Source of the DNA: the human T2T-CHM13v2.0 reference genome, Homo sapiens
Reading direction: 5' to 3' (one strand)
Assembly: GCF_009914755.1 (NCBI RefSeq)
Contig: NC_060928.1
Length of the DNA stretch: 64,000 nucleotides
The notes under the pieces were generated by a model. That model had not been told where the DNA came from. It worked only from the letters and a program-made list of their open reading frames with translations, and made no database searches. The translations under genes were made by a program, and so were the position numbers. Numbering within the stretch: the first letter of the stretch is position 1; each line of letters begins with the position of its first letter. Shown piece after piece: positions 1-64,000 of this stretch.

Positions 1-366
1 GCAAGACTCTGTTAAAAACACAGAAACAAAACAGTAAAGTTGAATGAATAACCCCTCGGATCAATACCACAATACATTCATCCCCTTTCCCTCTCTCCAA
101 TCCAGTTAGGTAGCATCATATTTAGAAATATTTCCTCAAAGCATCTTTAATCTTTTCAGCAGCTGAAATAATTTCCTAATATATCATCCCATCTCCAGTT
201 TCTCTTAACTACTTCTGCAACGGTCTTTTTGTATGCAAATGTCATGTGTTATCCCCTGCTTAAAATTCTTCACTGATTTTGCCTTTACCTACACTGAAAG
301 TAGTTGTGAACTGATAGCCTGCAATTGCACAATATTGGCCTGCACAGGTTGAAAAAAAATTTTACT

Positions 367-812
367 GGCCAGTGGCTCAAGCTTGTAATCCCAGTGCTTT
401 GGGAGGCTGAGGCAGGAGGATTGCTTGAGGCCAGGAGTTTGAGACTAGCATGGCAACATAGTGAGAACTAGTCTCTAAGAAAAATAAAAATAAAATTAGG
501 CCAGGCACAGTGGATCACGCCTGTAGCTCCAACTACTCAGGCGGCTGATGCTGATGTGGGAGGATCACTTGAATGTGGGAGGCAGAAGTTGCAGTGAGCT
601 GAGATGGCACCACTGCACCCCAGCCTGGGTGACAGAGTCTCAAAAAAAAAAAAAAGCCAGTTGTGTTAGCATGCACGTTTAGTCCTAGCTACTCAGGAGG
701 CTGAGGTGGAGATCTTTGAGACCTATAGTTTGAGGCTGCCGTGAGCTGTGGTTGTGCCACTGCCCTACAGCCTGGGCTACAGAGTGAGACCCTGTGTCTA
801 AAGAAAAAAAAA
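367..812 (+). mobile_element. Trimeric Alu: AluJ whose middle linker contains an extra FRAM/right-arm monomer (499-655)
   Basis: Left arm 367-498, then a right-arm-type monomer with its own A-tail, then a second right arm 656-812 with an A-tail. Confidence 0.8.
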
Positions 813-2502
813 TTAAATTTGTTGCTAACTCGAAAACGTTTTGAGATTTCCCATAAACAATTAGATTCTTGGCTTCTTTTGAAAAATCTGAAGATCTGTT
901 AACACCGGGCCTGCATTTCTGTATGACAACAATTGGTGTTTAGATGGAGCATGTTCCTTGCCATTTTTCGTCTCCCTGACACTGAGACTTTGTTAGTTAC
1001 TGTTCATTATTGGTCTTGCACTTTTGTTCATGTCTCCTTCACCTTATTTGCCAGATCCAAATAAGCTGTAAATGCACAAATTGTTAAGCTGTGCGTAAAC
1101 TATTTTGCAATTCCTCTATTTTTCCTAGAATTTGAACTTTACTTGGTCGTTTTAGTTTTATATTTATATAACCCATCTTCTTATGTTCTGTGTTACTCAA
1201 ATGTTCCCTTATGTTAGATTGATGGAGGACTTACCTGCTTCTCATCTTAATAGTCTGTTCAGAATGACTTTCAGCATTATAATGCCTGCTTGGCATTAGG
1301 AATTCTGTTAGTTTCCATGACTTTTTAAAGTATTAACATCAGTGTCTTTGGTTCTTGTTCTCCTTTGCCTTCATAGAAAATTAATTTATTAACTAGCTTA
1401 TTTTCTAGCTCCCACTTTGCCCCAATAAGTTAAGGAACTAGATGTGTTAGTGTGATTGGGAACTCTAGCTGTTATTACTCTGCTTGAACTAAATGTAACT
1501 GTTATTACTCTTAGACTTTTTAAGTATGACCATATGAATTTTTCTGCTTGTAAGCAGTGTCAGAAGAAAGTTGAATGCTGTAGCCTTAAGTGCTTTCAGA
1601 CTCTGGTGGATGCCTAATTTTTTTATTTGTTCCTTGGGTGCTATTTCTGAACATCATGTTCTCCTTTCCCTCTTCCATCTAGCTCAGTGAATGTGGGGTG
1701 TTCTTTCTATATGCTTTCACTTCCACTTAACATTCTTCTAAATGCTGTACAGTCCCTAAGCTTACACTCTCCATACTAAATTTTGGTGGCCAGTGTTTTT
1801 ACCATGATTAAATCTCACTGTTATCCAGTTTATCGTTAAAAGTTTTTCTCCTCTCCTCTGGATACAGTTTACTTTGTGTTTTTCTTCTAAACTGTCTACC
1901 TGTGTCACCTTCTTTACTGCCTCGCTCCTGTTTTTTCTCTGTGTGTAATTCTTTAAAGTTCTTCCAGGTTTTTCTTCTTTTCTATTGCCCTGTCTAATGT
2001 CCTAGATTTAAATATAGTTCTGCAAGTCAAAGGTAAGTTCTTTCTACTCCCCATGGATCTAATTTATAAGGAAGAGGAAGCTTTGCTTGTAAGTATATTG
2101 AAGTTATTTATATGTTCATCTGTGTGTGTGTGCACGCACACACAGGGAAAGAGAGAGAACATTATGCTAACCAGAGATGTCTAATACAACCACATTTGGT
2201 GACTTCAGATATAAAGGGTGTGGTGGCCATTAGGAGTATTACTTCTAGGTCAAGACTGTCCCTACTATTAAATATAATATATTGTTAAACTAAACGTAAT
2301 AAAAAACAAATGTGCTTAATGAAATTGGGCAGGGAGCCTTTTCATTTTCTTCTAAAGAAATATGAAGAGAAAGTTTAGAAAGTTGAATGTTTTGGGCTTT
2401 TTATGTTGCTTGCTATTGTAAATCTTGCAAAAGCTAATGACTACTTGACATCTTTTTTTCCTGACAACTTTTCTTCCTCAATTTTATCTTTCCTCACAAC
2501 AG

Positions 2503-2618
2503 CTGCAGGGAAGTCAACATTTGTGAATATCCTTAAACAATTGTGTGAAGATTGGGAAGTGGTTCCTGAACCTGTTGCCAGATGGTGCAATGTTCAAAGT
2601 ACTCAAGATGAATTTGAG
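2503..2618 (+). CDS. DCK: Deoxycytidine kinase exon 2 (116 bp; P-loop AAGKST...QDEFE)
   Basis: Polypyrimidine tract and AG at 2501-2502, GT at 2619. Translation (A)[38 protein letters not shown] matches human dCK residues 31-69. Confidence 0.98.
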
Positions 2619-2769
2619 GTATGAAAATAAAATTTAAGTAGATAAAAGCCTCTTGGTTTAGAGGAGCAGTAGTACTTAATCTCTTTTTCTTTTTCTTTTT
2701 CAATAAAACTTTCAAATCTCGCTTTAGGTATGTATCTTCATCTAGGTGGTGGTTACATGGATATATATA

Positions 2770-3057
2770 CAGTTGGCTCTCCATATCAATGGGTTTCGGA
2801 TTGATATGGATTCAACCAATCATGAATAGAAAATATTCAGAAAGAAATAATACAAAAAAATACAAATAATAAAGGATTACTGTTCATATAGCATTTACAT
2901 TGTATTAAGTATTATAAGTAATCTAGAGATGATTTATACTATTTGGGAGGATATATGCAGCTACTACACCATTTTACATAAAGGACTTGAGTATATGTGG
3001 ATGTTGGTATCTGTGTGGAACCTGGAATCAATTCTTGAGGTTACTGAGGGGTGACTA
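2770..3057 (-). mobile_element. MER2-like TcMar-Tigger non-autonomous DNA transposon
   Basis: Matches recalled MER2 consensus in antisense (CATTTACATTGTATTAAGTATTATAAGTAATCTAGAGATGATTTA). CAGT...GACT ends flanked by TA. Confidence 0.75.
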
Positions 3058-3077
3058 TATGTTTAAACATGCATTGA

Positions 3078-3373
3078 GGCCGGGGTTGGTGGCTCACGCT
3101 TGTAATCCCAGCACTTTGGGAGGCTGAGGCGGGCGGATCACTTGAGGTGAGGAGTTCAAGACCAGCCTCGTTAACATGGTGAAATGCCGTCTCTACTAAA
3201 AATACAAAACTTAGCTGAACGTGGTGGTGGGCACCTGAATTCCACCTACTTGTAAAGCCGAGGTAGGAGAATTTCTTGAACCCAGGCAGCGGAGGTTGCA
3301 GTGAGCTGAGATGGCGCCACTGTGCTCCAGCCTGGGTGACAGAATGAGACACTGTCTCAACAAAAAAAAAAAA
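3078..3373 (+). mobile_element. AluS element
   Basis: Full dimeric Alu with A-tail. Confidence 0.92.
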
Positions 3374-3440
3374 AGGAAAGTAAAATTTATCAAACTATGC
3401 ATTCAAGATTTATGCACTTTAAGTAAAGTATAAAAGTTTT

Positions 3441-10237
<6,797 letters not shown>

Positions 10238-10264
10238 CTTCAGTGTCTTTTCACATTTTGTTTA

Positions 10265-10649
<385 letters not shown>

Positions 10650-10684
10650 TTACTCTCATTTCTTTTTACTTTCATTCTTGCCAG

Positions 10685-10803
10685 ACTTTCACTCTGGGCA
10701 GAAGTTGTAATTTTGCAGCATTTTACCGTTCTGCACTGCAAATGAGGAAGAAAGAGAATGACAGAGTTCAGTGTCATTTTTTTAAATACCAAAATGTATG
10801 GTT
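10685..10803 (+). other. DCK: Candidate cryptic/poison cassette exon of DCK
   Basis: Long pyrimidine tract 10651-10680 and CAG at 10682-10684. Donors GTATGG (10796) and GTATGT (10804). Open in the exon 2 frame. Confidence 0.55.
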
Positions 10804-10870
10804 GTATGTGTGAGAGAGACGTTGCTAAGATTTTCGTTTCTGGAGAAATGAGAATTGAAATTGAAAGCAA

Positions 10871-11277
<407 letters not shown>

Positions 11278-11729
11278 TTAAAAATGGAAATGTATGCTAG
11301 CAACTTACTTTGATCTGAGGAGTACAGAAAATTGAAAAAAAAGTATCTAAAAAAATTTAGCTGTTGGTATAAGGAATTCTGGGAATAATAATTGAATATT
11401 TAAAATGTAAATCACATATGCAAAGAGGAATCACTAGCAAGATATTCCATGGACTTTGAGAATATATGGTTTTGAATAACCAAAAATACTTTTTCATACA
11501 CCTTCTATTTGCCAGGCATAGCTAACTTTAGACCTAGGGCCTAATTCAGTACACCCCAATCCTTAGGATATCCAGGACTAAATCTTAAAGGGGCTTTCTT
11601 CCCATATAGACCTCATTATCTTAAGAAATTGATGTTTTATATCTGATTTTTGGGGAAAGGCAAGGTTAGTCTACAGTAGAATTTTAAAGTGGGTAAATTT
11701 GTTTATTTGATTCTTTTTAAAAACATTTT

Positions 11730-12920
11730 TGACATGATATATCTGTAGAAAAGTAGGTAAAAGCTAATGTACAGTTTGAAGAACAGTTTTAAAGTTGACA
11801 TCTTTATAACCATTATCCAGGTCAAGAAATACGACATCATCATTCCAGAAATCCCTGTTCGCCTTCTCCAATCACTATATCTTCTTTCCTACGTTACTAC
11901 TCCGCTAGGGGTAATTACTCCCATTCTTTTGTGATAATAATTTTCCTGCTTCCTAAAAATTGTTTGAGCATACATGAACATACCTCTAAGTATAATTTAG
12001 TTTTGTCTATTTTTGAATGTTATATAAGTGGAATTACATTGTTTGCCTTTTTTCCTCTCGCTTCTTTTACTTAATACATTTATGAAATTTGTCCATATTA
12101 TATGCAGCTGTAGCTTATTTTCAGCTATATAGTATTGAATTTTGTTTTTTAAAAATATTCTTTTTTTTGAGACAGGATTTCACTCTGTTGCCCAGGTAAA
12201 GTGCAGTGGCGCAGCCATGGTTCACTGCAGCCTCAACCTCCCTTGGCTCAGGTGATCCTCTCTCCTCAGCCTCCTGAGTATCTAGGACCATAGGCCACCA
12301 CGCCTGTGTGCCACCAGGCTTGGCTAATTTTTGTATTTTTTATAGAGACGGGGTTTTGCCATGTTACCCAGGCTGGTTTCAAACTCCTGGGCTCAAGCGA
12401 TCTGCCCATCTCAGCCTCCCAGAGTGTTGGGATTACAGGCTTGAGCCACTATGTGGGGCCTGTAGTATTTAATTTTATTCGTCTATCACTGTTTGTCCAT
12501 TTTATACCTTTAATTGATTTTTGAGTGATTTCCAATTTAGTTGCTTATGTAAACAGCATTGCTGTGAACATAAATTCACCCGCATACATGCAAAAGTTTC
12601 TGTAGGAATAAGAAGTAAAATTACTGGGAATGCTTATGATGCCTGTTTTCCAAACTGGCTTTCCAATTTTCTCTCCCCCCAGTGTAATCAAGCTCTCATT
12701 AATCTATGTCTTTGCCAGCATTTAGTAGTGTCTGGCTTTCTCATTTTTGTCATTCTGCTGAGTGTTTACTATTTTTTTGTTTAATTTGTATTTCCCCGCT
12801 GGCTAATGAGGCTGTGTTCCTTTTCATATGTTTATTAGTCATTTTGATTTTTGCAAAGTGCCCACTTGGGTCCTTTTGCCCATTTTCCTCTGAGCCATCT
12901 GTCTTCTCTCACTGCATTTT
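11730..12920 (-). mobile_element. Old L1M 3' fragments, interrupted by an AluJ at 12161-12460
   Basis: Degenerate L1ME/MC-type antisense motifs (GGAATTACATTG, TTTGCCCATTTT) and an antisense AluJ. Confidence 0.6.
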
Positions 12921-13339
12921 TAATGTAGCTTTTCGCTGAAGTACCTACTCAAGTTTGCTTAGCTTTTGAAGGAGAGACTGGAGTTCTAAAAGCAACTCTT
13001 TTTCCTTTTATTTCTGGGGTCAGCTGTCAGTGCAGTTATCCTCAGGTGGTAGACAGAAACTAACCAGATTAAACCAATGTTGGAAAATAGAGGGTATTCT
13101 TAAACAGGGTATTGGACTAGGTGACCTCCATTTAAGGTCCGTTGACATATTTGTCATTTGACTCTCAGCATGCCTCACATTAACCAAGGGCACAGAAACT
13201 GACATATAAAACCAAAATGCCAAAAATTTTAATTTGCAGAAAGAAATGTAATCATTAAGGTAATTGAATTTAGATCAGTTTATTCTTTATTTGGTTCGTA
13301 ATTCTCAACCAGTGGAAGGAAGTCATAAGAATGTCTGAG

Positions 13340-13605
13340 AGCTAAACAGTTTGAACACATGGAGATAGAGTGTGGAAAAATAGATAACAATAACTGGGAA
13401 GGGTAAGAGGAGGGGAAGATGAAGAGGAGTGAGTTAAAGTGTACAGATATACAGGAAGCTTGAAGAAATAATTCAGTGTTTTATAGCAAGGTAGAATGGA
13501 AAAATACATTGTACTCAGGTGATGGACACCCTGAATGATTCGATTACTGCATATTATATACATGTACAAAATTTCTCATGTATTCCATAATTTGTACACA
13601 CAAGA
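13340..13605 (+). mobile_element. L1MA 3'-end fragment
   Basis: GAGATAGAGTGTGG...TATACATGTACAAAATTTCTCATGTATTCCATAA resembles the L1MA 3'UTR. Confidence 0.6.
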
Positions 13606-13852
13606 AAGAATCTCAAGGATTCGGGTGCTTTTTAAAATAACAATCCCTTGGAGGTTCAAATATGTGGGATGCCTCATAGTTAAAAGTCATCACCCTAGTG
13701 AATCACTGTTAACTGTTGGGAGTATACTGAACTCTTTAGTTAGGTTGCAGAGAAGTTGAAAAACATTGCTTTCGTATATAAGACAAGACAATTTATAATA
13801 AGGTTGTCTGTTGAGCTTGGAATCAGAGCCCAGAGGGATTAGTTAAATCATG

Positions 13853-14580
13853 TTAATCAGACTGTGTCATCAGACTGTGATGCATTAATACATTTGTCTT
13901 CATTTTAAGACTTAATGGCTTTCTGAATCTGATATCCATGTTTATGGGATGGGGCATTTTCTTTCCATATACTTGATTCAGAATGCCAAACTGGCCATTC
14001 TTTATAACTAGCATGCAGGTGATCCTATTATTATTAACATATTCTTTTATCAGGCCGTTTATTGTAATCTGGTCATGTCTTCATGATGTTACAATTTGAT
14101 TACCTTTGTTAGAGTTTGGTGCACATTCTTGGAAGGTAGCTTCAGCTTTTTTGTGTGTATTGGGGACTGCTCCGTTGTTAATTCTCTGTACTTCTGTACA
14201 GAGGGGGTAGTATTTTTGAGATATAGTTGTGGAATATGAGGATGGTTGGGTGGGTGGCTTCCCTGTATCTTTGGATATTTTCTTCCACTAAACTCAAGAA
14301 GTGAGATTTTATTTCTTCATCCAGTAGTCCTTCTTCCCCAGACTCATCCTTGATCTATTCCTTGAGGTTATAGTATGAATCACCCACTATTCAAATGTCA
14401 ATTTTTCTTAGAATGCTGTTAGTGATGAGAAGTGACTGTTTTCAGACCTAACCTTGGCAAGGTCAGTCCTACTTTGATGTTCTTGTTTCATCACACTTCT
14501 TGGCATTTGTAGATTTGGAAGAATTGGGCCTTTGGTACCTCTGATCTCTTCGTTTAGCAACTTACTGTGCACCCATATGC
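13853..14580 (-). pseudogene. Degraded coding-like remnant, possibly an ancient Ty3/Gypsy gag
   Basis: Purine-rich minus strand with long stop-poor frames; no Alu/L1 similarity recognised; identity is uncertain. Confidence 0.3.
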
Positions 14581-14619
14581 TTAGCTTTTGCTGTTTTAGC
14601 TTTTTTTTTTTTTTTTTAA

Positions 14620-14638
14620 CCTGCCACCTAGTGGCCGA
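14620..14638 (-). promoter_or_regulatory. CTCF-binding motif
   Basis: Minus strand CGGCCACTAGGTGGCAG is a near-perfect match to the CTCF core CCAC(Y)AG(R)(K)GGC. Confidence 0.65.
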
Positions 14639-15029
14639 AATGTTGCTATACTATTGATAAGGTACTCCTAATTTTGGCAAAATAGTAAGAGGCAAAGCAC
14701 CAAAGATTATGTTCTCTCCCTTCTCCAAATCTCTCTTGGTGAGAATGATCTTTAAAACATACCACTCAGATTATTAGCAATCTTGGTATGGAACGTTTTT
14801 AAAAATAATAATAATGTACTTTATGTGGTGATTTATGTTATTATTTAGGCCCAAAGTTTTGATTTAATTGTTTCCTTTTAGCTTATTTTTGAGATATGCA
14901 GTCTGTTAGGAAGCTGTCTCTGTCTTGTTTTTTCATTGAGCTGAATTCTTTTGGAGGATCACTATTATTGTGAAGTACTATTTTACTTTTAATTAAAAAA
15001 ATTAAGATATTTTTATTTTTAATTTACAG

Positions 15030-15160
15030 ATAAAAATTATATTTAATTTTATATTATATTTATATATAAATCATATGTAATATAAATTATATACATAAGT
15101 TATATATAATATAAAAATTATATACATAATATAAATTATATATAATATAAAAATTATATT
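15030..15160. repeat. AT-rich low-complexity (TA)n-like tract at an L1M tail
   Basis: Degenerate TATATAA repeats. Confidence 0.8.
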
Positions 15161-15337
15161 TATGGTATGCAACATGATGTTTTAAAATATGTCTACATTG
15201 TGGAATGGTTAAACCAAGCTAATTAACATACGCATTACCCGTACTATTTTACTTTTATCCAATACTTCTTACCACTAATAAGCCACTGAAAAACTAGTAA
15301 TTGTGATAAAGAAGGTGTAAACCATACTTATTTATGA

Positions 15338-16090
<753 letters not shown>

Positions 16091-16611
16091 TGTTGGCTAT
16101 TTTATAATTATCTTGTTTGGTAGACTCTGATCTTTTACAGTTGAACTTAATTCAACTCTTTTGCAATGTTTACAAAGATTAGACCTAGAATTAAAAGATA
16201 AATGATTTTATAGCTGACCTTGATATTTCTATTTTTCACTTACCTTGACAATAATCTGTACTTCCTATAACAATGAAGTATTCTTTCATAAAGTGAAAAT
16301 GGACATATATTATAGAGAACAGAATAAATGTTATTCATAATCCTACCACTCTGTATGTATCTTTTACATAGTTGAATTAATAATGTAATATATTAAATTT
16401 TGGTGGAGGTGATATGTAATTTAAAAAATATTATAAAGTAATACCTGTTTACTGTTTGAAGTTAAGGAAATATTAGAAATTATCAAAAGAGGGGACTAAA
16501 ACTTACCTATAACCTTATTATCCAGAGATAACCATAGATCTTACTTGAAAGAACAGTATACAGTTTTGTATTTTGTTTCTTCCCCACCCCCCACAATATT
16601 TATATGTCAAG

Positions 16612-22354
<5,743 letters not shown>

Positions 22355-22547
22355 ATTTATATATCAGGGCAATTAAAATCGTTGTTAAAAATTTACTGTA
22401 AATGATTTTTAACAGCAGCCTAATTTATTGTATGCATGTACTATTATTTACTTAATATAAATGCCTAATAATAGTGGAATGATAACCTATTCGCTTAGCC
22501 TTGTGATAAATACCTTTGTGGTTAAATTTGTATTCTAGATTATTTCT

Positions 22548-22848
22548 TTTTTTTTTTTTTTTTTTGAGACGGAGTCTCGCTCTGTCTCCCAGGCTGGAGT
22601 GCAGTGGCGCCATCTCAACTTGCTGCAAGCTCCGCCTCCCAGGTTCACATCATTCTTGTGCCTCAGCCTCCCGAGTAGCTGAGACTACAGGCGCCTGCCA
22701 CCATGCCCCGCTATTTTTTTTGGTATTTTTAGTAGAGACAGGGTTTCACCGTGTTAGCCAGGATGGTCTCGATCTCCTGACCTTGTGATCCACCCGCCTT
22801 GGCCTCCCAAAGTGCTAGGATCACAGGCGTGAGCCACTGCGCCCGGCC
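22548..22848 (-). mobile_element. AluY
   Basis: AluY diagnostics (GCAAGCTCCG, GGATGGTCTCGATC); TSD TAGATTATTTCT. Confidence 0.9.
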
Positions 22849-22992
22849 TAGATTATTTCTTTAAAGTAAATTTTCAACAGTGGAATTAATTGGGCCAAAA
22901 GGTACAGGGTTTTTTTTTCCCACAAATGTAGCTAAACTGCTTTCTATCTAACCATGTTCTACCAATTTGTATTTAATGTAGTTTCACTCTGA

Positions 22993-23440
<448 letters not shown>

Positions 23441-24202
23441 TAGCAATTTGTCTCAAATTTCACGCATAGGATCAAAAGAAAATGTTTTATATGACTCATA
23501 AGTTATCCTGAGGAACCAGATAATGATACCCTGGCTTACTGTTAATTTTCTAATTTGTTACACTATTAAACTAAGAGACAATAACATCTTCATAGCTGAA
23601 AATTCTATTTCAGATTTTTGATTCAGTTTGAATTTACATATTTGTATTTTTAGAACTAGTTTATTATTTTTTTGTTAGGTGATGAATCAAGATTGGTTCT
23701 CTAAGTTATTTTAATATAGTAAACTTTGAAATTGCTTTGGGCAAGAGAGATTATATTTATTGAGAAATTAAAATAAAAGGAGGTATGTGGTCTTTTTTAG
23801 TTAATTTTTTTGTTGTGGCAAAAATATAAAATTTATCATCTGAACCATTTTTAAGTATACAGCTCAGTAGTATTATAAGCATATTTAGGTCATTATGAAC
23901 AGATCTCCAGAACTTTAGCCTCCTGAAAAGATCCAGAGACCCCTGGAGCTTCTCCTACTATACTTTGAAGAACCTCTATCTTAGAGAATATATTACTTCA
24001 TCTGGAAAAGACAGACTCACAGAGAACTCTAGAAATATAGTCTTTTAAAACATATCATCTAAAAGATTAATAATTCTTTTTATCATCTTATCCGGTCTGT
24101 GTTCATATTTCCCCATTGTCTAATAATGTTTTCGTAATTTTTTGAAATTAGGAGCCAAACCAGGTTCACACACGTTACATTTGGTGGTTGATATACCTTT
24201 TA

Positions 24203-24508
24203 TTTTTTTTTTAAATTTATTTTTCTGAGATGAAGTCTTGCTCTGTCACCCAGGCTGAAGTACAGTGCATGATCTCAGCTCACGGCAACTTCTGCCTCCC
24301 CAGTTCAAGTGATTCTCCTGTCTCAGCCTCCCGAGTAGCTAGGATTACAGGCGCGTGCCACCACGCCTGGCTAATTTTTTATATTTTTGGTAGAGACAGG
24401 GTTTCACCATGTTGGCCAAGCTGGTCTTGAACTCCTGATCTCAGGTGATCTGCCTGCCTCGGCCTCCCAAAGTGTTGGGATTACAGGCGTGAACCACTGG
24501 GCCTGCCC
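24203..24508 (-). mobile_element. AluSx
   Basis: Antisense Alu dimer; TSD TTGATAT(A/G)CCTTTTA. Confidence 0.88.
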
Positions 24509-25488
24509 TTGATATGCCTTTTAAATTTTAATCTATTGATTGTCTCTTTGTTTATAATTTATTTGTTGAAGAAACAGGGTCATTTGTTCTACATAATTTT
24601 CCTCATTCTGGTTTTGGCTGAGTGTATCTCTGGTAAAATTTAACATGTTTTTCAGTTCTCTGTATTTCCAGTAAATTTATAGGTAGAGACAGGCTTGATT
24701 AGATTTACTTTCAATTCTTTTTTGGCAAGATTCCTAGTTGGTGATGTGTATTTCTTTACATCAAGAAGATGTGTTTTGTGATGTTAAAATCAAACAGATT
24801 AGCTGTTGTCAGATTGATTCATCCGTTGTAAAATTCCCAATTAACTTTTCTCTAATGATAGCATCTATTGCTAATTGTTGCCTCATTGCAGTATATTAGT
24901 AGGTGTTGTAAAAGGTGATATTCCTTCTCCAGCCTTCTGAATTTATTGGCTGGGATTCTTCAGGAAAGAAGACCTCTTCCTCATATACCACTTTATTACC
25001 CTGAAAGTATTTATACAGGAAAGGCCAAAATAAAATGGGACTTTTTTTTTCTTTTTACCTACATATTCCCAGAATAATTAATTTGTGCCTTAGGAGCCTC
25101 AAAACATGACTAGAGTTTTGTTTGTTTGTTTAGAATTATAAACTCATGGATTTTTGCCTCCCATTCATTTTCGATGTTCAAATTATTCTTTCTTTGACCA
25201 GTGGCAGCTTATTTATGTTGGCTCCTTTGTCCTTGGCACAATCCCAGTGGTCTGTAGTAGTTTCCTAAAATATACAAGATGAAGCTCATCTTGTATATTT
25301 TCTTCCCCAGATTTAGAATCAGAATTCTAATTCCTTTCAGTGGGAAATGGTATTTAGAGATTATAATCTGGGTGATATTTTTGTATATTCCTACAATGTT
25401 GTCATTGTTTATAGGCCTTTTGATGGACAGAACTAGGAAAACTTTATAGAAAGAGAAAAATAATTCATGTGTTCCAGATGCTATTTCT

Positions 25489-25794
<306 letters not shown>

Positions 25795-26163
25795 TGCTAT
25801 TTCTAACTCAGATAAAAGATGATAAGAGTTTTTACTTCATTTTAAAATTTACATTTGTATTTTTCCTCAACATGTAAAATGTGGTTCTAACAATAAGATT
25901 ATTGAATTGCAAAATCTGGGGCAGGAACTATTGTATTATATTAGAAGATTGGAGGGTTACAAATACAAATGCCTAAAGGGGCCAGACAGCCAAATGAATA
26001 TATCAGGCCTGTTATGAAAATCATCCGGGAATGGTGGGGATTAATAAGCCAGAGAGCATATATCCCATCTAAAGGAGGCATCTGTGACTTGATTCTAGCT
26101 GATTTTTGCCAAGAGGGAATATGGGCATGGTACTGCTTGGTTTTTTCATTTTTAAAAAGAAGA

Positions 26164-26471
<308 letters not shown>

Positions 26472-26786
26472 TTAGCTTTTAAATATTGACAATACTATTG
26501 ACAAACTAAGTCAAAGTTTTAAAAAGGACTTTTGGACCAAACAATGATTTCTTCCATAGGTTATTAGTTTGTAACCTCTTGTGAGAAAGATCTAAGGATT
26601 TTCCAGACCTCAGACAATCTGAAAAATATATTGGGAAAGAGTATGAGAAAGGGAACTTAATCATCTTGGTTTTGCTGATCATGATTACATTTATTTATCT
26701 GACTTTTATTTTTTAGCCTTAAAAATTAAAATAGCCCTATTGACCATTAATTTTGCTTTTTATTTCTTTTTGCACATTCAAAATAG

Positions 26787-26980
26787 GAACTTACAATGTC
26801 TCAGAAAAATGGTGGGAATGTTCTTCAGATGATGTATGAGAAACCTGAACGATGGTCTTTTACCTTCCAAACATATGCTTGTCTCAGTCGAATAAGAGCT
26901 CAGCTTGCCTCTCTGAATGGCAAGCTCAAAGATGCAGAGAAACCTGTATTATTTTTTGAACGATCTGTGTATAGTGACAG
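26787..26980 (+). CDS. DCK: DCK exon 3 (194 bp; Ser74 phosphosite, ERS motif)
   Basis: AG/GT boundaries; [65 protein letters not shown]. Confidence 0.98.
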
Positions 26981-27398
26981 GTATGTATAAATGGCTTGTA
27001 CGTGGCCATTTGAAGTTTTTATCTTAGAACTGGACTTTTTTTTTTTTTTTAATGTTTCCTGGGAATTAGTAATAATGAATGGCTGAGCTGGGGATTTAAG
27101 ATGGAAAATGACATTTAAATCCCTCAGCAGTCTGGTACTAATGGCATTAGGGAAGTTATTGCATTTATAATCCTCAGCTTCCATAGAAACTGTTGGGAAT
27201 ATGGTGGTGCCCATTTCATTTAAATTTGCAGAGAAGTTGTTTTTCCCTCTAACCCTTTTAAAATTCTCATCTGCTCTGGTTAAATCTGGATCTATATCCT
27301 AGACTCTTACCTGGATCAAGAAGATAAAAGTCTCTAAGGGGCCTTAGAATTGCCCTACTTATGCTAGGATTCTTTTGACCTCCAAAGTTAGCTCAGAA

Positions 27399-27821
27399 CA
27401 GAGGTTCTCAAACATTTGATCTCAGGGCCCTTTTCAATTCTTAATAACTATCGAGGTGTCCAAAGAGCATGTCCTATTGATACTTAACATTACTAGAAAT
27501 TAAGATGCACAAAAATGATTTAAAATTAGCAATAATAAATTCATTACATATTAATATAAATACATTTGACAAAAAGTTATATTTTCTAAAATAAAAAGTA
27601 GCTAGAAGAATATCATTGCTTTACATTTTTGCAGATATCTTTAATGCCTCACTTATTAAAAGACAGCTGGATTTTTATTTATGCTTCTGTATTTAATCTG
27701 TTATGGTATGTTTGTTTGTTTGAAGTATATTGGTATATGAAGTAATCTGGCCTCTCACAGAACCCCTTAGAAGATCTTGGGGACTTAATGGGGTCCTCAC
27801 TCCGTATTTTGAGAACCATTG
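27399..27821. mobile_element. hAT-Charlie-type MITE
   Basis: Terminal inverted repeats CAGAGGTTCTCAAA ... TTTGAGAACCATTG. Confidence 0.65.
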
Positions 27822-27978
27822 GCCAAAAACATGATGGAAAGACTCTTGTCTTTTTCTGCTTTCCACGGCACTATGTGCCACTGGATTTAGGAGAATGTTT
27901 CATGTTCCTGTTCTCTTTTTTATTTCTTTGTTGTTTTTTTTTGAAATGATACATGTGTTGATGAAGACTCTCTTTTAG

Positions 27979-28126
27979 GTATATTTTTGCATCTAATTTG
28001 TATGAATCTGAATGCATGAATGAGACAGAGTGGACAATTTATCAAGACTGGCATGACTGGATGAATAACCAATTTGGCCAAAGCCTTGAATTGGATGGAA
28101 TCATTTATCTTCAAGCCACTCCAGAG
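27979..28126 (+). CDS. DCK: DCK exon 4 (148 bp)
   Basis: AG/GT boundaries; [49 protein letters not shown] continues the frame. Confidence 0.98.
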
Positions 28127-29597
28127 GTAAAACCCAATAAAAATGTGTTTCACTGAAAATTTAAAGAAATATTTAGAACTCTTTTCAGTGGTATATAATG
28201 AGGGCAATTTAGTTTAACTCCAGCCTCCCAACCTCCCACTCCCCACCTCTAAATTAGAAACTTGTAACTGTGTAGATAGAAGCATTCTTTTTTCTCAGCA
28301 AACTGGAATCCCAGACTGGGCAAGTTGCTGTTTTAGGCTCTTTGTGCTTCCTCAATTCTTTTTTATTTTACTCATTATTTCTTTCTAACATTTGCAGACT
28401 CTTCTCATTCATCACAGTTAAAGTAATGAATGTGGTCAAGCAACTCCTAGAATATAGGCTTCATGAGGTGGGACCTTGGGCATTTTGATTACTATTGAAT
28501 TTCCATTGCCTAGAACACCCAGTGCTGGGCACTGTTGGAGCATATAGTAGGAGCTCAGTAAATATTTACTGAATGAATGGCAATGTTGATGGAGGTCCAT
28601 ATCAAGAAATATTTTATTATGGTTGTTTGTGCCTTGGAATGAGTGGATAATGGCAGCTATCGTTGGGAAAAGACTTAGAGGACCCTTGCCATTTTCCATT
28701 AAGGGAGCTCACTTGAAAAGGTGCTTTTTGTGATAGGTTGTAACATAGCTATTCTAGTTACATATGATGTTATATAATGAATACAGGATGACCAAATAGA
28801 TGCCTTTCATAAAACTAACCTAAATATTAAGATCTTACATTTAATCAGAAGCTTTCTGGTTTTGGTGCGTGCATTTCTATTGTTTCTGTTTTTTAATTCT
28901 CATTTTTTCCTTAAGTCACAGGGTAGGCACTGATGAATGTAAATGTTATGACTTCTGGCCTAAAATTAGAATACTGTGTTGCTGTCGAAGCTGGGTTTTC
29001 AAAGAAATTAGGTTTCCTATTCCAACGGATGATTTTGTTCTTCATTAAGTAAAGATTTTGTTCTTCATTAAGCAAGGATTTAGCAATTTTTTAGCAATTT
29101 CAAAAGTGAATTTTGAAATTCACTTTTATTTTTGAATTTTTTTGTTTTTAATTACAAAAATAGTAAATAAAAATGTGAAAAAGAACATAAGGAATATGAA
29201 TAATTTCATTTTGCTTGAAACATTTATAGTCACTATTAAGCTAGAATTTAGCAAATATAATAATTTTGAAATTCACTTTTATTTTTGAAAAGGTTTCTTA
29301 AAGTTATGAAAATAGTACAAACACCAAAAACATAAATAATACTAATAATTTCATTTTGATACTGATAATTTCATCAGTATTGTTTCTGATATCTTTGGAT
29401 GAAAGGATTGTTTAATTATTGAAAAGAGAATTTAGAGTAGAGTTTGAAACACAGTTTGTATGCTGCCATGGTCTTATGCATGTCATTTAGGTTGGAGGCT
29501 TTTATTTCTTGGAATGCATGAAGAGTTTCTCATGGTATATGAGCCCCCACAAATTATACGAAATTTTTTATGTATGTGTGCTTTTGGGGGACCGTTA

Positions 29598-29802
29598 TCT
29601 AGAGCTGCACTGTCCAATGTGGCTATTTAAATTTAGGGTTATTAAAATTAAATAAAATTTAGATATTTAGTTCCTTGGTCACCACACTAGCCATATTTCA
29701 AGTGCTTAAAAACCACAGGTGGCTGGTGGCTACCTTATTTGATAATGCAGATATAGGACAGGCATAAAACATTCCAAAGTTGTTTTGGTTGTGCTGATAT
29801 AG
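29598..29802. mobile_element. MER3/MER33-like hAT MITE
   Basis: CTGCACTGTCCAAT...CTAGCCATATTTCAAGTGCTT...GTGGCTACC motif. Confidence 0.6.
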
Positions 29803-30235
29803 AGTTTTCATCACATTAAGAACCACTGTCTTTAGTGGTTTTATGTGAACTGAACATAGATATTTTGTAATCAAGGTTGGTTAACAGCAAAGTAAGATTA
29901 TGTTTATAGATTGGCATACCTTTTAGCTGTTGTCTCTGAACATTTTAAGTAGATGTTTAATTTTTTTCTCCTTTTTATCAAACTTAGTATATTTCATGTG
30001 TGGATGGATACCAAAAATTTATAGGCTTATTTTTGAAAGTACTGCTTGGCTTAGAGCCACCAAGTGGCTGAAAAGCTCATGGAGGGAAAAATGAATTATT
30101 TCAGCTTTTAAGAAGTAATAAGTAGAGATTTTGGCTAGCGTGAGTAGAGAGACACAGAAAAGAAAATTTTGATGGCAGCAGACAAGAATAATTGTTCCCT
30201 GCCTTTTTCTTCCATCTCTTATTACTTGCTTTTAG

Positions 30236-30351
30236 ACATGCTTACATAGAATATATTTACGGGGAAGAAATGAAGAGCAAGGCATTCCTCTTGAATATTT
30301 AGAGAAGCTTCATTATAAACATGAAAGCTGGCTCCTGCATAGGACACTGAA
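30236..30351 (+). CDS. DCK: DCK exon 5 (116 bp; LID region RGRNEE)
   Basis: AG/GT boundaries; [38 protein letters not shown]. Confidence 0.98.
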
Positions 30352-30659
30352 GTAAGACTTATTTTTATTTACTATTCATTTTAAATACCTTTGTTACCTT
30401 TGTTAAATTTTAATCTAAAATTTGGAAGATATGACTAGCAATATGTAAAATTTCCAGTCGTTTTGCTTATTGGTATCTTCCAGAACTAGGTATAGATTTT
30501 CATTCTCTTGATTGCAATGAGATCCTATTTACTTAAAGTTTTTATAACTAGTATCCCTTGGTGGTATTGATAGCGTAATATGTGAAATTTCACTTTAAGT
30601 GATAAAGTAGGAATATATCTGAACATTATTTAGGTACTCTTTCAGAAAGAATTTTGACT

Positions 30660-30855
30660 TGGGAGATTGTATAGCGTGGTTGTTGAGAGGATAGACTTTG
30701 TTATTAGTCAGATCTTGGCTCAAGTCCAGTCTTACTGGCGTGTGACCTTGGATAGCCTCTGAGCTTCAGAATGACAATTCTGAGCTTTAGTTTTCTCATC
30801 TTTAAAAATGCAGAAATTCCTACTTTATTGACTGCTACTTGTTTTTGAAGAGAAT
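30660..30855 (+). mobile_element. MIR fragment
   Basis: TGTGACCTTGGA...TTTCTCATCTTTAAAATG, MIR core-like. Confidence 0.55.
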
Positions 30856-31084
30856 CATATGTTACAGTACCCAGCTGTATATATTTTGTACCTAAGTTTT
30901 TGGGCTCCATATGGTAAATCTAGATGAGAAAGAAGGGGCTGCCAGATGAAGTACTGCAAAGTAACTTTAGTGTAAATGATTGACAACATTTTGATTTTCC
31001 AAGGACATACGAATGAATTTTTAATGTTTCTCTCTTTTTTTTGTTGAATTTCTGATTATTTTATTAATCTCTCTTTTTAAACAG

Positions 31085-31175
31085 AACCAACTTCGATTAT
31101 CTTCAAGAGGTGCCTATCTTAACACTGGATGTTAATGAAGACTTTAAAGACAAATATGAAAGTCTGGTTGAAAAG
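31085..31175 (+). CDS. DCK: DCK exon 6 (91 bp)
   Basis: AG/GT boundaries; (K)TNFDYLQEVPILTLDVNEDFKDKYESLVEK. Confidence 0.98.
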
Positions 31176-32735
31176 GTAGATTTAGACAGACTACAAACAA
31201 ATATTTGTTTTTTCTTAAAAAGTGTACTGAGTGGTGAGAAAACAATTTTCTAACAGAAAAGCTTCCATAAAGTTACATTAAGAAACAGTTAAGAGCTTTA
31301 GAAGATTTTGGACTGTTTAAGATTCCAGTCCTGACTAAATTCTAGCTTTGTGGCCTGAGCTAAAATAAAGATCCTTCGGAATCTCAGAATCTGACAGATC
31401 TTAGAAAAAAATTAAATAAATAAAAATAAAATAAGGATTTTTTTTTATCCTTTAGTGCCTCTATCTGTAGGATAGGTAAAATTATAATAACAAAAATTCT
31501 TTCTCACCCCCTTTTTCTCTGCTTTGTCCCCATTTCTTCCTCTCTTCCCTACACCACCAATCTTTAGATACTTTAATAATAAACTGCTTGTGAAATTAAA
31601 TTTATCTTTTTCAACTAAATTCAATATGGAGGATATTTAAAGTTACAGGATATGGATCTCATCTATTTTTATGTTGGCCAAAGTCTTGAGATTAAGGGAT
31701 TTTAGTTTTGAGTTTCATTTGGGATCATGTCAAGGATTAATTGACATTACTTAATCATTGAGTCATTGTCTTAATCACAGTTCATTTATTGCCCAAATCA
31801 CTGGGAGTTGACTGTATTCTGTTAAGTGAGTGGTGCCCATATTGATAAAGGGAATGGGTGAGAATTTATTGATGAATATTTGAGAGAGAATAGTAAGGGA
31901 ATTGGTATAACAAATATCCCTATACCCATGTTGATAACTGAGTGATTAAGCTATAAAGAAGAAAGCACAATTTGGTTTAGTTTTGAGAAAAATTTGATTT
32001 TTCCTTTCTTTTGTGGCATAATGTCTGCTGTTTAATAGAGACTTGACATTCATAAGGGATATATCAAGGATTTTGAAAATCTTGACATTTTATGTAACTA
32101 CTGTAGCGTATACATGTAGTTGTTTTTCCCATGGTATGAACTAAAGCTTATCTGGAAAATTCCAATGACCTCTTCATACTACTAATGATGTTAAAAATAT
32201 AGGATAAATTCACTTACAATACTATTAAATGAAAAGTCAGCATTAAGTATTAACAGCCAACCATCAATTTAACTGACTTTGTAAATCACTTTTTAATTTT
32301 ATCTAACACTTCTTTGTTTTGACTAAGAATCATTTCACATTATTATATTTACTTTTATTAATAATGCTAGCAGTTGACTTTCTTATTAAGGTATTTTTAC
32401 AAGGCAATAATTTTTGTTTCTTGAGAATTATTGAGTAGCCTAGAATATGTAGAGAACAAGCATATTCTTACATTATGGTCAGTAGGCTAGGTTCATTGAC
32501 TCCTTACATGATTTTCTGCACACACTGACATTGCAAAGTATGTGATTCACATATGTGCTTCAGAAATATGACAAATCTACTACATGTTTGATTTTCAAAG
32601 TTGCTTGAACTATTGTGCTTATTAATGTTATCAGTGTTAAAGCTGCATATGTCAGTGGTCTATGATATTTAAATGAAGAGATTATAAAATTGGTGTTACA
32701 GCTATTTTAGAACTATATCTATCTTAGATTGATAG

Positions 32736-32957
32736 ATGCAGTGGCTCACACCTGTAATCCCAGCACTTTGGGAGGCTGAGGTGGGAAGACTGCTTGAGCC
32801 CAGGAGTTCCTGACCAGCTTGGGCAACATAGTGAGACCTCATCTCTATAAAAAACAAACAAAAACTAGCCAGACATGATGGTGTGCACCTAGCCAGGAGT
32901 TCAAGGCTGCAGTGAGCTTTGATTGCACCACTGTACTCAGCCTGGGTGACAGAGCAA
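32736..32957 (+). mobile_element. AluJ with an internal deletion in the right arm
   Basis: GTGGCTCACACCTGTAATCCC...GAGCCCAGGAG; the right arm is shortened. Confidence 0.8.
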
Positions 32958-33024
32958 TAAATAACTCCTAAAATGACCTTTTAGGTCATTCATCTTTTAC
33001 TACTGAAGTATTTAACAATATTTC

Positions 33025-33618
<594 letters not shown>

Positions 33619-33776
33619 TTAACAATATTTCTTTGGAAAGTAAATGCAATGGCATTGTGGTAGTTACTTATACAGCTGGGGTCTTCAACTATTATATACT
33701 TTTAAATGAAGATGAATATTAGATACCTCAAATTAGTCAAGGAATTATACTGATTTTTTTTTCTTCCTTTCCTCAG

Positions 33777-33803
33777 GTCAAAGAGTTTTTGAGTACTTTG
33801 TGA
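33777..33803 (+). CDS. DCK: DCK exon 7 coding part (VKEFLSTL*)
   Basis: Pyrimidine tract and CAG at 33774-33776; GTC AAA GAG TTT TTG AGT ACT TTG TGA. Confidence 0.97.
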   Translation, partial: VKEFLSTL

Positions 33804-35338
33804 TCTTGCTGAAGACTACAGGCAGCCAAATGGTTCCAGATACTTCAGCTTTGTGTATCTTCGTAACTTCATATTAATATAAGTTTCTTTAGAAAACCCA
33901 AGTTTTTAATCGTTTTTGTTTTAAGGAAAAAAGATTTTTAAAATGAATCTTATGCAAAACTTTTTGATCAGTTTCTTTTCTTTTGTTTTTTTTTTAAAAA
34001 AGACATTTAAAGACAAAGACATTATTTCTCATAGCAGGAAATGTAGAGGTAGATGGTTCCAGTATCAGCATAGTGACTAAACTACATTATAAAAGATCCA
34101 GCTTCCTTCTGTCATTCCCCTCTTTTGTCTTCCTCAGCAGGTTGGCTTTTTTCCCTGGTGCCTCTCACTTCGTTGGTGACCAGTTTCTTAAACTGAAAGC
34201 TTTAATGTTACATAGTAAATGGTAGTGTGTCCTGTGTAAATTAGTGTACCTATTAAAAGTTGCAAAGTGGAATTAAAGGAATCCCTAGAATAAGGATTCT
34301 GAAGTTTTATTTTAAATTATTATCTTCTTAACAGTTTAGTCCCACCTCTTACTTCCTGCCTCAGTCTGCTTTCTCTACTGTCTGGATTAATTAGGCAGCC
34401 TGCTATAAAGTTAAAGTCACACATTTCTATTTTGCAAACACTGTGATTACTCTTTGCTTTGTAGTTTGCTTTGCTTTGTAGGGTTCTGCTTTTAAGTTTT
34501 TCTCTTTTTCAGACAAATTACTGATAAAAATGATATTGCTCTATATGTAATATATCCTGAAAGCATTATTTTTTGTTGAATAGGAAATAAAATTAATGAA
34601 GACAGAGGCTAGAAAGCATCCATTAATTAATGAGACACACTTAACTACTTATCTCTAAACCATCTATGTGAATATTTGTAAAAATAATGAATGGACTCAT
34701 CTTAGTTCTGTATATAAATATATTTTCTTTCTAGTTTGTTTAGTTAAGGTGTGCAGTGTTTTTCCTGTGTATTAAACCTTTCCATTTTACGTTTTAGAAA
34801 ATTTTATGTATTTTAAAATAAGGGGAAGAGTCATTTTCACTTTTAAACTACTATTTTTCTTTCCAAGTCATTTTTGTTTTTGGTTTCTTATTCAAAGATG
34901 ATAATTTAGTGGATTAACCAGTCCAGACGCACTGATCTTTGCAAAGGAGACTTAATTTCAAATCTGTAATTACCATACATAAACTGTCTCATTATAAGTA
35001 TGCATTTTTTTAGTTTGTTTTTGTTTGGTATAAATTAATTTGTTAATTAAATATTTCTTAAGTATAAACCTTATGAACTACAGTGGAGCTACACTCATTG
35101 AAATGTAATTTCAGTTCTAAAAAGATGTAATAATCATTTTAGAATTAAAATTTATTCTACTTTTAAATAAATTATGAATATTAAAGGTGAAAATTGTATA
35201 AATTACTTTGATTCCATTTTAAGTGGAGACATATTTCAGTGATTTTTAGTAACCTTTAAAAATGTATAATGACTTTTAAAATTTGTAGAATTGAAAAGAC
35301 GCTAATAAAAATTTATTATTTATTTGTCATGACTCAAA
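33804..35338 (+). other. DCK: DCK 3' UTR (~1.5 kb, AU-rich)
   Basis: Non-repetitive AU-rich sequence from the stop to the distal poly(A) signal; the end position is approximate. Confidence 0.8.
35304..35309 (+). terminator. DCK: Distal polyadenylation signal AATAAA
   Basis: AATAAA followed about 27 nt later by CA and a GT-rich downstream element (GTTGTCTCAGTGTGGTGGT). Confidence 0.75.
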
Positions 35339-35716
35339 AGTTGTCTCAGTGTGGTGGTCATAATAGAATTGAGCCTAATGGTGGTCTGGATTATCTCTTG
35401 GATCTATTACCTATATCATGTCTTCCATTAGAATTTATATATTGCTCTTTATAGTTTGCTCTCCTAGAAAGGTAATTAATAATACAAGACTTATTTTTCT
35501 CATCCAGAATTTTCTCTTCTGCTATGCCTAAAACTTGAAACTTATACCGAGCCACCTAGAACTTAAGTCTGTCATATGTTAAAGAACAGAGTTGTAAAAT
35601 GTTTCTAAAATAGAGATATAGATGTTATTGCCTTTGAAAAATGCTAGATACATTGCAACATTAAGTCTGGTAAATAATAGCCTTCTTCATTTGACTAACT
35701 TACCTCTTCTTTTAAT

Positions 35717-36016
<300 letters not shown>

Positions 36017-37174
36017 TAAAAGCTTTTTTTGAAATAGCTTTAGACTCATAAAAGTTGCAAGAATATTACAGAGTTCCTGTTTACCTGTCACTCAGTTATT
36101 TCCCAATGATAACTTTATTTAACAATAATATTTTATCAAAACAATTAAATTTGGTGTACTGCTATTAACTAAACTACAGACCTAATTTGGATTTTACCAG
36201 TTTTATGTCTTACTTTAATTCATAAACTTTAAAGCATCTTTGGCTGGCTCTTTTTTCGGACTCAGCCCGCCTGCACCCAGATGAAATAGCCTTGTTGCTC
36301 ACACAAAGCCTGTTTGGTGGTTTCTTCACACGGACGCGAGAGACATTTGGTGCCAAAGACCCGAGTCAGAGGGACTCCTTCGGGAGACCAGTCCCCTGTT
36401 CTCACCCTCACTCTGTGAAGAGATGCACCTACCACCTTGGGTCCTCAGACCAACCAGCCCAAGGAACATCTCACCAATTTCAAATCCGGTAAGCGGTCTT
36501 TTCACTCTCTTCTCCAGCCTGTCTCGCTACCCTTCAATCTCCCTGTCCTTCCAATTCCAGTTCTTTTTCCTCTCTAGTAGAGACAAAGGAGACACATTTT
36601 ATCCATGGACCCAAAACTCCGGCGCCTGTCATGGACTCAGGAAGACAGTCTTCCCTTGGTGTTTAATCACTGTGGGGACGCCTGACTGATTATTCACCCA
36701 CATTTCATTGGTGTCTGATCACTGCAGGGAGCCTGCCTTGGTGATTCACCCACATTCCCTTGGTGGCAAGTCAATTGCGGGGACGTCTGCTTTGGTTGCT
36801 CACCCACATTGCAGCCCCGGGCTGCTCGCCCACCCCCTTCCCCGTGTCTCTACCTTTCTCTTTAAACTTACCTCCTTCACTATGGGCAACCTTCCGCCCT
36901 CCATTCCCCCTTCTCCCTTAGCCTGTGTTCTCAAGAACTTAAAACCTCTTCAACTCACACCTGACCTAAAACTTAAATGCCTTATTTTCTTCTGCAGTAC
37001 CACTTGGCTCCAATACAAACTCAACAGTAGTTCCAGGTGGCCGGAGAATGGCACTTTCAATTTGTCTATCCTACAAGATCTAGATAATTTTTGTTGAAAA
37101 ATGGGCAAATGGTCTGAGGTGCCTGATGTCTAGGCATTCTTTTACACATTTGTCCCTCCCTAGTCTCTGCTCCC

Positions 37175-37802
37175 AATGCGACTCATCCCAAATCCTTCTT
37201 CTTTCTCTCCTGTCTGTTCCTTCAGTCTCCACACCAAGCTCTGAGTCCTTTGAATCCTTTTCTACGGACTCATCTGACCTCTCCCCTTCTACCCAGGCTG
37301 CTCCTTGCCAGGCTGTGCCAGGTCCCAATTCTTCCTCAGCCTCTGCTCCCCCACCCTATAATCTTTCTATCACCTCCCCTCCTCACACCCGGTCTGGCTT
37401 ACAGTTTCCTTCCGCGACTAGCCCTTCCCCACCTGCCCAACAATTTCCTCTTGAAGAGGTGGCTGGAGTTAAAGGCATAGTCAAAGTTAATGCGACTCAT
37501 CCCAAATCCTTCTTCTTTCTCTCCTGTCTGTTCCTTCAGTCTCCACACCAAGCTCTGAGTCCTTTGAATCCTTTTCTGCGGACTCATCTGACCTCTCCCC
37601 TTCTACCCAGGCTGCTCCTTGCCAGGCTGTGCCAGGTCCCAATTCTTCCTCAGCCTCTGCTCCCCCACCCTATAATCTTTCTATCACTTCCCCTCCTCAC
37701 ACCCGGTCTGGCTTACAGTTTCCTTCCGCGACTAGCCCTTCCCCACCTGCCCAACAATTTCCTCTTGAAGAGGTGGCTGGAGTTAAAGGCATAGTCAAAG
37801 TT
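37175..37802 (+). repeat. 314-bp direct tandem duplication in the HERV-H pre-gag/gag region
   Basis: Copies 37175-37488 and 37489-37802; I found 2 mismatches by eye; AATGC at both junctions. Confidence 0.92.
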
Positions 37803-37962
37803 AATGCTCCTTTTTTCTTTATCCGACCTCTCCCAAATCAGTTAGCATTTAGGCTCTTTTTCATCAAATATAAAAACCCAGTGCAGTTCATGGCCCGTTT
37901 GGCAACAACCCTTAGATGCTTTACTGTCCTAGACCCCAGAGGAAGGCCGTCTTATTCTCAAT

Positions 37963-38439
37963 ATGCATTTTATCACCCAGTCAGCTCTTGACATTAGAAA
38001 ACTTCAAAAATTGGAATCCGGCCCTCAAACGCCACAACAGGAATTAATCAACCTCACCTTCAAGGTGTACAATAATAGAGAGGAGGTAGCCAGACAGCAA
38101 CGTGTTTCTGAGTTACAGCTACTTGCCTCCGCTGTAAGACAACCCACAACCATGTCTCCAGCATACAAGAACTTCAGAACATCCAAGCCACAGCTCCCAG
38201 GGGCTCCTTCAAAACATCCTTGTGGACCTTGCTTCAAATGCCAAAAGCCTGGCCCCTGGGCCTCAGAATGCCCGGTGCCCAAGATTCCTCCTAAGCCATG
38301 TCCTGCCTGTGTGGGCCCCCACTGGAGGTCAGACTATCCGACTCACATCGCTGCCGCTCCTAAAGCCCCTGGAGCCCAAACCCAATGTTCCTTGGCCGAC
38401 TCCTTCCCAGCTGTCCTCGGCTTAGTGGCTGAAGACTGA
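37963..38439 (+). pseudogene. HERV-H gag C-terminal (CA/NC) remnant
   Basis: HFITQSALDIRKLQKL capsid motif; knuckles CFKCQKPGPWASEC and CPACVGPHWRSDY are both broken. Confidence 0.85.
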
Positions 38440-40694
38440 TGCTGCCCGATCGCCTCGGAAGCCTCCTGGACCATCACAGATGCTTTGGGTAACTCTTACA
38501 GTGGAGGGTAAGTCTGTCCCCATCTTAATCAATACGGAGGCTACCCACTCCACATTACCTTCTTTTCAAGGGCCTGGTTCCCTTGCTTCCATAACTGTTG
38601 TGGGTATTGACGTCCAGGCTTCTAAGCCTCTTAAAACTCCCCAACTCTGATGCCAACTTGGACAACATTCTTTTATGCACTCCTTTTTAGTTATCCCCAC
38701 CTGCCCAGCTCCCTTATTAGATCGAGACATTTTAACTAAATTATCTGCTTCCCTGACTATTCCTGGGCTACAGCCACACCTCATTGCCACCTTTTCCCCC
38801 AGTTCAAAGCCTCCTTCGCATCCTCCCTTTGTATCTCCCCACCTTAATCCACAAGTATAGGACACCTCTACTCCCTCCTTGGTGACAGATGATGCACCCC
38901 TTACCATCCCATTAAAACCTAATCACCCTTACCCCGCTCAATGCCAATATCCCGTCCCACAGCACACTTTAAAAGGATTAAACCCTGTTATCACTCACCT
39001 GTTTCAGCATGGCCTTTTAAAGCCTATAAACTCTCCTTACAATTCCCCCATTTTACCTGTCCAAAAACCGGACAAGTCTTACAGGTTAGTTCAGGATCTG
39101 TGCTTTATCAACCAATGGTCTTGCCTATCCACCCTGTGGTGCCAAACCCATATACTCTCCTATCCTCAGTACCTCCCTCCACAACCCATTATTCTATTCT
39201 AGATAAACCTAGCTGACCCCATAGATCCTAAATCCTTTCGCCACTCCTTTCCGTTCCTTAAAAACAGCCCTAGAAGCTGCTCCCACAGTAGCTCTCCCTA
39301 ACTCATCCTAACCCTTTTCATTACACACAGCTGAAGTGCAGGGCTGTGCGGTCAGAGTTCTTACACAAGAGCTGGGACTGCGCCCTGTAGCCTTTCTGTC
39401 CAGACAACTTGACCTTACTGTTTTAGCCTAGCCCTCATGTCTGTGTGCAGTGGCTGCCACTGCTTTAATACTTTTAGAGGCCCTCAAAATCACAAGCTAT
39501 GCTCCACTTACTCTCTCCAGTTCCCATAACTTTCAAAATCTATTTTCCTCCTCACACTTGATGCATATACTTTCTGCCCCCTAGCTCCTTCAGCTATACT
39601 CACTCTTTGTTGAGTCTCCCACAATTACCATTTTTCCTGGCCGGGACTTCAATCCAGCCTCCCACATTATTCCTGATACCACACCTGACCTGCATGACTG
39701 TATCTCTCTGATACACCTGGCATTCACTCCATTTCCCCATATTTCCTTCTTTCCTGTTCCTCACCCTGATCACACCTGGTTTATTGATGGCAGTTTGATC
39801 AGGCCTAATCACCACTCACCAGCAAAGGCAGGCTATGCTATAGTATCTTCCACATCTATCATTGAGGCTACCGCTCTGCCCCCTCCACTACCTCTCAGCA
39901 AGCTGAACTCATTGCCTTAACTTGGGACCTCACTCTTACAAAGGGACTAGGCGTCAATATTTATACTGACTGTAAATATGCCTTCCATATCCTGCACCAC
40001 CATGCTGTTACATGGGCAGAAAGAAATTTCCTCACTATGCAAGTGTCCTCCATCATTAATGCCTCTTTAATAAAAACTCTTCTTAAAGGCACTTTACTTC
40101 CAAAGGAAGCTGGGGTCATTCACTGCAAGGGCCATCAAAAGGCATCAGATCCCATCACTCAGGGCAACGCTTATGCTGGTAAGGTAGCTAAAGAAGCAGC
40201 TAGCATTCCAACTTCTGTCCCTCATGGCCAGTTTTTCTCCTTTTCATTAGTCACTCCTATTTACTCTCCTACTGAAGTTTCCACCTATCAATCTGTTCCC
40301 ACACAAGGCAAATGGTTCTTGGACAAAGGAAAATATCTCCTTCCAGCCTCACAGGCCCATTCTATTCTGTCATCATTTCATAACCTCTTCTATGTAGGTT
40401 ACAAGCCATTATCCCGCCTCTTAAAACCTCTCATTTCCTTTCCATTGTGAATGTCTATCCCCAATCCTCCACTCTTGACTCCCTCTTGGAGTGGATAGAT
40501 GATCTTTGCTGACAGGACACACCCCAACACTTTCATCCTGATCAAGTCCTGTTCTTTACTTTTATACTCTTATTCTCGTTCCCATTCTTATGCCACCCTC
40601 TACCTCTCCCCAGCTATCTCCACCACAGTATCAATCTCACTCACTGTCTCCTAGCCATTTCTAATCCTTCTTTAACAAACAAAGCCAGCAGGCT

Positions 40695-41018
40695 TTGCAT
40701 TCCTCTTTCCTCCAAAATCGCCGAGGCCTCAATTTATTCACTGCTGAAAAAGGAGGACTCTGTATATTTTTAAATGAAGAGTGTTGTTTTTACCTAAATC
40801 AGTCTGGCCTGGTATATGACAACATAAAAAAACTCAAGGATAGAGCCCAAAAACTCGCCAACCAAGCAAATAATTATGCTGAACCCCTTTGGGCGCTCTC
40901 TAATTGGATGTCCTGGGTCCTCCCAATTCTTAGTCCTTTAATACCTGTTTTTCTCCTTCTCTCATTTGGACCATGTGTCTTCCTTTTACTTTCGCAATTC
41001 ATACAAAACCGCATCTAG
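40695..41018 (+). pseudogene. HERV-H env transmembrane remnant
   Basis: Immunosuppressive domain, CX6CC motif and hydrophobic TM segment; SU is deleted. Confidence 0.85.
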
Positions 41019-41421
41019 GCCATCACTAATCATTCTATACGACAAATGCTCCTTCTAACAACCCCACAACATCACCCCTTACCCAAAAATCTTTCTTCAG
41101 TTTAATCTTTCCCACTCTAGGTTCCCACACTGCCCCTGATCCCGCTAGAAGCAGCCCTGAGAAACATCGCCCATTATCTCTCCATACCACCCGTGAAAAT
41201 TTTCACTGCCCCAACAGTTCACCACTATTTTGTTTTGTTTTTCTTATTAATATATGAAGACAGGAATGTCAGGCCTCTGAGCCCAAGCTAAGCCATCATA
41301 TCACCTGTGATCTACATGTATACATCCAGTTGGCCTGAAGCAACTGAAGATCCACAAAAGAAGTGAAAATAGCCTTAACTGATGACATTCCACAATTGTG
41401 ATTTGTTCCTGCCACACCCTG

Positions 41422-41588
41422 ATATAATATATTCTCCCCTGCCCTCAAGAAGGTACTTTGTAATATTCTCCCCCCCACCCCCCTGCCCTTAAGAAGGTAC
41501 TTTGTAATATTCTACCCCCCCAGCCTGCCCTTAAGAAGGTACTTTGTAATATTCTACCCCCCCAGCCTGCCCTTAAGAAGGTACTTTG
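41422..41588 (+). repeat. Four ~39-44-bp tandem repeats in HERV-H U3
   Basis: TAATATTCT(C/A)CCCC...CTGCCCT(C/T)AAGAAGGTACTTTG x4; the last two are identical 42-mers; TATA-like CCTATAA follows at ~41605. Confidence 0.9.
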
Positions 41589-43354
41589 TACGCCTATCCC
41601 AAACCTATAAGAACTAGTGATAATCCCACCACCCTTTGCTGACTCTCTTTTCGGACTCAGCCCGCCTGCACCCAGGTGAAATAAACAGCCTTGTTGCTCA
41701 CACACACATACACAAAATAAAACATTAAAAAAAAATCTTTATTTCTTAAGAGCAGTTTTAGGTTCATAGCAAAATTGAGCAGAAAGTAAAGCATCTCATA
41801 TACTCACTGTTCCTCCTTTGCCCTCCAGAGCCATCCCTACTATCAGCATTTACCTCCATACTTGGTACATTTGTTGCAATTAATGAACCTACATCAACAT
41901 ATTACCCAAAGCCCATGGTTTACATTAGGGTTCATTCTTGGTGTTATACATTCAGTGTGTTTAGACAAACGTATATTTATCTGCCATTGTTTTTACTGCC
42001 CTAAAAATCCCCGTTTCTGCCTGTTCATCCCTATCATCCCTGCCAAGTAATCATTTTACTATATTCATAGTTTTGCATTTTCTAGAATGTCATATACTTG
42101 GAATCATATAGTATGTAGCCTTTTCATATTGGCTTCATTCACTTTTCACTTAGTAATATGTATTTTTAAGTTTCCTCCATGTCTTTTCATGGCTTTATCA
42201 CTCATTTATTTTTAGTGCTGAATAATATTCCATCACCTGATGTAAAACAGTTTACCCACTAACCTACTGCAGGATGTTTTGATTGTTCTGAGGTTTTGGC
42301 AATTATGAATAAAGCTCCTATAAACATCCATGTGCAGGTTTTTATGTGGACTAAGTTTTCAGCTTCTTTGGGTAAATATCAAGGAGAGCAGTTGCAGGAT
42401 TGCATGGTAAGAATATATTCAATTTTATAAGAAATGGTCAAATGGTATTTGAAAGTGGATATGTGCCATTTTGTATTCCCACCAGCAATGAAAGAGTACC
42501 CATTGTTTCACACCCACTTCAGCATTTGGTGTTGTTATTGTTTTGGAGTTTGGTCACTCTTGTAGATCTGTAGTGGTATCTTGTTTTAATTTTGATTCCC
42601 TAATGACATGATGTTGAACATCTTTTCACATACTTACTTACCATCTGTATATCTTCTTTGGTGAGGTTCTGTTTGTGTTTTGGGGCTCATTTTCTTATTG
42701 TTGAGTTATGAGTTCTTTGTATGTTTTGGATGACAGTCCTTTTTCATGTCTCTTGGAAGTATTTTTTTCCCAGTCTGTGACTTGTCTTACTCCATTGGCA
42801 TTGTCTTTCATAGAGCACAAGTGTTTTATTTTAATGAAGTCCAGTTTTATCAGTTATTTCTTTCATGGATAGTGCCTTTGATGTTGTAGCTAAAAAGTCA
42901 TTGTTTTGCCAAAGGTCATCTAGTTATCTTCTAGGAATTTTATAGTTTTGCATTTTAAATTTAGGTCTATTATTTATTTTGAGTTAATTTTTTATGAAAG
43001 GTGTAAGGTCTGTGTCTTGGTTTATGTCTTTGCATGTGGATGTCTACAAAGATGGTTGACCATTCAACAATCTTTGTTGAAAAGATTGTCTTTTCTCCAC
43101 TGTATTACTTTTGCTCCTTTGTTGAAGATCAGTTGACTATATTTATGTAGGTCTATTTCTGAGCTTTCTACTCTGTTCCATTGGCCTGTTTACCAGTTCT
43201 TTTGCCAATACCACACTGTCTTCATTACCGTTGCTTTATAATAAATCTTGAAGTCAGATAGAGTCAGTCCTACAACTTTGTTCTTCTTTAACATTGAGTT
43301 GGCCATTCTGAGTCCTCTGCCTTTCCATATAAACCTAATTTTTATTTTTTATTA

Positions 43355-43717
<363 letters not shown>

Positions 43718-44461
43718 TGAATTTGTAGATCAAGTTATGGAGAACTGAACATCTTGACAATGTTGATTCTTCCTATTTATAAACACAGAACATCTCTCCA
43801 TTTAGTTGTCATCTTTCATCAAAGTTTCATAGTTTACTTCATATAGATCTTGTAAATGTGTTGTAAGAGTTAAAGCTAAGTATTTCATTTTTAGGAGTGG
43901 TAATGTAAATGGTAATGTTTTTATTTCAAAATCTACCTCTTTATTGCTGGTTTATAGGAAAGCAATTGATGTTGGAAATTAACTTTGTATCCTGCCACTT
44001 CGCTATTATCACTTATTAGTTTCAGGAGTTTTTTTGTGATTATTTCAGATTTTCTACATAGACTGTCATCTATGAAGGGAGAGAATTGTATATATTTCTT
44101 CCTGTCCAATCTGTATACCTTTTATTTCCTTTTCTTGTCTTATTACATTAGCTAGAACTTCCAGTATGATTCTGAAGAGCAGTGGTGAGAGTAGACATCC
44201 TTGCCTTCTTTCTAATCTTAGTGGTAGAATTTCGGGTTCTTCACCATTAATATAATGTTAGCTGTAGGCTTTTAGTAGATATTCTTTTCAAGGTGGGGAA
44301 ATTGCCCCTCTATTCCTAGTTTGCTGAGTTTTTATCATGAATGATTTTTTGATTTTGTTAATGCTTTTTCAGTATCAATGTGATTTTGATTTTTTTCTTT
44401 AGCCTGCTATTGTGATGGATTACATTAATTGATTTTTGAATGTTAAGCCAGGCTTGCATAC

Positions 44462-45160
<699 letters not shown>

Positions 45161-45647
45161 CATACCTAGGATAAATTCCACTTGATAATACTGTATAATT
45201 CTTTCCATATATTGTTGGATTCAATTTGCTAATATATTACTGAGGATTTTTGCATTTATGTTCATAAAAGCTGTTGGTCTGTAGTTTTCTTGTAATGTCT
45301 TTGGTTTTGGTATTGGGATAATGCTGGCTGCATAGAATGGGTCAGGAAATATTCTGCTTGTAGGAATTGGTGTAGTTTCTTCCTTAAATATTTAGCAGAA
45401 TTAACCAACACAACAATATGGGCCTATTGACTTCTGTTTTGGAAGGTTATTAATTATTGATCCAATTTCTTTAAAAGATACAGACATTCAGATTGCCTAT
45501 TTCTTCTGTGAGTTTTGGCAGATTGTGCTTTTTAAGGAGTTGATTCTTTCACTTTGTTTATTAAATTTGTGGGCCTAGAGTTGTTTATAATATTCCTTTA
45601 TTAACTTTTTAATGTCTATGGGAGCTGTAGTTGTGTCCCTTCTTGCT

Positions 45648-46022
<375 letters not shown>

Positions 46023-46317
46023 TGATCTTTTCAAAGACCTACCTTTTTGTGTGACTGATTTTTCTTTATTGATTTCCTATTTTCTATTTCTGATTTGTGC
46101 TCTAATTTTGATTATTCCTTTTCTTATGTTTATTTTGGATTTAATTTGTTCTGTTCTTATTTCCTGTGGTAAAAACAAAGATTATTGATTTTAGATCTTA
46201 TTTTCTAATATACACATTCAATGCTATAAATTGCAGTCTGAGTACTGCTTTCACTACATCTTATTTTAAAATTTATTTTTATTTACTTCAAAATATTTTA
46301 AAATGTCTCTTGAGAGG

Positions 46318-46669
<352 letters not shown>

Positions 46670-46864
46670 TAATTGGGACTTTCCAGCCATCTTTCTGTAG
46701 TTGATTTCTAGTTGAATTTCCTTGTCTGAGAGCAAACATTGTATGATTTCTATTCTTTTCAATGCGTTAAGGTGTGCTTTATGGTGCAGAATGTAGTCTA
46801 TCCTGGGGAATGTTTTATATGAGCTTGAGAAGAATGTGTACTGTGCTGCTGTTGGATGAAGTAA

Positions 46865-47239
<375 letters not shown>

Positions 47240-47467
47240 TCCTTACTGAATTTTTTGCTTGCTGGATCTGTCTGTCTAATACTGATGGAGGGGTATTAAA
47301 ATCTCCAATGATAATACTGGACACAACATATAGTTGGGTCTTGTTTTTATCCACTCTGACAACCCCTGTCTTTTAATTGGTGTGTTTAGACCATTGATGT
47401 TTAAGGTGATTTTTAAGTATATTTGGATTAATATATAACCATATTTGTTATTAAAAAATGGTGCGAA

Positions 47468-47854
<387 letters not shown>

Positions 47855-48508
47855 TCATCTTATACTATATACAAAAATCAACCCAAAATGGATTAAAGAC
47901 TTAAACTTAAGGCCTGAAACTATAAAACTCCAAGAAGAAAACATAGGGAAATCTCCATGACATTGTTCTGAGCAATGATTTTTTGGATTTGACCCCAAAA
48001 GCTCAGACAGCAAGAGCAAAGATAGACTCATGTGATTACATCAAACTAAAAAGCTTCAGCACAGCAAAGGAAACAACTGAATGAAGAGACAACCTACATA
48101 TTGGGAGAAAATAGTTGCAGTTTATACTAATACATCTAATGAGGGAGCGGTTAATATCCAAAATACATGAGAAACTCAAACAATAAAAAGAAAACAATCT
48201 GATTAAAACATGGTCAAAGGACCTGAGCAGACATTTCTCCAAAGAAGGCACACAAATGGCCAACAGATATATATGAAAAATTGTTCAGCATCACTTATCA
48301 TTAGGGAAATGGAAATTATAACCACACTGACATATCATCTCACACCTGTCAGAATGGCTGTTATCAAAAAGATGAAAGACTACATGTGCTGGTGAAGATG
48401 TGGAGAAGGGAGAACCTTTGTAAACGGTTGATGGGAATGTAAATTAATACAGCCATTATGTAAAATTATGGGGTTTCCTCAGAATACTAAAAATAGAATT
48501 ACTACATG

Positions 48509-54446
<5,938 letters not shown>

Positions 54447-54555
54447 AGAATTACTACATGTTCCAGCAATCCCACTTCTGGGTATATATCGAAAGGATTT
54501 GAAGTCAGTATATTGAAGAGATATCTGCACTCCCATGTTCATTGCAGCAGTATTC

Positions 54556-54589
54556 ACACTTGATCTTAGCCAAAAGGCCAAGAAGTAAT
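54556..54589 (-). pseudogene. U2 snRNA 5' fragment (nt ~1-34)
   Basis: Minus strand ATTACTTCTTGGCCTTTTGGCTAAGATCAAGTGT versus U2 ATCGCTTCTCGGCCTTTTGGCTAAGATCAAGTGT; differences only at CpGs. Confidence 0.9.
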
Positions 54590-56028
54590 ATTGAGTAAAG
54601 AAAACGTGGCATATACACACAATTGAATACTATGTAGCCTTTAAAAAGAAGGAAATTCTGGCTGGGCTGGGTGGCTCATGCCTGTAATCCTAGCACTTTG
54701 GGAGGCCGAGGCAGGTGGATCACCTGAGGTCAGGAGTTCGAGACCAGCCTGACCAACATGGAGAAACCCCATCTCTACTAAAAAGATAACAATTAGCCGG
54801 GCATGGCGGTACATGCCTGTGATCCCAGCTACTCAGGAGGCTGAGGCAGGAGAATCACTTGAATCCAGGAGGCAGAGGTTGCAGTGAGCTGAGATCACGC
54901 CACTGCACTCCAGTCTGGGCAACAGTGTAAGACTCCATCTCAAAAAATAAATAAAAATAAAAAATAATAAAAATAAAAAGGAGGAAATTCTGTCATTTGC
55001 GACAATATGTTTGGATCTGGAATAACTTAGGCACAGAAGGACAAAGACCACATAATCTCACTTATATGTGGCATCTAAAACAATCAAACTCATAGAAGCA
55101 GAGGGTAGAATGGTGATTACCAGAGGCTGAGGAGGTGGGGGATGAGAAGATGTTGGTCAAAGAGTACAAAGTTTCAGTGAGACAACAGGAATAAGTTCTT
55201 TGAGATATATTGCATAGCATGGTGACTATAGTTAATAATAATGTATATTTCAAAATTACTGAGTAAATTTCAAATGTTCTCATCACAAAAAATGTGTGAT
55301 GGATATGTTAATTAGATTAATATGTTAATTAATTTGATCATTTCACATTTGATACATATAACATCACTTTGTAGCCCCCTAAATATATAAAATAATAAAA
55401 AATAAATAAAATATTAATTTAGTGGGGAAAAAAATCAGTAATTATAGCCACTTGCCACATGAGGTCATTATACACTTGATTCTTTATTGTGCTCTGGCTA
55501 TAATCTAAGCATCATTATTTGGATGGTGAGTGGTTGGAAAAAAATAGTAGCTGATGAGAGGTTTCTTGCACTACCAGACTAACAGTATTATTGATTAATA
55601 AATATTTCATTGAGTGAGATTTTATGCGTACAGATTCAGGGGGACAAATAAAATGAGCTGTTGGATTAAATACAGGCAATGAAAACTGCAGAACTTTTAG
55701 AATTACTTTAATATAAGAAAATCTGCTATACAACTCCCAGCTGCTTCTTTTGGTATTAGATTGAAGAATATCAATTGTTGGTTATTTAAGGGATAGTACT
55801 AGGTTAGGTAATTATGCTTAACAGGTTTCCAGGAAATTTAATGTTTTAATTTTCACTCAGACCAAATATTAATGGCTGTCTTCCAAGACTGTTTACCATT
55901 TACTTAGTAATAATGTACACAGAGAAGCTTATAGCTATTTTTACTATTCTATGGAACTACCCGGAACTTGGACAGATGATATAGAAAGTGATTCAGTAAC
56001 AGAGGTAGGTGAAACCTATCGTTCTGAG

Positions 56029-56323
56029 ATTTTCTTTTTTTCAGACACCATCTTGTTCTGTTGCCCAACCTAGAGTGCAGTGGTGCAATCATGGCTCACT
56101 GCAGCCTCAACCCTCAGGCTCAGTCAATCCTCCCGCCTCAGCCTCTTGAGTAACTGGGACTACAGGTGCATGCCACCACACCCAGCTATTTTTTTTTTTT
56201 TTCTGTAGAGATAGGGTTTCACTATGTTGCCCAGGCTGGACTTGAACTCCTGGGCTCACATAATCTGCTGGCTTTGGCCTCCCAAAGTGCTGGAATTACA
56301 TGTGTGAGCCACTGTGTCAGACC
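56029..56323 (-). mobile_element. AluJ
   Basis: Antisense Alu; TSD TAT(C/-)(G/-)TTCTGA-like. Confidence 0.85.
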
Positions 56324-56736
56324 TATATTCTGAAACCTTTTAATGTTCTTTGGTGTCACTTCAAAATGTTGGTAGTAATGCTGCCTTTTTGTAATATTGA
56401 ATATATTTGTGAGTGTGCATGTGCGCACATTATTTTTTATTGTTTTTACTGTTATTCTCTGTTTATTAAGATTTAGCCAAAGGTAAAGCACCTCTTAAAG
56501 TTGCAATTTTGTCACTGCCGTTACTGTCAGTGACAGCGGAATCGCTTTGTGTTGAAAGAGTAAATATGGAAATTGGCTAATGTTATAAAACAATTTACAC
56601 TCTGCTTGGCTCACCAACACTATTTTGATATGTTATACAATACTATCAAAGCGAGTATTGGCTTGGGAACCGAATTGTCAATATGGCGTGTTATTTTGCT
56701 GTTGGTTGACATGAACTCATTGCTAGATTGGTATAT

Positions 56737-57113
56737 TGACTTAGTCCATTTTGTGCTGCTTAACCAGAATACCACAGAAGCAGGTAATTTATAAAGAACA
56801 GAAATTTATTTCCTCCCTGTTTTAGAAGCTGGGAAGGCTAAGATAAAGGCATTTGCAGGTTTGGTGTCAAGGACTTCCAAGATGGTGCCTTGAACTCCAT
56901 GTCCTCTAGAAGGGAGAAACTTCCTCACCTGGCAGAAGAGTGGAAGAGAGCAAACCCACTCCCTCCAGCCCTTTTTAGTAAGGCTCTAACCCATGAGGCT
57001 CCGCCCTTATTACCTAAACACCTCCTGGTGGGCCCACCTCCCAACACTGTTGCATTGGGGATTAAGTTTCAACATGAGTTTTGAAAGGAACAAAAACATT
57101 AAAAAACCATAGC
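56737..57113 (-). mobile_element. MaLR LTR (MST/MLT1A-like)
   Basis: TTAGTCCATTTTGTGCTGCT...GGGGATTAAGTTTCAACATGAG...ACCATAGCA. Confidence 0.75.
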
Positions 57114-58243
57114 ATAAATGAAATAAGCTTGTAGAGTATGGCAAATAACTTTAAGCAAAACGACCTTAAACTGCCAATTGAATATTGTCCTCTTTAGAAT
57201 AGTTACTTTCAGAGACTGTATGTTTATTCCAAAGACTACCATTATTCAAAACACTCTTGGATCTGAGTTTGGAGTCTGGGTCATATATTCTAAAAATGTG
57301 GTTCAGGTTTTTCGTGTGTGTGTTACTGGATATGGTTTTTTAAATGGCCATAAATCATTTAGTGACAAGTATAGTGAATAAGATGGGTAGTCAAACTTGA
57401 AAAAAGCAGGTTATTAAAAAAAGATAGCAATAAGGCAGTCAGACCTACTTTCTTGTTCATTTATAAAGTATGTCTGAAGGAAATTCATGGTTTTTTATTA
57501 AATCGAATGTTTTTGACTAACAGCAGACCCTAAACTAAGTACTTACACAGTATAAATAACTTCTTTGTATGGTTACTTTGAAGGCAATACTAAGCATAGA
57601 AGATTCCAGTATAGTTTAAAAAATTATGTCCTATTATGTTTACATGTGGTATATAGCAACTGTCATTGTTGATAGAATTTATCTTCAAAATTTTTAACTT
57701 CTTGGAGGCAGTAATAATTAAGAACACAGGTTCCTAAGCCAGAATGCTGGCTATAAATCCTGGCCCTGCTCCTTACTGTCTAACCTTGGGCAAGTCATTA
57801 TAACCTTGGGCAAGTAATGTATTCCAATTTTTTTTTGTCTATAAGAGAGTCATAAACAATAGTACCTACCTATAAAATGGTGCCATTTCGATGAGCGCAG
57901 CAGTGCTTGATAAATGTTAGCCATTACTATTAGTATCATTATTTTACTCAATGTCTTTGTTGATGAAAATATCTAGATAATTGGTGTTTGTGCAGTTACT
58001 AAAAAGAATGAATAAGCTAGAACTATTATAAGATATCCACTGTATTTTTTAAGTGGAAGTAGTTATAATATGACCCCATTTCTTTCTTTATAAAAAGTAT
58101 GTAGGGCATATGTGCAGAAAGAGATTCACCAAACTGTTTATTGTGGTTACCTCTGGGGAGTGGGATTGGAATGGTGGTTGAGATTCTTGGGAGAATGTCT
58201 TTGATATAAATATTAAACATTAGGCAATTCATTTAATGTTAAA

Positions 58244-64000
<5,757 letters not shown>

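What the first reader, a model, noticed from the sequence alone, without database searches (positions are those of the whole stretch)
36236..41735. HERV-H that looks like an L1-retroposed mRNA copy, not a provirus
Seen: the 5' LTR has no U3. It begins at a position equivalent to about 20-25 nt after the TATA-like CCTATAA of the 3' LTR and contains only R-U5. The 3' LTR has U3-R but stops at TTGCTCACACA, about 20 nt after AATAAA (41680-41685), and continues as an A-rich tail with no U5. A candidate TSD AAAC(T/A)TTAAA sits at ~36224-36233 and ~41720-41729. Known: R-U5...U3-R-polyA with long TSDs is the signature of LINE-1-mediated processed copies, well described for HERV-W and less commonly for HERV-H. 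The major splice donor (36489) is retained, so unspliced RNA was copied. Inference: the element has no promoter of its own at the 5' end and lies 0.9 kb downstream of DCK in the same orientation.
Basis: partly seen in the sequence, partly recalled or inferred. Interest (0 to 1): 0.8.

Follow-up and report, generated by a model that had tools for sequence, protein, structure and literature searches.

The report
HERV-H copy made by LINE-1
This 5.5-kb HERV-H element just downstream of DCK is not an integrated provirus but an old LINE-1-made DNA copy of a full-length HERV-H RNA, and this genome holds dozens of similar HERV-H copies.

Summary
The element starts at window 36242 with R-U5 and no U3. 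It ends at about 41702 with U3-R and no U5. The 5' edge lies 32 nt after the TATA box. It has the same first bases (GGCTG.CTC) as 14 other U3-less HERV-H 5' ends found in this genome. Three of those pair with poly(A) tails and 11-16 nt target-site duplications. The 3' edge is the point where 30 other HERV-H copies carry clean poly(A) tails, many with varied 5' truncations. It is supported only at about the 1-3% level. Best reading, about 0.88: an ancient LINE-1-mediated retrocopy of unspliced HERV-H RNA. This is a new member of a kind known for HERV-W. The locus is ordinary. The size of the HERV-H class is mildly notable, since a review calls HERV-W the sole such group.

The parts
36016..36208 (-). 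Old L1-type 3' end fragment (repeat X) forming the 5' flank. Not part of the HERV-H copy.
   Evidence: 39 paralogous matches at about 70-74% identity, ending at query 189-201; paralogs share a defined T-rich-preceded start and continue beyond 36208 where the window does not. The L1M label is recalled, not tested against a repeat library.
36224..36241 (+). 5' copy of the target-site duplication (AAACTTTAAAGCATCTTT), abutting the insert.
   Evidence: aligns end to end with 41720-41740 (15 matches, 3 mismatches, a 3-nt A-run length difference). That score is reached by 222 of 21229 window 18-mers, 196 of 5744 AT-rich 18-mers and 44 of 5000 shuffles.
36242..36305 (+). 5' R. The first base, 36242, is a G where complete LTR7 copies of this type have T. 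It may be an untemplated cap-derived G.
   Evidence: R-R alignment; 14 other U3-less copies start with the same GGCTGACTC. PMC6425141 (passages read) reports an untemplated G at an LTR7Y start site in an L1-made insertion.
36306..36345 (+). U5.
   Evidence: matches the U5 of complete LTR7 copies (L002-L008 reach window-equivalent 36335-36351).
36348..36365 (+). Primer-binding site, decayed.
   Evidence: the first 7 nt (TGGTGCC) match the complement of the 3' end plus CCA of a tRNA-His gene of this genome (L105); the rest has diverged. By eye against the string, 5' ends in other loci (L074, L075) match 17 of 18.
36366..41267 (+). Internal HERV-H sequence: unspliced leader with GT at 36489-36490, plus gag, pol and env remnants. 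No long intact frame.
   Evidence: frames are broken; longest stop-to-stop 236 aa; zf-CCHC, E 0.0014, below cut-off (37933-38439); RNase_H, E 4e-13 (39866-40450); C-terminal part of TLV_coat, E 2e-31 (40665-41018); 38000-40200 is collinear with about 15 other copies at 84-89%; collinear with provirus L007 from 36240 to 37866.
37175..37802 (+). Tandem duplication of 314 bp inside the element, arisen after insertion.
   Evidence: period 314, 2.0 copies, 99%; 2 differences in 314.
41268..41637 (+). Complete U3 of the 3' LTR, with a 42-nt repeat (3.6 copies, 41438-41590) and TATAA at 41606-41610.
   Evidence: most of the 40 scored LTR7 copies match from query base 1. (repeat)..
41638..41702 (+). 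3' R with AATAAA (41680-41685), ending at GCTCACA, the cleavage and poly(A) site used by other copies.
   Evidence: in other copies poly(A) follows GCTCA(CA) or a GCTCA(CA)n variant.
41703..41719 (+). Short, decayed A-rich tail (CACACATACACAAAATA; 10 A of 17). The first part may be a CA-repeat variant of the R end.
   Evidence: four other copies (L049, L053, L058, L063) read GCTCA(CA)n and then poly(A).
41720..41740 (+). 3' copy of the target-site duplication (AAACATTAAAAAAAAATCTTT).
   Evidence: from about 41723 it aligns with the terminal sequence of the L1-type repeat that continues downstream.
41723..42200 (-). Old L1-type 3' end (repeat Y) that was the insertion target. It continues beyond 42200.
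   Evidence: paralogs at 68-73% identity. The 15 inspected all begin near the same terminal sequence, preceded by T-rich or unrelated DNA.

Best explanation
A HERV-H provirus elsewhere in the genome was transcribed from the start site in its 5' LTR. The RNA stayed unspliced and was cleaved and polyadenylated about 17 nt after the AATAAA of its 3' LTR. LINE-1 ORF2 protein then used this RNA in trans. It nicked an A/T-rich site about 18 nt inside the 3' terminus of an older L1 copy, primed reverse transcription on the poly(A) tail, and copied the RNA to its capped 5' end.

The result is R-U5-leader-gag/pol/env remnants-U3-R-(A)n, flanked by a duplication of about 18-21 nt. The copy has no promoter at its 5' end. 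It did bring a complete U3 promoter region at its 3' end, pointing downstream. Afterwards the tail decayed, a 314-bp internal tandem duplication arose, and the 5' R lost 4 nt of its poly(A) signal.

Shown: the anatomy of both ends, the absence of U3 and U5 nearby, and the match of both ends to those of other retroposed HERV-H copies. Inferred: LINE-1 as the agent, the cap origin of the first G, the exact limits of the duplication, and an age of tens of millions of years.
For: (a) Ends. The 5' end is R-U5 only and the 3' end is U3-R only. No U3 or U5 lies within 1 kb outside.

(b) The 5' edge is an RNA 5' end.
- It lies 32 nt after TATAA.
- An exact search for the degenerate pattern GGCTGRCTCTYTTTTCGGACTCAGCC, written from the first 26 nt (R = A/G, Y = C/T), gave 41 hits and 0 in the reversed control.
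- Of these, 10 are both LTRs of 5 proviruses, 1 is this element, and 30 are singles.
- Of the 30 singles, 15 have U3 upstream, 1 is an inverted R junction, and 14 have unrelated flank right up to GGCTGAC.
- Three of the 14 lie 4.3, 5.5 and 2.8 kb upstream, on the same strand, of poly(A)-tailed R ends. They share duplications with them of 13 nt (1 mismatch), 16 nt and at least 11 nt.
- One R-only copy (L064) starts with the same GGCTGACTC and has a 13-14 nt duplication.

(c) The 3' edge is an RNA 3' end.
- The R end followed by A10 (up to 2 mismatches) gave 30 hits and 0 control.
- 30 of 30 carry LTR7-like U3-R ending at that point. 19 of 30 have HERV-H internal sequence upstream and 11 of 30 are truncated inside the LTR.
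- 5' truncation points vary. Two copies followed further end at window-equivalents of about 40143 and 38382.

(d) The duplication of 18 against 21 nt abuts both edges.

(e) The target is the A/T-rich terminus of an old L1 copy.
Against: The poly(A) tail is poor: 17 nt with 10 A.

The A9 run that looks like a tail is probably target sequence.

The duplication has 3 mismatches and a 3-nt length difference. It is only moderately unlikely by chance:
- End-to-end test: 222 of 21229 window 18-mers, 196 of 5744 AT-rich 18-mers and 44 of 5000 shuffles reach its score.
- Looser local test: 379 of 9099, 539 of 3304 and 211 of 5000.
- An unanchored comparison of the flanks picked a different 10-mer and was not significant (102 of 2000).

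The bases before the duplication (CAT|AAAC) fit the recalled L1 nicking preference only partly.

The extra first G is not proof of a cap. 15 ordinary LTRs and 5 proviruses carry GG at that place as an inherited variant, and my search pattern required GG, so its frequency among U3-less copies is unknown.

No source provirus was found. The best internal match is 89% and the best LTR match 88% (only 40 of 1203 and 40 of 2533 candidates were scored).

No empty orthologous site could be inspected.
Confidence: 0.88

Rival explanations
1. An ordinary integrated HERV-H provirus that later lost its 5' U3 and its 3' U5 through two separate deletions.
For: Old proviruses often carry terminal deletions. 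The tail is poor and the duplication imperfect, so neither by itself excludes this.
Against: Two independent deletions would have to end exactly at the RNA start and at the poly(A) site. These are the same two points seen in 14 and 30 other copies respectively. The deletions would also have to leave an 18-21 nt repeat abutting both edges. No U3 or U5 remnant lies within 1 kb.
Confidence: 0.04
2. A cDNA copy of HERV-H RNA inserted without L1 endonuclease. Either it was captured at a DNA break (endonuclease-independent L1 or another reverse transcriptase), or it is an aberrant product of the retrovirus's own reverse transcription that skipped the strand transfers.
For: The nick-site context is only a partial fit. 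The tail is short and the duplication imperfect.
Against: Break-capture insertions usually lack duplications and often lack tails (established knowledge, recalled). Sister copies with the same 5' start show clean tails and 11-16 nt duplications. The target is an A/T-rich tract.
Confidence: 0.06
3. Chance or an assembly artefact, so that the apparent truncations are not biological.
For: None found.
Against: The window comes from a complete assembly per the hub note. The junctions are unique sequence read straight through.
Confidence: 0.01

Closest known systems
HERV-W (LTR17/HERV17) processed pseudogenes made by LINE-1. Sources: Pavlicek et al. 2002 (not held; title seen only in reference lists, content recalled); Grandi et al. 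2016, PMC5016936 (passages read); Grandi and Tramontano 2017, PMC5537654 (abstract and passages read).
   Same: R-U5...U3-R layout collinear with the viral RNA, a poly(A) tail, long duplications, frequent 5' truncation in the class, and no promoter at the 5' end.
   Different: A different retroviral family: LTR7 and HERV-H internal sequence, with a His-type primer site. The review abstract calls HERV-W the sole HERV group specifically mobilised by L1, so HERV-H copies of this kind are at least not prominent in print. This copy is old, and its tail is decayed.
Canonical HERV-H provirus of the common deleted form (LTR7-HERVH-LTR7).
   Same: The internal sequence is collinear with many proviruses at 84-89%, and the gag, RNase H and env TM remnants are the same.
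   Different: Proviruses have two complete U3-R-U5 LTRs (for example L006, L007, L072/L073, L075/L076). This element has neither a 5' U3 nor a 3' U5.
Processed pseudogenes (retrocopies) of cellular mRNAs made by LINE-1.
   Same: Start at the transcript 5' end, end at the poly(A) site, A-rich tail, 7-20 nt duplication, and no promoter (features recalled from established knowledge; PMC5753468 passage read on L1 mobilising polyadenylated RNAs).
   Different: The template is an unspliced retroviral RNA. It therefore carries a complete U3 promoter near its 3' end.
L1 5' transduction started at an LTR7Y start site (Salvador-Palomeque et al. 2019, PMC6425141; passages read).
   Same: An RNA started in a HERV-H LTR was copied by L1, and the copy begins with a single untemplated G, taken as a cap mark.
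   Different: That RNA was spliced into an L1 and moved as part of it. Here the whole HERV-H RNA is the template.

Membership tests
HERV-H (LTR7/HERVH) | LTR homologous to LTR7-group LTRs. | tested here: met
   40 of 40 scored genome matches cover the 439-nt U3-R (39 non-self, 78-88% identity; 2533 first-look candidates). The LTR7 subfamily was not resolved because no repeat library is on hand.
HERV-H (LTR7/HERVH) | Internal sequence homologous and collinear with HERV-H copies. | tested here: met
   1203 candidates, with about 15 full-length matches to 38000-40200 at 84-89%; collinear with L007; retroviral RNase H and gamma-type env TM remnants.
HERV-H (LTR7/HERVH) | Primer-binding site complementary to tRNA-His. 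| tested here: inconclusive
   only the first 7 nt still match the complement of a tRNA-His 3' end of this genome; the rest has decayed. By eye, 5' ends in other loci (L074, L075) keep 17 of 18.
LINE-1-mediated processed pseudogene | Begins at the transcription start (R), with no U3. | tested here: met
   Same start as 14 other U3-less copies. 32 nt after TATAA. No experimental start-site paper could be read (PMC189804 not held).
LINE-1-mediated processed pseudogene | Ends at the poly(A) site (end of R), with no U5. | tested here: met
   Same end as 30 poly(A)-tailed copies.
LINE-1-mediated processed pseudogene | Poly(A) tail. | tested here: inconclusive
   41703-41719 is A-rich (10 of 17) but decayed. 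The neighbouring A9 run aligns with target L1 sequence.
LINE-1-mediated processed pseudogene | Target-site duplication of about 7-20 nt abutting both ends. | tested here: met
   18 against 21 nt: 15 matches, 3 mismatches, one 3-nt gap. Reached by 1.0% of window 18-mers, 3.4% of AT-rich ones and 0.9% of shuffles. Support is moderate only.
LINE-1-mediated processed pseudogene | T-rich/A nick-site motif at the start of the duplication (motif recalled). | tested here: inconclusive
   The context is TTCAT|AAAC, a partial fit. The tail/duplication border is ambiguous by a few bases.
LINE-1-mediated processed pseudogene | An empty orthologous site with one copy of the target. | not testable with these tools
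   No primate genomes are on hand. Paralogs of the target repeat give only indirect support.
Integrase-made provirus | Two complete LTRs with their outer ends and a short duplication. | tested here: not met
   The 5' U3 and 3' U5 are absent, with no remnants within 1 kb.

The most novel reading that the evidence does not exclude
HERV-H RNA was a recurrent LINE-1 template. This genome holds at least about 40 independent retroposed HERV-H copies: 30 poly(A)-tailed R ends, three of which are segmental duplicates of one event, plus 14 U3-less 5' ends, three of which pair with those tails. Forms include full-length, 5'-truncated and R-only copies and a VNTR-LTR7 composite. If so, HERV-W is not the only HERV family spread this way. 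A share of the loci counted as HERV-H 'proviruses' would then be promoterless L1-made copies, which has largely gone unremarked in print.
Probability: 0.35. Interest if true: 0.55.

Novelty: new member of a known kind. Interest (0 to 1): 0.4.

Why it matters
For this locus, very little. It is an old, broken, unannotated retrocopy 0.9 kb past the end of DCK, with no promoter at its 5' end.

The wider point is for annotation. HERV-H loci are widely analysed as LTR7-driven transcription units in early embryos and stem cells, and large surveys did not separate processed copies from proviruses (PMC4724089, passage read). Copies like this one cannot start their own RNA from the 5' end, yet they place a complete U3 promoter at their 3' end facing the flank.

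The dozens of tailed and U3-less HERV-H copies found here also show that L1 acted on HERV-H RNA many times. That fits the high HERV-H expression in cells where L1 is active (an idea voiced in PMC6425141).

Tried and rejected
Source provirus. A 2.2-kb internal query and the 3' LTR found nothing closer than 89% and 88%. Only 40 candidates were scored in each search, so a source may exist unseen.

Paralogous empty site.
- The 3' flank is an old L1-type 3' end. Its paralogs end where the window's 3' flank begins, so they bound the target but do not span it.
- The 5' flank is a second, separate old L1-type fragment.
- Its continuation is not elsewhere in the window. I first thought one repeat had inserted into the other and dropped that idea.

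Unanchored duplication search. It picked an unrelated 10-mer and was not significant.

Crude duplication finder on the tailed copies. It ran on 26 of the 30 copies; 4 whose homology reaches the locus edge were skipped. I count 6 of 26 as convincing (L041, L054, L057, L058, L064, L066). For most of the rest, the start reported by BLAST is an internal breakpoint relative to my query, not the copy's true 5' end.

Alignment rows. In one search, two rows (chr8, chr5) were given on the wrong strand and are uninformative. One search repaired this.

Literature.
- Searches (0 papers) found no paper in the held library that describes HERV-H processed pseudogenes.
- Pavlicek 2002 (PMC155283) and Sjottem 1996 (PMC189804) are not held. 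I cannot say whether the first mentions HERV-H or where the second maps the start site.
- The eLife LTR7 paper (PMC8912925) has nothing on start or poly(A) sites.

LTR7 subfamily and insertion age were not determined.
Full report
**What is there**

The window is human chr4, according to the hub note. Between 36242 and about 41719 on the + strand lies a HERV-H element whose two terminal repeats are both incomplete, in complementary ways.

- The two repeats share only about 65 nt: 36243-36305 against 41638-41704. They differ by 3 substitutions and a 4-nt deletion in the 5' copy.
- The 5' copy continues into U5 (to 36345). After a 2-nt spacer comes a decayed primer site, then the leader.
- The 3' LTR begins at 41268, where most of the 40 scored LTR7 copies of this genome also begin.
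- It carries a 42-nt repeat (3.6 copies), TATAA at 41606-41610 and AATAAA at 41680-41685, and stops at GCTCACA(CA) at 41702/41704.
- Complete LTR7 copies go on from that point into a U5 of about 43 nt. This holds for 3 informative rows and for 7 of 7 loci.
- Nothing resembling U3 lies in the 1 kb upstream, and nothing resembling U5 in the 1 kb downstream.

The interior is ordinary decayed HERV-H.

- All frames are broken.
- Pfam finds a weak gag zinc knuckle, an RNase H remnant and the C-terminal part of a gamma-type env.
- The interior is collinear with other copies at 84-89%.
- A 314-bp stretch is tandemly duplicated, with 2 differences in 314.

**Are the two edges RNA ends?**

I tested this against other copies in the same genome rather than from memory.

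3' edge:
- The R end followed by ten A (up to 2 mismatches) occurs 30 times. The reversed control occurs 0 times.
- All 30 carry LTR7-like U3-R ending at that point. Of these, 19 have HERV-H internal sequence upstream and 11 are cut within the LTR.
- Tails run from about 7-10 to about 30 A, and 5' truncation points vary widely. Two copies followed further end at window-equivalents of about 40143 and 38382.
- Three of the 30 (chr9) are segmental duplicates of one event.
- Six of the 26 copies examined show convincing duplications of 11-18 nt.

5' edge:
- The degenerate pattern written from the first 26 nt (R = A/G, Y = C/T) occurs 41 times exactly, against 0 in the control.
- Ten of these are the paired LTRs of five proviruses, one is this element, and 30 are singles.
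- Of the 30 singles, 15 have normal U3 upstream (an inherited T-to-G variant) and one is an inverted R junction.
- The other 14 have unrelated flank right up to GGCTGAC.
- Three of the 14 lie 4.3, 5.5 and 2.8 kb upstream, on the same strand, of three of the tailed R ends. They share duplications with them of 13 nt (one mismatch), 16 nt and at least 11 nt.
- I did not fetch the DNA between those paired ends. That each pair is one insertion rests on strand, distance and the matching duplications.
- An R-only copy (L064) begins with the same GGCTGACTC and has a 13-14 nt duplication.

So both edges of the window's element are the edges that HERV-H RNA copies have elsewhere. The start also lies 32 nt after the TATA box.

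**The first G**

The first base (36242) is a G where complete LTR7 copies of the closest type have T. A single untemplated G at an LTR7Y start site has been read as a cap mark in an L1-made insertion (PMC6425141, passages). Here it could equally be an inherited variant. Because my pattern required GG, I cannot say how common it is among U3-less copies.

**Tail and duplication: the weak points**

After GCTCACA come 17 nt that are A-rich but decayed (10 A of 17). Four other copies read GCTCA(CA)n before their tails, so part of this stretch may be R.

All 15 inspected paralogs begin near the same sequence, preceded by T-rich or unrelated DNA. The L1M name is recalled.

The last 18 nt before the insert (36224-36241) align end to end with 41720-41740: 15 matches, 3 mismatches and a 3-nt A-run length difference.

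- In the end-to-end test, that score is reached by 222 of 21229 window 18-mers, 196 of 5744 AT-rich ones and 44 of 5000 shuffles.
- A looser local test gives 4-16%.
- An unanchored search was not significant.

The duplication is therefore probable but not proven. If only the final ATCTTT is duplicated, the tail would be 32 nt and the duplication 6 nt. The paralog alignment argues against that reading.

The 5' flank (36016-36208) is a second, separate old L1-type fragment. It does not help to rebuild the empty site.

**Mechanism**

Best reading, about 0.88: LINE-1 copied an unspliced, capped, polyadenylated HERV-H RNA in trans into the A/T-rich end of an older L1 copy.

- Two terminal deletions of a provirus (about 0.04) would have to hit both RNA ends exactly.
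- An endonuclease-independent or other reverse-transcriptase route (about 0.06) cannot be fully excluded without the empty site.

No source provirus was found. The best matches are 88-89%, with only 40 candidates scored per search. This fits an old event, but I did not date it.

**What is known**

This layout is the textbook one for HERV-W processed pseudogenes (PMC5016936 and PMC5537654, passages read). The 2017 review abstract calls HERV-W the sole HERV group specifically mobilised by L1. A large HERV survey states that processed pseudogenes were not separated from proviruses (PMC4724089, passage read).

Seven searches of the held library found no description of HERV-H processed copies. The founding paper (Pavlicek 2002) is not held, so prior mention cannot be excluded.

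**Verdict**

The locus itself is ordinary. It is a new member of a known kind, with modest added interest from the size of the HERV-H class seen here.

Noticed in passing
L042, L043, L044 (G000 C9 at 42.41, 47.59 and 77.28 Mb) and L052 (C5 at 29.04 Mb): All four carry the same composite. Its parts, in order: more than 0.8 kb of shared unique sequence; an antisense Alu-like piece; GC-rich repeat units of about 37 nt that resemble an SVA VNTR (label recalled); the last roughly 360 nt of an LTR7 (from window-equivalent 41348) ending at the R end; and poly(A). The chr9 copies share their 3' flank, but the chr5 copy has a different one. The composite RNA therefore seems to have been retroposed at least twice.
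   Followed up: partly
L064 (G000 C14 at 33.49 Mb): A copy consisting of R alone (about 75 nt, from the start site to the poly(A) site) plus a long tail and a 13-14 nt duplication. This looks like a retroposed transcript that started and ended within one LTR.
   Followed up: partly
L080 (G000 C3 at 90.15 Mb): The reverse complement of R-U5 abuts the R start head to head. This is an inverted junction of two HERV-H R ends.
   Followed up: no
window 37175-37802: A 314-bp tandem duplication inside the gag region of the element, with only 2 differences in 314. It is much younger than the insertion.
   Followed up: partly
window 41268-41704: The retrocopy delivered a complete U3 with TATA box and R start at its 3' end, facing downstream on the + strand. 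SLC4A4 starts about 25 kb further on the same strand, per the hub table. Whether this promoter fires was not testable here.
   Followed up: no
window 35900-36015 and 36016-36208: An Alu and a short old L1-type 3' end fragment lie between DCK and the element. The Alu call is by eye plus Alu-like hits of the first roughly 65 nt of the flank query. The L1-type fragment is shown. So the 0.9 kb between DCK and the HERV-H copy is mostly repeats.
   Followed up: partly
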